This document shows, piece by piece, positions 1 through 64,000 of a stretch of 64,000 nucleotides of DNA. Below the pieces are notes generated by a model. That model saw only the letters and a list, made by a program, of their open reading frames with translations, searched no databases and was not told the origin of the DNA. Location of the stretch: contig BTVJ01000042.1 of the NCBI GenBank assembly GCA_045863395.1, positions 1-64,000 on the forward strand. Reading direction: 5' to 3'. This DNA comes from Myxococcales bacterium. GTDB lineage: Bacteria; Myxococcota_A; UBA9042; JABWCM01; BTVJ01. Each line of letters begins with the position of its first letter. Within the stretch, counting starts at the first letter, position 1. The translations under genes and the position numbers were made by a program.

Positions 1-1
1 G

Positions 2-877
2 TGCGACGGCGAGGACAACGACTGCGACGCGGTCATCGACGAGGACTTCCCTACGTTGGGGCAGCCCTGTGACGGGGCGGACGCCGATCTCTGCTCGAAC
101 GGCGTGTTGGTCTGCGGCGCGGCCGGCATCGGGGTGTCCTGCCTGGAGACCGGCGCCGCCAAGGTCGAGCTGTGCAACGGCGCGGACGACGACTGCGACG
201 GTGACGTGGACGAGGGCTTCGGGCTGGGCGACCCCTGCGACGGGCCGGACCCGGACCTGTGCGCCGGTGGGCAGATCGCCTGCGCTCCTGCCGGGGGCAC
301 CACCTGTGCCGGCGACGTGCCGGTCGTCGAGGTGTGCAACGGCGCCGACGACGACTGCGACGGGGACGTCGACGAGGGCTTCCCCCTCGGCGCGTCCTGC
401 GACGGCGACGATGCGGACCAGTGCGAGAACGGAGTCCTGGTGTGCGCGCCGGACGGGGGCCTCGCCTGCGCGGAGGGGCCCGGCGTCGTCGAGACCTGCA
501 ATGGCTTGGACGATGACTGCGACGGCGAGACGGACGAGGACTGGCCCGCGCTGGGCGAGCCGTGCGACGGTCCCGACGCGGACGGCTGCGAGAACGGGGT
601 CCTGGTGTGCGGTCTCGAGGGGGAGCCGGTGTGCGGCGACGAGGCGGTCACGGACCTCGTCGAGGTCTGCTCCACTGCGGAGGACGACGACTGCGACGGC
701 GTGGTCAACGAGGGCTGCTCCGTGGGCGGGGTGCGCCTGGCGTTCCCGTCCTTCGCCATGCCGGCCACCGCTGGCGCTGCGTGGGGCGCGTCGGTCAGCG
801 GTGGCGAGAGCGTGATGGGGACCGCCCTGGGAGGACCCGCGGCGAGCTTCGGGGTGCGGCTCGGGGGTGTGTGGTGA
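2..877 (+). CDS. Cys/Asp-rich repeat surface protein (putative metal-binding 'CNGxDDDCDGxxDE' repeats), 5'-truncated by window edge
   Basis: Frame is open from base 2 (CDGEDNDCDAVIDEDF). About five ExCNG/STxDDDCDGxxDE units alternate with CDGxDxDxCxxG units, resembling the MopE-like putative metal-binding motif common in Myxococcota. Confidence 0.8.
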   Translation, partial: CDGEDNDCDAVIDEDFPTLGQPCDGADADLCSNGVLVCGAAGIGVSCLETGAAKVELCNGADDDCDGDVDEGFGLGDPCDGPDPDLCAGGQIACAPAGGTTCAGDVPVVEVCNGADDDCDGDVDEGFPLGASCDGDDADQCENGVLVCAPDGGLACAEGPGVVETCNGLDDDCDGETDEDWPALGEPCDGPDADGCENGVLVCGLEGEPVCGDEAVTDLVEVCSTAEDDDCDGVVNEGCSVGGVRLAFPSFAMPATAGAAWGASVSGGESVMGTALGGPAASFGVRLGGVW

Positions 878-903
878 CGGGATTACTGGCACGGAGTGGC
901 GCC

Positions 904-2394
904 ATGAAGCGTGGACTTGGCTGGGCGGTCGCCGCCTGTCTCACCCTGGCGGGCGTGGCCCGGGCCGACGTTCCGGCCCTGTTGCCGACCCAGGGCCTGC
1001 TGCTCGACAACGCCGGGCTGCCGGTCAGCGACGGGCAGTACTACGTGACCTTCTCGCTCTATGGCGCCGCGTCGGGCGGCTCGCCCCTGTGGAGCGAGTC
1101 CTGGCCGCCCGCGGGTGTCGACTGCGCAACACCCGGCGCGTGCGTGGCGACCCAGGGCGGCGCCTTCGCCCTGCTCCTCGGGAGCCACCAGCCGCTGTCT
1201 CCCGCTCTGTTCGCCACGGCGCCGGAGCTCTGGCTGGGCATCCGCGTGGAGCTGGACCCGGAGCTGCCGAGGCGCCGGGTCGCGACCAGCGCCTACGCCT
1301 TCCGCGCTGCCTCTGCGGCCAGCGCCGACGTGGCCGCTGCCCTGAGCTGCACGGGGTGCGTTGCCCCCGGGGCCCTCGGGTTCCCCACGCCCGGGGCGGA
1401 CGTCGCCGGGGGCTCGGCGCTCCACGCGCTGGCCGCTGCGACCCTGAGCTGCACGGGCTGCGTGGGCCCCGGCGAGGTCAGCTTCCCGTATGCGGCAGGC
1501 GCGACCAAGGGGGGAGCCGCGACGGGCCTCCAGTGCAGCGGCTGCGTGTCCATCGCGGAGCTGGACGATGAGGCAGTCGCGGCGCTGTCGACGCTCTACA
1601 CGGACCAGATGGCCATCGCCGCCATCGAGGGCGCCGGGTTCATGCGCACGACCGACCCGGTGAGCCCGGCGCAGCTCCCCAACGATGGGCTCGACGAGGT
1701 GAGCAACGGCGCACTGACCACGCAGTTCCAGCACTCCTACGTGGCGGACGGCCCCATCCCCATCCCCGACTTCGCGCCGCCCTTCCCCGTGGCCACGGCG
1801 ACGGTCGCGGTGCCCTCCCTCGGCGTGTGCGAGACCCTGTCCATCCAGGTCCACATCTCCCATGCGGACGTGGGGCAGCTCGTCGTGACGCTCAAGTCTC
1901 CCGCGGGGGTGTCGGTAGTGCTCCACAACCAGGGCGGCGCCGGCACCAGCACGCTGTTCACCAACTACCCGTCGCCCACCAAGCCGGCGTCGGGGAACCT
2001 GGAGCAGTTCTTCGGGACGGATCTGGCCGGCACCTGGACCCTGGAGGTCTCGGACAAGGTCGGCGGCGGTACGGGTACAATCCAGTCCTTCTGGATCCAC
2101 GTCGGCGTGCTGAGCGGCAGCGCGGTCGGGGTCAACGGTGACCTGCAGGTCGCGGGCGCCCTGACGGTGGGCGGCAAGACCGTCACCGGCGCGCCGGCGC
2201 TCGCCTGCGTGCCCGCTGCTGCCACCAACCTGGGCGGAGGCACCTGGTCGCTTGGCTGCACCGGCAAGGTCCTGCTCATGGGCTGGTTCGAGTCGGGAGC
2301 CTCCTGGATCCCGGAGCCCCTGTGCGTGGGCAAGACGTCCTGTTCTCGAGCGGCGACGGGGGCGACGGGCTCCTGCTGCTCCATCACCCCATGA
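904..2394 (+). CDS. Secreted protein with proprotein-convertase P-domain and three CxxC repeats
   Basis: ATG 904 gives a signal peptide (MKRGLGWAVAACLTLAGVARA). LSCTGCV/LQCSGCV occurs three times. The C-terminal part has a P-domain pattern (ISHADVGQLVVTLKSPAG...GTWTLEVSDKVGGGTGTIQSF). Confidence 0.72.
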   Translation: MKRGLGWAVAACLTLAGVARADVPALLPTQGLLLDNAGLPVSDGQYYVTFSLYGAASGGSPLWSESWPPAGVDCATPGACVATQGGAFALLLGSHQPLSPALFATAPELWLGIRVELDPELPRRRVATSAYAFRAASAASADVAAALSCTGCVAPGALGFPTPGADVAGGSALHALAAATLSCTGCVGPGEVSFPYAAGATKGGAATGLQCSGCVSIAELDDEAVAALSTLYTDQMAIAAIEGAGFMRTTDPVSPAQLPNDGLDEVSNGALTTQFQHSYVADGPIPIPDFAPPFPVATATVAVPSLGVCETLSIQVHISHADVGQLVVTLKSPAGVSVVLHNQGGAGTSTLFTNYPSPTKPASGNLEQFFGTDLAGTWTLEVSDKVGGGTGTIQSFWIHVGVLSGSAVGVNGDLQVAGALTVGGKTVTGAPALACVPAAATNLGGGTWSLGCTGKVLLMGWFESGASWIPEPLCVGKTSCSRAATGATGSCCSITP

Positions 2395-3032
2395 CGCGGG
2401 CGGTCGTCGCGCTGGCGCTGGCGCTCTGCTGTGCGCCCGCCTTGGCCGAGCCCGCTCCGCCCGGACCGCTCTACATCCAGCCCCTCGGCGCTGCGCTCCC
2501 CGACGCGGACGTCGCCCTGGTGAAGGAGGCGCTGGCGCTGTTCTACGGCCTGGACGTGCGCGTGCTGCCCCGCGCCGAGCATCCGAAGGACGCGTGGTAC
2601 GCGCCGCGAAAGAGGTGGCGGGCGGACGAGCTCCTCGACTTCCTCGCGCCGCGCCTGCCCGCGGGCGGCTACCGGATCCTCGGCCTGACCGCCGCGGACA
2701 TCTCGACCACCAAGGGCGACGTCCACGACTGGGGCATCCTGGGCCTCGCGACCATCGACGGGCGCGCCTGTGTGGTCAGCGCCTTCCGCACTGGCAGGGG
2801 CGTCAACCGGCAGCGCGCCCGACAGCGCCTCGCCAAGGTCGCGGTCCACGAGATCGGGCACACCCTCGGCCTCCCGCACTGCCCCACGGTCGGGTGCCTC
2901 ATGGAGGATGCGCGGGGGAAGGTGGCGACCACGGACCGGGAGGGCGATCTGTGCGAGCTGTGCCGCGCGGAGCTCAAGCGGAGGGGGCGCCCCGTGCAGC
3001 CCGTCGCCGAGCTGCCGTGGCCGCAGCCGTAG
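2391..3032 (+). CDS. Archaemetzincin-family (M54) zinc metalloprotease with signal peptide
   Basis: HEIGHTLGLPHC zinc motif followed by CxxxxCLM (Met-turn) and CELC. ATGA overlap with the upstream stop. Confidence 0.85.
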   Translation: MTRAVVALALALCCAPALAEPAPPGPLYIQPLGAALPDADVALVKEALALFYGLDVRVLPRAEHPKDAWYAPRKRWRADELLDFLAPRLPAGGYRILGLTAADISTTKGDVHDWGILGLATIDGRACVVSAFRTGRGVNRQRARQRLAKVAVHEIGHTLGLPHCPTVGCLMEDARGKVATTDREGDLCELCRAELKRRGRPVQPVAELPWPQP

Positions 3033-3039
3033 GCCTGGC

Positions 3040-5256
3040 TCACCGAAGCGTCGGCGCCGGTCCCGCGTCAGGGGAGCTGTCGGAGGCCTCGGCCCCGTGC
3101 ATCGAGTTCGTGGCGGCCCCCGCATCGAGGACCGCCGTCCCCGCGGCGCTACGGCCTGCTGCTGCGCCCGCATCGAGGACCGCCGTCCCCGCGGCGTCAC
3201 GGCCCGCGGCCGCGCCCGTGTCGGGGACGCCTCCCCCCGCGCCGTCACGGGTCGCGGCTGCTCCCCCGTCGCCGACCGTCGCGTCCGGGCGGTCGCCCAC
3301 CCGGTGGGCTCCCGCATCCGGGAGCGCCGCTGTCGGTCCGCCGTCCGCTGGGGCCGCTCCCGCGTCCGGCACCACCTCTCCCCCTCGTGGGGCCCCTGCG
3401 TCCGACTCGCCGGGCACCGCGACGGACGCCTCCACATCCTCAGCCTCACCCAGCGGGGGCCTCGCCGCCTCGTCGATGGCCGCGAGGAGCCGGGGCACCG
3501 CGGCGGCGGCCACCTTCAGCGTCAGCACGGCCACGGCGTCGTCCGTCGACACCTCCCAGCTCCTCAGCTCCTCCGGCGGGAGGCGGTCGATGAGGCTCTG
3601 GCCACCGACGGCGAGGGTCGTCGGCGGGAGAGCCGCCCGGTCGAGGCGCGCCGCGACGGCGTCGAGGCGCAGCAGGACGGAGTCTCGTGCTCCGCGGTCC
3701 CCCGCCTCCGCGAGGGTGCGCGTCGCGGCCGCCAGCTCACGGACGGACTCCGCGAGCCCGAGCAGCTCGGCCCCCTGCGTGGCGGACCGCTGCTCCTGGA
3801 GCAGGTCCCGCTCTCGCTGCTCCCGCCACGCCAGGGCACGGGCACGCCACGACCGGGCGGCGGCGGCGTCGGGGAGCGCCAGCGACAGGCGGGCCTCCGC
3901 GTCGTCCGGCGAGGGCGTGATCACGACGGCGAGATCGTGGGCCGCCTCCACCTCGGAGCCGAGCGGGAGCAGCGCACGCCACGGGTCCGCGGCATCCGGA
4001 GCGTAGGCCCAGAGCGGGCCCCCTCGCGAGAGATCGTCGAGGCGCCGCATGTGGCGCGGGTCGGCTCCGAGGCACAGGTCCTCGTCGCTCGCGCAGGCCA
4101 TGACCGCGTCGACCACGGTCGCGTGACCGAACACCAGGGTGTCTCCTGGCGCCACCCCTGCCTCGGGCTCCGCGAGCCCGGGAGGGAGCGCTCCGCCCGC
4201 TGCGGCGCCGGGGGCAAGCAGCGCCGCGCGTCCACCCTCGACCACGAGCAGCACCGCGTCAGCGCTCTCGAGCGGGCCCCGGAGCGCCTCCCGCTGTCCC
4301 TCGTCCGCCCCTACGGCTTGGAGCGCGGCGTCCAGGGAGGGCCTCGCGAGGTCTCCCAGGTGGGCAGGCACCACGCCGGAGACCATGGCCACCCGCGCGG
4401 GCACGAGCTCCACGGCGCGAGGAGCGGGCTGCAGCAGCACTCCGAGCGTCCCGATGACGACCCCGACGAAGGCCAGCGCGACGACCACCGTAGCCCAGAA
4501 GCGGCCCCCCGCAACGGCCCCGTCGCCCTTGCGCTTGCCGACCAGCCACGAGATCAGGATGCCGATGCCGTAGAGCCCGATGAGGGGCACCGCCATCAGG
4601 CTCTGGGAGATGGGGTCCGGAGGGGTCAGGATTGCGCCCACGATGAAGGCGACCACCACGAAGTACCGGAAGCCCTTGATCAGCTTCGTGTGGTTGACGA
4701 CCCCGAGCACGGACAGGAAGAAGATCACGAGGGGGAGCTCGAAGATCACCCCGAACAGCAACATGCTCGTCAGGGAGAACCCAAAGGCGTTGCTGACGGT
4801 CAGCACCAGCTCGACGCGCCCCCCCTCCTGGGTCATCTCGGCGAGAAAGCCCGTCATGAAGGGCATCATCACCTTGTAGGCGAACGAGACCCCGAGGAAG
4901 AAGAACAGCGCGGAGAAGGTGGCGATGGGCAGGATCCACCGCTGCTCGTGGGGCAAGAGCCCCGGGCCCACGAAGGACCAGAGCTGATAGAAGATGTACG
5001 GCGACGTGCCGAGGACCGCGGCGACCGCCGACACTTTCACGTAGACGATGATGGTCTCGGTGATCTGGAGCGCCTGGAGCTTGAAGATGCCGTTGGCCGC
5101 GAGCCCGTCGAGCAGGGGGCGGGCGATGAGCTCGAACAGCTCCAGGTGCCAGTTGTAGGCCACGAAGAAGCCAAGCAGCACCGCGATGGCGGACCGCGTG
5201 AGGCAGTTCCGGAGCTCCACCAGGTGCTCCGTGAACGTCATCTCGGCCTGGGTCAT
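3040..5256 (-). CDS. tatC: Twin-arginine translocase subunit TatC with long C-terminal extension
   Basis: MTFTEHLVELR, YQLWSFVGPGL, FGVIFELP and LTPPDPISQ motifs in the first ~245 aa, then ~490 extra aa. Confidence 0.92.
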   Translation of the reverse strand: MTQAEMTFTEHLVELRNCLTRSAIAVLLGFFVAYNWHLELFELIARPLLDGLAANGIFKLQALQITETIIVYVKVSAVAAVLGTSPYIFYQLWSFVGPGLLPHEQRWILPIATFSALFFFLGVSFAYKVMMPFMTGFLAEMTQEGGRVELVLTVSNAFGFSLTSMLLFGVIFELPLVIFFLSVLGVVNHTKLIKGFRYFVVVAFIVGAILTPPDPISQSLMAVPLIGLYGIGILISWLVGKRKGDGAVAGGRFWATVVVALAFVGVVIGTLGVLLQPAPRAVELVPARVAMVSGVVPAHLGDLARPSLDAALQAVGADEGQREALRGPLESADAVLLVVEGGRAALLAPGAAAGGALPPGLAEPEAGVAPGDTLVFGHATVVDAVMACASDEDLCLGADPRHMRRLDDLSRGGPLWAYAPDAADPWRALLPLGSEVEAAHDLAVVITPSPDDAEARLSLALPDAAAARSWRARALAWREQRERDLLQEQRSATQGAELLGLAESVRELAAATRTLAEAGDRGARDSVLLRLDAVAARLDRAALPPTTLAVGGQSLIDRLPPEELRSWEVSTDDAVAVLTLKVAAAAVPRLLAAIDEAARPPLGEAEDVEASVAVPGESDAGAPRGGEVVPDAGAAPADGGPTAALPDAGAHRVGDRPDATVGDGGAAATRDGAGGGVPDTGAAAGRDAAGTAVLDAGAAAGRSAAGTAVLDAGAATNSMHGAEASDSSPDAGPAPTLR
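3121..3216. repeat. 48-bp tandem repeat (2 copies) in the low-complexity tatC tail
   Basis: cgcatcgaggaccgccgtccccgcggcg starts at both 3121 and 3169; encodes GAAAGRxAAGTAVLDA units. Confidence 0.8.
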
Positions 5257-5672
5257 TCGGGATCGGGCTCAGCCGGGGACTTGACGTCCGCGGAGGGGGA
5301 TGCGGAGGGCGAGCGGGGGATGGCGTCCTTGGCGGCGACCACCCGCGGGGTGAGCGGAGGCCCCGGGCGGTCGACCTCGACGGGCTCGGCGGTGGACGGT
5401 GCCGGTGGCGCCCCGCCAGAGCTCTCCGGCGCGTCCGGGCTCGGCTGGGCCGTCACAGCAGAGGCCGGTGGGCGCGGCGGTGCAGGCCGCACGCGGCGCT
5501 CCACCTCGTCGGTCTCCTCGTTGATCTGCCGCTGGAAGTCGGTCGTCGCCTTGCGGAACTCCCGCAGCCCCTTGCCCAGCGACTTCGCGATCTCGGGCAG
5601 CTTCGCCGGCCCGAGCACGATCAGCGCGATGATCAGGATGAGCAGGATTTCGCCGGCGCCGAGCCCGAACAT
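5253..5672 (-). CDS. tatB: Twin-arginine translocase TatA/TatB family subunit
   Basis: MFGLGAGEILLILIIALIVLGPAKLPEIAKSLGKGLREFRKA (TM plus amphipathic helix), Pro-rich tail, overlaps tatC start. TatA versus TatB is not fully resolvable. Confidence 0.82.
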   Translation of the reverse strand: MFGLGAGEILLILIIALIVLGPAKLPEIAKSLGKGLREFRKATTDFQRQINEETDEVERRVRPAPPRPPASAVTAQPSPDAPESSGGAPPAPSTAEPVEVDRPGPPLTPRVVAAKDAIPRSPSASPSADVKSPAEPDPE

Positions 5673-5763
5673 CGTTCCTCCACGGGTCCCCCAAGGGACC
5701 CGGCCGCATCGTAGGGACCCGCGCCGCGGCCTGTCAAGATGGGGTGGTCTGCCCTGCGGTCTC

Positions 5764-8334
5764 TCAGAAGTCCCGCTCGTGGCTCTCCACGAAGTCGGGT
5801 GTCGCTCCGATGGGCGTGGACCGGACGGGCGCCGTGCCCCTCTTGTGTGGGACCAGCATGCCTCCCTCCTTCGCCAGGAGGCCCGTGGCGGGGTCTATGC
5901 GCGCCACCTCCACGCCTGCCGGCGCGCGATCCATGAACCGCCGCTTGGGGCGCCCCGCGTTGGCCACCTTCATCCAGTCGAGCCACACGGGGAGCGCCGC
6001 GTCGCCTCCGTAGATGCGGTTCTGCTTGACGCTGCGCCCGAGCGGTCTCTCTCTGCGGTCGGACCCGATCCAGGCGCCCGCGACGAAGTGGTCCGTGAAG
6101 CCGATGAACCAGACGTCGTAGGGCAGGGTGCCCGTCTTGCCGGCGGCCTGGTGATCCAGCTCCTTGCCGACGCGCGACCCGGTGCCCCGCACGGTCACCT
6201 CTCGCAGGTTCGCCCCGGTGACGTAGGCTGTCGCGGGGTCGATGAGCTGCTGCGGCGCCCCCGCCGCCGCGTCGTACAGCGCGTCGAGCATGTCGCGGGC
6301 GTCGTTGCCGGGGTCGCCGGGTACCAGATGGCGCGCGAGCACCCGCCCGTCCCGATCCACGACCTTCCGCAGCAGCGTCCGGGGCGCCACGCGCCCCTCC
6401 CGCGCGAAGGCGGCGTAGGCGCCGGTCATGTCCCACAGGGTCTGGTCGGTCCCGAGCACCTCCGAGGGATAGCCCTGGAGCTCGCGCCCCAGCCCGAGGC
6501 GGCGCCCCCACTCCTTCCAGCGCTCCTTGCCGCCCTGGTCGAGGACGTACTGGAGCACCCGCAGGCTGATGCTGTTCTCGCTCCTCGTGAGCCCGTCCCA
6601 GAGGGTCATGTCGGGGATCGCCTTGTCGCCCGTGGGGTTGTAGCCGTCGAGGCGGAAGGGCGCGCCCGAGAAGAGCGTGGATGGCGCGAGGCCCAGATCG
6701 TAGGCCAGCGAGTAGACGATGGGCTTCATGGTGCTGCCGGTCTGGCGCAGCGCGTGGACCCGGTCCACCTCGGAGCGGTCGTGGTCCCAGCCGCCGACCA
6801 GGGCCTTGACCTGGCCCGTGTCCGGGTCGAAGGCGACGAAGGCCCCCTCCACCTGCGGTGGTTGGAGCAGGGTGAGCCGGAGCTGCCCCTCCGGGGTCGG
6901 CACCCAGCCCTTGGGCTTGCGCGCGGGCTCCTCGAGGACCCTCGCCAGCACCACGTCGCCCGGCTTGAAGGTCGCCGCGGCGTCCGCGAGCTTGGGCTGC
7001 CAGGACACCGCCTTGGACTCGTCTCGCACCGTGACCGTCTGAAGGACGCCGCCCTTGCGCTGGCGCCGCTCCACCACCGGCAGCTCCGTGTAGGGCCCGG
7101 CCCAGCTCACCTCGCTGGGCGGGAGGAAGCCGCGCACCGACGGGGTGACCAGCACCTCGACGCCCGCCTTGCCGGCCGAGGCCACGATGACCGGGGTGAT
7201 GTCGCCGGGGCCCGGCGCTCCCCTGAACCACGCCTCCACGCGCGCGAGGACCCCGTCGCGGGCCTTGGCGTCCGGGACCTTCGCGAGGGGGCCGCGCCAC
7301 CCCTGCTTCCGGTCCACGGCGGTGAGCCCGGCGGCGAGCGCCTCCTCGGCGGCCAGGCCCAAGGGCACGCTCGCCGTGGTCGACACGGAGAGGCCGCGCC
7401 GGAGCCAGTCGTCGCCCGCGAGATCGCGCAGGCCGCGGCGCACCTCCTCCGTGAACCACGGCACCTTCGAGGCGAAGTCGTCCATCAACGGGTAGACCTC
7501 GAGGGGGGCGGCCGCCGCTGCGTCGGCCTCCTCCCGCGTGGCGAAGCCCGCCTCCACCATGCGGTCGAGGACCTCGCGCTGGCGTCTTCGCGACGCGGTC
7601 ATGTTGACCGCCGGGTTCACGCGGGACGGCGACTGGGGGAGGCCGGCGATCATCGCCATCTCCCCGAGGGACAGCTCCCAGACGTTCTTCCTGAAGTAGT
7701 TCTGGGCGGCGGCCTGGACGCCGTAGCTGTTGTGCCCCAAGAAGATCTTGTTCAGGTAGAGCAGCAGGATCTGCTCCTTCGTGTAGCTGTCCTCCAGCCT
7801 TCGAGCGAAGATGGCCTCGCGCACCTTGCGGGCCAGTGTCTTGTCCCGGCCGAGGGTCTGCTTCGCGAGCTGCTGCGTGATGGTGCTCCCGCCCTCTACC
7901 ACACCACCGGCTCTCAGGTTGGACAGGGCCGCTCGCAGCACGCCCCGCAGGTCGATGCCCTCGTGGGAGAAGAACCGCTTGTCCTCGACCGCCAGGAACG
8001 CGAGCAGCAGCCTGCGCGGGATCTTCTCGTAGGGGAGCAGGATTCGCCGCTCCTCGAACAGCTCCCCGATGACCTGCCCGTCGTCGGCGGTGAAGGTGGT
8101 CACCCCCTCGAAGGTGTGCTGCTCGAAGGGGAGGATCTCGGGCAGGCCGCGTGCGAAGGTCGCGTACAGCACGAACCCGGCTGCGCCGGCGCTCAGCGCG
8201 ACCGCTACGCCGAGGAACACCAGCGCGCGGAGCGTCACGGCGAGCACGCTCCGGCTCCGCGGGTTCGCTATGACGATCACCTGGTCTACTCGGCGATTCC
8301 TCGGCTCCACGTGCTGCCACCTCCGGCGCGCCAT
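5764..8334 (-). CDS. mrcA: Class A penicillin-binding protein (PBP1A family, transglycosylase-transpeptidase)
   Basis: EDKRFFSHEGID, GGSTITQQL and RKVRE transglycosylase motifs; STMK, SEN and GKTGT transpeptidase motifs; N-terminal TM anchor. Start uncertain (8334-8400). Confidence 0.9.
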   Translation of the reverse strand: MARRRWQHVEPRNRRVDQVIVIANPRSRSVLAVTLRALVFLGVAVALSAGAAGFVLYATFARGLPEILPFEQHTFEGVTTFTADDGQVIGELFEERRILLPYEKIPRRLLLAFLAVEDKRFFSHEGIDLRGVLRAALSNLRAGGVVEGGSTITQQLAKQTLGRDKTLARKVREAIFARRLEDSYTKEQILLLYLNKIFLGHNSYGVQAAAQNYFRKNVWELSLGEMAMIAGLPQSPSRVNPAVNMTASRRRQREVLDRMVEAGFATREEADAAAAAPLEVYPLMDDFASKVPWFTEEVRRGLRDLAGDDWLRRGLSVSTTASVPLGLAAEEALAAGLTAVDRKQGWRGPLAKVPDAKARDGVLARVEAWFRGAPGPGDITPVIVASAGKAGVEVLVTPSVRGFLPPSEVSWAGPYTELPVVERRQRKGGVLQTVTVRDESKAVSWQPKLADAAATFKPGDVVLARVLEEPARKPKGWVPTPEGQLRLTLLQPPQVEGAFVAFDPDTGQVKALVGGWDHDRSEVDRVHALRQTGSTMKPIVYSLAYDLGLAPSTLFSGAPFRLDGYNPTGDKAIPDMTLWDGLTRSENSISLRVLQYVLDQGGKERWKEWGRRLGLGRELQGYPSEVLGTDQTLWDMTGAYAAFAREGRVAPRTLLRKVVDRDGRVLARHLVPGDPGNDARDMLDALYDAAAGAPQQLIDPATAYVTGANLREVTVRGTGSRVGKELDHQAAGKTGTLPYDVWFIGFTDHFVAGAWIGSDRRERPLGRSVKQNRIYGGDAALPVWLDWMKVANAGRPKRRFMDRAPAGVEVARIDPATGLLAKEGGMLVPHKRGTAPVRSTPIGATPDFVESHERDF

Positions 8335-8618
8335 GATACGCGCGCGCTCCCCCCCGTGGAAGTCGCCCCCCCGGCTCGGGGCCGTGCGCCGCGCCTGCAC
8401 GCGGGCCCCGGTCCACAGGGGTGTGGCACGAATGTGCTACTTGACTATGTCTCTTTGCGCCATGTTGCCGAGGCTCAAGCCTCTGATTTCACTTGCAGTT
8501 CACGGCGGAAGGTGCGGCAATGCTTGCCTCTGGTCGGCGTTGACCGCGTGATTGGGGTCAAGTTGCTGGGGAAACCCTCCGATGTGGGCAGGCGTGTGGA
8601 CCGCCCAAGGAGTGCGTC

Positions 8619-9356
8619 ATGGCGTTCTGGAACCGTCGTGCCGAAGAGGATGCTACGTCGTCGCCTGCCCCGCCCGCCGCGTCCCTCGCGAGCCGGGACG
8701 TGCGGAACCTCATCGACGCGTGCTGCGCGCGCAAGGCAGCGGTGGTGGTCCTCTGCAGCGACGTGGGCATGACCTACAATGGTCGCTTCCAGGAGCTGCG
8801 CGACGACGTGATCCACATCGAGGTCCTCACGGCGGACCCGCCTGCGATCAAGCTGCTCTCGCTCTGCGTGGTGACGTTCAACCACGGCACCCGTGCGCGG
8901 GTCTTCCTCGCATCGGTGCTTGGGGCCGAGCTGGTCGGGAACACCAACCGCCTCATGGTCCAGCTCCCGACCGAAATGATCGGCGCCGAGGGGCGCTTCG
9001 CCTTCCGCGTGCCGGTCCTGGACGAGGCCGTCTTCCGTGTGCTCGTCAAGCACACGGGGGGGGAGCTGGAGGTCCAGCCCATCGACCTGAGCCTGACGGG
9101 CATCCAGATCGAGGTCCCCGAGGGGCGGGCGCTGGACGCCGCCATCGATGACCCCGTCGTTGTCAGCCTGGACCACCCGAAGCACAAGATCACGCTCGGC
9201 GCCGTGGTGCGACGGACTGCCGGCCGGCGCTACGGGCTCTTCTTCCCCGACACGGTCCAGGTCGGTGGCCGGGTCGATCCCCCCGAGACCCTCATGGCCC
9301 TCGTCCGTGAGGTCGAGCTGCTCTGGATTCGCGGGCGCCGCGACGCGGAGTGCTGA
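8619..9356 (+). CDS. PilZ-domain (YcgR-like) c-di-GMP receptor
   Basis: RFAFR (RxxxR) and DLSLTG (DxSxxG) motifs, with an N-terminal beta domain; aggag RBS upstream. Confidence 0.75.
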   Translation: MAFWNRRAEEDATSSPAPPAASLASRDVRNLIDACCARKAAVVVLCSDVGMTYNGRFQELRDDVIHIEVLTADPPAIKLLSLCVVTFNHGTRARVFLASVLGAELVGNTNRLMVQLPTEMIGAEGRFAFRVPVLDEAVFRVLVKHTGGELEVQPIDLSLTGIQIEVPEGRALDAAIDDPVVVSLDHPKHKITLGAVVRRTAGRRYGLFFPDTVQVGGRVDPPETLMALVREVELLWIRGRRDAEC

Positions 9357-9467
9357 CCCGCCCGCGCAGTCTCCCTGCCAGCAGCTCCCTTGCCCGCCAT
9401 CGTCAGTCGCGCTACAACCGTCAGCTCACGGCGAGCCACGACGGGCCCGCCGCATGGAGGGGCCGCG

Positions 9468-10487
9468 GTGTCCATTCGCGCGGGGATCGCAGGGGTCACG
9501 GGGTACACCGGGGTGGAGCTGCTCCGGTTCGTCCAGGCGCACCCCTCCCTGGACTTGACCTGGGTCGGTGCTGGCCAGTCCTCCGGGCAGCCACTGGTCG
9601 GGTCATGGCCCGCCCTTTGGGGGCTCGTGGACGCTGCCGTGGAGCCCCTGGAGGCCGGGCGCATCGCCGACGCGTGCGACGTGGTCTTCCTCGCGCTCCC
9701 CCATGGCCACGCGGCCCGCATCGCGCCGGAGCTCCTGGGCGCCGGCGTCACGGTGGTCGATCTGGGCGCCGACTTCCGGCTGCGGGATCCCGCAGTCTAC
9801 CGCGAGGCCTACGGTCTCGAGCATCCGTCGCCCGCCCTGCTGGCCGAGGCGGTCTACGGTCTCCCGGAGCTGACTCGCCCGCGCCTGGCCGGCGCCCACC
9901 TCATCGCCTGTCCTGGGTGCTACCCGACGGCGGTGACCCTCGCGGCGTTGCCCCTCGTCGAGGCGGGGCTCGCCGGAGACCTGCTCGTCGCCGACTGCCT
10001 CTCCGGCGTCTCCGGCGCGGGGCGCGCGCCGGGGCCCCGCAACGTCTACTGCGAGGTCAACGAGGCGGCGCGCCCTTACGGCATGGCCGGCACCCACCGG
10101 CACACCCCCGAGATCGAGCAGACCCTGGGGCTGGCCGTGGCCTTCACCCCGCACCTGGCCCCCATGTCCCGCGGCATGCTCGCCACGGTCCACGCCCGGC
10201 CCGGACGGCCCGTGTCGACTGGCGAGGCCCGCGCCCTCTTTGCGGCGCGGTATGCCGATGAGCCCCTGGTGGTGCTGTGCGACGAGCCGCCCTCGACCGC
10301 TGACGTCCGCGGCTGCAACCGCGCGCACATCTACGTGGTCGCGGATGAGAGACGGGGTGTGGTGACCGCGGTCTCTGCCATCGACAACCTGGTGAAGGGC
10401 GCGGCGGGGCAGGCCGTGCAGGCCATGAACGTGGCGCTTGGGTTGCCAGAACTCGACGGGATTCCTCTGTTTCCCCTCCTTCCCTGA
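9468..10487 (+). CDS. argC: N-acetyl-gamma-glutamyl-phosphate reductase
   Basis: GVTGYTG, FLALPHG, DLGADFRL, PGCYPT, SGVSGAG and DNLVKGAAGQAVQ; GTG start after a ggagg RBS. Confidence 0.95.
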   Translation: MSIRAGIAGVTGYTGVELLRFVQAHPSLDLTWVGAGQSSGQPLVGSWPALWGLVDAAVEPLEAGRIADACDVVFLALPHGHAARIAPELLGAGVTVVDLGADFRLRDPAVYREAYGLEHPSPALLAEAVYGLPELTRPRLAGAHLIACPGCYPTAVTLAALPLVEAGLAGDLLVADCLSGVSGAGRAPGPRNVYCEVNEAARPYGMAGTHRHTPEIEQTLGLAVAFTPHLAPMSRGMLATVHARPGRPVSTGEARALFAARYADEPLVVLCDEPPSTADVRGCNRAHIYVVADERRGVVTAVSAIDNLVKGAAGQAVQAMNVALGLPELDGIPLFPLLP

Positions 10488-10490
10488 GAC

Positions 10491-11723
10491 ATGGGAGCCT
10501 CTGCATCCATGAAGCACTCTCCACTCACTGCTCCCTCGCTCCCTCGCTGTTTCTCGCTCCCGGAGACCCCGGGTGGAACCTTCACGGACATCGCGGGCAC
10601 GCAGGCGGGCGTCGCCCAGGGCGCCATCAAGCGGGCGGGCCGCGATGACGTGGTCGTGCTGGTCGCCCCCGGGAGCGCCGCGGCCGTGACCACGCGGTCG
10701 ACGGCCGCGGCCGCCCCGTGCCTGTGGACGCGGGCGCTGGTGCCCGGGCGCGCTCACGCGGTCGTCGTCAACGCGGGCAACGCCAACGCATCGACCGGAG
10801 TCCAGGGGGAGCGGGACGTCCGGGTCACGGCAGCAGCGGCTGCCCAGGCGCTCGGGTGCGCCGCGTCGGAGGTGCTCATCTGCTCCACCGGGGTCATCGG
10901 CGTCCCCATGCCCATGGACAGGCTGGTCACGGCGGTCGTGGCGGCGGCCCAGGACCTGGGTCCCCACGGCCACCGGGCGGCGCGGGCCATCCTGACCACC
11001 GACCTGGTCCCGAAGGAGGCGCTGGTCCAGGTCGGCGACGTGCGGGTCGCCGGCATCGCCAAGGGCAGCGGCATGATCCACCCGGACATGGCGACCATGC
11101 TCGCCTTCCTGGCCACGGACGCCGCCGTGGAGCCGGCGCTGCTCCAGGAGGTGCTCGCCGCGGCCGTCCGGCGCACCTTCAACGCGGTCACGGTGGACGG
11201 GGACATGTCCACCAACGACACGGTGACGCTCCACGCCACCGGCCGCGGGGTCGAGGTGCGCCGCGGTGACCCTGCCGAGGGCGCGCTGCGGGACGCCGTC
11301 GAGTCTGTCTGCCTGCGCCTCGCGCGCGCCATCGCCCGAGACGGGGAGGGCGCCGACCACCTGCTCGAGGTGCTGGTGGAGGGGACGGCGGACGAGGCGA
11401 CGGCCATGGCGGCCGCGCGCGCCGTGGCCCGGTCTCCGCTCGTCAAGACGGCCATCCACGGGCGGGATCCCAACTGGGGCCGCATCGTCGGCGCCCTCGG
11501 GGCGGCGGGTGTCCCCCTCGGGGGGCTCGATCTGGACCTGGCGGGTGTGCCGGTGCTGCGCGACGGGGCGCCGCTGCCCTTCGACGAGGCGGGCGCGTCG
11601 GCTGCGCTGGAGGCCCCGGACGTGCAGATCCACGCGCGGCTGCCCGGCCCCGGGCTCGGCTGGGCGTGGGGCTGCGACCTGAGCGAGCGCTACGTCCACA
11701 TCAACGCCGACTACCGGAGCTGA
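10491..11723 (+). CDS. argJ: Ornithine acetyltransferase / N-acetylglutamate synthase
   Basis: NAGNANA, STGVIG, KGSGMIHPDMATML, DGDMSTND, DGEGA, DPNWGRI and YVHINADYRS. Confidence 0.95.
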   Translation: MGASASMKHSPLTAPSLPRCFSLPETPGGTFTDIAGTQAGVAQGAIKRAGRDDVVVLVAPGSAAAVTTRSTAAAAPCLWTRALVPGRAHAVVVNAGNANASTGVQGERDVRVTAAAAAQALGCAASEVLICSTGVIGVPMPMDRLVTAVVAAAQDLGPHGHRAARAILTTDLVPKEALVQVGDVRVAGIAKGSGMIHPDMATMLAFLATDAAVEPALLQEVLAAAVRRTFNAVTVDGDMSTNDTVTLHATGRGVEVRRGDPAEGALRDAVESVCLRLARAIARDGEGADHLLEVLVEGTADEATAMAAARAVARSPLVKTAIHGRDPNWGRIVGALGAAGVPLGGLDLDLAGVPVLRDGAPLPFDEAGASAALEAPDVQIHARLPGPGLGWAWGCDLSERYVHINADYRS

Positions 11724-11815
11724 CGTCGGGGTGCCCTGGTGACGGCCACCCGCGAACCCTTCTGCGCAGGGGGTGGCTCCCTGCGCGCTGTTCGACACCC
11801 CGAGGAGGAGCCCAC

Positions 11816-12721
11816 ATGCCGAGCGCCGTGGCCAGAGCGTTGGTGGAGGCGCTGCCCTACGTGCAGCGCTGGGCAGGGGCGACCGTGGTCGTCAAGTACG
11901 GGGGCGCGGCCCAGACCAGCGCGGCGCTTGCGGACGCCTTCGTGCAGGACGTCGTGCTGCTGCGCGCGGTCGGCGTCGAGGTGGTCATCGTCCACGGGGG
12001 CGGCCCGGCGGTCTCGGCCATGGGGGAGCGGCTGGGGCTGGCGACGCGCTTCGTGGACGGGCTGCGGGTCACCGACGACGAGACCATGCGCGTCGCCCAG
12101 CTCGTCCAGGTGGGCGGCATCAATCGGGACATCCTCGCAGCCATCGGCCGCCGAGGGGGCAAGGCAGTCGGCGTGAGCGGCCACGACAGCGGCGGCTGGC
12201 TGCGCGCTCGGGTCCGGCGCCACACGTCGCGCGACACCGGCGAGGCGGTGGACCTCGGGCGCGTCGGGGACATCGTGGACGTGGACCCGACCCTGCTGCG
12301 GAGCCTGTCCCGCCTGGGGCAGATCCCGGTCATCGCGCCTGTGGCCGTCGACGCCGCCATGGAGCCCCTCAACGTCAACGCCGACAGCGTGGCCACCGCC
12401 GTCGCCGGGGCGCTCGGGGCCCGCAAGCTCCTGTTCCTGACCGACGTGGACGGCATCCGCGGTCCTGGCGGCGCCGTGGTCCCGGAGGTGAGCGCCTCGG
12501 AGCTGCGAGCCTGGATCGCTGCCGGCGTGGTGTCCGGCGGCATGATCCCCAAGGCCGAGGCCTGCCTGGCGGCGGTGGACGCCGGGGTCGAGCGCGTGAC
12601 CATCGTCGATGGGCGGGTGGAGCACGCGGCCCTCATCGAGCTCCTGACGGACGCGGGCGTCGGGACCATGGTGGTCCGGGATGAAGCGGCCGGGGCGGCG
12701 CAAGCTCCGCCAGGGGAATGA
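11816..12721 (+). CDS. argB: Acetylglutamate kinase
   Basis: VVVKYGG, VHGGGP, GLRVTD, NVNAD, LTDVDG and GGMIPK; gaggag RBS. Confidence 0.95.
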   Translation: MPSAVARALVEALPYVQRWAGATVVVKYGGAAQTSAALADAFVQDVVLLRAVGVEVVIVHGGGPAVSAMGERLGLATRFVDGLRVTDDETMRVAQLVQVGGINRDILAAIGRRGGKAVGVSGHDSGGWLRARVRRHTSRDTGEAVDLGRVGDIVDVDPTLLRSLSRLGQIPVIAPVAVDAAMEPLNVNADSVATAVAGALGARKLLFLTDVDGIRGPGGAVVPEVSASELRAWIAAGVVSGGMIPKAEACLAAVDAGVERVTIVDGRVEHAALIELLTDAGVGTMVVRDEAAGAAQAPPGE

Positions 12722-12722
12722 G

Positions 12723-13655
12723 ATGTCACCGGACGACCGCAGCACCGCGCTGGAGGAGGCATGGGAGAGCTGGCTCCGGCCAGTCCTCCTGATCCTGGCC
12801 CTCCTCGCGCTGGCCGGAGCCCACCTCCTCGGCTGGCTGGCCCCGCTGACCACGGCCACCATCGTGGCGGTGGCGTTCGTGCTCGTCGCGCTGGTGTGGA
12901 ACACCGCCCACTCGGTCGCCCTGGCCCGGGGGCGTGGTCTGCGGGCGGGCCTCCTGGCCCTGGGCCTCGCGGCCACCGCCCTCGGCGTGTCCGAGCTCTG
13001 GATGGCCCTGTCTCCCGGGTCCCCCGACGCCAGCGCAGTGTTCGACGAGCCGGGCGACACCCTGACCCTCGCGGCGGTGCCTGGTGGCCGCCTGATCGTC
13101 GAGGCGGCGCCCCTCCCCGGGGTGGAGAGCGACGGCCGGCAGGTAGCCTTCACCCTGTCCCTGCGGGGCAGCGCCGGCCACCAGGCCAAGAGCGCACACC
13201 TCCGGCTTGGCAGCGATCAGCCGGCGGGGCCCCGCTCCCGAGGAGGTGGCGCGCGGGAGTTCATGGCCACGTCCTTCGTCCTCGCCCCCCTCGGGAAGGA
13301 CGTCACGGTGAGCCTCGCCTCCATGGAGCCGCCCCGCGTCGTGAGCCTCGCGGTCCATGTCTACGCCCACCCGGTCCCCATCCTCCTGGTCGCGGGCCTC
13401 CTGGTCGCCATCGCCTTGGGGGTGGCCGCGCTGGAGTCGCGGCTGCCGTCCAGGCGGGGGACCTTCCTGACCATCGGAGTGGCGACCGCCGCGACCTTCG
13501 GCTTCGTGGCCCAGGCCGGCATCGCCCCCTCCAACGCACTGATGTCGCTCCTGGGACGGCTGCTGCTCTCCGGGGTCGTCGGCGGCGTCGCCGGCTCCAT
13601 CCTGCCGTGGCTCCTGCGCAAGCTCGCGCGACCTCCGGCCTCCGCGCCTGTATAG
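12723..13655 (+). CDS. Hypothetical polytopic membrane protein
   Basis: Three N-terminal and about three C-terminal hydrophobic helices around a soluble domain; fills the gap between argB and the HAD gene. Confidence 0.6.
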   Translation: MSPDDRSTALEEAWESWLRPVLLILALLALAGAHLLGWLAPLTTATIVAVAFVLVALVWNTAHSVALARGRGLRAGLLALGLAATALGVSELWMALSPGSPDASAVFDEPGDTLTLAAVPGGRLIVEAAPLPGVESDGRQVAFTLSLRGSAGHQAKSAHLRLGSDQPAGPRSRGGGAREFMATSFVLAPLGKDVTVSLASMEPPRVVSLAVHVYAHPVPILLVAGLLVAIALGVAALESRLPSRRGTFLTIGVATAATFGFVAQAGIAPSNALMSLLGRLLLSGVVGGVAGSILPWLLRKLARPPASAPV

Positions 13656-13662
13656 TGACACC

Positions 13663-14385
13663 ATGCCCTGGGCCCGCACCCTCTCCGCGCTGCTCGTCGA
13701 CTGCGGAAACACGCTCATTCGCCCGAGAGGGGGCGTGGGAGGGCGATATGCGGCGGTCGCGGCGCGCCACGGCCTGCACGCGCCCGAGGACGGTGTGGCT
13801 GCCCGGTTTCACGACGTGTTCGGCCACGCGCGGACTCACGCCCGATCAACTGGCCGCCTTGCCTACGGCACCACCGAGCGTGACGCCCACGCCTTCTGGC
13901 GCCGCGTCGTCCACGCGACCTTCGAGCCGTGGTGCGACCGGGAGGGGCTGCGGGAGGTCGTGTTCACCGAGCTGTATGACCACTTCGCCGACGCGGACGC
14001 CTGGGAGATCTTCGACGACTCCCTCCCGCTCATCGACGCAGCTCGGGCAGCGGGCGTCGCCGTCGCCATCGTCAGCAACTGGGACGCGCGCCTCCCCGAG
14101 CTCGTCGCGTCGCTCGGCCTCGACAAGCGTGTGGACGCGGTCGTGGCCAGCTACGAGGTCGGCGCGGAGAAGCCGGACCCGCGCATCTTCTCCGCCGCCC
14201 TCGCCCGGCTCGGGTCCCCGCCCCCGGCTCGCGTGCTCCACGTAGGAGACAGCCTCTCCGAGGACTACGCCGGAGCCCGCGCTGCCGGGCTGCGGGCGCT
14301 CCACCTCGACCGGGCTGCCCACCACGCGGACTGCGGCGACCGGATTCGCTCCCTCGCGGAGATCCCCGCGTGGCTTGCCCCCTGA
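13663..14385 (+). CDS. HAD-superfamily hydrolase (subfamily IA)
   Basis: LVDCGNTL (motif I), SNWD (II), KPDPRIF (III), HVGDS...D (IV). Confidence 0.85.
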   Translation: MPWARTLSALLVDCGNTLIRPRGGVGGRYAAVAARHGLHAPEDGVAARFHDVFGHARTHARSTGRLAYGTTERDAHAFWRRVVHATFEPWCDREGLREVVFTELYDHFADADAWEIFDDSLPLIDAARAAGVAVAIVSNWDARLPELVASLGLDKRVDAVVASYEVGAEKPDPRIFSAALARLGSPPPARVLHVGDSLSEDYAGARAAGLRALHLDRAAHHADCGDRIRSLAEIPAWLAP

Positions 14386-14554
14386 GCGCCGGATTCCTGG
14401 CCGCGCCTCGCGGGGCCCTGGCGGGATTTCGACTGGCGAGTCGGTGACTTCGGTTGCTTGACCCCCGCGGAAGCTCATTGACTGGGGCGTCGGACTCGCG
14501 CTAGGTTCCGCGTCCTGATTTCCCGGTGGATGGACCTCGGGGCATGGACAACCC

Positions 14555-15571
14555 GTGCGAGACGCCAAGTTGAGAACGCTGATCCTGGGTGCCGGAGGGT
14601 TCCTCGGCATCAACCTCGTCGATGCGCTCCTGAGCGAGGGCGTCGTCCCGGCCTGTGGGCGCCGCCGGCGCTCCAACGTGCTCGCGCTGCGCAGCCGCAA
14701 GGTCCCTCTGGTGCTCGCCGACCTGGACGCGCCGGAGACCCTCGACGAGGCGATGCGCGACGTGGACGTCGTGTTCCACCTGGCGGGGCACTACCCGAGG
14801 TACTCCACGAGCCCGGCGGCCGCCATGGAGCTCGGCCTGCGCCAGACGCGCGCCGTCCTCGACGCGGCGGCGCGGGCGGGCGTCCGGCGCCTGATCTACG
14901 CATCCACCACGGCGACCGTGGCCCCCGCGCCTTCGGGCCCGTCCGACGAGTCGCACGTATTCCCTGCCGTTCCGCGCCTCGGCACCTACCACGACCTCAA
15001 GTGGGCGATGGAGGACCTGTGCCTGCGTGAGGACCGCCTGGATGTGCGTGTCGCCTGCCCGAGCGGCTGCCTCGGCCCATACGACCTGCGGGTCGGGACG
15101 ACGGCCTTGCTCGTGGCGCTGGCGTGTGGCAAGAACCCTCCCCACCCCGATGGGATCACGAACCTCGTGGACGTGCGCGACGTGGCGACGGGCCTGGTCC
15201 GCATGGCCCGACAGGACGATGCGCCTCGCCGCGTGATCCTGTCTGCGCTCAGCGCGCCGCTCCACGGGCTCCTGTGCGAGCTGGCTGCGCGCTACCGTGT
15301 GCCGCAGCCGTCCCCGCCCTTGCGGGCGGAGGTTGCGCAGCAGCTCGCCCTCGACGAGGAGCGGCGGGCGGAGCGGGACGGCGGCCGGCCGGCCCTGTCC
15401 CGCGAGATCGCCGACCTGGTCGTCTACGGCGTCCCCCTGGACACGCGCCTCGCCGAGCAGGCGCTCGGCATGCGCTGGACGCCGCTGTCCCAGACCCTCG
15501 ACGCGCTGGACGGGTGGGCGCGCCGCATGGGCTTCATCCCAGACATCACACCCTCGGAGACCCCAGCATGA
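14555..15571 (+). CDS. NAD-dependent epimerase/dehydratase (extended SDR)
   Basis: GAGGFLG Rossmann motif, VFHLAG, YASTT and YHDLK (YxxxK). Confidence 0.85.
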   Translation: MRDAKLRTLILGAGGFLGINLVDALLSEGVVPACGRRRRSNVLALRSRKVPLVLADLDAPETLDEAMRDVDVVFHLAGHYPRYSTSPAAAMELGLRQTRAVLDAAARAGVRRLIYASTTATVAPAPSGPSDESHVFPAVPRLGTYHDLKWAMEDLCLREDRLDVRVACPSGCLGPYDLRVGTTALLVALACGKNPPHPDGITNLVDVRDVATGLVRMARQDDAPRRVILSALSAPLHGLLCELAARYRVPQPSPPLRAEVAQQLALDEERRAERDGGRPALSREIADLVVYGVPLDTRLAEQALGMRWTPLSQTLDALDGWARRMGFIPDITPSETPA

Positions 15572-15825
15572 CCAGCACCACCTCCGCCCTCGACGAGCGT
15601 GTCCTCCGCATCGTGTCGGAGCTGACCGCCGTCCCCCTCGCGGAGATCCGCCCCGAGCACGAGCTCCGCGCCGACCTCGGTATGGACTCGGTGAGCTCCA
15701 TGGAGCTCCTCTCCATGTTCGCCGAGGAGCTCGACGTGGACGTCGAGCTCGAGGAGGCGATCCAGGTCCGCACCGTGGCCGCCCTCCTGGAGATGGCGCG
15801 CCAGAAGGCCAAGAATGTCCATTAG
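15568..15825 (+). CDS. Acyl carrier protein
   Basis: 85-aa acidic protein with the DLGMDSVSSMEL phosphopantetheine site; ATGA overlap with the SDR stop. It is the C-terminal part of track ORF 15124..15825. Confidence 0.9.
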   Translation: MTSTTSALDERVLRIVSELTAVPLAEIRPEHELRADLGMDSVSSMELLSMFAEELDVDVELEEAIQVRTVAALLEMARQKAKNVH

Positions 15826-17353
15826 CCCCAACGTCCCCTCGCTGGCGCTGACGGGGCGCGACCCGGACGAGAGCGCGATTGTCGGCCCCCTGTGCCGCAC
15901 CATCGACGTCTTCGCTCGCGACCTCATCGACTCGGGCAGGATCGACCGCGAGCACGCCATCCCGCCCCACGTGCTGGACGGCGCCCGCTCGCTCGGGCTC
16001 TTCGGGCTGCCCATCCCCGAGGAGTACGGTGGCGCTGGGCTCAGCCTCCAAGGGGTCTGCACGGCCATCGCGGCGCTGGCCCGGCACGACCGCTCCGTCG
16101 CGACCACCGTGGGCCTGCACACGGGCCTCGGCACGCGGGGCCTGGTCGCCTTCGGGTCCTCGGAGCTCCAGTCCCAGTGGCTCCCCGTCCTGGCGTCCGG
16201 CGAGCGCATCGCGGCCTTCGCTACCACGGAGGCCATGGCGGGCAGCGATCTGTCCGCAATTCGCACCAAGGCGGTCTCCGATGGGGACGACCTGCGGGTG
16301 GACGGCGGCAAGGTCTACGTGACCAACGGGAACCTCGCGGGCCTTTACACGATCACGGCCAGCACCCCGGGGCTGGGCGGGGCGCGGCGGGGTCACTCGC
16401 TCCTGCTGCTGGAGGCCGGGCAGCCCGGCCTGACGGTGGGTCCCGAGGAGAGCAAGCTGGGCTTGAGGGGGTCGTCCACGACCCCGCTCTTCCTCGAGGA
16501 TGTCCGCCTGCCGCACGCCCGGGTCATCGGCGAGGTGGGCCAGGGCATGGCCCACCTGCAGCACGTGCTGGCGTGGGGACGGACGGTGATGGCGTCGGGG
16601 TGCACGGGGGCGTCCACTGCGGCGCTCCAGGCGACGCTGCGCCACGTGACGACCCGCAAGCAGTTCGGCCGGGCCATCGGCTCCTTCGACGTGGTGCGGC
16701 GCCAGGTCGCCGACATGGCAGCGCTGCACTTCATGGCCGTCGCGCTCGTGCGCCACACCTGCGCCGTCGCCGAGGAGCCGGAGGAGCTGCTGATGCGGTC
16801 GCTCGCGGCCAAGGTGATCTGCAGCGACGCCAACTGGGAGATCTGCGACACGGCGGTGCAGCTCCACGGCGGCGCCGGCTTCATCGAGGACACGGGGCTG
16901 CCGCTCCTGCTCCGCGACTCGCGCATCATGCGCATCTTCGAGGGCGCCAACGACGTGCTGACCGTGCACGCGGGCTCCGTCGAGATGAAGGCCCACCGCC
17001 AGCGCCGCTCCTTCGAGGGGCGCGTGGGCGGGCTGGCCGAGCCCCTTGCCCTGCGCGCCGACCGGCTCGACCACATGCTCGCCGCGCTGCGCGACGAGCT
17101 GCTGGCGGAGCACGGCGTGCGCCTGTTCGGAATGCAGACCCTGCTCCACCGCCTCGGGCGCCTCGCGGTGCTCTGCGAGGCGTCCGACGCGGCCGTGCTC
17201 CGCGCGGAGGCGGAGGGGGACGCGCGCTCGGCGGCGCTCGCCGCACACTGGCTTCACATGGCGGAGGAGCGCATGGGCCCTGCGCTGCGTCCAGGACCAT
17301 CGACGGCCCATGTCTCCGCGTTGACCGCGGAGCTGTACGAGGAGGTACAGTAG
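15815..17353 (+). CDS. Acyl-CoA (possibly acyl-ACP) dehydrogenase with VLCAD/ACAD9-like C-terminal extension
   Basis: FATTEAMAGSD, GGKVYVTNG, KLGLRGS, RKQFG, QLHGGAG and RIFEGAN. Confidence 0.9.
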   Translation: MSISPNVPSLALTGRDPDESAIVGPLCRTIDVFARDLIDSGRIDREHAIPPHVLDGARSLGLFGLPIPEEYGGAGLSLQGVCTAIAALARHDRSVATTVGLHTGLGTRGLVAFGSSELQSQWLPVLASGERIAAFATTEAMAGSDLSAIRTKAVSDGDDLRVDGGKVYVTNGNLAGLYTITASTPGLGGARRGHSLLLLEAGQPGLTVGPEESKLGLRGSSTTPLFLEDVRLPHARVIGEVGQGMAHLQHVLAWGRTVMASGCTGASTAALQATLRHVTTRKQFGRAIGSFDVVRRQVADMAALHFMAVALVRHTCAVAEEPEELLMRSLAAKVICSDANWEICDTAVQLHGGAGFIEDTGLPLLLRDSRIMRIFEGANDVLTVHAGSVEMKAHRQRRSFEGRVGGLAEPLALRADRLDHMLAALRDELLAEHGVRLFGMQTLLHRLGRLAVLCEASDAAVLRAEAEGDARSAALAAHWLHMAEERMGPALRPGPSTAHVSALTAELYEEVQ

Positions 17354-18649
17354 ATGAAGGTTCTCTTCGTATATCCGCGGTTCCAGCGGCACGCGGACTC
17401 CCACCCGGAGCTGCGTGCGGCGGTCCCGATGAACGAGTATCTCGGCTCGCCCTCGCTGGGCATGGCGGCGTTGGCCGCCATCACGCCCGACTGGGTGGAG
17501 CTGGAGTACCGAGACGACCGGCTGAGCGCGGCGGACATCCCGACGGACGCGGATCTGGTCGCGCTGTCCTTCTTCACGCCCGCCGCCACCCGCGGCATCG
17601 AGCTGGCGAAGTACTTCAAGGACCAGGGCAAGCTCGTCGTCGCCGGCGGAATCTTCCCGACCATGATGCCCGACGAGATCCAGCCCTACGTGGACGCGGT
17701 CGCCATCGGGGAGGGGGAGCTCCACTGGCACCAGATCCTGGCGGACGCGCGGAAAGGCAAGCTCCAGCCGCGGTATCGCTCGTGCGAGTCGCTGGATCTC
17801 TCCACCCTGCCGCTGCCGAAGCTCAGCATGTACTTCGAGCGGGAGGACGACGACTTCGCCCCCGACGACTACCCGGTGCAGTTGAGCCGCGGCTGCCCGC
17901 TGTCCTGCGAGGCGTGCGTGCTGCCCGTGTCCATGACGCGGAGCATGCGGGCGTTCAGCCTCGAGCACGTCATGGGGCAGCTCGACCAGCTCGCGGCGGC
18001 GGGCAAGCGGGCCAGCCTGACGGAGGACACGAGCTGGATGCCGGGCGTCGCGGCGCGCCGCACCCTGAGCGCGATCTTCGACCGCTTCATCGAGGAGGGC
18101 AGGACGGCGCAGATCACCTACGCGGGCATCTCGCCACCCCAGCTCCTGGCGGCGAGCGAGGACCTGCTCGTGCGCGGGCGCAAGGCGGGCATCGGCATGT
18201 TCTACCTGGTGACGGGCTTCGACCCGATCACCAAGCGGGCGTTCGCCGGCACCGACCCGAAGGCGCTGCGGCGCTGCGAGGAGTCCATCCAGCGATGCCA
18301 CGACCTCGGCATCGAGCCCTACACGGGCTTCGTCATCGGCAACGACCAGGACGACCTGGGCACGGTGGACCGCATGCTGGAGTTTGCCGAGCGGACGAAG
18401 ATCCGCAAGGCCGAGTTCTCCATCTTCACGCCGTACCCGGGCACCCCGTCCTTCCTGAAGTTCCAGGCGGAGGGGCGCATCATCGACCGCACCTGGGGCC
18501 ACTACAACGACTGCCACGTCGTGTTCCGCCCCGCGCAGATGACCCCGGATCAGCTCCTGGACTGCTACCTGAGCCTCTGGCGCGAGTTCTACGCGGACAA
18601 GTTCCACCTGGCCGATCTGCCGCAGCTCGAGCGCACCATCCAGTTCTGA
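17354..18649 (+). CDS. Cobalamin-binding-domain radical SAM enzyme
   Basis: N-terminal B12-binding-like domain (PSLGMAALAA...VAGGIFPT...IGEGE), SRGCPLSCEAC (CxxxCxxC) and FTPYPGTP. Confidence 0.88.
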   Translation: MKVLFVYPRFQRHADSHPELRAAVPMNEYLGSPSLGMAALAAITPDWVELEYRDDRLSAADIPTDADLVALSFFTPAATRGIELAKYFKDQGKLVVAGGIFPTMMPDEIQPYVDAVAIGEGELHWHQILADARKGKLQPRYRSCESLDLSTLPLPKLSMYFEREDDDFAPDDYPVQLSRGCPLSCEACVLPVSMTRSMRAFSLEHVMGQLDQLAAAGKRASLTEDTSWMPGVAARRTLSAIFDRFIEEGRTAQITYAGISPPQLLAASEDLLVRGRKAGIGMFYLVTGFDPITKRAFAGTDPKALRRCEESIQRCHDLGIEPYTGFVIGNDQDDLGTVDRMLEFAERTKIRKAEFSIFTPYPGTPSFLKFQAEGRIIDRTWGHYNDCHVVFRPAQMTPDQLLDCYLSLWREFYADKFHLADLPQLERTIQF

Positions 18650-18694
18650 TTCGGCGTCGCCGAGAGGGGGCGGGCGGCGCGGAGCCAGGGAACG

Positions 18695-21600
18695 ATGAGC
18701 GCGGGCGGCAGCAAGACCAAGAGGACCATCCGGCAGCTCGCGCGGTCCCTCGACGTGGACGTGGGGCAGGTGTCGAGGGCCGCCCAGCAGCTCCTCAAGC
18801 TCCCGAGCGGGAGCGCCCGCGACGTCAACTACCTGCTCTCGCCGCACGAGTGCGCTCGGATCACTGAACACCTCCGTCCGGCCGCTCCCCCCACCATGGC
18901 ACCGGAAGAAGAGGCGGCGGAGCCAGCGACGGTGGCCGAGCCGCCGCTCGTCATGCACGTCGACACGCCCGCGGGGTTGGATGACCTGACCTTCGGCAAG
19001 CTCAACCATGGGCTGTGGGTCCACCCGGAGGTGCCCGACGCGCTGCATGAGTTGCCGCTCCGCAAACGCCTGGGCATCGTGCTCCAGCACCTTGGGGCCC
19101 ACGGCCGGACGTCGGTCGTCAAGGGGTGCAGCGACGAGCGGAACAAGGGGTGGCTGCGGTCGCCGCTCGGCGGCAACAACGGGATGCAGTACTACCTGTG
19201 GTGGGCTCCCCAGGGCGGCCGTCCCGTCGCGGCGCTCGACCTTCCGCAGGGAGACATCCTCGTGCGGGCCGTGCGGCACCACGACGACCACGACGCGCTC
19301 GGCGCGGGCACGCTCGGCGACTACCTGCCCTTCCACCAGCGCGAGATGGAGGACGAGAGCCTCGTCGGGCGGCCGTGGACCGACGATCAGCTCCAGTTCG
19401 TGGAGGCCAGTGACCCGGTCCGCGTCGTGCTCGGGCGCCCGGGCTCCGGCAAGACCACGGTGCTCTGGAGGGCTGTCGAGGCGCGCAGCGGTCACCGCGT
19501 GCTCTACCTCACGTGGTCGCGGGACCTGACCCGGTTCGCGCGCGAGCACTTCAGCGCGTTTGCGCCGGAGGGTGTCCACGTCGACGCGCGGGACTTCCTC
19601 TCCTTCCTCGGCGAGATCTGCCGGGCTGATCTCAGGCGCCAGACACTGCACGAGAGTCAGACTGCCTTTCTGCGACTGAACAAGCGGCTGATGGCGAGTG
19701 TCCTCGGTCCTTGGGCGGGCCGGGAGCAGGCCCTGTTCGCCGAGGCGCGGGCGTATCTCATCGGGCGCGCCGTGCCCGGCGAGGGAGGCTGCGAGCCGGG
19801 TGGAGCGCCGCGGCTCTCCGACTCTGCCTACCTCGACCAGCGAGGGCGCGGCACGGGGGTCGGGCGCGCCGCCGCCGAGGCGCTGCTGAAGGCGGTGGGC
19901 TCCCTGGAGAGCGGCGCCCTCGAGGCGGTCTTTCCCGAGCTCATCGGCGCCAGCAGAGCCATCGAGCGCCTGCGCCGTGACGATGTGCCAGCGGGGTTCC
20001 TGGACTTCGACCGTGTCGTCGTGGATGAGGTGCAGGACCTCACGCTGCTCGAGTCTGCGGTGGTCGTGGAGCTGTGCCGGGCCATCGCGCGCAACCGGGG
20101 GCACGCGCCCTGGCTCCTCGCCGCGGGGGACGACGGGCAGACCGTGCGGCCGTCCGGGTTCGACTGGGGGCCCTTCAACGATCTCATCGCCCGGCGCGTG
20201 GGGACCCCGCGGAAGTTCCAGCTCGAGGACAACCTCCGGTGTCCGGCCCGGATCGGCGCCGTCATCGAGCGCGCCTCGGCGCGGTACACGCACCTGGAGA
20301 AGGGCCGCAGACCCACGAAGCAGCGGCACCGATCCGGCGGCCAGCACGTCGAGGCGCACCTGATCCACGTGGACGTGCGGTCCGCCGCGGACGCCGTGGA
20401 GCTGCTCGCGGGCCTGGAGGACGTCGAGGGGGTCGTCGTGCTGTCGCCGCAGAGCGACGGCCCAGCGTGGGTGCCGCCAGACCTGCGAGACGCGGTCCTC
20501 ACGCCCGCCGACGCGAAGGGCCTCGAGTATCAGTCGGTGGTGCTCCTCGACCCGGGCAAGCTCCTGGCTCGGATCGAACCCGGCGCCGTGGACGCGGGGG
20601 CGACGGAGCTCGAGGAGCATGCGCGGCGCACGACCATCGATCAGCTTCGGGTCGCGCTCAGCCGCGCCACCGAGACGCTCGCCTTCGTCGACGTGGAGGC
20701 GAGTGAGACCGAGCGGAGCCTGAGCTGGGCCCTGCTCGACGCCCCCGCTCCGTTCGATCCCGAAGACCTGGCCGAGCACTTCACGGAGCTCGACGCGACG
20801 CCCGAGGAGCGCGTCCTGGCGAGGACCCGCGACGCGCGCGCGCTGATCGACGAGCGACCCGGCCGCGCGTGGCGCCGCGCCTATCAGGCGATGCGCCTGC
20901 TCGGCGACCCGTCGCTCCCGAACGGCGTCGCCACGGAGGCGGTGCGGGTCGAGGCCCTCCGCACGCTGCTCGCGACGGCGGCCCGCCTCCTGGTCGAGGG
21001 CACGCCGGAGGGCGTCAGCCGGCGAGACCTGCTCAGCGCCGCGAAGGAGGCCATCGGGGCGCTCGATGTGCCGGACGAGGCGCACGCGCTCAAGCAGCTC
21101 GACCTCTGGTCCACGAGCGCCGCGACCGCTCCGTTCACCCTGCTGGACGCGACCTTGGGCCTGGGGGAGCGCGGGGAGTGGGTCCGGTCCGCCCTCGCCG
21201 GCGTGGCGCAGTCGGTCCGTCGAACCATCGAGGAGTGCGCCGGCAAGCGGCCGGATGCGAAGGCCTTTGCCGGCGACGTCGGGGCGTGGCTCGCGCTGAC
21301 CGGGTTCGCCGGGGACCCTGCGGCACACGCTCGGGGGCTGCGCTGCACGGCCGCTGACACTCTCTTGGGCGCCTTGGACCTGGACGCGGCCGAGGCGGTG
21401 CTGGCACGGGTCGAGCCGCCGGACCGGGCCCTGATGGGACGGCTGCGGGAGGCTCAGGGTCGCCACGAGGAGGCCGCCGAGACGTTCGAGTCCGCCGGGC
21501 AGGCGAAGGATGCGCTCCGAAACTGGCGCCTGGCGGGACGGTGGGAGCGCGCCATGCCGCTGGCGGATGAGGAGACGCGCGCCGACTTGGCGTGGCTCCA

Positions 21601-21748
21601 GGAGGTCGACGGGATCATGGGGAGGCGACCCGCGGGGCACGAGGGGCGCATGACGCCGCGCGAGGGCCAGCGCCTGCGGGACCTGCTGGCTGGCGCCGGC
21701 GGCCAATCGCCAAGCCCGGCGCGGCCGTCGGGTCGGCGGCGGAGGTAG
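18695..21748 (+). CDS. UvrD/SF1-like helicase with N-terminal accessory domains and C-terminal TPR-like region
   Basis: GRPGSGKTT (I), VVVDEVQD (II), AGDDGQT (III), LEDNLRC (IV), AKGLEY (V), LRVALSRA (VI); helical A/E-rich repeats at the C-terminus. Confidence 0.85.
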   Translation: MSAGGSKTKRTIRQLARSLDVDVGQVSRAAQQLLKLPSGSARDVNYLLSPHECARITEHLRPAAPPTMAPEEEAAEPATVAEPPLVMHVDTPAGLDDLTFGKLNHGLWVHPEVPDALHELPLRKRLGIVLQHLGAHGRTSVVKGCSDERNKGWLRSPLGGNNGMQYYLWWAPQGGRPVAALDLPQGDILVRAVRHHDDHDALGAGTLGDYLPFHQREMEDESLVGRPWTDDQLQFVEASDPVRVVLGRPGSGKTTVLWRAVEARSGHRVLYLTWSRDLTRFAREHFSAFAPEGVHVDARDFLSFLGEICRADLRRQTLHESQTAFLRLNKRLMASVLGPWAGREQALFAEARAYLIGRAVPGEGGCEPGGAPRLSDSAYLDQRGRGTGVGRAAAEALLKAVGSLESGALEAVFPELIGASRAIERLRRDDVPAGFLDFDRVVVDEVQDLTLLESAVVVELCRAIARNRGHAPWLLAAGDDGQTVRPSGFDWGPFNDLIARRVGTPRKFQLEDNLRCPARIGAVIERASARYTHLEKGRRPTKQRHRSGGQHVEAHLIHVDVRSAADAVELLAGLEDVEGVVVLSPQSDGPAWVPPDLRDAVLTPADAKGLEYQSVVLLDPGKLLARIEPGAVDAGATELEEHARRTTIDQLRVALSRATETLAFVDVEASETERSLSWALLDAPAPFDPEDLAEHFTELDATPEERVLARTRDARALIDERPGRAWRRAYQAMRLLGDPSLPNGVATEAVRVEALRTLLATAARLLVEGTPEGVSRRDLLSAAKEAIGALDVPDEAHALKQLDLWSTSAATAPFTLLDATLGLGERGEWVRSALAGVAQSVRRTIEECAGKRPDAKAFAGDVGAWLALTGFAGDPAAHARGLRCTAADTLLGALDLDAAEAVLARVEPPDRALMGRLREAQGRHEEAAETFESAGQAKDALRNWRLAGRWERAMPLADEETRADLAWLQEVDGIMGRRPAGHEGRMTPREGQRLRDLLAGAGGQSPSPARPSGRRRR

Positions 21749-21872
21749 GCTCCAGGGCCTGCCCGCGCGCCGACGACGCTCTGATCTGGAATCGCCGCAA
21801 GGCATGGGGTAAGACACCGCGGTCCGGGCCGTCCCCTGATGCCGGGGTCGGGCCCGGGTCGCGAGGTATGGC

Positions 21873-23243
21873 TTGGCGTTGTTCCCTGTCCAGCGCGGCG
21901 CGGCGCTCCTGACGCTCGCCCTCGGTGCGTCCGCCGTCGCCGCGCCGCGCCCGCCAGCGACCGAGGAGCCGGCGACCGCCCGGGTGATGGCGGACGACGT
22001 CCCCGACCAGTCCTGGGGCCCCGCGAGCGCCGTCCCGGGCCTGGACGTGACGCTGACGGACGGCCTCGACCCGAACCGCATCGAGTTCGCGCTGCTCCCC
22101 GGCGTCTCCGCCAACTCGGACACGGGAGTCGGCTTCGGCGTGCTGGGCACCCTGGCCGGCTTCGAGCCGGACTTCGACCCCTTCCGGTGGCGCCTGGAGC
22201 TGTTCCTCTTCCTCACGCTGAAGGAGGCGCCGGACGGCTCCATCGAGGACCCGTTCCACTACTACTATCTGAAGTACGACTTCCCGGACGTGGCGGGGGA
22301 CTGGCTGCGGTTGAGCGGCGAGGTGAGCTTCAAGCGCTTCTCGACGACGGGCTACTACGGCATGGGCAACGCGACGCGTGAGCTCGACGAGGGGGCGCGG
22401 CTCGCCGACGACGCACCCGAGGGGGCGGACCCGGGCCGGTACTACCAGTACGACCGCATCTTCCCGAAGGCCGAGCTCAACGCGCGCCTGCGGGTGATGG
22501 AGGGCCTGGAGGTGTTCACCGGCGGCTCCTTCACGTGGAACTGGTTCAACTGGTACCCGGGGAGCAAGATCACCGAGGACCTGGACGGACGCAGCGGCGA
22601 GGGCGTGCGCTCCCTGCTCATCGGCGCGACCACCCACGGCGCTGTGCAGGGCATCGTCGGGCTCCTCTTCGACAGCCGCGACCACGAGTACACTCCCCAG
22701 AGCGGCATGCTGCACGAGGTGTCGGTCCTCTCGGGGACTGGCATCGGCGCCGACTTCACCTACGGCCGGGCAAACGCGACCGCGCGCTTCTACCAGGCCA
22801 TCTACGGCGAGTATCTGGTCTTTGCGGCGCGCCTGATGGGCGACGTGCTCTTCGGCGAGGTGCCCTTCTACGAGCTGGCGCGCTTCGGGGGCCTCAACCC
22901 GCGCGACGCCCCAGGGGGCAGCGAGGCGGTGCGCGGCGTGCCCGCCCAGCGCTACCACGGCAAGCTCAAGGTGCTCGCCAACCTGGAGCTGCGCTCCAAG
23001 CTCTGGTCCTTCGAGGTCTTCGACCAGCGCATGAACCTGGGCGTCGTGGCGTTCGGCGACACCGGCCGCGTCTGGACGGACTGGGAGGAGCACCCGGACC
23101 TGGACGGCACGGACGTGGGTCTCAAGGTGGGCACGGGTGGCGGCGTGCGCTTCCAGTGGGGTGAGACCTTCATCGCCCGCATCGACGGGGCGTGGTCCCC
23201 GGACGGGGTGGGCTTCTACGTGGAGGCCTATCACATCTTCTGA
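21873..23243 (+). CDS. BamA/TamA (Omp85) family outer-membrane beta-barrel protein
   Basis: Signal peptide, FDSRD, VRGVPAQRYHG (VRGY-like lid loop), NLELR, FGDTGRV, GGGVRF and a terminal Phe. Confidence 0.8.
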   Translation: MALFPVQRGAALLTLALGASAVAAPRPPATEEPATARVMADDVPDQSWGPASAVPGLDVTLTDGLDPNRIEFALLPGVSANSDTGVGFGVLGTLAGFEPDFDPFRWRLELFLFLTLKEAPDGSIEDPFHYYYLKYDFPDVAGDWLRLSGEVSFKRFSTTGYYGMGNATRELDEGARLADDAPEGADPGRYYQYDRIFPKAELNARLRVMEGLEVFTGGSFTWNWFNWYPGSKITEDLDGRSGEGVRSLLIGATTHGAVQGIVGLLFDSRDHEYTPQSGMLHEVSVLSGTGIGADFTYGRANATARFYQAIYGEYLVFAARLMGDVLFGEVPFYELARFGGLNPRDAPGGSEAVRGVPAQRYHGKLKVLANLELRSKLWSFEVFDQRMNLGVVAFGDTGRVWTDWEEHPDLDGTDVGLKVGTGGGVRFQWGETFIARIDGAWSPDGVGFYVEAYHIF

Positions 23244-23314
23244 GGAGAGGCTCGCCAATGGGCAGGCGCCTCCTCGGCGGTCTGCTCGCCGGCCTCCCAG
23301 ACTTGCCGGACGGG

Positions 23315-24562
23315 TCAGCTCGCCGGGTGCCGCGGCAGCCGCGGGGCGTAGTCCTGGTGGGCGAGGGCGTAGTCGATGAGGTTCTTCACGTCGTAGCAGA
23401 TCTGGCGGATGTCGTGGCCCATGGTGACCTCGACGTGGCTGTTGCCGCGGACCGGGCGCCAGACCAGGTAGTCGCTCTGGACCGCGTCGTAGAGGGCGCG
23501 GGTGCTCTCGATGCCGCTGAAGATGTCCTGGTCGCCGAAGACGATGGTCAGCGGCAGGCGGATGCGCTTGAAGCCCGCCTTGATGTCGTAGCCCGTACGG
23601 TAGCACTTGAGCTCGCGGCGGCGGATCCACTTCGCAAACGTGCGAATCACCGCGACGGGCTCCTTCTCGCAGCCCTGGGCGAGGAGCCACTGGATGTCGT
23701 CCGTGGCCACGTGCTCAGGGTTGAACAGGCGTACCGCGCGGGGGGTGACACGGGGAGTCCACTCGCGGGCGAACACGAGGGAGCGGTAGACGGTGCCGAG
23801 CAGCGTGTCCAGCGGGGCGACGCGGGGGTTGAGCAGCCGGGGCTTCGCGTCGCCGTCGCCGAGCAGCGGCACGCCGGTGCGCGCTGCCACGCGCAGGCGC
23901 TCCTTCTGGTTCCACAGGTGGGTGAGCCCTTGCAGGAGCGGCACGACCCGGTCGGTCTGCGCGACCAGGCGCAGGAGCGCCGACTGGGCCCCGAGATCGG
24001 CTGGCGCGCCGATGGTCGCCATGCACAGCAGGTCGCTGCGCTGGCTGGCCAGGCCGTAGCCGATGATGCCGCCCATGCTGTGGCCGCAGTAGGCGATGCG
24101 GGACCAGCCAGTGATGCGCTTGACCGTCTCGATGGCCGCCGGCACGTCCGAGAGCAGGTAGTCGCCGAAGTCCCACTCATAGCTCAGGTCGAGGGGCAGG
24201 GGACGGAGCAGCTCCTCCGCCTTCCGGCGCTGGAGCGCGACGCTGCTCTTGCCGTGGCCCCGCAGCTCCAGGATGTGGCAGTCGATGCCGAAGTAGAGCA
24301 GGTTCTTGACGAACTCCCCGGCGGTCCAGGCGTGGCGGTTCTGGCTCAGGCCGTGGACCAGCAGGAGCGGCACCCCGAGCAGCGGCTGGTGCCAGGTCTG
24401 CGCGACGGGGCGGTAGCGGGTGATCACCAGGGTCCACCCGTCGGCCGTCAAGACCTCATGCTCCTCCTTCGCGTAGAGGGAGCGGAAGTCCACGTCGTCC
24501 ACCTGGGGGCCGCGGGGGAGGGAGTGGGACACTCGGGGGAACCGCGGTTGCGCTTCGCTCAT
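23315..24562 (-). CDS. Alpha/beta-fold hydrolase (lipase/PhaC-like)
   Basis: LVHGLSQN, ELRGHG, GHSMGG nucleophile elbow, FGDQD and NSHV; ATG after a gagg RBS. Confidence 0.8.
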   Translation of the reverse strand: MSEAQPRFPRVSHSLPRGPQVDDVDFRSLYAKEEHEVLTADGWTLVITRYRPVAQTWHQPLLGVPLLLVHGLSQNRHAWTAGEFVKNLLYFGIDCHILELRGHGKSSVALQRRKAEELLRPLPLDLSYEWDFGDYLLSDVPAAIETVKRITGWSRIAYCGHSMGGIIGYGLASQRSDLLCMATIGAPADLGAQSALLRLVAQTDRVVPLLQGLTHLWNQKERLRVAARTGVPLLGDGDAKPRLLNPRVAPLDTLLGTVYRSLVFAREWTPRVTPRAVRLFNPEHVATDDIQWLLAQGCEKEPVAVIRTFAKWIRRRELKCYRTGYDIKAGFKRIRLPLTIVFGDQDIFSGIESTRALYDAVQSDYLVWRPVRGNSHVEVTMGHDIRQICYDVKNLIDYALAHQDYAPRLPRHPAS

Positions 24563-24711
24563 GCACCCTCCTCGCCGCGTGGTGGCATGCTTCACATCGT
24601 AACTGACGCGCGTGGTGCGGCCAAGGTTACGCAACGAGTGGAGCCGAGGGGGGGGGCAGCGGGTGAGGCCTCGCGCGCCTCGGGAGCGCGCCACGAGCCA
24701 GGGAGCGACGG

Positions 24712-26382
24712 TTACAGGAGGCCCCAGGGCATGAGCGCCAGCGCTGTATCCTGCTGGAGTGCGTCCCAGGCTCCGGGAAGCTCGGCGAGCGCCGCGGCGG
24801 GGTGAGGCGGCACCAGCGGGCCTCGGCCCCCGTGGACCACGTGGACGTCGGCCTCCCGGTCCGCAGGCAACCCGGCCAGCTCCTTGGCCTTCTCGATGGC
24901 CGCGTCGAGCCCGCCCAGGCCATCGACGAGGCCACGCTCCAAGGCCTGGCGGCCGGTCCAGACGCGGCCCCGGGCGACCTCCTCCACCGTGTCCAGATCC
25001 ATGCGGCGCCCCTCGGCGACGTGCCACTTGAAGCGGTCGTAGGTGCGGCGGAGCATGGCGCGCACCTGCTCCCGCTCCTCGTCGTCGAAGGGGTGGTCCG
25101 TCGTGAACAGTCCTGCCATGCGCCCGCGTGAGACCGCCTCCAGGTGGACGCCCAGGCGCTCACGGAGCCCGGCGAGGACCGTCTTGGCCGCGATGACGCC
25201 GATGGACCCCGTCAGGGTCGACGGCTGCGCCATGATGGACCGCGCCGCGGCCGCCGCGTAGTAGCCGCCCGAGGCGGCCACGTCGCCCATCCAGGCGACC
25301 ACGGGGAGGTGGCGGCCGACCCGGGTCACCTCGCGCCAGATCTGCTCGGAGGCGAGGGCCGAGCCCCCCGGCGAGTCGATGAGGAGGACGATGGCGCCGA
25401 CCGTGCGATCACGCGCGGCGGCCCGCAGCGCCTTGACCACGGTCTCTGCGCCCGCCTGCGTGCCCATGAGGGGGAGGGGCACCGGCAGGCGGCGGCTCTG
25501 GCCGGGGATGATCGTGCCGACCAGGGGGACGAGGGCGATGGCGCGGTCCGCCCGGCGGCGCAGCGGGCGCGTCAGGAGGCCCCGTGCCCGGTCCCAGGGA
25601 ACCAGGCGCACCGGGTCTCCGCCCCCGAGCCACGCGGGGAGCTCGTCCTCGTAGAGCACTCCGTCGATGAGGCCGTGATCCATGGCGTGCCGCGCGGGCA
25701 TGGGCGCCTGGTCGATCAGGGCGCGGACCGTGGGCTCGGTGAGCCGCCGCCCATCAGCGATGGCGCCGACCAGGTCGCCCCAGAGGGAGTCCACGAGGGC
25801 CTCGAGCATCTCGCGCTGAGGGGCCGACATGCGGCTGTGGCGCAGGTGATCCGCGGCGCTCTTGTACTCGCCCATGGTCTCCACGTCGAAGGCGACGCCG
25901 CAGCGGTCGAGCAGGTCCTTGAGGAAGGACACCTCCAGGCGCAGGCCGCGCACCTCCAGCTCTGCCCCCTCGGGGGCCGCGATGCGGTCCGCTGCGGTGG
26001 CGACCAGGTAGCTCTGGGCGTCCAGGTGGTCGAGCCACACGACGACCTGCTTGCCCTCGCGCTGCAGGCGCGTGAGCAGCGCTCGGAGGCTCCATGCCTT
26101 GGTGGTCGACAGGTGCAGCCCCGCGAAGCGGAGCACGACGCCCTTCAGGCGCGGGTCGGCGCCGGCGCGGTGGAGGTGGTCGGCGAGGGCCGCGAGGGAG
26201 AGATCCGGGCGCGCCATGCGGAGCACGCGCTGCGTGAGGGGGAGGGGCTCGTCCCGCTCGGGGAGGTGGCCGTTCACCTCCAGGAGCACCCACTCCGCGG
26301 GTGGCGCGAGGCTCAGCGCTGCATTGAGAGCACTGCGCCCGGCGTTGGCGCAGGCGTCCGCCAGAGTGCGGCCGGCGCTCAC
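24712..26382 (-). CDS. sppA: Signal peptide peptidase SppA (protease IV, two S49 domains)
   Basis: GEYKSA, IDSPGGS, AASGGY, TGSIGV, GRVWTG and GLVDGLG. Confidence 0.9.
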   Translation of the reverse strand: MSAGRTLADACANAGRSALNAALSLAPPAEWVLLEVNGHLPERDEPLPLTQRVLRMARPDLSLAALADHLHRAGADPRLKGVVLRFAGLHLSTTKAWSLRALLTRLQREGKQVVVWLDHLDAQSYLVATAADRIAAPEGAELEVRGLRLEVSFLKDLLDRCGVAFDVETMGEYKSAADHLRHSRMSAPQREMLEALVDSLWGDLVGAIADGRRLTEPTVRALIDQAPMPARHAMDHGLIDGVLYEDELPAWLGGGDPVRLVPWDRARGLLTRPLRRRADRAIALVPLVGTIIPGQSRRLPVPLPLMGTQAGAETVVKALRAAARDRTVGAIVLLIDSPGGSALASEQIWREVTRVGRHLPVVAWMGDVAASGGYYAAAAARSIMAQPSTLTGSIGVIAAKTVLAGLRERLGVHLEAVSRGRMAGLFTTDHPFDDEEREQVRAMLRRTYDRFKWHVAEGRRMDLDTVEEVARGRVWTGRQALERGLVDGLGGLDAAIEKAKELAGLPADREADVHVVHGGRGPLVPPHPAAALAELPGAWDALQQDTALALMPWGLL

Positions 26383-27065
26383 AGCGAGGCTCCAGAGCGC
26401 TCCACCACCGCGAGGAAGCTGCGCAGCAGCGCCACGGTGGTCGTCCGCAGCCGCTCATCGACGCCAGCGACGTCCAGCCCCCGGTTCTGCGCGAAGCCTG
26501 CGCGCGCCTCCGGGTGGAACTGCACCGTCAAGATGGGCAACGACTCGTGCTCCAACGCGTCGTGGAGCACCCCATCTCTGTGTCCCACCGTCTGGAACCC
26601 GGGCGGCCGGCGCTTGACCTCCTCCCGGTGGCTGATCAGGGTGCGGACGGCGAGATCGCCAACCAGACGGCTCCCGCTGATGCGGCTCTCCACGATGCCG
26701 ACGTCCTTCTCGTGGTCCGGCCGCAGGAAGCCGACCGCGTCCGCAGCCTGATCGAGCGCCTCGTGAGCCACGAGCTGGTGCCCGAAGCAGATGCCCAGGA
26801 GCGGCGTGGGGAGCGCGCCGGTGACCAGGGGGTGGACCCAGCTCCGAAGGCGCTGGAGCCAGGGCCAGTCGTCATGGACGGAGGCGGCCGACCCGAGGAC
26901 GACCACGCCGTCCCAGTCGTGGGGCGTGTCGGGGCCCGGCCCGTTGCCGCGAAGCGCTGGGTGAAGCACGGTGACCTCCCCGCCGAAGGCCCCGGCGAGC
27001 GTCGCGACACCCTCGTCCTCGGGAGTGTGCATGGACGGGTCGACGATGAGCAGGCGTGGCTTCAC
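26379..27065 (-). CDS. Class I glutamine amidotransferase-like protein
   Basis: LGICFGHQL and QFHPE catalytic triad motifs. GTG start inferred. Confidence 0.85.
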   Translation of the reverse strand: MKPRLLIVDPSMHTPEDEGVATLAGAFGGEVTVLHPALRGNGPGPDTPHDWDGVVVLGSAASVHDDWPWLQRLRSWVHPLVTGALPTPLLGICFGHQLVAHEALDQAADAVGFLRPDHEKDVGIVESRISGSRLVGDLAVRTLISHREEVKRRPPGFQTVGHRDGVLHDALEHESLPILTVQFHPEARAGFAQNRGLDVAGVDERLRTTTVALLRSFLAVVERSGASL

Positions 27066-27109
27066 GGGGACGGCACCAACGAGGCAGAGGGGGGAGCGCC
27101 CTGGGGGCG

Positions 27110-30100
27110 TCAGTTGGACAGACACCCGAAGTAGGACTTCTGGCACGCGCCGGTCGCGGCCTTCTCGTAGCAGGCCGGGTCCCCGTTGGGTCCGCACGCG
27201 GCGAGCAGGCAGTCGCTCAGCTCGATGTACATGGACTGCGCCTCGGGGGTGCTGTCGTAGAAGCACTGGTAGGCGCAGTCATCCGTCGGACAGTCGCTCA
27301 TGCACACCAGCATGGCGTAGCAGCCCATCGGCGGCTTGCCGGAGCAGGTGCCAGCGCTGGAGCAGGACTGCCCGGCCGGGCACGTACCGCAGGAGCCCCC
27401 GCAGCCGTTGGGGCCGCAGGTCTTGCCGGCGCACTGGGGAGTGCAGGTGCCGCCCTTGCACAGCGCGACCTGCTGCGCGCAGGGGCCGGCCATGGCCTGG
27501 GCGGCGCAGTCCGAGGTGATCCCGAACCCGCAGTACTGGGCGACGCAGCCCACCACCGCCTGGAACTGGGACTGGGCCTGCTGGGTGCCCGTCTGGCCGC
27601 ACTTGGTCAGACAGGCCGTGTCGCTGGGGGCGCAGGACGACAGGGCGCACTCGAGGACCTGGGAGCAGCTCGCGGTGCCCGTCACGGCGATGCACTTGCC
27701 CTGGGTGCACTGCTGGAGCGGTCCGCACTGGCCGCAGGAGCCCCCGCAGCCGTCGCCGCCGCACTGCTTGCCGGCGCAGCTCGGGATGCAGCTCCCGATG
27801 CAAGCGCCGTCGAGGCACTTTTCGGAAGGCGCGCACTGCTGGATGGGGAGCCACTGGCCTCCGATGCACCACGCGACCGCGTTGTTCGCGCAGCCGATCT
27901 CGCCATCGGCGCACTGGCCGACGGGCGCGCACTTGCCGCTCTGGCATTGGGTCCCTGGCGGACAGGTCTCCACCTTCATCCAGTTGCCGTTGACGCACAG
28001 GAGGATCGTCGAGCCCTCGCAGATCTGGGCGCCCTCGACGCAGTTGGGCGTGGCGATGCACTGGCCGCCGGAGCACGCCGTCCCTGGCTGGCACGTGCCG
28101 CAGGAGCCGCCGCAGCCGTCGCCTCCGCACACCTTGTTGCCGCACTGGGGCACGCAGCCCTGCTGGGTCTGGCAGACCTTCGCGATGTCGGCGCACGGGC
28201 CCTGCATGGCCGTCAGGGAGCAGGGGGCCTGCGGGTGGATGGGGGTGCCCTGCCCGCACACGCTGCCCACGCACTCGAGGAGCTTGGAGTAGAGTCCTTG
28301 CGCCTCCTGGCCGCCCAGGGACACGCACTTCTGGACGCACGCCTTGTCGTTGAGCCCGCACCCGGCCCCGCAGGTCACGATGTCGCTACAGGTGCCGGTC
28401 GAGATCTGCGTGCACTGGCCCGCGCTGCACGTCAGCCCGTCGGGGCAGGTGCCGCAGGAGCCGCCGCAGCCGTTGCTGCCGCACTGCTTGCCGGCGCAGC
28501 TCGGCACACAGCCTCCCTGACACTTGCCGGCGACGCAGGGGGTGTCAGCGGGGCACTGCTGGACGGGGGTCCAGGCTCCGCTGGCGCTGCACCCGAGCAC
28601 CGTGTTGCCCTGGCAGATGGTCTGGCCCGGCGTGCACTGGGTGGTCGGGATGCACTGGCCGTTGCTGCAGCTCGTGCCCTGCTTGCACTCTCCGCAGATG
28701 CCGCCACAGCCGTCGGCGCCGCACTGTTTGCCGGCGCAGCTCGGGACGCAGCCCCCCATGCACGCGTCGAACTGCTTGGCGCACTGGTTGGTGATGACCT
28801 GCTGGAAGCACATGGGGTTCGTGGCGTCGCACCAGTTGAGCACGCAGCTCACGAGCACGTTGAAGGACTGCGCCGCCGCGTCCGTGGCGCCCTCCTGGCA
28901 CATCATGATGCACTCGAGGGACCCCGACGAGCAGGCGAAGGCGCACTCGACGATGTCCGCGCAGCTCTTGCCCGCGCCGACGCACTGGCCATTCTGGCAC
29001 ATCGTGTTCGCCGGGCACTTCTGGATCGGCACCCAGGTGCCGTCCGCCCCGCAGGCGAGCACCGTGGATCCGTCGCAGATCGACTGGCCGGGGATGCACC
29101 CGGGCTGGACGCAGAGGCCATTCGAGCACGCGGCGCCCTGTGGGCACGTCCCGCACGACCCGCCGCAGCCGTCGCCACCGCACTGTTTGCCGGCGCACTT
29201 GGGAGTGCAGCCGCCCTGGCAGGCGCCGTCCTTGCAGCTCTGACCCGACGGACAGGGCTTCGGGGCGCTCCAGGCGCCCTGTACGCAGGTCGACACGCCG
29301 CCGTTCGTGCACTGCGTCGCGCCAGGCTGGCAGCCGCCCTGGCAGACGCCGTCCTTGCAGCTCTGGCCGGTCGGACAAGGCTTCGGGGCGCTCCAGGTGC
29401 CTTGGATGCACTGGGAGACCCCGCCCCCCACGCACTGCGTCGCGCCAGTCTGGCAGCCGCCCTGGCAGGCGCCCTGGACGCAGGTGCCGTTGGGTCCGCA
29501 AGACCCGCAGGAGCCGCCGCAGCCGTCCGGGCCGCACTGCTTGCCGTCGCAGAACGGTGTGCAGGTGCCCACGCAGCCCTCGTAGGGGACGGCGCAAGTG
29601 TCGGCGAGGGCCTTCTGGACGCACTCGGGCTCCAGGCCGTTGCACACCTGCTGGAGGCAGCTCACCAGCTTGATGAAGGCGTTCTGCGCGTTGGGGGAGC
29701 CGCCCTCGGCACAGCTCTTGGCGCAGCCCGGCTCGGTCTGGGGGCAGTTGAGGGCGCACAGCAGCAGGTCCTCGCAGGACGCGAAGCCGGGTGGCTTGCA
29801 GGTGCCGTCGTTGCAGAAGGAGCCCTCGAGGCACTCGCCGCAGGAGCCGCCGCAGCCGTCCTCGCCGCACTCCTTGCCGTTGCACGACGGCGCGCAGGTG
29901 GCCTCGCAGGCGGCCGCGAGCTCGCCGCAGGGGCCGTGGGGCTGGGTGACTGCGTGCTCGCACCCGGGGGCGGAGTCGCCGGAGCAGGCGTCGGCGATGC
30001 ACTCCACGAGGGCTTGCGCCGCGTCGGCCACGACCTCGGTGGCGGGCTTCAGGCAGGCGTCGATGCAGTTCGTGTCGCCGTAGCAGCCGAGCAGGCACGC

Positions 30101-30595
30101 GACCGCGTCGGTGCAGGAGACGGAGCCGCAGGCTCCGCAGTCCGCCGGGCAGCTCGTGCAGGACTCGTCGCTCGCGCAGGCGCCGTCGCCGCAGGGGAGG
30201 GGGCCGCCCGGGTCGACGCAGACGCCGTCCTTGCAGGTCCAGCCTTCGAAGCACGATCCGCACGAGCCGCCGCAGCCGTCGGCGCCGCACTGCTTGCCGG
30301 CGCAGCTCGGGGTGCAGCCCTCCTTCTTGCACTGGCCGTCCACGCACTTGCCCTCGGCGCACCCGCCGCAGGAGCCGCCGCAGCCGTCGCCGCCGCAGGC
30401 CTTGCCGGCGCAGTCGGGAACGCACGAGGCGTCGGGTTGGCCGGGGGTGACCCCGTCGACCGGGTCGATGCCGGTCACGTCGCCGACGGCGTCGCCGGAG
30501 CTGCCCTCCTCGGATGGCGGGGAGTCGGGACAGCCGGAGAGCAGCAGGGCGAGGAGTGACGCCAGCGCGACGGCTGAGGACAGACGGGTTCTCAT
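27110..30595 (-). CDS. Giant cysteine-rich lipoprotein with repeated CxGKxCGxDGCGGSCGxC modules
   Basis: Lipobox LLLSGC; about 10 GCGGSCG modules alternating with helical Cys modules; ~123-bp direct repeat near 29211-29460. Confidence 0.85.
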   Translation of the reverse strand: MRTRLSSAVALASLLALLLSGCPDSPPSEEGSSGDAVGDVTGIDPVDGVTPGQPDASCVPDCAGKACGGDGCGGSCGGCAEGKCVDGQCKKEGCTPSCAGKQCGADGCGGSCGSCFEGWTCKDGVCVDPGGPLPCGDGACASDESCTSCPADCGACGSVSCTDAVACLLGCYGDTNCIDACLKPATEVVADAAQALVECIADACSGDSAPGCEHAVTQPHGPCGELAAACEATCAPSCNGKECGEDGCGGSCGECLEGSFCNDGTCKPPGFASCEDLLLCALNCPQTEPGCAKSCAEGGSPNAQNAFIKLVSCLQQVCNGLEPECVQKALADTCAVPYEGCVGTCTPFCDGKQCGPDGCGGSCGSCGPNGTCVQGACQGGCQTGATQCVGGGVSQCIQGTWSAPKPCPTGQSCKDGVCQGGCQPGATQCTNGGVSTCVQGAWSAPKPCPSGQSCKDGACQGGCTPKCAGKQCGGDGCGGSCGTCPQGAACSNGLCVQPGCIPGQSICDGSTVLACGADGTWVPIQKCPANTMCQNGQCVGAGKSCADIVECAFACSSGSLECIMMCQEGATDAAAQSFNVLVSCVLNWCDATNPMCFQQVITNQCAKQFDACMGGCVPSCAGKQCGADGCGGICGECKQGTSCSNGQCIPTTQCTPGQTICQGNTVLGCSASGAWTPVQQCPADTPCVAGKCQGGCVPSCAGKQCGSNGCGGSCGTCPDGLTCSAGQCTQISTGTCSDIVTCGAGCGLNDKACVQKCVSLGGQEAQGLYSKLLECVGSVCGQGTPIHPQAPCSLTAMQGPCADIAKVCQTQQGCVPQCGNKVCGGDGCGGSCGTCQPGTACSGGQCIATPNCVEGAQICEGSTILLCVNGNWMKVETCPPGTQCQSGKCAPVGQCADGEIGCANNAVAWCIGGQWLPIQQCAPSEKCLDGACIGSCIPSCAGKQCGGDGCGGSCGQCGPLQQCTQGKCIAVTGTASCSQVLECALSSCAPSDTACLTKCGQTGTQQAQSQFQAVVGCVAQYCGFGITSDCAAQAMAGPCAQQVALCKGGTCTPQCAGKTCGPNGCGGSCGTCPAGQSCSSAGTCSGKPPMGCYAMLVCMSDCPTDDCAYQCFYDSTPEAQSMYIELSDCLLAACGPNGDPACYEKAATGACQKSYFGCLSN

Positions 30596-30814
30596 GGGGT
30601 GCCTCTCGGTGCCGCCCGGGGGCGGTCTCTGTGGGAGCGCTCGACGGTCGGGGAGAATACCACAACCGCTGGGGCCATGGTATGGGGGCAGCGGACATGA
30701 GCAGGCGCGTCCTGCGGGGCGCCGCGGGGGTCGGCCGCCGCACGGCGGTGGCGCCTGGGGGGCGCCAGTGGAAGCGCGCAGGTGGCGGTGCTACGGTGGC
30801 CGCCGGAGGCACGG

Positions 30815-31777
30815 ATGCGCGAGGTCACGGAGCAGACGCGGGAGCGGTGGGCGCAGGACTTCGCGGAGCGAGCCGCCGCGTGGTGGACGCCGGAGCGGAC
30901 GCGCGCCCAGCTCGGCACGAAGCGCCTCGTCTTGCCGCCGGCCACGTCGGGGCCGCTGTTGCGGGCCCTCGGGCTCCTGAACCGGGACGCGAGCATGCCG
31001 CCCGACCGGGTGCGCAAGTACCTCCAGATCAGCCATATGATCGCGCTCCTCGAGCCGGTCTTCGTCGACCTGGCTCGCCACCCGGTGGTGCGCGTGCTGG
31101 ACGCGGGCTGTGGGGCCTCGTACCTGACCCTGCTGCTCGGCTGGTGCTTCGCGCATCGCTGGCGTCATCCGGCGCAGATCGTCGGTGTGGACCGCAACCC
31201 GGAGGTCATCGAGCGGTGCCGCCGCAGCGCCAGCATGGCGCTCCTGGACGGCGTGGTCCGCTTCGAGGTCGGGTCGCTGGAGGGCCTCGAAGTCCCGAGC
31301 ATCTGGGAACGCGCGTTCGGTGACGCGACTGGCGGTCTCCACGCCCTGGTGGCGCTCCACGCCTGCGACACGGCCAGCGATGACGCTCTCGCGCTGGGCG
31401 TCGCCGAGGGGGCGGACTTCATCGGCGTCGCTCCGTGCTGCCAGGCGGAGCTCGCCCGGCGCTGGGCGGAGCTCTCCGAGAGGGGGATGCCGGGGCCCCT
31501 CGCGCCTCTCTGGGCGTCGTCCCACCTGCGCAGGGAGGCAGGGGCAACCCTGACCAACGCGCTGCGCGCCCTGCTGCTGCGGGCACGCGGCTACGACGTC
31601 ACCGCCATGGAGTTCGTACCTACGGCCCACACCCCCAAGAACACCCTGCTGCGGGCGGTCCTGGGAGGGACGGGCGGCCTCGAGGAATACCTGGCGCTGC
31701 GGGACGCCCTCGGCGGGGTCTCGCTGCACCTGGAGCGCGCCCTCAGAGCCCGTCATTGCTACGTGCCCGGCCTGTAG
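30815..31777 (+). CDS. SAM-dependent methyltransferase (Methyltransf_32-like)
   Basis: VLDAGCGASYL, GVDRN, ALHACDTASD, APCCQ and HTPKN; ggagg RBS before ATG 30815. Confidence 0.85.
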   Translation: MREVTEQTRERWAQDFAERAAAWWTPERTRAQLGTKRLVLPPATSGPLLRALGLLNRDASMPPDRVRKYLQISHMIALLEPVFVDLARHPVVRVLDAGCGASYLTLLLGWCFAHRWRHPAQIVGVDRNPEVIERCRRSASMALLDGVVRFEVGSLEGLEVPSIWERAFGDATGGLHALVALHACDTASDDALALGVAEGADFIGVAPCCQAELARRWAELSERGMPGPLAPLWASSHLRREAGATLTNALRALLLRARGYDVTAMEFVPTAHTPKNTLLRAVLGGTGGLEEYLALRDALGGVSLHLERALRARHCYVPGL

Positions 31778-31940
31778 CTGGCGCCCCGTCGCGGCCCCCC
31801 GCGCCGATTTGCCCTGGCACAATTTGCGAATTCCACCTACCATGCCGATGCACCCCAAGGTCGCTACACGAGGTTCATACGCTCCCGCGGCGCGCTCTGC
31901 GTCTCGGGGGGGGATCTCCACCAGGTAGGAGGCTCATTTC

Positions 31941-34900
31941 ATGGAGAGGCGATGGAGACGTGTTCGGTCGAGCCTTGGGGCGTCGGCCCCTCTCGTGCTG
32001 GCCGTTCTGGTCACGATGGTACCCAGCGTGTCCGCGGCCCAGCAGGGCTCCTGCTCCGCGGGAGTCAAGATCTCAGACGACTGTGCCGGCGCCACCTGGG
32101 AGGGGTGCTGCTCCCCGGAGGGGCTGACCTTCTGCGAGCAGGACGGCAGCGCGCTCTGCTTCCTCGACTGCGCAGGGGGGACCTGCGGCTGGAGCCCCGC
32201 GGCCGCCTTCTATGTCTGCGGCGCGCTGGGCCCCGACCCAAGCGGGCAGCACCCATACGAGTGCGCCACCTGCGATCCCCCCTGCGGGGCCGGCTTCGGC
32301 TGCGCGGGAACGACCTGCGTCGCGTGCGGCTGCGGCGACAAGGACTGCGGTGCTGACGCCTGCGGCCAGCCATGCGGCACGTGTGCCTCGGGAGATGGAT
32401 GCACGCCCGAGGGGACGTGCGTGACCCTGCCCGGTGGGTGCGCGAAGAGTCCGACGAAGGGCTGTGGGGGGTGCGCGTGTGAGTCCTGCGTCTGCGCCAT
32501 GGACTCGTTCTGCTGCGCGACGGCCTGGGACGGCATCTGCGTAAATGAGTGCAGCGTCGACTGCGGCGCGAGCTGTCCGCAGGTGTGCATACCGACCTGC
32601 AACGGCGCCACCTGCGGCTCGGACGGATGCGGCGGGACGTGCGGATCCTGCGAGGCCGACGAGCACTGTGCCCCGGGGCCGCTCGGAGCGCCCAGCGCAT
32701 GTGCTCCATGCACCTGCGACGGCAAGCAGTGCGGCGAGGACGGCTGCGGCAACTCCTGCGGGACCTGCGGGGAGGGCGAGACGTGCATCGCGGCAGGCCA
32801 GTGCGTCACCTCGGGCTGCACCGGGAGCTGCGGTGGACAGGGAACCGGCGGCTGCTGGTGCGACGCCTCCTGCTTCAGCGTCGGCGACTGCTGCGACGAC
32901 GTCTGCGACCAGTGCGGCGACATGTACTGGTTCGACTGCGGCGGTGAGTGCCCCGCGAGCTGCGACGGCAAGGAGTGCGGCGACGACGGCTGCGGGGGTT
33001 CTTGCGGAGAGTGCTCCGAGGGGAGCCAGTGCGGGGGCAGCGCGTGTATCGTGTGCGGCTGCGGTGACCGCGAGTGCGGCGCAGATGGCTGCGGCAATCC
33101 CTGCGGAACCTGTACGGGCGGCCAGGGTTGCACGGCGGCCGGGCAGTGCGAGGACCCGGTCCTGACACCGGGGTGCACGACGAACCCGACCAAGGGTTGT
33201 GGCGGCTGCGGGTGCGAGTCCTGCGTCTGCGCCCAGGACCCGTACTGCTGCGCCACGGCCTGGGACGGCCTCTGCGTGGCGCAGTGCGGCGACGACTGCG
33301 GCGGGGGGTGCGTCTCTCTGTGCATCCCGAGCTGCGGCAGCGCGACCTGCGGCCCCGACGGCTGCGGCGGGACGTGCGGCGTCTGCGGGCCGGGGACTTG
33401 GTGCAAGCCCGGCGACCCGTTTGACGGCTCGAACGCGAGCTGCGCCCCGTGCACGTGCAACGGCAAGCAGTGCGGCGACGACGGCTGCGGCAACTCCTGC
33501 GGCACGTGCGCGGACGGCAAGACGTGCAGCCCGGATGCTCAGTGCGTCGAGTCGGGCTGCGCGGGTCTGTGCGGCTCGCAGGGCATCGGAGGCTGCTGGT
33601 GCGACTCCGCGTGCTTCGGCTGGGGCGACTGCTGCTCGGACGTGTGCGACCAGTGTGGCGGACAGTTCTGGAGCGACTGCAAGCTCCCGTGCCCGGCGAG
33701 CTGCGAGGGCAAGGAGTGCGGCGGTGACGGCTGCGGCGGCTCCTGCGGTGACTGCGGCGCCGGTTTGTTCTGCTCAACCCAGGGCGTCTGCGTCGACGTC
33801 TCCCAGGCGACCTGCCAGGGTCTCTGCGGCAGCTACAGCCCCGATCAGCTCTGCCAGTGCGACGGGGCCTGCTTCACCTACGGAGACTGCTGCGAGGACG
33901 TGTGTACGGCCTGCGAAGCGAACTACCCGACCCAGTGTGGCCCATGCGTCCCGAGCTGCGCGGGCAAGACCTGCGGCTCCGACGGGTGCGGTGGCTCGTG
34001 CGGGTCGTGTGGCGAGGGCGGCATCTGCGGCGGAGACGGCAAGTGCTTTGCGGGCCTGGCTGGGACGTGCGCCGGAATCTGTGGCACATACGACGGGGCG
34101 GCGGCCTGCCAGTGCGACGGCGCTTGCTTCGACTACGGTGACTGCTGCCAGGACGTGTGCGTTGCCTGCCAGATGGACTACGCCGCACAGTGCGGCCCGG
34201 CCTGCGCTCCGAGCTGTGCCGGAAAGTCGTGCGGCGACGACGGGTGCGGGGGCTCCTGCGGCTCCTGCGCCGCCGGCGAGACCTGCACGGCCGGGGTGTG
34301 CGCCAAGCCCTGCGTGCCGAAGTGCGGCACCGCGACGTGCGGCGACGACGGGTGCGGCGGTTCCTGCGGGACCTGCGCCGCTGGCGAGACCTGCACGGCC
34401 GGCGCCTGCGTCGCGGAGTGCGCACCAGATTGCGCCGGGAAGGAGTGTGGCGCAGATGGGTGCGGCGGCTCCTGCGGAGACTGCGGTGCCGGCGAGACCT
34501 GCACGGCCGGCACCTGCACTGCGGACTGCACTCCGGACTGCGCCGGCTTGGAGTGTGGCGACGACGGCTGCGGCGGCTCCTGCGGATCGTGCAGTGCGGG
34601 CGAAACGTGCGACGCGGGCCAGTGCACGGGCGGCTGCGCCCCGAGCTGCGGTGGCAAGGAGTGCGGCGACGACGGGTGCGGCGGCTCCTGCGGAGACTGC
34701 GGCGCCGGGGAGACCTGCACCGCGGGGCAGTGCACGGGCGGCTGCGCCCCGAGCTGCGGTGGCAAGGAGTGCGGGGACGACGGGTGCGGTGGCTCCTGCG
34801 GTGACTGCGGCAAGGGGGAGACGTGCGACGCGGGCCAGTGTACGGGAGCCTGCGCTCCGGACTGTGGTGGCAAGGAGTGCGGCGACGACGGGTGCGGCGG

Positions 34901-35195
34901 CTCCTGCGGCGACTGCGCCGGCGGCACCTGCCAGGCCGGACAGTGCGTCGCCGCACCGGGCGGAGACACGGGCCCGGGCGTCGCCGACAGCGGCTCGGGC
35001 AGCGCCGACGTTCAGGGCGCCGACAGCGGCCCTGCGGGCGAGGAGGACACCGGGTCTGCGACTCCCCCATCGGACGACGACGATGACGGCTGCTCCACGG
35101 GCGGAGACAGGGCGCCGGCCGCGTGGCTGCTCCTCGCGCTGCTCCTGGCTGTGACGCGGCAGCGCCGTCAGTTTGGTGTCTCACGCCCGCGCTGA
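31941..35195 (+). CDS. Giant cysteine-rich surface protein with somatomedin-B-like modules and MYXO-CTERM-type sorting signal
   Basis: Signal peptide; about 16 CxxxxCGxDGCGxxCGxC modules; four CxCDxxCxxxGDCCxD modules; C-terminal GCSTGG, hydrophobic helix and RQRR. Confidence 0.85.
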   Translation: MERRWRRVRSSLGASAPLVLAVLVTMVPSVSAAQQGSCSAGVKISDDCAGATWEGCCSPEGLTFCEQDGSALCFLDCAGGTCGWSPAAAFYVCGALGPDPSGQHPYECATCDPPCGAGFGCAGTTCVACGCGDKDCGADACGQPCGTCASGDGCTPEGTCVTLPGGCAKSPTKGCGGCACESCVCAMDSFCCATAWDGICVNECSVDCGASCPQVCIPTCNGATCGSDGCGGTCGSCEADEHCAPGPLGAPSACAPCTCDGKQCGEDGCGNSCGTCGEGETCIAAGQCVTSGCTGSCGGQGTGGCWCDASCFSVGDCCDDVCDQCGDMYWFDCGGECPASCDGKECGDDGCGGSCGECSEGSQCGGSACIVCGCGDRECGADGCGNPCGTCTGGQGCTAAGQCEDPVLTPGCTTNPTKGCGGCGCESCVCAQDPYCCATAWDGLCVAQCGDDCGGGCVSLCIPSCGSATCGPDGCGGTCGVCGPGTWCKPGDPFDGSNASCAPCTCNGKQCGDDGCGNSCGTCADGKTCSPDAQCVESGCAGLCGSQGIGGCWCDSACFGWGDCCSDVCDQCGGQFWSDCKLPCPASCEGKECGGDGCGGSCGDCGAGLFCSTQGVCVDVSQATCQGLCGSYSPDQLCQCDGACFTYGDCCEDVCTACEANYPTQCGPCVPSCAGKTCGSDGCGGSCGSCGEGGICGGDGKCFAGLAGTCAGICGTYDGAAACQCDGACFDYGDCCQDVCVACQMDYAAQCGPACAPSCAGKSCGDDGCGGSCGSCAAGETCTAGVCAKPCVPKCGTATCGDDGCGGSCGTCAAGETCTAGACVAECAPDCAGKECGADGCGGSCGDCGAGETCTAGTCTADCTPDCAGLECGDDGCGGSCGSCSAGETCDAGQCTGGCAPSCGGKECGDDGCGGSCGDCGAGETCTAGQCTGGCAPSCGGKECGDDGCGGSCGDCGKGETCDAGQCTGACAPDCGGKECGDDGCGGSCGDCAGGTCQAGQCVAAPGGDTGPGVADSGSGSADVQGADSGPAGEEDTGSATPPSDDDDDGCSTGGDRAPAAWLLLALLLAVTRQRRQFGVSRPR
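34203..34950. repeat. 108-bp (36-aa) tandem repeat, about 7 copies
   Basis: ggcgacgacgggtgcgg recurs at 34233, 34341 and onward; units such as CAPSCGGKECGDDGCGGSCGDCGAGETCTAGQCTGG. Confidence 0.85.
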
Positions 35196-35285
35196 GAGAG
35201 TGGTGACCGACAGAGCGCAGACTCCAGGGCGGGCCACAAGCCCCCCAGGACAGGGACTGTGCGCCACCATCCCTTCTTCCCCGCC

Positions 35286-36551
35286 CTACGGCACGCGCCC
35301 GGGTCCGTTGCGGTCCAGCACCCCCTGCAGGATCCCGTCCAGCACGACCCTCGGCACCCAGGCCGCCCACCCCACCGCGACAGTCGGATCGCCGGCACGC
35401 GGTGTCCCTGGCACGTCTCCGGGCACGACGAGAACCGACTTCAGCTCCCCCCACAGGGACTCCGCGTACTCGAAGCGATAGAGCACGGCCTCGCTGAATC
35501 CGCTCCGCACATAGGCGCCGTCGTGGGATTGCTTCACCTCGCCGACCACGTACCGGCGAGGCGAATCCGGCACCGACACCTCGATGGTCCAGTCGGGGCG
35601 GAGGCGCCCCGACGAGCGGAAGTAGTGCTCAGTCCCTCTATCTCGTGGCCCCCGCGGAAGGACCGACTCGTTGTAGTGGAGGACCAGACGGGCGCCGTCG
35701 TCCCTGCGGAGCGTGGCGAGGTCGGCGCGCCCCGCATGGATGAGGCCGTGGTCGTGTGTCCAGCGGCCCGGCTCCGCCTCCTCGACGGTGCGTCGGAGCG
35801 CTGTCAGGAGGCGAAGCACCACGGCGAGCTCGAAGCGGACGTCTGGCGACGCGGGTGCGAGCGCACCGCGCGCGATGACCCGGGCCGTGGCCTCCGCGCT
35901 CGGGTCGTCAAACGCCTCGCGCATGCGCTGATGCCACTCCGCCGCCGCGCGGTGGGCACTCTCGCGCGCCGAGCGGGCGGCGCTCAGGTCCCCCGGCTCC
36001 ACTGGCCGGTCCTCGATCTGGCGCAGAACGGTCCCTTCGAGAAGCTGCGCGATGCGGCGCTCCAGACCATCCAGGGGGCGGGCCCACGTTGCCGCTGCGA
36101 GGCCGGCGCTCTGGAGCCTCCTCAGCTCCAGGCCCATGCGCCGCAGGACGTGCTTGAGGAGAACGGTCTCCGGCAGGTCGTAGCTCTTGCGCCGTGCCCG
36201 TGTGACGAAGGTGCTCGGGCTCCCCGCGAGCCGCTCCGCAAGGGTCGCTCGGACGTCGAGGCGCCCATGGTAACCGCCCTCCCAGCGCCGGATGTGCGCC
36301 TCGGTCCGCGAGGGTAGGGCATCGAGCAGCCGCGGCACCTGCTCCAAGACCAGAGCGCGCACGGCCTCGGCACACGGAGGCGGCGAGAGCAGCGCGGCAG
36401 CCTGAAGCACCCGCAGGTGGTCGGGACGGCCAAGCCGCGCCAGGAAGCGAGCGGCGACGGCCGGGGCGACCGCCTTGTGCATGGAGGCGGGGAGCAGAAA
36501 GCCGGGAAACTGCTCCCCGAGCCACACCTCCCAGTCGGCCCTCTCAGTCAT
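35286..36551 (-). CDS. McrC/DUF2357-like PD-(D/E)xK nuclease subunit
   Basis: GRLDVRAT...RKSYDLPETVLLK (McrC-like N-part) and LRPDWTI...VVGEVKQS (PD-ExK); overlaps the 3' end of the McrB-like gene. Confidence 0.72.
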   Translation of the reverse strand: MTERADWEVWLGEQFPGFLLPASMHKAVAPAVAARFLARLGRPDHLRVLQAAALLSPPPCAEAVRALVLEQVPRLLDALPSRTEAHIRRWEGGYHGRLDVRATLAERLAGSPSTFVTRARRKSYDLPETVLLKHVLRRMGLELRRLQSAGLAAATWARPLDGLERRIAQLLEGTVLRQIEDRPVEPGDLSAARSARESAHRAAAEWHQRMREAFDDPSAEATARVIARGALAPASPDVRFELAVVLRLLTALRRTVEEAEPGRWTHDHGLIHAGRADLATLRRDDGARLVLHYNESVLPRGPRDRGTEHYFRSSGRLRPDWTIEVSVPDSPRRYVVGEVKQSHDGAYVRSGFSEAVLYRFEYAESLWGELKSVLVVPGDVPGTPRAGDPTVAVGWAAWVPRVVLDGILQGVLDRNGPGRVP

Positions 36552-38898
36552 GGAGCGCCGCAAGGTCCGGGAAGAGTTCGTCGAAGCGCTCCTCGAGGGA
36601 TGCACGTGCAGCCTGGCTGAAGCCGAGCCCGGCGGTACAGAGGTTCTTCGCGGCCTTGGCCTGTGCGGCGCCAAGGCCCTGGAGCTGCGGGAGCACGAAC
36701 ATCTCCAGGGCCTCCGCCACCCCGTCGGCCTCCGCGCCCCGCCGCCGCAGGTAGCGCAGGACGTCGAGGGCCACCGCCGGCCCGATGGCGCGCAGGGACA
36801 GCAGCCCCTCCTGGGAGTGCGAGAAGAGGCGATGCATGGTGGCGAGGTGCGCGTCGGCCAGTGGCGGCAGAAGATCGCCTGCGACGGCCGCAGTGCTCAG
36901 GATGCGTGCGTAGATGGCGTCGCCGGGCAGCCCGACGGTGATCAGGGCGAAGCGCCGCTGGAGAGCGTAGCTCAGACGAAACAAGGAGGCCTTGTCCCAG
37001 ACGTTCATTGTCGCAAGCACGCGGAAGCTCGGCAGCACCCGAAATGTGTGGCCCTCCTCGGTTCCGATTGTCACGGGGCGCCCGTCCCGGAGCTCGTAGT
37101 GCGTGTCCGTCCCCTGGCCTGCGAGGACCGTCATCAGCTCGCCGAAGGCCCGGTCCACGTCCGCGCGGTTGATCTCGTCGATGAGGAGCCACCTCTGCTC
37201 CTGCAGCGCCCGGAGGAACGCGCCCGGGCGGAACTCGATGGTCTGGTCCTTCCGCATGGCGTAGCCGCCGATGACGTCGAAGGTCGTCCAGTCTGCCGAC
37301 GCTGTGGCCGTGAACAGCTCCTGGCAGTACCCCTCCGCGGTGGCGGCGCGCGCCAGGGCGAGGGCCAGCTCGGTCTTGCCGGTCCCAGGCGGGCCGACGA
37401 ACAGGACGTGCTTGCCCGCGCTGACCGCGGCCGCGAGCTGCTCCAGGAGGCGCGGCTCCACCTGAAGCGTGCCCAGGTGGCTCGCGATGGTCCGGGCATC
37501 GAGGACGAGGTGCTCCCCGGTGCGTGCAGAGGCAGCCGCAGCCTCTGCGGCGTCCGGGGTCTGGTCCGCGTCGTCCCCGAGCCCCGCGACGCTGGGGTCT
37601 CGCTCGGATGCCCTGGCCGTCGCAAGTGCCTGCCGGATGAGGTCGCGCGCGGTGGCGGCCTCGGTCGAGTAGCGCGTAAGCGCCGCCCGGCCCTCGTCGG
37701 TGGTCGTGTCGCCGCGTGGGGTTCGCTCCGTGAGCCCAAGGGACAGGAGCCAGTTACGTCGGAACATGACCTGGTTGTCCGACTCCCATTCCACTTCGAG
37801 GACGGCGCAGATCACCGGACGGATGCGCGGCATCGGGAGCTCCGGCGCCACCTCGGCCAGGACCAGGAACTCGATCATGCCCATGAACAGGGAGTGGAGT
37901 CTGCCGAAGAGGGCGGCTGGAGGCTGACCCAGCCACAGGCGCCCATCGTCCGTGACGCTGGCCGCGCCCTCCGTCACCTCGACGAAGCCGATCTGCCGCA
38001 GGAGCCTCATGTACCCGGCCAGCGCGGCCTTGCCCGTCACCTGGTAGCGCTCCCGGATGTGGCGCTCCAGCTCGGTGACAGGGATGGAGCCCTGCCCCTC
38101 GATATACTCCAACAGGGCCCGCAGCGTGTCGGCGTAGGACCGCACACCTCCGGGCAGCGGCCAGACGCTCTGGAACTTCCGGTTCGGCGGCGCAATGGGC
38201 GCGAGACCGCCCCCACTCTGCACGTCTGCCCCCACGAACGGCACCTCCACGAAGGGCGTCCCCGTGAACCCCGCGCGGTCCCGGCGCTCGAACCACGCGT
38301 GTTTGATCGCACCGATGAGCAGGAGGCGCGCGAACACCTCCCGAGCGTCCGGGTTCAGCTCCCCGTCCGGCAGGGCAATCGAGCACAGGTGCGCTTGAGC
38401 TGGGGTGATCAGAGGGACTCCAGCGTCCTTGATGAATGCCCGGATCGCGGCGCTCTGCGCGGTGAAGCTCGCGGGGTCCTCGCCGGGGATCGGCTTGGGC
38501 AGGGAGACGCTCGCCCGGATCGGGACCGTCGAGCCGTCGCTTGCCTCGGCCAGCGCGGAGGGGAGGGTGACCCAGACGACCTCGCGGTTGGTCGCCGCGA
38601 TCTTGACTCGGAGCGCAACCGCATGCCGCCACTCGTCGCTGCCCTTCCATATGTCGCACTCAGCGATGAGCCGCGCCGCGCCGCCCTCCCAGGAGACGTC
38701 CACGGCGACCGGGGTCGGCCACGGCCGGTCCACGTCCGGGTCGAGCCCGTTCAGGGCGCCGGGCCAGCTTGGTGCCGCCAGAGGCGTGCACCGGAACGAC
38801 AGGGTCTTTCCGGCTACCTCGCCCGTGAAGTCGTGCGCCGCATCGAGGATTCTCCTCGCCGCTCGGAGCGCGATCTGGTTGGCGTCGGGACGGGCCAC
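36544..38898 (-). CDS. McrB-like AAA+ GTPase with long N-terminal DNA-binding region
   Basis: GPPGTGKT, LLIDEINRAD, TMNVWD (McrB NxxD) and ALQRRF. GTG 38898 follows a ggagg RBS; the track ORF start 39684 overlaps another gene. Confidence 0.85.
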   Translation of the reverse strand: MARPDANQIALRAARRILDAAHDFTGEVAGKTLSFRCTPLAAPSWPGALNGLDPDVDRPWPTPVAVDVSWEGGAARLIAECDIWKGSDEWRHAVALRVKIAATNREVVWVTLPSALAEASDGSTVPIRASVSLPKPIPGEDPASFTAQSAAIRAFIKDAGVPLITPAQAHLCSIALPDGELNPDAREVFARLLLIGAIKHAWFERRDRAGFTGTPFVEVPFVGADVQSGGGLAPIAPPNRKFQSVWPLPGGVRSYADTLRALLEYIEGQGSIPVTELERHIRERYQVTGKAALAGYMRLLRQIGFVEVTEGAASVTDDGRLWLGQPPAALFGRLHSLFMGMIEFLVLAEVAPELPMPRIRPVICAVLEVEWESDNQVMFRRNWLLSLGLTERTPRGDTTTDEGRAALTRYSTEAATARDLIRQALATARASERDPSVAGLGDDADQTPDAAEAAAASARTGEHLVLDARTIASHLGTLQVEPRLLEQLAAAVSAGKHVLFVGPPGTGKTELALALARAATAEGYCQELFTATASADWTTFDVIGGYAMRKDQTIEFRPGAFLRALQEQRWLLIDEINRADVDRAFGELMTVLAGQGTDTHYELRDGRPVTIGTEEGHTFRVLPSFRVLATMNVWDKASLFRLSYALQRRFALITVGLPGDAIYARILSTAAVAGDLLPPLADAHLATMHRLFSHSQEGLLSLRAIGPAVALDVLRYLRRRGAEADGVAEALEMFVLPQLQGLGAAQAKAAKNLCTAGLGFSQAARASLEERFDELFPDLAALHD

Positions 38899-38969
38899 GT
38901 GCAACCTCCAGCCGAAGACGATGGGAAGGACAAGCGGGCCGGAGCGACACCATGCCCGAGCGTCGGACC

Positions 38970-40265
38970 CTACAGCGTGAACACCAGGTAGTTCAGCACG
39001 ACGAGCATCTGGTCCGTGGCCTGCGCGTCGTTGTGGAAGCTGGTCACCACGACGCGGCCTGCGCCGGGCTTCGGGACGAAGCTCGCGACCAGCGGCAGGG
39101 TCTTGCCGAACTGCTCCACCCAGGCGTCCACGTGGACGGTCGTGGTCTGCGGCTGAGGGTCGGGGGAGAGGGCGACGAGGGGGCCCAGGTCGTACTTGAC
39201 GGCGATCCAGAAGGTCCCGAGGTAGCTCGCCAGGGCCTCGTCCTGCACGTGGCCGGGGACGCCCTGGTTTCCCGCCATCTGGATGGGCCCGCCCGACTCG
39301 TACATGCTCCCCTTGGTGTCGTCTCCCATGAAGTCGATGGCGTCGGGCCAGCCCGCCTCCGCGTAGACGAACGCGAAGTCGCTCACGTAGAGGGACCCGC
39401 CGCCCTCTACCCAGCTCCGCAGGTTCCAGACCACCGCCGGGTTCGACGAGACCAGGTCGTCGTGGGCGGCGCCGCAGTTGATCAGGAGCAGGTCGTAGGT
39501 CGCCAGCAGGGACGGGTTGGTCAGGAGGCCGATGGCCTGGCCGCCGCTCCAGTCGTCCCCCGACCAGCCGCCGCCGTAGAGCTCGTAGGTGTCGTGCTGG
39601 AGGCCAAGCTGGTCCAGCAGGTGGCCGATCTCGTCCCAGTCGCCCGTGATCACGGCGATCTTGGCCGCCGTCGCCTTGAAGCACTGCTTGTGGCCGGCGG
39701 CGGTCACGTCGGCCTGACCGCCGACGGGCACGGGCACCTTGAAGCTGTGGCTGAACGAGCCCTTCTGCACCTGGACCGTCTGGTAGCCGCAGGGCACCCC
39801 GCTCAACTCATACTGGCCCTTGGAGTCGCTGATCACCTCGATGTGCACGGGCTGGCCGTCGCAGCCTGTCGCGTCCACCCAGACCAGCGCGCCGTTGACG
39901 AAGACCTGCTCGTTTGGGGCGCAGACCAGGCCGACGATGGACCCGGTCCCGCACCCGCCACCGCAGGAGTTCGTTGGGTCCGGGTTGATCGCGACGTCGG
40001 GGGCGCCCGCATCGGGCGCGGCGCCGGTGTCGGGGTCCGCGACGCTGCCCGCGTCATCGCCAGCGTCCATGGACGCCGCGTCGGCAGGTGAGCCGGAGTC
40101 CGCGGTGGTGTCTGCCACGGTCGGGGTGTCCGTCCCACCGCCTGTGTCGGCTACGGCGGCGTCCTGACTCCCGATGGCGTCTCCACCGGCGTCCGAACAC
40201 CCGGCCGCCAGCGCGCACGCCAACACGGCCACCCCCAGCCGAGCGCCCCAGGTCTCGCCGCCCAT
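38970..40265 (-). CDS. Lipoprotein with low-complexity DAG linker, carboxypeptidase-regulatory-like beta domain and alpha/beta domain
   Basis: Lipobox LAAGC; GSIVGLVCAP...SDSKGQYELSGVPCG; IAVITGDWD...LLLINCG. Confidence 0.65.
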   Translation of the reverse strand: MGGETWGARLGVAVLACALAAGCSDAGGDAIGSQDAAVADTGGGTDTPTVADTTADSGSPADAASMDAGDDAGSVADPDTGAAPDAGAPDVAINPDPTNSCGGGCGTGSIVGLVCAPNEQVFVNGALVWVDATGCDGQPVHIEVISDSKGQYELSGVPCGYQTVQVQKGSFSHSFKVPVPVGGQADVTAAGHKQCFKATAAKIAVITGDWDEIGHLLDQLGLQHDTYELYGGGWSGDDWSGGQAIGLLTNPSLLATYDLLLINCGAAHDDLVSSNPAVVWNLRSWVEGGGSLYVSDFAFVYAEAGWPDAIDFMGDDTKGSMYESGGPIQMAGNQGVPGHVQDEALASYLGTFWIAVKYDLGPLVALSPDPQPQTTTVHVDAWVEQFGKTLPLVASFVPKPGAGRVVVTSFHNDAQATDQMLVVLNYLVFTL

Positions 40266-40284
40266 GGGCACCTCCTCGCGCGCG

Positions 40285-41604
40285 CTACGCCAGCTCGTCC
40301 AGGCACTCCCCGAAGATCCGCAAGCCCTCGTCCACGTCGTGCTCGCTGAGCACCAGCGGGGGGGCGACGCGGATCACCGACTTTCCGCAGCCGAGGAGGA
40401 GCAGCCCCCGCGTGAACGCGAGCTGCTCCAGGGCGTGGGCGAGGTCGCCGTCGGGCTCCTTGGTCGCCGGGTCCTTGACGAGCTCCACCCCGATCATGAG
40501 CCCACGCCCCCGCACGTCGCCGATGCGGGGGTGTCTGCCCTGAAGCTGCCGCAGCCCTGCCATCAGGCGCTCCCCCATGTGCGCCGCGTTGGCCATCAGG
40601 CCCTCGTCGAGCAGGTCCAGCGTCGCCAGCGCCGCCGCGCAGCCCAGCGGGTTGCCGCCGAAGGTGGTGCCGTGGGAGCCCCGAGGCCAGGTCATGACGG
40701 GCTCCCGGGCGATGATCGCGCCGATGGGCAGCCCGGAGCCGAGCCCCTTCGCCGTCAGTAGGATGTCCGGCGCCACCCCGTCGTGCTCGCACGCCCAGAG
40801 TCTGCCCGTGCGCCCCATCCCGCTCTGGATCTCGTCGAAGATCAGCAGGATGCCGTGTCGGTCGCAGATCTCCCGCCACCGCCGCAGGAAGTCCGCGCTC
40901 GGCAGCACGTAGCCGCCCTCGCCCTGGATGGGCTCCATGATGACGGCGGCCACGTCGGCCGGGTCCACCAGCGCTCCGAAGAGGTCGTCGACCCGCGACC
41001 AGTCCATGGGCTTGCGGTAGGGGTTGTCGAAGGGCAGGTGGACCACCGACGGCAGCAAGGGCGAGAAGCCGGCCCGGTACTTCACCTTGCTCGCCGACAG
41101 GGACATGGCGGCGTAGGAGCGCCCGTGGAAGGCGCCCTCGAAGGCGATGACGTAGGGGCGCTTCGTGTGGTAGCGGGCGAGCTTGACAGCCCCCTCCACC
41201 GCCTCGGTGCCCGAGTTGGTCAGGAAGACGCGCTTGCCGTCCGGTCCGGGCATGGAACGTCCGAGCCGCTCGCAGAGCGCCGCCATACCCTCGTAGTAGA
41301 AGTCCGTGCCACAGACGTGCAGGAAGCGCCCTGCCTGCTGCTGCACGGCCTCCACGACCTTTGGGTGGTTGTAGCCGGTGGTCGAGACAGCAATGCCGGC
41401 CATCCAGTCGATGTACCGGTTGCCGTCCACGTCCTCCACCATGGCGCCCCGCCCGGACGCGATGACGAGCGGGTACTCCTTGATGTAGGACGTCGACGTC
41501 CACTCCTTGTCTCGCGCGATGACCGCACGGGCCTTCGGCCCCGGTGGAGGCGTCACGATCCGCGGGTAGGTGTCCTTGGTGTCGATGGTCTTGGTCACGT
41601 TCAC
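40285..41604 (-). CDS. Class III PLP aminotransferase (4-aminobutyrate/ornithine aminotransferase family)
   Basis: DVDGNRYID, NSGTEAVE, FHGRS, EPIQGEGG, DEIQSGMGRTG, AKGLGSG and HGTTFGGNP; GTGA overlap with the upstream stop. Confidence 0.92.
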   Translation of the reverse strand: MNVTKTIDTKDTYPRIVTPPPGPKARAVIARDKEWTSTSYIKEYPLVIASGRGAMVEDVDGNRYIDWMAGIAVSTTGYNHPKVVEAVQQQAGRFLHVCGTDFYYEGMAALCERLGRSMPGPDGKRVFLTNSGTEAVEGAVKLARYHTKRPYVIAFEGAFHGRSYAAMSLSASKVKYRAGFSPLLPSVVHLPFDNPYRKPMDWSRVDDLFGALVDPADVAAVIMEPIQGEGGYVLPSADFLRRWREICDRHGILLIFDEIQSGMGRTGRLWACEHDGVAPDILLTAKGLGSGLPIGAIIAREPVMTWPRGSHGTTFGGNPLGCAAALATLDLLDEGLMANAAHMGERLMAGLRQLQGRHPRIGDVRGRGLMIGVELVKDPATKEPDGDLAHALEQLAFTRGLLLLGCGKSVIRVAPPLVLSEHDVDEGLRIFGECLDELA

Positions 41605-43172
41605 TCCATGATGGTGCGGCTCTGCTCGCGCATGAACTGCTGGACGTACCAGGGGCCGCAGCCGCCCTTGCCCGTCGTGCCGCTGCCCTTCCAGCCGCAG
41701 AAGGCCTGGACGCCGGGCCACGCGCCCGTCGTCGCGCCCGACCGCCGGTTGGCGTAGCACACGCCGGCCTCCACCTCGTCGAAGAAGCGGTCGATCTCTT
41801 CCCGGTGTGCCGAGAAGATGCCCGCCGTCAGGCCGTACTCGACCTTGTTGGCCTCGCGGATGGCCTCGTCCAGGCCCGACACGACGCCCACCGACAGGAT
41901 GGGCACGAACAGCTCCCGGAAGAACAGCTCGTGGGACAGGGGCAGCCGGACGATGGTCGGCTCCACGAAGTGACCTCGGTCGAAGGGCGGCTCCATCATG
42001 CGATTGCCACCGAGCAGCACCTCGCCGCCGTCCCGGGCGCTGGCCACCCCGTCGACGAAGGTGCGCACCGCCTTGCCGTTGATCACGGGGCCGAAATAGA
42101 CATCCGCCCGGGTGGGGTCGCCCACCACGATGGCGCGGGAGCGCTCGACGAGCTTCGCGATGAAGGCGTCCGCCACGGTCCGGTCCACGTAGACCCGGGA
42201 GCACGCGGAGCACTTCTGGCCCTGGAGGCCGAAGGCGCTCTTCATGACGCCCTCGGCCGCCATGTCCAGATCCGCCGAGGCCGTCACGATGGCCGGGTTC
42301 TTGCCGCCGAGCTCCATCAGGGTCGGCTTGATCCAGTCCGTGCTGAACTCCCGCACGATGCGCAGGCCCACCTCCTTCGAGCCCGTGAACACCACCCCGT
42401 CCACCTCCGGGTGCTGCCACAGCGCGTCGCCCATGCTGGCGCCGGTGCCCGAGAGGTAGTTGAAGGCGCCGTCCGGGACCCCGCCCTCCGCGTAGCACTC
42501 CCGCAGGAGCATGCCCGTCCAGGGCGTGTCGCGGGCGGGCTTGTAGACCACGGTGTTGCCGCTCATCAGCGCTGCCGACGACATGCCCGTCGACAGCGCC
42601 ATGGGGAAGTTGTAGGGGGCGATGCACGCGAACACGCCGTAGGGGCGCAGCACGGAGCGGGTGTTCTCGTTGGGGGAGAGCTTGCCGAGCGGGCGGACGA
42701 AGCCGTCGGCGTCCTCCACCTGCTGGCAGTAGTAGTCGATGAGATCCGCCGATTCCTCGGCGTCTCCCATGGACTCCATGCGGCTCTTGCCCACCTCCAG
42801 GCTCATGACTGCCCCGATCTCCCACTTTCGCCGCCGGATGGCCTCCGCCGACCGGCGCAGCACCGCCACGCGCTCCTGCCACGGCCGTGCCGCCCACCCC
42901 CTCTGGGCGCGTCTGGCGGCCGTGACCGCCAGGTCCACGTGGTCGGCGGACGCGCTGGCGAAGGTGCCGAGGACCACCGACGTGTCGATGGGCGACGTAT
43001 CGACCAAGGGCTCGGTGTCGGGCGTGACGGGCTTGCCGTCGATCCACAGGTCGTGGTTCGTGCCCAGGGACGCCCGGACCCTCGCAAGCCCCTCGTCGAA
43101 GAGGCGGTGGAGCTCCGTCATGTCGATGGAGGCGGATGTGTAGGTGACCTTGAACTGGGACGCGGTGCTCAT
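41601..43172 (-). CDS. Aldehyde dehydrogenase, 1-pyrroline-5-carboxylate dehydrogenase-like
   Basis: APYNFP, FTGSKEVG, ELGGKN, QGQKCSACSR, ELFVP and YGLTAG. Confidence 0.88.
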   Translation of the reverse strand: MSTASQFKVTYTSASIDMTELHRLFDEGLARVRASLGTNHDLWIDGKPVTPDTEPLVDTSPIDTSVVLGTFASASADHVDLAVTAARRAQRGWAARPWQERVAVLRRSAEAIRRRKWEIGAVMSLEVGKSRMESMGDAEESADLIDYYCQQVEDADGFVRPLGKLSPNENTRSVLRPYGVFACIAPYNFPMALSTGMSSAALMSGNTVVYKPARDTPWTGMLLRECYAEGGVPDGAFNYLSGTGASMGDALWQHPEVDGVVFTGSKEVGLRIVREFSTDWIKPTLMELGGKNPAIVTASADLDMAAEGVMKSAFGLQGQKCSACSRVYVDRTVADAFIAKLVERSRAIVVGDPTRADVYFGPVINGKAVRTFVDGVASARDGGEVLLGGNRMMEPPFDRGHFVEPTIVRLPLSHELFFRELFVPILSVGVVSGLDEAIREANKVEYGLTAGIFSAHREEIDRFFDEVEAGVCYANRRSGATTGAWPGVQAFCGWKGSGTTGKGGCGPWYVQQFMREQSRTIME

Positions 43173-43483
43173 GGGGCCTCTCCTTCCCTCGGAGCGGGTG
43201 CCGGGGGCGTCGGTGCGCGTGGGCCGTCGCGGGCCGAGCTGGCCCGCCCTGCGCGTCGCCACTCTACTTCGGGCCGAAAGTGGCTGCAATCGGGACGCAC
43301 GCGGTGCAGTTGCCGCGGTGACGTGGCTCTCCCTCGGGGCTCCCCGCGCACGTCGCCCGCCACCCGCGTCGCGCCTCCCTCCCGAAAGGGGACCCGCGGA
43401 GTGGGCGATTGACCTCCGCGTGGCGCTCCGAAGGGTTCCCCGCTCCGGTCTCGCTGCGGTACGATGAGCACCATGAGGACGCC

Positions 43484-45595
43484 GTGACCGACTCCGCGCT
43501 CCTGACACTGACCACGGCTGCCGCTGCGGGCGTGGGGCTCGTGGTGCTCGCCCAGCGCCTCGCCGTCCCCTCCGCGGCGCTGGGACTTCTCGCCGGCGTC
43601 GCGCTGGGGCCGGAGGCGCTCGGGTGGGTGCAGCCGGTGGCCCTCGGTGCGGGCTTCCAGGCGCTCCTCGGGCTGGCTGTCGCAGCGATCCTCTTCGAGG
43701 GTGCGCTGACGCTGGACCCGGGCTCCATCCGCCACGCGCCGGACGTGCTGGGTCGCTTGGTGTCTGCGGGGTTCCTGATCCCGTTCGTCGGCGTGGCGGT
43801 TGCGCTGTGGTTCGTCCTGGACCTCCCCCTCCCCGTGGCGCTCCTCGGCGCTGGCCTGACCACGGCAGGTGGGCCGACCCTGGTGGCCCCACTCGTGCGC
43901 CGCATCGGCGTCCCAGACCGCGTCCACCACGCCCTGACCTGGGAGTCGGCGCTCGTCGACGCCTTGGCGGTGCTCGTCGTGGCTGCGTGCGCCCTGTGGC
44001 TGGCGTCCGATCCCCTGATCGGCCTCCTCGGGGTCGCTGCCGGCGGTTCTGCTGCGCTGCTCCTCGCCATGGCGCTTCGGGCTGGAGTTGTACCTCGGGA
44101 TCTCGCTGGCATCGCTGCGCTCTCCGTCGCGCTTCTCCTGTACGCCGTGTGCGACGCCTCGGGAGCCCCCGGCCTGCCCGCCGTCATCGCGGCGGGCCTG
44201 ACCCTCGGCGCCGCGTGGCCGGCACGTCTGCCTCGCCCGCGCCTGCATGCGCTGGCCGAGCCCGCGGCGTGCGCCCTCCTCGTGGTCCTCGTCGCGCGCC
44301 TGGATGCTCCCCGCTTCGTCGCGCCGGGGTGGGACCTGCCCTTGCTCCTCCTCGTCGCGCTGGTGCTCCGCCCGCTCAGCGCCCTCGCCTCCACCGCTGG
44401 GCGGCACTTTCGCCCGGGTGAGCGCGCGTTTCTCGCGTGGGTGGCGCCGCGGGGCCTCCTCACGGCCTCCCTCGCGACCTGGTTCGTCCTCGACCTGGCC
44501 ACTCCGGCGACCCGCGCCCTCGAGACCTTCGCCTATGCCCTGGTCGGGGTCACCGTCCTGCAGGCGACGACGGCGCCGTGGCTCGCGCGCCTCCTGGGTG
44601 TAGAGAAGCCGCCCCGGTCCGCGTGGCTGTTCGCAGGGGACGCCGCCGTCGGGGTGGCCCTCGGGCGGGCCCTTGGGCGCGCGGGGGTGGACACCCTGGT
44701 GGTGGACCCGGCGGCATCCGACGGCGCACCGGACCCCCACCTGAGGCTGATCCAGGGGGACCCCGCGTCGCGGGAGCTCGTCAGGGACCCGCGCCTCACG
44801 CACGTCTCGGCGGTGCTGGCCGTCTCGGCGGACCCCGCCGCCTCCCGCGCCATCTGCTCCACGTGGGGCGACCTGGTCGGGCAGTGCTACCGCCTCGCGC
44901 GCGACGAGGAGCCCGGTGGGGCTCCCGCCGTCTGGCGAGACCTGCAAGACGTCGAAGAGCTGTCGACCGCGTCCGACCTGGATCTGCTGGTGGTGGACGA
45001 CGTGGGCCCCGAGGACCGGGGGCGCTTCCACGGCGGCTTCGCGCCGCTGTTCACCATCAAGGGCCACCGGGCGGCCCTCATCCCGTCGCCCACCACCCAC
45101 ACCCCCGCCCCTGGCGACACGGTGGTGGTGCTGCGGCGCCGCGTGCCAGGCCTCCAGGGCCTGTTCCAGGACGCGATCGTCGTGGACGAGCCCGGCTCGG
45201 ACCTCTACCGCGTCGTCCGGCAGCTCCTGGAGGCCGCCGGCGAGGAGGACCCCGAGCTGCCCATCGAGGACGTCCTCGCCGGGATCCTGGAGCGGGAGCG
45301 GAGCATGTCCACCGCCATGGGGCTCGGCGTGATGATCCCCCACACGTACCACCCGGGGGTGGATCGAGCGCGTTGCCTCGTCGCCAATGTCACCGCCGGC
45401 CTCCGCGCCGACCCTCCGGCGGACGAGCCCATCCGGCTGGTGTTCCTCGTCCTGTCGCCCTACGGCCAGGCGGAGCCCCACCTGCAGGCCCTCGCCGCCA
45501 TCGCCCGGTTGGTGATCGATCCCGACTTTCGCGCCCTGCTCGGCCGCCAGCGGGACCCGAGGCGGCTGCTCGCCCTGATCCGCGAGCGGGAGTGA
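43484..45595 (+). CDS. Cation:proton antiporter fused to C-terminal PTS EIIA-like domain
   Basis: About 11-12 TM helices with GPEALG, ILFEG, GPT and APRG motifs; C-terminal ILERERSMSTAMGLGVMIPH (EIIA Ntr/Fru signature). Confidence 0.8.
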   Translation: MTDSALLTLTTAAAAGVGLVVLAQRLAVPSAALGLLAGVALGPEALGWVQPVALGAGFQALLGLAVAAILFEGALTLDPGSIRHAPDVLGRLVSAGFLIPFVGVAVALWFVLDLPLPVALLGAGLTTAGGPTLVAPLVRRIGVPDRVHHALTWESALVDALAVLVVAACALWLASDPLIGLLGVAAGGSAALLLAMALRAGVVPRDLAGIAALSVALLLYAVCDASGAPGLPAVIAAGLTLGAAWPARLPRPRLHALAEPAACALLVVLVARLDAPRFVAPGWDLPLLLLVALVLRPLSALASTAGRHFRPGERAFLAWVAPRGLLTASLATWFVLDLATPATRALETFAYALVGVTVLQATTAPWLARLLGVEKPPRSAWLFAGDAAVGVALGRALGRAGVDTLVVDPAASDGAPDPHLRLIQGDPASRELVRDPRLTHVSAVLAVSADPAASRAICSTWGDLVGQCYRLARDEEPGGAPAVWRDLQDVEELSTASDLDLLVVDDVGPEDRGRFHGGFAPLFTIKGHRAALIPSPTTHTPAPGDTVVVLRRRVPGLQGLFQDAIVVDEPGSDLYRVVRQLLEAAGEEDPELPIEDVLAGILERERSMSTAMGLGVMIPHTYHPGVDRARCLVANVTAGLRADPPADEPIRLVFLVLSPYGQAEPHLQALAAIARLVIDPDFRALLGRQRDPRRLLALIRERE

Positions 45596-45673
45596 CTCCT
45601 GGCGCATGGTGCCGGAGTGTGGAATCCTCGCGCCCGGGCGGCTCCCGGAGGGGAGGCAACAGCGGAGGCAGCG

Positions 45674-47707
<2,034 letters not shown>

Positions 47708-47829
47708 ACTTCGGATCGTGGTGTGCGAAAACTTGCCGTCTTGCTTCGCGCCCGTGTCCCGCTGTCCCACTCCACTCTCCCGGCGCGTGCGATCCGATGG
47801 AAGCAACCGTACCGCTTGGGAGACGTGCC

Positions 47830-50475
47830 ATGGCAACTCGCGTACTGCATGTAGAGGACGAGCCGCTCCACCGGGACCTGGTGGCAGATGCCCTGCGGCG
47901 CGAGGGCGGCGACTTCGTGCTGGTGGTGGCGGAGGGGAGACGGCAGCTCGTCGAGCGCCTGACCTTCGGGTCCTACGACGTCGTGCTCACCGACTTCAGG
48001 CTCCCGGACCTGGACGGGTTCGAGGTCCTCGATCTGGTGCGGCAGGCGCTGGGAGACGTGCCCGTGATCATGGTGTCGAGTACGGGCTCCGAAGAGACCG
48101 TCGTCGAGGCGCTTCGCCGGGGCATCGACGACTATGTGGTCAAGTCCCCTGTTCAACTGAGGCGCCTGCCCGCCATCATCCGGGCAGTCCTGGAGCGGCG
48201 CGCCGAGGCAGTGTCCCGGCGACGGGCGGAGCGCGCCCTGGCGGAGAGTGAGCGGATCTTTCGCGTGGCCATCGACCAGTTCCCCGGCGCCTTCGTGATC
48301 TACGATGCCGAGCTGCGGTATCGCATGGTGAACGGCTACAGCCGCCGCGGCATGGGGCGCGAGCTGTCGCAGATCCTCGGCACGACGGACCGCGACCACC
48401 TTCCCCCGGAGGTCGTGGAGCAGGTCCTGCCGGCGCTCGAGCGCGCGAGAGACACAGGCGAGCCCCAGAGCTGCGAGATCCACGTCCATCTCCCCGAGGG
48501 CGAGTTCTTCTTCGAGGCGAGCTATCGGCCCATCCGCGACGGCGAGGGGCGCGTCGAGATGATCCTGTGCACCACCCACGACGTGACGGATCGGCGACAC
48601 GCGGCGGCGCGTCTGGCCCAGTCCGCCAAGGACATGCAGAGCCTCATCGAGGCGTCCCCGGTGGGGATCATCGCCCTGGACCCCTCCGGTCGGGTCACGG
48701 TCTGGAACGACGCGGCGCGGTCCATCTTCGGGTGGTCTCGCGAGGAGGTGCTGGGACGGCAGCCGCCTTGTGTGCCCAGCCCGCTGCAATGCGCCACCGA
48801 GGACGAGTGCTGCGTCTTCGCCGGTCCTGCGGGCGCCGAGCACCGGTGGCAGCGCAAAGGTGGCTTCGGCGTGGACGTCGCCGTCCACACGGCGCCGCTT
48901 CGATCCGAGAGCGGCGCGCGGACCGGCTGCCTGCTCATGGTCCAGGACGTCACCGCGAAGAAGGCGGCAGTTCAGGAGTGCAGGCTCCTGGCCACCGCAG
49001 TGGCGCAGGTGGACGAGGGCATCGTGATCAGCGACGTGGACGGGACCATCCGCTACGCCAACCCGGCGTTCGAGCAGATGAGCGGGTGGAGCCGCGAGGA
49101 GCTCGCGGGACAGACGCCTCGGCTGCTGCGAAGCGGGCGCCATGACGCAGCCTTCTATGCGGACATGTGGGCGAGCATCCTGGGCGGGCACACGTGGAAG
49201 GGGCGCCTGACCAACCGGCGAAAGGACGGCACGCTGTTCCACGACGCGACCACCATCTCGCCCGTGCGCGGAGAGGGGGGGGAGATCACCGCGTTCGTCG
49301 GAGTCAAGCGCGACATCACCGCGGAGCTCGCGGCTCAGGAGCGCCTGGAGCAGGCGTCCCGCATGGAGTCCATCGGCCTCCTGGCCGGGGGAGTGGCCCA
49401 CGACTTCAACAACCTGCTGACGGCCATCATGAGCTACGCGGAGCTGTTGGACGGCACCCTGGACCGGGATGACGAGCGCGTCGAGGACGTGGCGGAGATC
49501 CGGCGTGCGGCGACCCGCGCCGCGGGGCTGACGAAGCAGCTCCTCGCCCTGGCGCGCCGGCAGGTCATCGAGCCGGTGGCGCTGGACCTGAACGCGTCCG
49601 TCGGCGACATGAAGATCATCCTCCAGCGGCTCATGGGCGAGAGCATCGAGGTATGTCTACGACTTGAGGCGGAGAACGCCGTCATATGGGCGGATCCGGC
49701 GCAGATCGAGCAGGTGATCCTGAATCCGGCGATGAATGCGCGCGACGCAATGCCCGACGGCGGCGTCTTCGACGTGGCGACCCGATCAGCCCGCGTCGAT
49801 CCGGTCGACGCCGCGCACCTGGGCGTGAGGCCCGGACCCTACGTCGTGCTCACCGTTGCCGACTCCGGCGCAGGCATGGACGAGGCGACCCGCATGCGCT
49901 GCTTCGAGCCGTTCTTCACGACGAAGCCCCGCGGCCACGGCACCGGGCTCGGGCTCCCCACCGTGTACGGCGTGGTGGCCCAGGCCGGCGGCCGCGTGGA
50001 CTGCGCCAGCGCCCCCGGCGTGGGCACCACCTTCTCCATCTACCTCCCCGAGCACGCGGGGGCCGCGGCGGCCAGGGCGCCGAGCACCGTCGCTCGCCTG
50101 ACCGGCGGCCGGGGGGAGACGGTCCTCGTGGTGGACGACAGCGACTCGGTGCGAGCCGTCGTGCGCCGCACCTTGCTCGCCGCCGGGTTCAGGGTGTTGG
50201 ACGCGGCCGCGCCGGACGTGGCCTTTCAGATGGTCATCGAGCGGACGGAGCCCATCCACCTGCTGATCTGCGACGTCGTGCTCCCCACCATGAATGGCCG
50301 CGAGCTGTCCCGCCGTATCTTGGAGGTGCGGCCTGGCTTGCCCGTCCTGTTCATCTCGGGCTACGCAGAGTCCGTCATCGCCCGCCACGGCGTCCTCGAT
50401 CCTGGGGTCGCGCTCCTCTCCAAGCCGTTCACGCCGGCGACCCTCGTCGAGCGGGCCTGCGGCATGCTGGGCTGA
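47830..50475 (+). CDS. Hybrid sensor histidine kinase (REC-PAS x3-HisKA-HATPase-REC)
   Basis: VEDE...DFRLPDLDG (REC), PAS/PAC segments, AHDFNNLL, DSGAGM, FFTTK, GTGLGL and a C-terminal REC. Confidence 0.9.
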   Translation: MATRVLHVEDEPLHRDLVADALRREGGDFVLVVAEGRRQLVERLTFGSYDVVLTDFRLPDLDGFEVLDLVRQALGDVPVIMVSSTGSEETVVEALRRGIDDYVVKSPVQLRRLPAIIRAVLERRAEAVSRRRAERALAESERIFRVAIDQFPGAFVIYDAELRYRMVNGYSRRGMGRELSQILGTTDRDHLPPEVVEQVLPALERARDTGEPQSCEIHVHLPEGEFFFEASYRPIRDGEGRVEMILCTTHDVTDRRHAAARLAQSAKDMQSLIEASPVGIIALDPSGRVTVWNDAARSIFGWSREEVLGRQPPCVPSPLQCATEDECCVFAGPAGAEHRWQRKGGFGVDVAVHTAPLRSESGARTGCLLMVQDVTAKKAAVQECRLLATAVAQVDEGIVISDVDGTIRYANPAFEQMSGWSREELAGQTPRLLRSGRHDAAFYADMWASILGGHTWKGRLTNRRKDGTLFHDATTISPVRGEGGEITAFVGVKRDITAELAAQERLEQASRMESIGLLAGGVAHDFNNLLTAIMSYAELLDGTLDRDDERVEDVAEIRRAATRAAGLTKQLLALARRQVIEPVALDLNASVGDMKIILQRLMGESIEVCLRLEAENAVIWADPAQIEQVILNPAMNARDAMPDGGVFDVATRSARVDPVDAAHLGVRPGPYVVLTVADSGAGMDEATRMRCFEPFFTTKPRGHGTGLGLPTVYGVVAQAGGRVDCASAPGVGTTFSIYLPEHAGAAAARAPSTVARLTGGRGETVLVVDDSDSVRAVVRRTLLAAGFRVLDAAAPDVAFQMVIERTEPIHLLICDVVLPTMNGRELSRRILEVRPGLPVLFISGYAESVIARHGVLDPGVALLSKPFTPATLVERACGMLG

Positions 50476-50501
50476 ACACCGGCGCTGCTCACCTCCGCTC
50501 A

Positions 50502-50517
50502 TGGCCCGCTTCTTGCT
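50502..50517 (+). promoter_or_regulatory. Sigma54 (-24/-12) promoter
   Basis: TGGCCCGCTTCTTGCT has exact GG-N10-GC spacing and one mismatch to TGGCACG-N4-TTGCW; followed by a ggaggt RBS and ATG 50549. Confidence 0.75.
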
Positions 50518-50548
50518 CGGGGCGCGGCGGAGCCACGGGAGGTGAGCC

Positions 50549-50869
50549 ATGCTGGGGTTCGGTAGAGAAGAGCGGCTGCCCACGTACATCGGGTCAGTGG
50601 TCGGGTTGATCTCGTTCCTGATGGTCGGCCTCGTCCCCGGGGTCATGTACGGCGGTCACATGGGGCTCGTGATGGTGGAGGCCCTGCTCGGGATGCACGC
50701 AGAGCCAAGCCTCTTCACGAAGGTCGTGACCGGCGGGGGCATCCTCCTCGGCCTGGTGACCACACTCTTCTTCTTTCTGGTCGTGGGCGCGCTGGTCGGG
50801 ACCTTCGCCGGGCTGCTCCTGCGGCCCTTCCTGCGCGCCGGGAACCACCCCCACAAGCCAGGGGCGTAG
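50549..50869 (+). CDS. Small Gly-rich membrane protein
   Basis: Strong RBS, 2-3 hydrophobic helices (YIGSVVGL...PGVMYGG), first gene after the sigma54 promoter. Confidence 0.7.
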   Translation: MLGFGREERLPTYIGSVVGLISFLMVGLVPGVMYGGHMGLVMVEALLGMHAEPSLFTKVVTGGGILLGLVTTLFFFLVVGALVGTFAGLLLRPFLRAGNHPHKPGA

Positions 50870-51035
50870 GGAATCTCCGACATGACGCGAACAGCCACGA
50901 GAGCAGCATTGACCGAGCGAGAGGGCGGCGTGTCGCCAAAGCCAGACATGGTGTGTAGGGAACTCCCTACGGGCTGTGCATCGAGCTCGCCGCGAAGAGG
51001 GCGACATGCAGAACCGCGAGGCACGGGAGACGGAC

Positions 51036-51932
51036 ATGCGTGAGTCGAGCGCGTTGCTCTTCATTGGGGTCCTTGGGGTGCTCGTCCTGTGGGCGACCCC
51101 CGCGACGGCCGGGGACGACGATCCGAAGTGGTGCAGGGCCTGCCACACGGAGACCGTGTTCTCTGCCGAGTCCTTCGGCCGGTCGGCCCACGGGGATCTC
51201 TCCTGTCGGGACTGCCACGAGGGCTTCCACTTCAACCCCCACGAGGAGGTGACGGTCCCCGACGAGTCGGAGCTCAAGCCCTTCGTGGCTCGCGCCCGAA
51301 AGAGCCCCGGGGCCCTGGCCGCGTGCACCACCTGCCACGACGAGGTGACCGACACCCCGGGCATGGTCCCCCACGCCATGGCGCCGGAGGCCCAGCACGC
51401 CGAGGTGGGAGAGGACGGCCCCAAGGTGGACACGTCGCTGCCCTACTGCCTCGACTGCCACGGGGACGCCCACGCCATCCCGAAGCCCAAGACCCAGAGC
51501 GACCGGGAGAAGCGCCTCGCCTTCAACGAGCGCTGCATCGGGTGCCACGGAAACGAGGAGCGCATGTCCTCGAAGGACTACGCGGTCCTCCCGGTGGAGA
51601 CCTACGAGCTGACCGTGCACGGCCGCAAGCTGGGCCTCGGCAGCGTGAAGGCGCCCGGCTGCATCGACTGCCACGGGAGCCACAAGCGGCGGAACCTGCG
51701 CGACGAGGAGGTGGTGGTGGAGACCTGCGGCAAGTGCCACTCGGGGGTCACCACCGCGTTCGCGCACCTGGTCAGCCACCGGCCGGTGGACGCGAAGCAG
51801 CGCCCGACCGCCTACTACACGCAGAAGTTCTTCGCGTGGCTGACTTTCCTCACGATCCTGTTCCTGATGGTCCACGTGGCGCTGGACCTGAACGCGACGC
51901 TGCGGTCCCGGGGCCGCGGAGGCAAGGAGTGA
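51036..51932 (+). CDS. Heptaheme c-type cytochrome with C-terminal membrane anchor
   Basis: Seven CxxCH motifs (CRACH, CRDCH, CTTCH, CLDCH, CIGCH, CIDCH, CGKCH), signal peptide, C-terminal TM helix containing His. Confidence 0.9.
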   Translation: MRESSALLFIGVLGVLVLWATPATAGDDDPKWCRACHTETVFSAESFGRSAHGDLSCRDCHEGFHFNPHEEVTVPDESELKPFVARARKSPGALAACTTCHDEVTDTPGMVPHAMAPEAQHAEVGEDGPKVDTSLPYCLDCHGDAHAIPKPKTQSDREKRLAFNERCIGCHGNEERMSSKDYAVLPVETYELTVHGRKLGLGSVKAPGCIDCHGSHKRRNLRDEEVVVETCGKCHSGVTTAFAHLVSHRPVDAKQRPTAYYTQKFFAWLTFLTILFLMVHVALDLNATLRSRGRGGKE

Positions 51933-52678
51933 TGGCCATGGAGCAGCAAGCCCCCACGGCAACCCGACGCCCGGTGGTGGAGACGCTCAAGGACGGCACG
52001 AAGGTCGTCATGCGCTTCGACCCCCACCAGAGGCTCCAGCACGGCCTCATGGCCCTCTCCTTCATCCTGCTGGTGGTGACTGGCTGGCCCCTGTCCACCC
52101 ACGGTGTGGGGGCATCCATGACGCTGGTCGACCTGATGGGCGGCATGGAGAAGGTCTCCTATGTCCACCGGGTAGCGGCGGTGGGGCTGATCCTCGCCGC
52201 GGTGTACCACCTGTTCTACCTGGGCGTGCTCCTCACGCAGCGGCGCCTGCCCCTCAGCATGGTCCCCACCCCGGAGGACGGCCGCCAGCTCGTCCAGAAC
52301 TTCTCGTTCTTCTTCGGGATTCGCAAAGAGAAGCCGAAGTTTGCGCGCTACTCCTACTTCGAGAAGTTCGACTACTGGGCCGTCTTCTGGGGCGTCGTCA
52401 TCATGGTGGGCTCGGGGCTCGTGCGGTGGTTTCCGAACATCTCCATGCAGCTCGCGCCGGAGTGGCTCTACGACGTCGCCTTCTACGCCCACGCGGACGA
52501 GGCGGTGCTCGCGTCTCTGGCCATCTTCATCTGGCACTTCTACAACGTGCACCTGCGCCCCGGCATCTTCCCCATGAGCTGGGTCTTCCTCAACGGGCGG
52601 CTCACGCTGGAGGAGCTGCGCCACGAGCACCGGGCGGAGTATGACGCGCTGGTCCGCCGCGAGGGCGGGGAGGACTGA
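51932..52678 (+). CDS. Membrane cytochrome b (FdnI/HyaC-like, 4 TM)
   Basis: RLQH...LLVVTG, VHRVAA, YHL, KFARYSYFEKFDYWAVFWG, HADEA and WHFY; TGATG coupling to the upstream gene. Confidence 0.88.
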   Translation: MAMEQQAPTATRRPVVETLKDGTKVVMRFDPHQRLQHGLMALSFILLVVTGWPLSTHGVGASMTLVDLMGGMEKVSYVHRVAAVGLILAAVYHLFYLGVLLTQRRLPLSMVPTPEDGRQLVQNFSFFFGIRKEKPKFARYSYFEKFDYWAVFWGVVIMVGSGLVRWFPNISMQLAPEWLYDVAFYAHADEAVLASLAIFIWHFYNVHLRPGIFPMSWVFLNGRLTLEELRHEHRAEYDALVRREGGED

Positions 52679-52681
52679 GCC

Positions 52682-53089
52682 ATGGCCGACACCCAGCAGT
52701 CGCCGGTGTGGCCGGTGCTCGGGTTCCTGACGCTGGTGGTGCTCTTCATCTCCGTGCTGCTGGTGGTCCAGGAGCTCATCGGGGATCCGCTGGAGCGTCA
52801 CAACGCGGAGCTCGCCCAGGTGCCCGAGGTGCCCACGCGCCCGTCGGCCGGGACCGCGACCGAGGCGAAGATCGAGCACCTGGCGTGCTTCCGCTGCCAC
52901 AGCCTGGTGGAGTTCCACAAAGGGGACCCGGACCAGGCCGGGTCCGACGACGAGGGCAACGTGAACCCCAAGGCGTTCTCCCACGACCTGCACGCCAAGG
53001 AGGGGCTCGTCCACTGCCACCGGTGCCACGCCTTCGAGGGGCACTTCCAGGTCACCACCCGGATGAAGACCTGTGAGGAGTGCCACTGA
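52682..53089 (+). CDS. Membrane-anchored triheme c-type cytochrome
   Basis: N-terminal TM; CFRCH, FSHDLH, CHRCH and CEECH. Confidence 0.85.
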   Translation: MADTQQSPVWPVLGFLTLVVLFISVLLVVQELIGDPLERHNAELAQVPEVPTRPSAGTATEAKIEHLACFRCHSLVEFHKGDPDQAGSDDEGNVNPKAFSHDLHAKEGLVHCHRCHAFEGHFQVTTRMKTCEECH

Positions 53090-55010
53090 CGGGACCGGCA
53101 GGGGGCGCACGCGGGGCCCGGGGCTCGGGGTCTTCGCCCGCCTGTGGGGGCAGGCCGGGCTCCAGGTGCGGTTCATCGTAGCGGTCAGCGCCGCCCTGCT
53201 CGTCATCCTCACCGCTCAGAACATCGTCAGGCTGTCGTCGGAGCTCGCCGACCGGGAGGCCCGGGTCGCCGCCCGCGGAGCGGCCCTCGTGCGGGCAGCG
53301 GCCGCCGCTGCCGGGCGCGCCATGGCGGAGGAGGACCAGGAGGGCTTCCAGCGCCTGATCACGCGGGTGAGTGAGGCGGTGGAGGTGGTGGACCTGGTGG
53401 TGGTCGACCGCGGCGGGCGCATCGTCGCGCACAGCGAGCCGGGGCGGGTAGGGCAGACGCTGCCGGGTGGGGTGTTGGCCGACGGTGGGGACGGGCACGT
53501 GGAGCTGAACCTCGCGGCGCTCCTGGCGGGCTCCACCGAGCACACGGTGGTGGCGCCCGTCCGGTGGGGGGAGGCGGAGGTGGGGACCTTGGGGCTCCGG
53601 TTCCGCACGCGGGAGATCACGAGCCACGTGCGCGGCATGCTGCTCTCGTCCATGGGCATGGGCATCCTGTGGCTCGCGCTCGGCGCTGCGGCCGCGAGCG
53701 TCGTGGTCCGACGCATCACGCGGCCGCTGGGGGAGCTGACCCGCGTCGCGGCGGCGGTCTCGGCGGGGCGGCTCGAGGAGGCGTCGGTGGCCCCGGCCTC
53801 TGGGGGGGACGAGGTGGCGACCCTCCAGGGGGCGTTCCGAGATCTGGTGATGGCGCTGCGGGCGGAGCGGGCGCGGACCGCCGAGCTCATGGGGGAGCTG
53901 GAGCGGGTCAATGCCGGGCTCCGGGAGCGCGTGGACGCCGTCACGGCGGATCTTCGGGAGACGGGGGCTTACCTGGAGTCGGTGATCCGGTGTATGGAGG
54001 AGGGGGTGATCACCTGCGACCGGGAGGGGCGCATCGTGCGGGTCAATGCGGGGGCGGCGAGGCAGCTCGCGGGGGTCGGAGAGGCGGTGCCGGGGGCGCA
54101 TGTCGGCGAGGTGCTGCCAGGCGGTGGTCCCCTCGTGGCAGCGGTGACGCGGGCCGTGGAGGGGGGCGCGGCGGAGGACCTGGATCTGGAGCGCTGGGAT
54201 GACCGTGGAGCGCTGCGATCCGTCGCGGTCCGGGTCAACCCGCTGGAGGGAGCGGACGGGAGCGCCATGGGAGCAGTCGTGACGCTGATGGACGAGACCG
54301 ACAAGCGCAAAGTGGAGGCCCAGCTCCGGCGCCACGACCGGTTGATCTCGCTGGGGACGCTGGCCGCGGGCCTCGCCCACGAGCTGGGCAACTCCATGCA
54401 CGCCATCAACGGCTACAGCGGCCTGCTGCTGCGGTCGATCCCCGCGGGGGATGCGCGGCGCGCGGACGTGGAGACCATCCACCAGGAGAACGGGCGCGCG
54501 GTGGAGCTGCTCGACCGCTTCCTGGAGTTCGCGCGCCCGTCGGAGGTGCACCACCGCCCGGAGCCCATCGACGCGCTGGTGCGCGAGGCGCTGGACGTGT
54601 CGGGGCTGAGGCTCCGGCGCCTGCGAGTGACGGTGCGGGACGAGCTGGGCGCCGAGGGGGTGCTCGTGCGCTGCGACCCGCGGCTGCTCTCGCAGGTGCT
54701 GGTCAACCTGCTGCTCAACGCCATGGACGCCATGGAGGGGCAGGCGGACCCGACGCTGACGGTGGGCTCTGCGGTGGTGGGGGACCGCGTCCAGGTGTGG
54801 GTGCGCGACACGGGGCATGGGATCGACCCCGCGCACCTGGACCGCATCTGGGACCCGTTCTACACCACCAAGGAGGAGACCGGGACCGGGCTCGGGCTCT
54901 CCATCGCCCACCAGATCGTGGACCGGCACGGCGGGAGCATCGCAGTGGAGAGCGCGCCCGGGGCGGGGGCATGCTTCCGGGTGGAGCTGCCGCTCGAGGG
55001 GGGCTCATGA
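53073..55010 (+). CDS. Membrane sensor histidine kinase (HAMP, PAS)
   Basis: Two TMs, HAMP (ITRPL...DEV), PAS, AHELGN, NAMDA, DTGHG and GTGLGL. Start uncertain. Confidence 0.88.
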   Translation: MRSATDGTGRGRTRGPGLGVFARLWGQAGLQVRFIVAVSAALLVILTAQNIVRLSSELADREARVAARGAALVRAAAAAAGRAMAEEDQEGFQRLITRVSEAVEVVDLVVVDRGGRIVAHSEPGRVGQTLPGGVLADGGDGHVELNLAALLAGSTEHTVVAPVRWGEAEVGTLGLRFRTREITSHVRGMLLSSMGMGILWLALGAAAASVVVRRITRPLGELTRVAAAVSAGRLEEASVAPASGGDEVATLQGAFRDLVMALRAERARTAELMGELERVNAGLRERVDAVTADLRETGAYLESVIRCMEEGVITCDREGRIVRVNAGAARQLAGVGEAVPGAHVGEVLPGGGPLVAAVTRAVEGGAAEDLDLERWDDRGALRSVAVRVNPLEGADGSAMGAVVTLMDETDKRKVEAQLRRHDRLISLGTLAAGLAHELGNSMHAINGYSGLLLRSIPAGDARRADVETIHQENGRAVELLDRFLEFARPSEVHHRPEPIDALVREALDVSGLRLRRLRVTVRDELGAEGVLVRCDPRLLSQVLVNLLLNAMDAMEGQADPTLTVGSAVVGDRVQVWVRDTGHGIDPAHLDRIWDPFYTTKEETGTGLGLSIAHQIVDRHGGSIAVESAPGAGACFRVELPLEGGS

Positions 55011-56383
55011 GCAGGCCGAGGATCCTCTTCGTGGACGACCAGCGGGCGGCGCGAGAGCTCTTCGCGCGGCTGATTGATCCGGCCCGCTTCGAGTCCCTGC
55101 TCGCCGACTCGGTGGAGGCGGCGGAGGCGGTGGTGCGCGACGAGCGCCCCGACGTGGTGGTGACGGACCTGAGGATGCCGAAGGTGGACGGCCTGGAGGG
55201 GCTCGACCGCTTCCACGCCATCGACCCCGACCTCCCGGTCATCCTCGTCACCGCCTTCGGCTCGGTGGAGACGGCCGTCGAGGCCATGAAGCGCGGCGCC
55301 TTCGACTACATCCGCAAGCCCTTCGAGCCCAGCGAGGTGGAGATCCTCATCGAGCGGGCGGTGGGGCACAGGAACCTCCTGCGGGAGAACGCGCGGCTCC
55401 GGCTGGAGGTGGAGCGGGCCCGGGGCTCAGGGGGCATCGTGTGCAGATCAGCCTCCATGACCGCGGCCCTGGCGCTCCTCGACCGGGTGGCGCCGTCGGA
55501 CCTGTCGGTGCTCATCCTCGGGGAGAGCGGCACGGGCAAGGACCTCATCGCGCGCCGCATCCACGAGCGCTCGGGCAGGGCAGGACGGCCCTTCGTGTCC
55601 ATCAATTGCAGCGCGATCCCCGAGCACCTGCTGGAGAGCGAGCTGTTCGGGTGGGAGAAGGGGGCCTTCAGCGGGGCGGTCGGCAGCAAGGCGGGGTTCT
55701 TCGCCGAGGCGGACGGAGGGACCCTGTTCCTCGACGAGATCGGGGACATGAGCCTCGCGCTCCAGCCCAAGCTCCTGCGGGTGCTGGAGGACGGGAGCTA
55801 CTACCCCGTGGGGGGGCGCAAGGCACGGCGCGCCGACGTGCGGCTCGTGTCGGCGTCCAACCAGCACATCGCGGAGAGGGCACGGGACGGCCGCTTCCGC
55901 CAGGACCTGTACTTCCGAATCAACACGGTGCAGATCGCCCTGCCGCCGCTGCGGGAGCGGCCGGAGGACGTGGCGCTCCTCGCGGAGCACTTCCGGGGGC
56001 GGCTCGGGGCGACGGGGATGCGCGTGCCCGCGCGCATCGGTGCGTCGGCCATGCGCGCGCTCTTGGAGTATGCGTGGCCGGGCAACGTGCGCGAGCTCAG
56101 CCACGCCATCGAGCGGGCGGCGCTGGTCTGCGACGGCGACGCGATGGAGGCCGGCGACCTCCCGCCGGAGCTGCGGCAGGGGGCGGCGGTGCCGACGGCT
56201 GTCTCGCCGGGTGAGCTGCTCCCCTTCAAGGACGCCCGCGCCGCCTTCGAGCGGGACTACCTCACGAGGCTGCTGGCAGCGGCGGGCGGCAGCGTCCAGC
56301 GGGCGGCGGCGCTGGCGGGCCTCCACCGCACCACGCTCTACGAGAAGCTGGAGAAGCTGGGGATTCCGCACGGGGAGGGGTAG
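55007..56383 (+). CDS. Sigma54-dependent response regulator (NtrC family)
   Basis: REC (VDD, DLRMP), GESGTGKD, ESELFG..GAFSGA, LFLDEIG, FRQDLYFR, WPGNVREL and a Fis HTH; ATGA overlap with the kinase. Confidence 0.93.
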   Translation: MSRPRILFVDDQRAARELFARLIDPARFESLLADSVEAAEAVVRDERPDVVVTDLRMPKVDGLEGLDRFHAIDPDLPVILVTAFGSVETAVEAMKRGAFDYIRKPFEPSEVEILIERAVGHRNLLRENARLRLEVERARGSGGIVCRSASMTAALALLDRVAPSDLSVLILGESGTGKDLIARRIHERSGRAGRPFVSINCSAIPEHLLESELFGWEKGAFSGAVGSKAGFFAEADGGTLFLDEIGDMSLALQPKLLRVLEDGSYYPVGGRKARRADVRLVSASNQHIAERARDGRFRQDLYFRINTVQIALPPLRERPEDVALLAEHFRGRLGATGMRVPARIGASAMRALLEYAWPGNVRELSHAIERAALVCDGDAMEAGDLPPELRQGAAVPTAVSPGELLPFKDARAAFERDYLTRLLAAAGGSVQRAAALAGLHRTTLYEKLEKLGIPHGEG

Positions 56384-56617
56384 GGCGTGCCGTGAGTCGA
56401 CGTCCTCCATTGTCGTGCACCCGCGCTTCTGGTCTGAAGGCTCGGTGGCAGAGTCGAGGGTCAGCGGAGGCGGGCAAGGCGCCGTAGTCTGGACGCTCTC
56501 AAAGTTGCTGGTTGACACCGGCAGGGTGTTCACCGACTGTCCCCGGGCAGCCCCTTGGACGCTGACCCAGGTCGCGGGACGCTGTGGCTCGATTCGCCTG
56601 ATGGGAGGTGCGTGGGA

Positions 56618-58843
56618 ATGGGCGACTTCCACAACCCCTACAACTTCGTCCCTGCTCCCCCTCGCGAGGGGCCTGGATATTCGCCCGACCATCTCGGCGA
56701 CTCCGCCCCGGCTCCACACGGGTGGCTGGGGTCGGACCTCTGGACGGGGCGCATTCGCGTATCCATGGAGGTTGTATCGCCGTTGCTCCTTCTGGATACT
56801 TCCAGGGTCACGGAGCGCGACGGCCACAAGACCTTCGACGTGCTGGTCGGCGGCGATCACAAGCCCCGGGTCCCGGAGACCACCATCAAGGGTATGCTCC
56901 GGGCGGCGTTCGAGGCGGTGACCAACTCCCGCTTCGGGGTATTCTCCAAGACACACGCGAGACGCCTCGGGCTCCGCATGGAGGCGAAGGAGGGGCTCCG
57001 GCTCGTCCCGGCGCGGGTCGTGGGGGACGAGCTCGTGCTGATGCGAGGGGCGTCCCACGTCAACCCGACGCAGCGGCCGGACGGGCAATGGGAGATTCCC
57101 GCCGGCAGAGGGGGCGCTTGGCCCCCCGGACTCCTGCACGCGGCGTGGATGCCTGGCGAGAAGGTAGGTTACGGCATGCTGCACAACCCGATGCCCCCGG
57201 AGCCCCGGCATGGAACGCATGTCTGGGCCTACGTCCGGTGTCGTGATCAGGGTAGGTGCAGGATCTGGCTGGTCGACGACTGGGTGCCGTATGTCGGTGG
57301 CCGCCCGAAGCGGGTGCCCGAACCCGTCTCACGATACCTTGACGTCAGGAATCCTCCCCAGCCTCACGGGCAGTGGGTGGAGGGCTGGCTCTGCATTACC
57401 GAGAAGAACGTGAGGAACAAGCACTATGAGCGTCTGTTCTTCACCACCGAGGCACAGCCGCCGCGCTACTCCATTACGCCAGCTATCGAGGCGTTGTGGG
57501 GAGATGTCATTACGAACTACCGGCAACAGCACGACGAGGACAGCGTCTGGTGGCGCAAGCGACCCAACGCTACGACCCAATACGCCCACCCTGAGGACGT
57601 CCTCGGGGACGAGCCGGGCAAGACCGCCTGGTCACGGCACATCTTCCGGGACGGGAAGCCCCGGCGCCAGCCTGGGGGGGTACGCCAGCCCGACGACCTC
57701 GACCTGCGAGCTGCGCAGCTCGTCTATGTGGCGCTGGACCCCAAGGACACGATCATCGGGATCTACCCCGTGATGATCGCACGGAAGCTCTACGCGCTCC
57801 CCCCAGACGCGCTGCTCCCGAAGTCGCTCCAGCCCGCGACCGCACCGTCAGATCTGTCGCCCGCCGACCGCGTCTTCGGGTGGGTCCACCCAGGCGGGCA
57901 CGGAGCCCACCGCGGGCAGCTCCGGGTGCGTCGGGTGGAGTGCGTGACTGAGGCCTCCAGGGCCATCCGGCGCTTCAGTGATGCCGGTCTTCCGCTGGCG
58001 ATCCTGGGGCGGCCGAAGCCCCAGCAGGGGCGCTTCTACGTGGCCGCCGATGAGAGCGGGAAAGCGCAGGCGCAGAGGCTGGATCGGACTCAGGCTGGAT
58101 ACTCGCAGAAGAAGGGCCTCCGTGGCCGAAAGGTCTACCCGCACCAGCGCGTTCCCAGTGGGCACTGGGACGACGCGGACCAGGAGCGGGGCACTCAGAG
58201 CTTGAGCGGGTGGTTCCAGGAGTACCGTCGCCGGGGAGGTACAAGGGATACCCAGAACCGCTCCGTGACGGCGTGGGTCCAGCCAGACACCTGCTTCACG
58301 TTCGACCTGGACGTGGTCAACCTGAGCCGCGTGGAGCTGGGCGCCCTCTTGTGGCTCCTCGACCCGGCGAGCTGTCTCCACCACAAGCTCGGTGGCGGGA
58401 AGCCCCTGGGATTCGGGTCCGTCAGGCTGTCGTGGGACCGCAAGGCGTCCGACCTGCGCACGGGGATCGGCTGGCAGCGGACCTACGAGAGCCTCTGGGA
58501 GACGCCGCCCGACTCGATGGATGCCACCAGTGACGCCGAGGAGTGTATCAAGGACTTTCGAACTGCCGTCGAGGCGACCAGCACGGGGACGCGGTTCGAG
58601 CATGTCCCGTTCATCGCCGCGTTCAAGAAGGCGGCCGCGGGCCACCAGGGTCGTCCCACCCATTACCCGAGAGTCGGCGCTTGCGGGCAACGGGGGCAGG
58701 CCTACCCGGCTACCGTCAAGGGCGAGGCCTTCAAGTGGTTCGTCGCCAACGACAGGGGTGGACGACACGCGCTCTCCGATCTTGGGACGGACCAGGGGCT
58801 CCCGCGTCTGTACGAGGACCCGCCGAGGCACAACGGAGGGTGA
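56618..58843 (+). CDS. cas7: Type III-D CRISPR RAMP, Cas7 with large insertion (TIGR03986-like)
   Basis: FHNPYNFVP, PETTIKGMLRAAFEAVTNSRF, LSPADRVFGWV, LAILGRPKP, LRGRKVYPH, ELGALLWLL and HKLGGGKPLGFGSV; ggaggt RBS. Confidence 0.88.
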   Translation: MGDFHNPYNFVPAPPREGPGYSPDHLGDSAPAPHGWLGSDLWTGRIRVSMEVVSPLLLLDTSRVTERDGHKTFDVLVGGDHKPRVPETTIKGMLRAAFEAVTNSRFGVFSKTHARRLGLRMEAKEGLRLVPARVVGDELVLMRGASHVNPTQRPDGQWEIPAGRGGAWPPGLLHAAWMPGEKVGYGMLHNPMPPEPRHGTHVWAYVRCRDQGRCRIWLVDDWVPYVGGRPKRVPEPVSRYLDVRNPPQPHGQWVEGWLCITEKNVRNKHYERLFFTTEAQPPRYSITPAIEALWGDVITNYRQQHDEDSVWWRKRPNATTQYAHPEDVLGDEPGKTAWSRHIFRDGKPRRQPGGVRQPDDLDLRAAQLVYVALDPKDTIIGIYPVMIARKLYALPPDALLPKSLQPATAPSDLSPADRVFGWVHPGGHGAHRGQLRVRRVECVTEASRAIRRFSDAGLPLAILGRPKPQQGRFYVAADESGKAQAQRLDRTQAGYSQKKGLRGRKVYPHQRVPSGHWDDADQERGTQSLSGWFQEYRRRGGTRDTQNRSVTAWVQPDTCFTFDLDVVNLSRVELGALLWLLDPASCLHHKLGGGKPLGFGSVRLSWDRKASDLRTGIGWQRTYESLWETPPDSMDATSDAEECIKDFRTAVEATSTGTRFEHVPFIAAFKKAAAGHQGRPTHYPRVGACGQRGQAYPATVKGEAFKWFVANDRGGRHALSDLGTDQGLPRLYEDPPRHNGG

Positions 58844-58939
58844 CTCATGTCAAGACTTGGGGCGCTCCAGAGATCCCCCTGACGCGCGGCACGAGACGTC
58901 CCAGACACCGAAGACACACCCCGACAGGAGGGAACGACG

Positions 58940-59260
58940 ATGCCGGCACCGATATTGACCATCACCGAGCAGAAGAGCGGAGTGCGAGTCCTCCGCATCA
59001 GCATCCCGGGGGATATCACCACGCCCGGCGAGTTCGCGGCCGCGGTCGAGTCCGTCGCGGAGTCTCTCCCGGGCAGCTCACCCGTCTTCCTCAATGGGAA
59101 GGGGCCCGTCTGGGGCTTCGCGATGCTCCTGCACGAGGCGCACGCGACCCCCGCGGTCGCGGTCTTCGACCCGCGGTTCAACGGGTACGTGGTGGTCGCC
59201 ACCCACGACGTGGGGTATGTCGTGGGACAGGTGATCCCCGCCGCCGATGTCCATGATTGA
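58940..59260 (+). CDS. csx3: CRISPR ring nuclease Csx3 (Crn3)
   Basis: 106 aa; LNGKGPVW...LLHEAH...VFDPR...VVVATH matches the Csx3 pattern, including the His and DPR residues. Confidence 0.88.
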   Translation: MPAPILTITEQKSGVRVLRISIPGDITTPGEFAAAVESVAESLPGSSPVFLNGKGPVWGFAMLLHEAHATPAVAVFDPRFNGYVVVATHDVGYVVGQVIPAADVHD

Positions 59261-59273
59261 GGAGCGCTGAACG

Positions 59274-59885
59274 ATGGCTCCGTCTCGAGACCGCCAGGGT
59301 GCGGTCATCAGCATCGGGGGACCTCCTCATTCGGGGAAGTCCGTCTTCGCTCATGCGTTGAACAAGGCTCTCGCATCCAAGATGGGCGACGAGGTGTTCC
59401 TGGAGAGGTGCAACCCGGACGGGGAGGGGAACTGGGCCTACGAGTCGCCGCCCGAGCTCGTGCAAGCGATCCGAGTCAAGAACCCGTTTTCGGATGACTT
59501 TGTGCGAGCCAAGCTCGCCGGTATCGCCGGCCTGCGACAGTCGAAGCGTGTTGTCTTGCTGGACCTGGGCGGGAAGATCGCTCCCGATATTCACCAGTTC
59601 CTGAGCGCATCGACCCACGCTCTCCTCGTGAGCGGTGACGACGGCGCGCTCGAGAAGTGGAAGGCAGCCGTCGCGAGCGCCAATGGGTGTCAGCTCCTTG
59701 GAGCGCTGCGTTCGACGCTCGTCCGCACGACGGACGGGACCCTCGATGCCGCGGCGCGGTCGACGGTGTGCCTCATCGGACCGGCGTGGACAGGGGGCCT
59801 CGTCAACCTGGACCGAGAGGGGCCCAACGAACCGTACAGCGCCGCCGTCAGCGCCATTGCGGAGCACATCGCGGTGATTGCCTGA
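59274..59885 (+). CDS. Stand-alone P-loop NTPase (Csx3-associated type)
   Basis: GGPPHSGKS Walker A, CNPDGEGNW and VLLDLGG; own gagga RBS, between csx3 and cas10. Confidence 0.75.
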   Translation: MAPSRDRQGAVISIGGPPHSGKSVFAHALNKALASKMGDEVFLERCNPDGEGNWAYESPPELVQAIRVKNPFSDDFVRAKLAGIAGLRQSKRVVLLDLGGKIAPDIHQFLSASTHALLVSGDDGALEKWKAAVASANGCQLLGALRSTLVRTTDGTLDAAARSTVCLIGPAWTGGLVNLDREGPNEPYSAAVSAIAEHIAVIA

Positions 59886-59923
59886 GGAGAGCTCTGCCAC
59901 CCCATGAATCATTGGAGGCGCCC

Positions 59924-61648
59924 TTGCACGTCCTGCTCCTCGAGACATCCGGCAACCAGGCGTACATCTTCGGAACGAACCGCCTCCGCGAGAACGTCGG
60001 CGCCTCGCAGCTCACCTACGTCGCCGGCACCACCTGGGTCGAGGACGGGCTCAAGAGCGTGCTCGGGAGCGTACCGATCCATGGGATCGAGGCCCAGACG
60101 GGGGACCGGGGGGCGGAGGTGGTCGTCTCGACGTCTGGCAAGGCCGTCGTCCTCTTCGACCAGGAGGAGGACGCCCGCGCCGTCATCACGGCCGTCACGC
60201 GGAGGGCCCTGCACGAGGCGCCGGGCCTGGACATCGCGGGGACGGTCAGCGGTGCGTTCGACTGGAGCGAGGCAGGGGCACTCCACGGGGCCCTCGCGGA
60301 GGTCCACCGGACCTTCGAGCAGGTCAAGGCGGAGGTGCCGTCTCCCCTCACGCGCTTCCAGCGCCTCCCGCTGATCGCTGACTGCTCATCCAGCGGACGC
60401 CCTGCCGCGCACGTCATCGGCCCATGGATCAACGATGAGCCGGACGAGGACGACCGCCAGCCGTTCTCCGCGGAGAGCTTCGCGAAGCGCCTCGCCGCGG
60501 GGGATGGCTATGCGAGGCTCCGGCAGGCGGTCGAGGCGGCGGCAGGCGTGCGGCTGCCCCGGAACCTGCGCGACCTCGAGCGGGCCCTCGAGGGTCGCAC
60601 CACGACCGGCGACAGCGAGCTGCGCGTGATCGACTGGCTCGGCGTCGTCCACGTCGACGGCAATGGCCTCGGTCAGGTCTTCCTGGGGCTCGACGGCTAC
60701 GCGCACAAGGACAACCGGACCTATGCGGACACCCTGGGTGGACTCTCTCGCAGGCTCGACGACGCCTGCCGCCGCGCCTTCCAGGAGGCCGCGGCGGCCA
60801 TGTGGGATCGCACCCGGGTCAGGAGACGCCGAAAGGATGGGACCGACGAGCCGCTCGCGTTGATCCCGCTCGTGCTCGGCGGCGATGACATGACGGCCCT
60901 CTGTGATGGGGCGGAGGCCATCCGGTTTGCGAGAGACTACATCGAGGCGTTCGAGAGGCTCGCCCGGGAGGAGGTCTCAGGGCTGCCCTGGCGGGACACT
61001 CCCCCCGGAATCACGGCCGCGGGAGGCGTCGCGATCATCAAGCCCCACTTTCCCTTCTCCGTTGGCTACGAGCTGAGCGAGTCGCTGGTCCGATCCGCCA
61101 AGTCGGTCAAGCGGCTGGGTGAAGGGCCCGGCGCGCCGGTCTCTTCGCTGGACTTCCACGTCGTCTACGACGCGTCCGTCGCGGGGCTCGACGCGATTCG
61201 TGAGCGCCTCACCCTGGTCGAGGGAGGCGCACGTTACTGCCTGTACCACCGCCCGTACCTGCTCGGAGCGGCCCGCGAGGCGGTCTCGAAGGCCCATGGC
61301 CTTCCGCGGCTCGATGGTCTGGAGAGGCGCATCGCTGCCACCGTGGCTGTGGACCCGGAAGGTAGGAGGCGCTACCCCTCGACTCAGCTCCATGGCCTCC
61401 GTGCCGCACTCTTCCAGGGGGCGGCCGATGCCGAGGCTGCGCTCCGGCTGATCGTCCATCGGTACCCCGGGCTCGACAGCCATGTGGGCTGGAGCGTCGA
61501 CGGGATGCCGGCTCCCGCGGGTGCAACGATCTTTGACGCACCGGCGGGGAAGGACAGCGAACGCCACACGTTGCTGCTCGACGTCATGGAGCACCTGGCG
61601 TTTCTGGCGCCGCTCGATGCGCCGGCCGAGGAAGGAGGTGCCCAATGA
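59924..61648 (+). CDS. cas10: Cas10, type III-D-like, compact and lacking the HD domain
   Basis: ETSGNQAYIFGTNRLRENVGAS, VHVDGNGLG, LVLGGDD and KPHFPF; TTG start after ggagg. Confidence 0.9.
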   Translation: MHVLLLETSGNQAYIFGTNRLRENVGASQLTYVAGTTWVEDGLKSVLGSVPIHGIEAQTGDRGAEVVVSTSGKAVVLFDQEEDARAVITAVTRRALHEAPGLDIAGTVSGAFDWSEAGALHGALAEVHRTFEQVKAEVPSPLTRFQRLPLIADCSSSGRPAAHVIGPWINDEPDEDDRQPFSAESFAKRLAAGDGYARLRQAVEAAAGVRLPRNLRDLERALEGRTTTGDSELRVIDWLGVVHVDGNGLGQVFLGLDGYAHKDNRTYADTLGGLSRRLDDACRRAFQEAAAAMWDRTRVRRRRKDGTDEPLALIPLVLGGDDMTALCDGAEAIRFARDYIEAFERLAREEVSGLPWRDTPPGITAAGGVAIIKPHFPFSVGYELSESLVRSAKSVKRLGEGPGAPVSSLDFHVVYDASVAGLDAIRERLTLVEGGARYCLYHRPYLLGAAREAVSKAHGLPRLDGLERRIAATVAVDPEGRRRYPSTQLHGLRAALFQGAADAEAALRLIVHRYPGLDSHVGWSVDGMPAPAGATIFDAPAGKDSERHTLLLDVMEHLAFLAPLDAPAEEGGAQ

Positions 61649-64000
61649 AGGCGCTCGATTTTCGGCTGACGTTCTCGACCGAGTGGGGCATCGGCACCGG
61701 GGGGGGGCGCCACGGCGAGGTGGACCGGACCATCCGGCGCGACGCCGCGGGGCTGCCCTTCGTTCCGGGGAAGTCGCTCCTCGCGGCGCTCCGCGACGCG
61801 GCAGAGCGCCTTGCCTGGGGCCTCGACGGCGGCAGGCGGGGGCCCTGGCACGGCTGGCTCGACCTGATCTTCGGGACCCAGCCGGGGCGCACGGATGCCG
61901 GTGCGCCCGTCGTCTACGGGGCCCCTGTCCCGGCCAGGCTCATCGTAGGCGATGCGCGCATCGAGGGGGCGCGGGAGCTGGACGGTGGCGCGCCCCCGGG
62001 AGGCGAGCGACCGGGATGGACCACCCTGAAGCCGGGCGTCGCGCTCGACCCGAAGACCGGGACCGCCCGGGACCGCACGCTGCGAGTCGAGGAGGTTGCA
62101 CGTCGCGGGGTGACGCTGACGGCGAGTGGAGCGTGGCTCGATGGGCTAGACGGCGAGAGCCTCCTCGTCGCCACCGCATTCCTGGCGGCAGCGTGTGGGC
62201 TCGTGGAGCGCATTGGAGGCAGGCGCCGCCGGGGTCACGGGCGCTGCAAGGTCACCCTGGAGGGCGTGGCGCCGGACCAGATTCGCGACGTCCTCTCGGC
62301 GAAGAGCGCACCTGCGGTGCCACCACCACCGACGCCGGATCTGTCTCGACCTGTCCTCGGACCCATCGAGTCCGCGCCTCTACCCGACCGCCACGGTGGA
62401 CGCGAGAAGACAGACCAACCGGTAGTGGCGTGGAGTCGCCAGCAGTTCACGCTGAGGGCGCTCACGCCGCTGATCATCCCCCGCGCTGTCTTGGGCAACG
62501 TCGTGACCTCCGAGGACCGGATCCCGGGCACCTACCTGCTTGGGTGGCTGGGTCGAGCGCTGTCGGCGGCAGGGTGGAGTGAACGTCTCGCCGAGGAGAT
62601 CGCTGCGGAGCGGATCGTGGTGACTCACGCCACGCCCGAGGTCGCGGGGACCCGTGGTCTCTCAGCTCCCATGGCATGGTTCAAGCCCAAGGAGGGCACG
62701 GGACTCCCCGTGGAGGGCCAGATCTGGGTGGGCTGCGACGTGGTGAACCGGCTCGTCGCTGATGCTCCCGGAAATCAGCTCAAGGGCTACCGGCGCGGCT
62801 GGGTTTCGGACGCGGCCCCTGGGCAGTGGCCTTGGTACCGGGACCTCGCCGATGAGCTCATCCAGACGACCCACAACACCATCGACGACCGCGTTCAGCG
62901 CCCGACCCAGGATGTTGGCGGTGTGTATTCCTACGGAGCCATACCGGCTGGGACGGTCTTCCGATTCGAGGTCCGCTGGGCGGGGGACCTCCCCGGGGCG
63001 TGGTGGGCGCAGTGCCCGGGCTCCATACGGCTGGGCCGCGCGAAGAGGGGCGAGTATGGCCAGGCATCCGTCGGGGTGCTTCCAACGGGTGGCACGGAGC
63101 CTCCACACGTTCCAGTCGTCGGGCCCAAGGATTCGGTTCTGACGGTGTGGCTCCTCTCAGAGGTCCTGCTTCGGGGACCGGGACTGCGACCGGTCTCCGC
63201 TGCCGAGACCCTCCGCTCCGAGATCGAGCAGTCGCTGAAGAAGATCTCGGAGACCATTCGTCTGGAGCCCGACGAGCGCGAGGGCCAGCTCCACTCCCTG
63301 CTTCGTCCTGCCCGCGTCGACTCGTGGAGCGCGAGGTGGCAGCTCCCCCGGCCCTCGCTCGTGGGGCTCGCGGCGGGGGGAGTGGTCCGGTACCGCGTCG
63401 TGGGAGTGCCAGAAGGCAACCAGGAGGCGTTCAACGACTGTCTCGCGGGCATCGAGGCGGCGGGCGTCGGTGAGCGCCGTGCCGAGGGCTACGGCCAGGT
63501 CCGGTTCAACGACATACGTCTCGACGCCCGGGAGCTGGAAGCTCCGGCCAGCTCCCGCAATCCGGCAGATCCAGGAGCTCCGACCGGCTCCGACTCCCCC
63601 GACTCCGAGCGCCGGACACACGCCCTGGAGCCGCCTCCGGTCGCCATGCTGGAGGCACGGATTGCGGCGGCGGTCGCGCGGGGGATGCGCGATGAGGCAT
63701 GGCCGATGCTCGGAGGGGGGGACCGCAGTACCTGGCCCAGCGCAAGTCAGCTCGGAGGTCTCCGCTCGGCGATCACGCGGCTGGAGCGAGTCGGCACCTA
63801 TGAGGGCAACCCGCTCACAGCCTGGTTGGATGCCTTAGAGAAGACCCACCGCTGGCGGGACCTCTGGCCGGAGACGGTCTTGGAGAGGCTGAGGTCTCTC
63901 GCAAGGGTGCCGGCGGAGGTAGAGAACCTGCTGGCGAGCCCGGAGTTGACCGAGGAGACTGCGGCCATGACCCTGCGCGCGTTCATCGGTGGGCTGTTGC
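61645..64000 (+). CDS. csx10: Cas7-Cas5(Csx10)-Cas11 fusion, 3'-truncated by window edge; absent from ORF track
   Basis: Hand translation from ATG 61645 (ATGA overlap with cas10) is open to 64000. Cas7: WGIGTG, LPFVPGKSL, IFG, GVALDPKTGTA, IGGRRRRGHG. Cas5/Csx10: IPGTYLLG, THNTIDD, LGRAKRGEYG, GVGERRAEGYG. Small-subunit-like helical tail: PSASQLGGLR. Confidence 0.85.
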   Translation, partial: MKALDFRLTFSTEWGIGTGGGRHGEVDRTIRRDAAGLPFVPGKSLLAALRDAAERLAWGLDGGRRGPWHGWLDLIFGTQPGRTDAGAPVVYGAPVPARLIVGDARIEGARELDGGAPPGGERPGWTTLKPGVALDPKTGTARDRTLRVEEVARRGVTLTASGAWLDGLDGESLLVATAFLAAACGLVERIGGRRRRGHGRCKVTLEGVAPDQIRDVLSAKSAPAVPPPPTPDLSRPVLGPIESAPLPDRHGGREKTDQPVVAWSRQQFTLRALTPLIIPRAVLGNVVTSEDRIPGTYLLGWLGRALSAAGWSERLAEEIAAERIVVTHATPEVAGTRGLSAPMAWFKPKEGTGLPVEGQIWVGCDVVNRLVADAPGNQLKGYRRGWVSDAAPGQWPWYRDLADELIQTTHNTIDDRVQRPTQDVGGVYSYGAIPAGTVFRFEVRWAGDLPGAWWAQCPGSIRLGRAKRGEYGQASVGVLPTGGTEPPHVPVVGPKDSVLTVWLLSEVLLRGPGLRPVSAAETLRSEIEQSLKKISETIRLEPDEREGQLHSLLRPARVDSWSARWQLPRPSLVGLAAGGVVRYRVVGVPEGNQEAFNDCLAGIEAAGVGERRAEGYGQVRFNDIRLDARELEAPASSRNPADPGAPTGSDSPDSERRTHALEPPPVAMLEARIAAAVARGMRDEAWPMLGGGDRSTWPSASQLGGLRSAITRLERVGTYEGNPLTAWLDALEKTHRWRDLWPETVLERLRSLARVPAEVENLLASPELTEETAAMTLRAFIGGLL

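Follow-up and report, generated by a model that had tools for sequence, protein, structure and literature searches.

The III-Dv CRISPR-Cas effector of Synechocystis PCC 6803 is described as a complex holding one copy of each subunit on a 37-nt crRNA, in which Csx19 caps the 5' handle of the crRNA and is needed for assembly, target RNA is cut at three sites and the cOA produced turns on Csx1 (Schwartz et al. 2024, PMC11026444; PDB 8S9T). According to that paper, III-Dv has fused its subunits while maintaining the gene order of III-D1, and D26, D33, D246 and the GGDD residues are named; the HD domain of the Synechocystis Cas10 has been described as truncated. A preprint on the same type adds that the N-terminal 104 residues of Cas7-insertion are necessary for cleavage, and names F71 and R145 of Csx19 as handle contacts (bioRxiv 2022.06.13.496011). 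Crn3/Csx3, an accessory protein of type III systems, is described as a ring nuclease that cleaves cA4 in a Mn-dependent reaction, with H57, H60, D69, R71 and H80 as its named catalytic or binding residues (PMC7371418). It is accompanied by an 'AAA ATPase' partner (PMC7371418; Slr7080 in PMC9676260), and the function of this Csx3-associated NTPase is called unknown in the passages that discuss it (PMC9676260, PMC12409355).

The window analysed here, 64,000 nucleotides long, comprises bases 1-64000 of contig C42 (66,889 bases), which continues for another 2,889 bases. An operon of six plus-strand genes lies across its end (Table 1). An earlier note, made on the window alone, had read cas7-insertion, csx3, an NTPase gene, cas10 and cas7-cas5-cas11, and five ORFs stand on the plus strand in exactly that order; the sixth gene, just past the window, codes for a fusion of Cas7-2x with Csx19. 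The six genes are separated by 96, 13, 38, -4 and 3 bases, each start is preceded by a Shine-Dalgarno-like site, and all six frames are uninterrupted. A gene for a sigma-54 response regulator precedes the operon, a promoter scan of the operon leader found no sigma-70 site, and a gene on the opposite strand converges on the 3' end of the operon.

Table 1. Features of the operon and its leader on contig C42
Feature	Position	Strand	Evidence
5' leader	56512..56617	+	TTGACA hexamer at 56512 without a consensus -10; Shine-Dalgarno-like GGAGGT ahead of the cas7-insertion start
Cas7-insertion, 741 aa	56618..58843	+	TIGR03986, 283 bits (cut-off 161); 8S9T chain E, E 1e-136
Crn3/Csx3 ring nuclease, 106 aa	58940..59260	+	PF09620, E 6e-18
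Csx3-associated P-loop NTPase, 203 aa	59274..59885	+	PADLOC Csx3-associated models, E 4e-34 to 3e-27
Cas10 of III-Dv type, 574 aa, TTG start	59924..61648	+	8S9T Cas10, E 4e-78; GGDD
Cas7-Cas5(Csx10)-Cas11, 808 aa	61645..64071 (last 71 bases past the window)	+	8S9T chain A, E 4e-104, residues 1-754
Cas7-Cas7-Csx19 fusion, 779 aa	C42:64075-66414 (L001:10076-12415), past the window	+	TIGR03984, 77.9 bits (cut-off 35); 8S9T chain D, chain B

Orthologues of all five Synechocystis subunits are encoded, and the best solved match of every subunit is to the Synechocystis III-Dv complex, so that the assignment to III-D(v) in the earlier note stands. The Cas7-Cas5-Cas11 and Cas7-2x fusions typical of the type are both present, and the three catalytic aspartates are kept: the equivalent of D26 in Cas7-5-11, and those of D33 and D246, both aligned, in Cas7-2x (8S9T chain D, E 6e-81). 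Cas10 aligns from residue 3 to its Synechocystis counterpart and retains GGDD. Quick trees of 33 selected loci, which include the Cas10 phylogeny proposed in the earlier note, place Cas10, Cas7-2x and Cas7-insertion in the III-Dv clade (SH-aLRT 98, 93 and 99, respectively), apart from the genome's own C2 system and with no resolved sister. The canonical order - cas10, cas7-5-11, cas7-2x, csx19, cas7-insertion - is absent; the type is defined by its fusions, and order is merely typical of it.

The locus differs from that of Synechocystis in several ways. First, cas7-insertion comes first and Csx19 is fused rather than free (its part of the fusion matches TIGR03984 and 8S9T chain B), leaving four polypeptides. 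Second, Cas7-insertion, a separate insertion-bearing Cas7 as in other III-Dv loci (TIGR03986, 8S9T chain E), is without the N-terminal domain of about 110 residues found on the Synechocystis protein, an absence shared with six other loci. Among the crRNA-seeding residues (Synechocystis numbering; alignment with 8S9T chain E, by eye), F767 is kept while F307, K396, R400 and D616 are not. Third, cas6, an array, Csx1 and Csm6 are missing in cis, and Crn3 and the NTPase stand there instead.

Cas7-2x is joined in frame to Csx19 by an Ala-, Gly-, Thr-, Pro- and Ser-rich linker some 45 residues long. The spacing between the two domains is 243 bases; it is 113-185 in 15 of 18 other III-Dv loci and 240, 517 and 1 in the rest. 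Of the two handle contacts of Csx19, F71 is replaced by Y and R145 is kept. Structure prediction gave no reliable model of the 779-residue protein (pLDDT 32). A word-index protein search for other Csx19 fusions found only this protein, which is weak evidence of rarity, and in 55 genomes the nine TIGR03984 matches (from 7 of the 55) all lie in open frames of 92-234 residues. For engineering, the natural linker between Cas7-2x and Csx19 is a ready-made template for an RNA sensor of four chains that makes cOA; the single-chain design of the preprint omitted both Csx19 and Cas10 (bioRxiv 2022.06.13.496011).

Four III-D loci of the host phylum (L037:6576-8642, L038:11127-13364, L040:6357-8366 and L041:6583-8673) have no csx19 gene and carry a conserved extension of about 180 residues on Cas7-2x, perhaps a parallel, diverged Csx19 fusion. 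Compared with Csx19 by hhalign, the extension gives a probability of 0.5%; it has no Atlas match, its predicted fold has a pLDDT of 33, and a search of 271 genomes recovered it in one (G100).

How unusual is the arrangement? We surveyed 87 loci around cas7-insertion genes and removed L044, L048 and L091 as duplicates. Besides the present locus, the survey comprised 16 genome and 10 metagenome loci found with its Cas7-insertion protein, 19 of the 20 positives in a set of 400 genomes from the host phylum plus the C2 locus of the same genome, 22 of the 27 new positives in 400 genomes of cyanobacteria, and 18 regions from Planctomycetota, where 400 genomes gave 16 new positives; three matches in Actinomycetota and six on plasmids lie outside it. 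cas10 comes first in 62 of the 63 non-duplicate loci with both cas10 and cas7-insertion, which include close kin and are not independent draws, and the sole permuted one is the present locus. The claim that cas10 normally leads and cas7-insertion closes the operon is thus borne out, and the order is not common among homologues. In 14 further loci, either cut or single-gene fusions, other core domains occur only upstream of Cas7-insertion, and seven others show nothing else. Where a Cas7-5-11 was called (19 loci), the other 18 are all in canonical order. A Csx19 match occurs in 64 loci, and in no other than this is Csx19 fused. Neither a permuted III-Dv operon nor a Csx19 fusion was found in the literature passages searched; supplementary figures or locus tables may list such variants. 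The locus represents a known system, III-Dv, in a new arrangement found in one lineage, a scope that gives it modest weight. It shows that III-Dv gene order can change and that further fusion is tolerated, the latter being the more interesting part.

The survey also turned up two variations on Cas7-insertion itself. In the Planctomycetota loci L081 (8539-13300) and L082 (6700-11419), two full-length cas7-insertion genes of different length stand in tandem, and such pairs might supply alternative 3' caps to one complex. In L027 (119-3181, minus strand), a locus without csx19, Cas7-insertion bears a C-terminal extension of about 270 residues that belongs to no NCBIfam family.

The two accessory genes within the operon had been taken as an embedded signal-control cassette, a description that the survey does not uphold: in four of the six other loci with csx3, this gene precedes cas10, either alone or together with the NTPase. 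In Leptolyngbya sp. PCC 7375 (L010) and the cyanobacterial L076, csx3-NTPase directly precedes cas10, followed by cas7-5-11, cas7-2x and csx19 as here, but there Csx3 is fused to the NTPase, csx19 is a gene of its own and cas7-insertion closes the operon. In L072 and L075 csx3 is upstream of cas10, with or without the NTPase, and in L081 and L083 it follows cas7-insertion. The csx3-NTPase-cas10 run is thus an ordinary neighbourhood, and one moved gene suffices to explain the order; the simplest reading is that cas7-insertion alone moved to the front.

Crn3 itself has equivalents of all five named residues in the alignment and is accompanied by a partner of the described family, though here the two are split genes. 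The Atlas model of the NTPase is nearest to MinD/ParA-type folds (TM about 0.71) rather than AAA+, so 'AAA' is likely a loose label for this family, which is widespread (135 matches, many named Csx3 and some fused to PF09620). Two other ring nuclease families, PF09652 and PF08960, had no match in the genome (PF09652 matched no control either). Crn3 may nevertheless not be the only off-switch of this genome, because a PF09651 CARF protein on contig C78 is a second candidate ring nuclease. That gene (L056:13430-15567) codes for a stand-alone CARF protein, overlaps a gene for a membrane protein (PADLOC Mem_01) and lies between RT-primase/cas1/cas2 genes and an array of 99 repeats.

The earlier note had listed array, cas6 and cOA effector as missing from the window, and they are absent from the locus as a whole; csx19, also on its list, lies just beyond the window. 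The downstream inspection that it proposed found Cas7-2x and Csx19 as one fusion, no effector or array at the locus and no complete canonical operon. A second cas7-insertion gene is absent from the last 475 bases of C42 and from the first 20 kb of the adjoining contig C6. The sole other full TIGR03986 match in the genome belongs to the unrelated C2 locus. The last bases of C42 and the first of C6 are shared over a length of 55, a frame stays open across the join, and C6 continues with DUF429 and then a cytochrome/Fe-S/NrfD cluster. Across this join, a small gene or gene pair faces the operon (C42:66539-66889 and C6:1-634, minus strand); it is nucleotidyltransferase-like by eye, has no convincing family match and is probably part of the same acquired block.

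Elsewhere the genome holds further CRISPR-Cas loci. The locus on C78 is Cmr-like and includes two cas6 genes as well as the 99-repeat array; C2 carries a III-D1-type locus and C7 another type III locus, the latter two with CARF-HEPN proteins; C126 carries a Cas3/GSU0053 locus, which we take to be type I-G, and further arrays lie on C64 and C99. The repeats of C78, C64 and C99 all end in the same eight bases, ATTGAGAC. Compared with the nine arrays listed at III-Dv loci, the best of the genome's own repeats is that of C78 for seven and that of C126 for two. The scores are low, 16.5-25 out of 37, and C64 was scored on a cut 25-base consensus; the choice of C78 as the array that feeds the III-Dv complex is a guess. 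Use of Cas6 in trans is described for most type III systems (PMC12669027), and ring nucleases are reported in 31 effector-less loci (PMC12409355). Beside the C64 array, RT-primase, Cas1 and Cas2 genes form one run with E1-, JAB- and E2-like genes (L055:8748-15792).

We favour, with a probability of roughly 70%, the reading that this III-Dv operon, with cas7-insertion first and Csx19 fused to Cas7-2x, encodes a working effector of four subunits (Cas10, Cas7-5-11, Cas7-2x-Csx19 and Cas7-insertion) fed in trans. The four chains would form the same body as the Synechocystis complex, with Csx19 delivered on a tether, and would load crRNA made in trans, most likely from the C78 array beside its two cas6 genes. 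By analogy with Synechocystis, the complex would then cut target RNA at three sites and make cOA, probably cA4, as an activating signal for the Csx1-like CARF-HEPN RNases encoded at the C2 and C7 loci; Crn3 would act as off-switch or timer by clearing cA4, with the NTPase predicted to modulate it. Because the genome combines four type III systems, the strain offers a clean test case for the sharing of crRNA, effectors and ring nucleases in trans.

What can be said of the origin of the gene order? Most likely, a terminal cas7-insertion would have been moved to the front by duplication and loss, or through a circular intermediate. The duplication step is seen in nature, since 2 of the 63 loci (L081, L082) carry tandem copies; at either end of the present operon we found no duplication remnant, and no csx19 or cas7-insertion remnants or CRISPR repeats above noise. 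The changed order is probably neutral, because one copy of each subunit is expected to assemble on the crRNA whatever the order of the genes.

An unlikely alternative keeps the function and changes the history: the terminal cas7-insertion was lost, and another, perhaps together with crn3, was gained at the front from a different III-D locus. The closest relatives of this Cas7-insertion come from L025 and L045, loci whose Cas10 and Cas7-2x fall outside the III-Dv clade, and csx3 follows cas7-insertion in L081 and L083. A clade with L025 and L045 is not rejected for Cas7-insertion (p-AU 0.39) and is rejected for Cas10 (p-AU 1e-120), in a test on 20 loci with the group chosen after similarity ranking. 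However, the free tree does not join the three proteins, their identity is only 45%, and L025 and L045 retain the N-terminal domain missing here; acquisition of a III-Dv gene by L025/L045 would explain the incongruence equally well. In L025 and L045 the backbone is of III-D1 type and Cas7-insertion belongs to the III-Dv clade. III-D variants have thus swapped modules, which makes cas7-insertion an exchangeable end module.

A broader proposition, which we regard as doubtful, is that type III effectors have a second way of becoming compact while keeping Cas10, exemplified by this locus, in which Csx19 has been tethered to the Cas7 backbone more than once, the extensions of L037, L038, L040 and L041 being the other cases. 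The locus would then provide all four type III systems of the genome with a guide-less add-on complex and a common cA4 timer.

Alternatively, the locus might be an orphan, decaying module, its rearrangement and fusion being damage and only Crn3 and the NTPase still serving the three other type III systems. The lack of array, cas6 and effector in cis, the confinement of order and fusion to one lineage and the changed seed residues of Cas7-insertion would all fit, as would the apparent insertion in the operon leader of one strain and the 19 listed cas7-insertion differences in one strain, of which 10 alter the residue and 9 do not. Against this, the frames are open over 9.8 kb and gap-free in a second strain too, catalytic residues are kept, and the fusion linker is long and of low complexity, not the product of plain stop-codon loss. 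We consider decay improbable.

The earlier note had placed the locus between III-D and the single-protein effectors of III-E, on a path of successive fusions. Such an intermediate position has been described for III-Dv as a class (PMC11026444), and the locus has one fusion more; III-D2 (Cas7x3; PMC13294483) and III-E (Cas7-11) share with it multi-Cas7 fusions and an insertion-bearing Cas7. The path to III-D2 and III-E, however, joins Cas7-2x to Cas7-insertion and loses csx19 (bioRxiv 2022.06.13.496011), and single-gene fusions of that kind occur in L094 and L097. Here Csx19 holds the C-terminus of Cas7-2x, and cas7-insertion has moved away, starting 7.5 kb upstream of the fusion gene. In further contrast to this locus, III-D2 is described as signalling through SAM-AMP to CorA (PMC13294483), and III-E is without Cas10 and Cas5. 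As the locus does the opposite of III-D2 and III-E on both counts - Csx19 tied in, Cas7-insertion parted - its gene organisation marks it as a side branch, pointing away from III-E, and a step towards III-E is very improbable.

Misassembly can be set aside with near certainty: the assembly is fragmented into 186 contigs, with the locus close to the end of one of them, and the order is unique among 63, but independent assemblies reproduce it and no joint from csx19 to cas7-insertion occurs among those listed. Among the runs listed, 20 from 10 studies contain the stretch or part of it, one of them possibly the source. We compared assemblies of four DNA runs from four other studies over 12,890 bases of the locus. 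In study X3, from a different strain, a single contig covers all 12,890 bases without a gap and with 56 differing letters, and this contig, 22,783 bases long, encodes a 779-residue variant of the Cas7-Cas7-Csx19 fusion. Contigs of X2 (record 4) and X6 (record 18) bridge cas7-insertion to the genes behind it, and contigs of X6 and X8 cross the Cas7-2x/Csx19 junction without any difference. Gene order and fusion are real. Four RNA-library runs from two studies also cover most of the locus, coverage that does not by itself show transcription.

Acquisition of the operon had been suggested from its codon usage. GC3 of the operon genes is indeed lower (0.79-0.87) than that of four flanking genes (0.90-0.96; one mis-framed flank gene, 0.65, was discarded), which confirms the comparison. 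It is only a mild sign of acquisition, because 7.5-24% of the 1,233 long ORFs in the genome have GC3 lower still, and the values fall within the genome's lower quarter. Synteny was uninformative on an empty site: four relatives have the downstream cytochrome/NrfD cluster without the upstream regulator genes (within 19-20 kb of each).

One study has two RNA runs in which a contig departs from the locus at 56508 and a second contig joins it ten bases earlier (56499-56508 of the window). We considered an island edge or empty site at this loose end and rejected it: the loose sequence is absent from this genome, and an insertion with target-site duplication fits better. One strain thus seems to carry such an insertion in the operon leader. 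The loose letters at 56508 resemble, we presume, IS4/IS50-type ends. Away from the cas loci, on C24, a SAVED-domain gene stands beside a probable cyclase gene (identified by eye; L101:7091-9345) in a CBASS-like arrangement.

Follow-up and report, generated by a model that had tools for sequence, protein, structure and literature searches.

A csx3-P-loop NTPase gene pair in a myxococcal type III-D CRISPR operon is the split form of a known module with a predicted SIMIBI partner

In a 64,000-nucleotide stretch of a Myxococcales genome (hereafter the window; its operon continues on contig C42), a small P-loop NTPase gene lies between csx3 and cas10. This arrangement raises the question of what the NTPase does and whether it acts together with Csx3. 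The features of the locus are listed in Table 1.

Table 1. Features of the csx3-NTPase locus and its type III-D operon
Feature	Position	Strand	Remarks
cas7 with insertion (TIGR03986 RAMP, E 1e-83)	56618..58843	+	first gene of the operon; start placed within ORF 56555-58843
csx3/crn3	58940..59260	+	106 aa
Shine-Dalgarno-like GAGGAG	59259..59264	+	overlaps csx3 stop; 9 nt before NTPase ATG; from sequence
P-loop NTPase gene	59274..59885	+	203 aa; predicted SIMIBI (MinD/ParA/BioD-like) fold
cas10	59924..61648	+	574 aa; type III-D; without HD domain; GGDD intact
cas7-cas5-(cas11) fusion, Csx10-like	61645..64000	+	runs on to 64071 on contig C42
cas7-cas7-csx19 fusion	64075-66414		779 aa; last gene of the operon, outside the window

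The earlier note on this DNA had described two small genes 13 bp apart, each with its own ribosome-binding site, directly upstream of cas10, and this was confirmed by coordinates, reading frames and junction contigs. The csx3 stop codon (59258-59260) is followed after a 13-nt gap by an NTPase gene in a different frame with its own ribosome-binding site, so the two do not form a single fused polypeptide. Both start codons are preceded by Shine-Dalgarno-like sequences (AGGAGG for csx3, GAGGAG for the NTPase gene), and cas10 starts with TTG, with GGAGG ahead of it, 38 nt past the NTPase stop. The csx3-NTPase junction was bridged without indels by contigs of runs X2 and X3 (DNA) and X7 (RNA library) from three other studies; a fourth run, X15, had no coverage of the junction. 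Among those contigs, csx3 differed at 59035 and 59212, and both differences were read as synonymous.

The order of the C42 operon is cas7 with insertion, csx3, NTPase, cas10, cas7-cas5-(cas11) and cas7-cas7-csx19. When this operon was compared with the III-Dv subunit list, type III-D (Dv-like) features were present, namely HD-less Cas10 with GGDD, fused Cas7/Cas5, Csx19 and Cas7 with insertion. The two fusion genes make a heavily fused type III-D complex, with the cas7-insertion gene placed first. Cas10, with GGDD intact, is predicted to synthesize cyclic oligoadenylate (cOA). At the C42 operon we recognised neither a CARF effector nor cas6 nor an array, and there was no CRISPR array in the window, in which the direct repeats belong to long cysteine-rich repeat proteins (27355-34929 and 2-728).

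The identification of the first gene as csx3 held. Its product matched PF09620 (E 6e-18; 64.8 bits against a cut-off of 21) and, by sequence, the Csx3 structures of A. fulgidus (E 5e-8), and scored 54 bits against TIGR02579, slightly below the cut-off of 55.4. Passages of Athukoralage et al. (2020; PMC7371418) report that H57, H60, D69, R71 and H80 of A. fulgidus Csx3 matter for cA4 cleavage, with H57/H60 on the metal face and D69/R71 on the binding face, that cA4 is sandwiched head to tail between Csx3 dimers and cut, with Mn as the required metal, to A2-P, and that the archaeal enzyme is active alone in vitro. The window Csx3 is likely an active ring nuclease because it keeps all five residues (H65, H68, D77, R79 and H89), the same set as the A. 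fulgidus enzyme (PDB 3WZI, 6YUD, 6VJG; PF09620). However, the A. fulgidus enzyme was studied alone, whereas the window Csx3 is coupled to a partner NTPase gene.

The window NTPase matched the PADLOC profiles PDLC01045 (Csx3-AAA; E 2.5e-27), PDLC01059 (AAA-Csx3/C3a67; E 9e-28) and PDLC01515 (E 4e-34), the last a 183-position NTPase-only profile filed as 'Csx3'. PDLC01045 was matched by both halves of the pair, which cas10 and RAMP genes flank. In passages of Shah et al. (2018; PMC6546367), clusters 35 and 67 are fusions of Csx3 with an AAA ATPase, in one order or the other, and allosteric control of the fused ATPase by cOA is already proposed; passages of Athukoralage et al. (2020; PMC7371418) name 'Csx3-prime' and call the domain a 'kinase/transferase'. 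Cluster 35 (Csx3-AAA), cluster 67 (AAA-Csx3/C3a67) and Csx3-prime have the same two domains as the window pair, which shows the cluster 35 order in a type III context. In contrast to Csx3-AAA and AAA-Csx3, which are one gene, the window module is two genes, and the partner labelled AAA+ in these papers is predicted here to be SIMIBI. The Csx3-NTPase module is a known module, not a new system, and the window pair is its split form. The earlier note knew of no established function for the NTPase, and the literature passages through 2025 agree. The Crn3-fused ATPase is given as of 'unknown function' from 2018 to 2025 (PMC6546367, PMC8284326, PMC12409355), the labels 'unknown function' or 'kinase/transferase' recur (PMC7371418, PMC8284326, PMC9676260, PMC12409355), and 'Crn3' is absent from main-text passages of the 2025 classification (PMC12669027). 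The literature passages searched yielded no paper characterising the NTPase, the split form or its occurrence in Patescibacteria. A Synechocystis fusion, pSYSA SGL_RS01000, is 26% identical to the window NTPase over 136 aa; we take it as slr7080 from its place and size, and a passage of PMC9676260 reports that deletion of slr7080 left plasmid interference unchanged in Synechocystis.

The motifs attributed to the NTPase from the window sequence are present at residues 16-23 (GPPHSGKS), 48-54 (PDGEGNW, of the form PDGEGxW) and 95-100 (LLDLGG, which holds DxxG). Conserved in the family are GPPHSGKS, PDGEGxW, R67-x-K69, D97-x-G-G, W129, S147 and R181. AAA+ proteins have a Walker B of the form hhhhDE with a catalytic glutamate, and a C-terminal alpha-helical lid subdomain. 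The NTPase has D97-x-G-G instead of hhhhDE with its glutamate, and the C-terminal end of its predicted model consists of strands 164-166 and 172-177 plus a single helix (186-202), without an alpha-helical lid; an AAA+ assignment was rejected. SIMIBI proteins are marked by a DxxG switch II and, past the strand next after the P-loop helix, by a conserved Asp. Both marks are present, along with an overall SIMIBI fold in the prediction: in the model D49 (330/330) follows strand 41-45 and D97-L-G-G100 follows strand 93-97, D97 and G100 each being found in 330/330 and the residue after D97 being L in 107/107. Fold matches included SIMIBI ATPases from the MinD/ParA/Mrp and BioD groups (PDB 8RAY, 1G3R, 8ZKC, 2G0T, 3FGN), BioD itself being one, and also CTP synthase. 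The fold is therefore predicted to be SIMIBI (MinD-like), not AAA+; a shared fold by itself shows no function.

Within this class, MinD/ParA/Mrp proper was rejected on comparison with GKGGxGKT rows, as the deviant Walker A with its signature lysine (KGGxGKT) is absent and position 17, where that lysine would be, is P in 324/330. The NTPase is smaller (203 aa) than the MinD/ParA/Mrp and BioD ATPases, shares 9-18% identity with them and has family-specific motifs of its own (GPPHSGKS, PDGEGxW, RxK and LxR). SIMIBI GTPases (SRP; G3E proteins HypB, UreG and CobW; GPN-loop) carry the guanine-specificity motif NKxD, and G3E proteins also ExxG. The NTPase has neither, and strand 140-148, which we place at the NKxD strand by the order of the elements, ends in S147-x-L (S in 312/330). 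The DxxG motif that the earlier note likened to a GTPase G3 element is real, but the hint of a GTPase is weak, NKxD being absent and the best fold matches being ATPases; it is the general SIMIBI switch II and no sign of a GTPase.

We examined how far NTPase and Csx3 occur together. At least 120 near-length NTPase homologues were found; among the matches listed, 11 had a precomputed Csx3 domain, most were about 200 aa, and Csx3 was present in 11/15 of the longer ones. A GTDB scan gave 310 relatives, of which the best 79 loci were counted; the sequences are related, not independent. These loci contain 80 NTPase domains (22 split, 15 with N-terminal and 43 with C-terminal Csx3). Csx3 was fused or just upstream in 76/79 (best 79 of 310; weak in L029), and the remaining three of these 79 sit at contig starts. 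Linkage is tight. Further, 6/17 measured split pairs from the best 79 of 310 overlap by 4 nt, and these two observations support the view, at the level of gene arrangement, that Csx3 and NTPase are one functional unit. The window NTPase (nearest row 47% identical) groups with all 22 split rows and four N-terminal fusions in a clade of 27 rows (best 79 of 310); support for the clade is 91/98, short of the level that the tool stars, its internal branches are weakly supported, and the tree is taken as unrooted. The earlier note saw in the split form a pointer to a special mechanism; this is not supported, because separate genes are the rule throughout a clade.

The conservation pattern distinguishes the two partners. 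In stand-alone Csx3 of split loci, H57, H60, D/E69 and R71 (A. fulgidus numbering) are kept in 18/18 (17 by script, L003 by eye). In N-terminal fused Csx3 domains (n = 70), D/E69 is kept in 55, R71 in 52 and both histidines in 29, so that one or both metal histidines are missing in 41/70, and in the last Csx3 domain of double fusions D/E69 and R71 are each kept in 1/78; alignment of degenerate Csx3 domains is noisy and the rows are related. Unlike the window Csx3, the Synechocystis fusion (L161:2647-3579) lacks the full catalytic set: both catalytic histidines are missing and Lys replaces R71, and the NTPase motifs are retained. Because of these replacements its Csx3 is probably not a ring nuclease, though described as a putative one.

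An NTPase that is invariant on histidine-less Csx3 is unexpected if its sole job is to tune cA4 cleavage but expected for a link from sensor to enzyme. The earlier suggestion of Csx3 as a cOA sensor fits this pattern, judged from residues, but is not undescribed, having been proposed in the passages of Shah et al. (2018; PMC6546367). Some Csx3 domains may not bind ligand, given that D69 and R71 are also lost from the final one in double fusions. Its other suggestion, that the pair tunes cOA lifetime, leaves the intact NTPases on histidine-less Csx3 unexplained. The same observation weighs against a reset factor, in which the NTPase would use ATP to dismantle product-bound Csx3 stacks or to load metal and would set cA4 lifetime for Csx1 effectors elsewhere. 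Archaeal Csx3 works alone in vitro, and NKxD and the G3E-type ExxG are lacking in the NTPase; we consider a reset factor unlikely.

The reading that we place first, tentatively and at somewhat less than an even chance, is that the NTPase is activated by cA4 through Csx3 stacks and has a built-in shut-off. Cas10-made cA4 would stack Csx3 dimers, Csx3 being the cA4 sensor, and the stacking would draw bound NTPase subunits together and complete the NTPase active site. The invariant R67-x-K69, in a flexible insert (48-70), would substitute for the signature lysine of MinD. The NTPase might then move the ATP gamma-phosphate onto water, a small nucleotide or an RNA end, until Csx3 cuts cA4 and the NTPase is turned off again, giving a self-limiting output module that doubles as ring nuclease. 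Shut-off by Csx3 is suggested because the window Csx3 keeps its full catalytic set.

Co-occurrence with type III systems was looser than that with csx3. The earlier note had looked to both: NTPase homologues stay with csx3, but cas10 or RAMP genes were in the fetched stretch of only 5/22 split loci, against 7/15 N-fused and 23/43 C-fused domains (35/80 overall; best 79 of 310, many contigs being short), and no cas gene was in the fetched stretch of 13/22 split loci (best 79 of 310). At genome level 24 loci were used (the 22 split, L004 and L005, but not L021), and 11/23 genomes had Cas10. The Cas10 palm domain was not found in the other 12/23 clade genomes, which are drafts with no completeness given, several titled Patescibacteria, ten of them 0.6-1.4 Mb; Csx3 in them is intact by its catalytic residues. 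The link of the NTPase to Csx3 thus holds, that of the pair to CRISPR does not, and Cas10-made cA4 cannot be the sole trigger.

These counts favour a module older than its CRISPR role, in which Csx3 and NTPase would form a nucleotide or RNA-end conflict module of mobile islands that answers a non-Cas10 signal and is sometimes recruited to type III. Cas10-less or CRISPR-less pairs have serine recombinases, MoxR-vWA and DEAD/DEAH helicase genes as neighbours, the module is patchy in the window's phylum (strong matches in 4/401 genomes, including its own), and nucleotidyltransferase and NUDIX fusions occur. However, the window pair lies inside a cas operon, the 35/80 linkage was reached despite many short contigs, rows from CRISPR-less loci lie nested within type III-linked ones in the unrooted 27-row clade, whose internal branches have weak support, and small host-attached bacteria could turn the module against their host's cA4. 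We rate this origin as improbable as the reset factor.

Downstream of four CRISPR-less modules (L004, L006, L014, L029), MoxR AAA+ and vWA genes follow at a distance of a few genes. In Patescibacteria, N-terminal fusions come after a small ORF that lacks annotation and has what looks like a shared motif (L004:6709-7527, L005:7063-7497, L009:7249-7650); neither of the two ORFs tested matched NCBIfam. In a myxococcal type III locus, a fusion has genes for a TIR-SAVED effector and an ECF sigma factor next to it (L021:9288-10499).

Hints of the output came from fusions and neighbours. Among 36 long relatives scanned, a minimal nucleotidyltransferase was found twice, NUDIX once and a Fic-like region once (under cut-off); these NTPase-Csx3 fusions are P0181, P0263, P0259 and P0208. 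A SpoT-like (HD_4) HD gene lies near the pair in 6/79 loci (best 79 of 310), all in the split clade. Four of the six are related cyanobacterial type III-D loci (L008, L010, L016, L019), where the small hydrolase gene lies between a WYL regulator and csx3 and in L019 is fused to Csx3; two are CRISPR-less (L006, L009). Another lies two genes from the Synechocystis fusion (L161:368-949, pSYSA SGL_RS00990). This hydrolase may be an unrecognised type III accessory gene. Together, fusions and HD genes point to small-nucleotide or RNA-end chemistry, without naming a substrate.

In a salvage-kinase reading, Csx3 opens cA4 to 5'-OH A2-P, the HD hydrolase takes the 3' phosphate, the NTPase phosphorylates the 5' end like Clp1, and the product is recycled. 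Besides the HD genes, BioD and CTP synthase among the fold matches, SIMIBI switch regions in Clp1 RNA kinases (passages of PMC3273803) and the 'kinase/transferase' label (passages of PMC7371418) agree with such a role. However, the window locus has no HD gene, most HD cases are the related cyanobacteria, and histidine-less Csx3 fusions would yield no A2-P; this is the least probable of the readings, and a doubtful one. In two bacteria of the window's phylum, L089:79-2121 and L090:1195-3369 combine a Clp1-like P-loop with, by eye, an RNase Z-type metallo-beta-lactamase-looking domain.

The window's own genome has four type III loci (C42, C2, C7, C78), two of which (C2 and C7) carry Csx1 (CARF-HEPN) genes. 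It also holds a CBASS locus, four repeat arrays and a type I-G system. Reverse transcriptase-PrimPol fusions lie by type III adaptation genes and arrays (L080:10025-15590, G000 C64; L081:7126-13272, G000 C78), and on C64 they follow E2, JAB and E1 ubiquitin-like genes. With a single csx3 and a single NTPase in the genome, the window Csx3 can act in trans as ring nuclease for the whole cell, irrespective of the role of the NTPase. Against cA4-gated activation, the two Csx1 effectors at other type III loci and the one Csx3 would give Csx3 an ordinary job without a new effector; the unchanged interference after slr7080 deletion, the Cas10-less genomes, the relatedness of the sequences and the losses in double fusions also count against it. 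Activation nevertheless ranks ahead of the reset factor, the CRISPR-independent module and the salvage kinase. A wider proposal combines two parts: the NTPase would be a new cA4-gated SIMIBI phosphoryl-transfer effector, on when cA4 stacks Csx3 and off when the ring is cut, and the same module in Cas10-less Patescibacteria and mobile islands would serve an undescribed oligonucleotide pathway with nucleotidyltransferases and SpoT-like hydrolases. That both hold seems unlikely to us.

The reassignment from AAA+ to SIMIBI alters which experiments are sensible: a dimer switch or phosphoryl transfer, not a hexameric unfoldase. Unlike the Synechocystis fusion, which is histidine-less and has no knockout phenotype, the window holds a natural two-gene version with intact Csx3, so that each protein can be purified and mutated separately. 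The loss pattern suggests that the NTPase supplies the catalysis that remains constant, with Csx3 often serving only as its sensor. If cA4-gated activation is true, an effector would lie concealed behind a 'ring nuclease' gene, and the lack of an effector at some type III loci would be accounted for.
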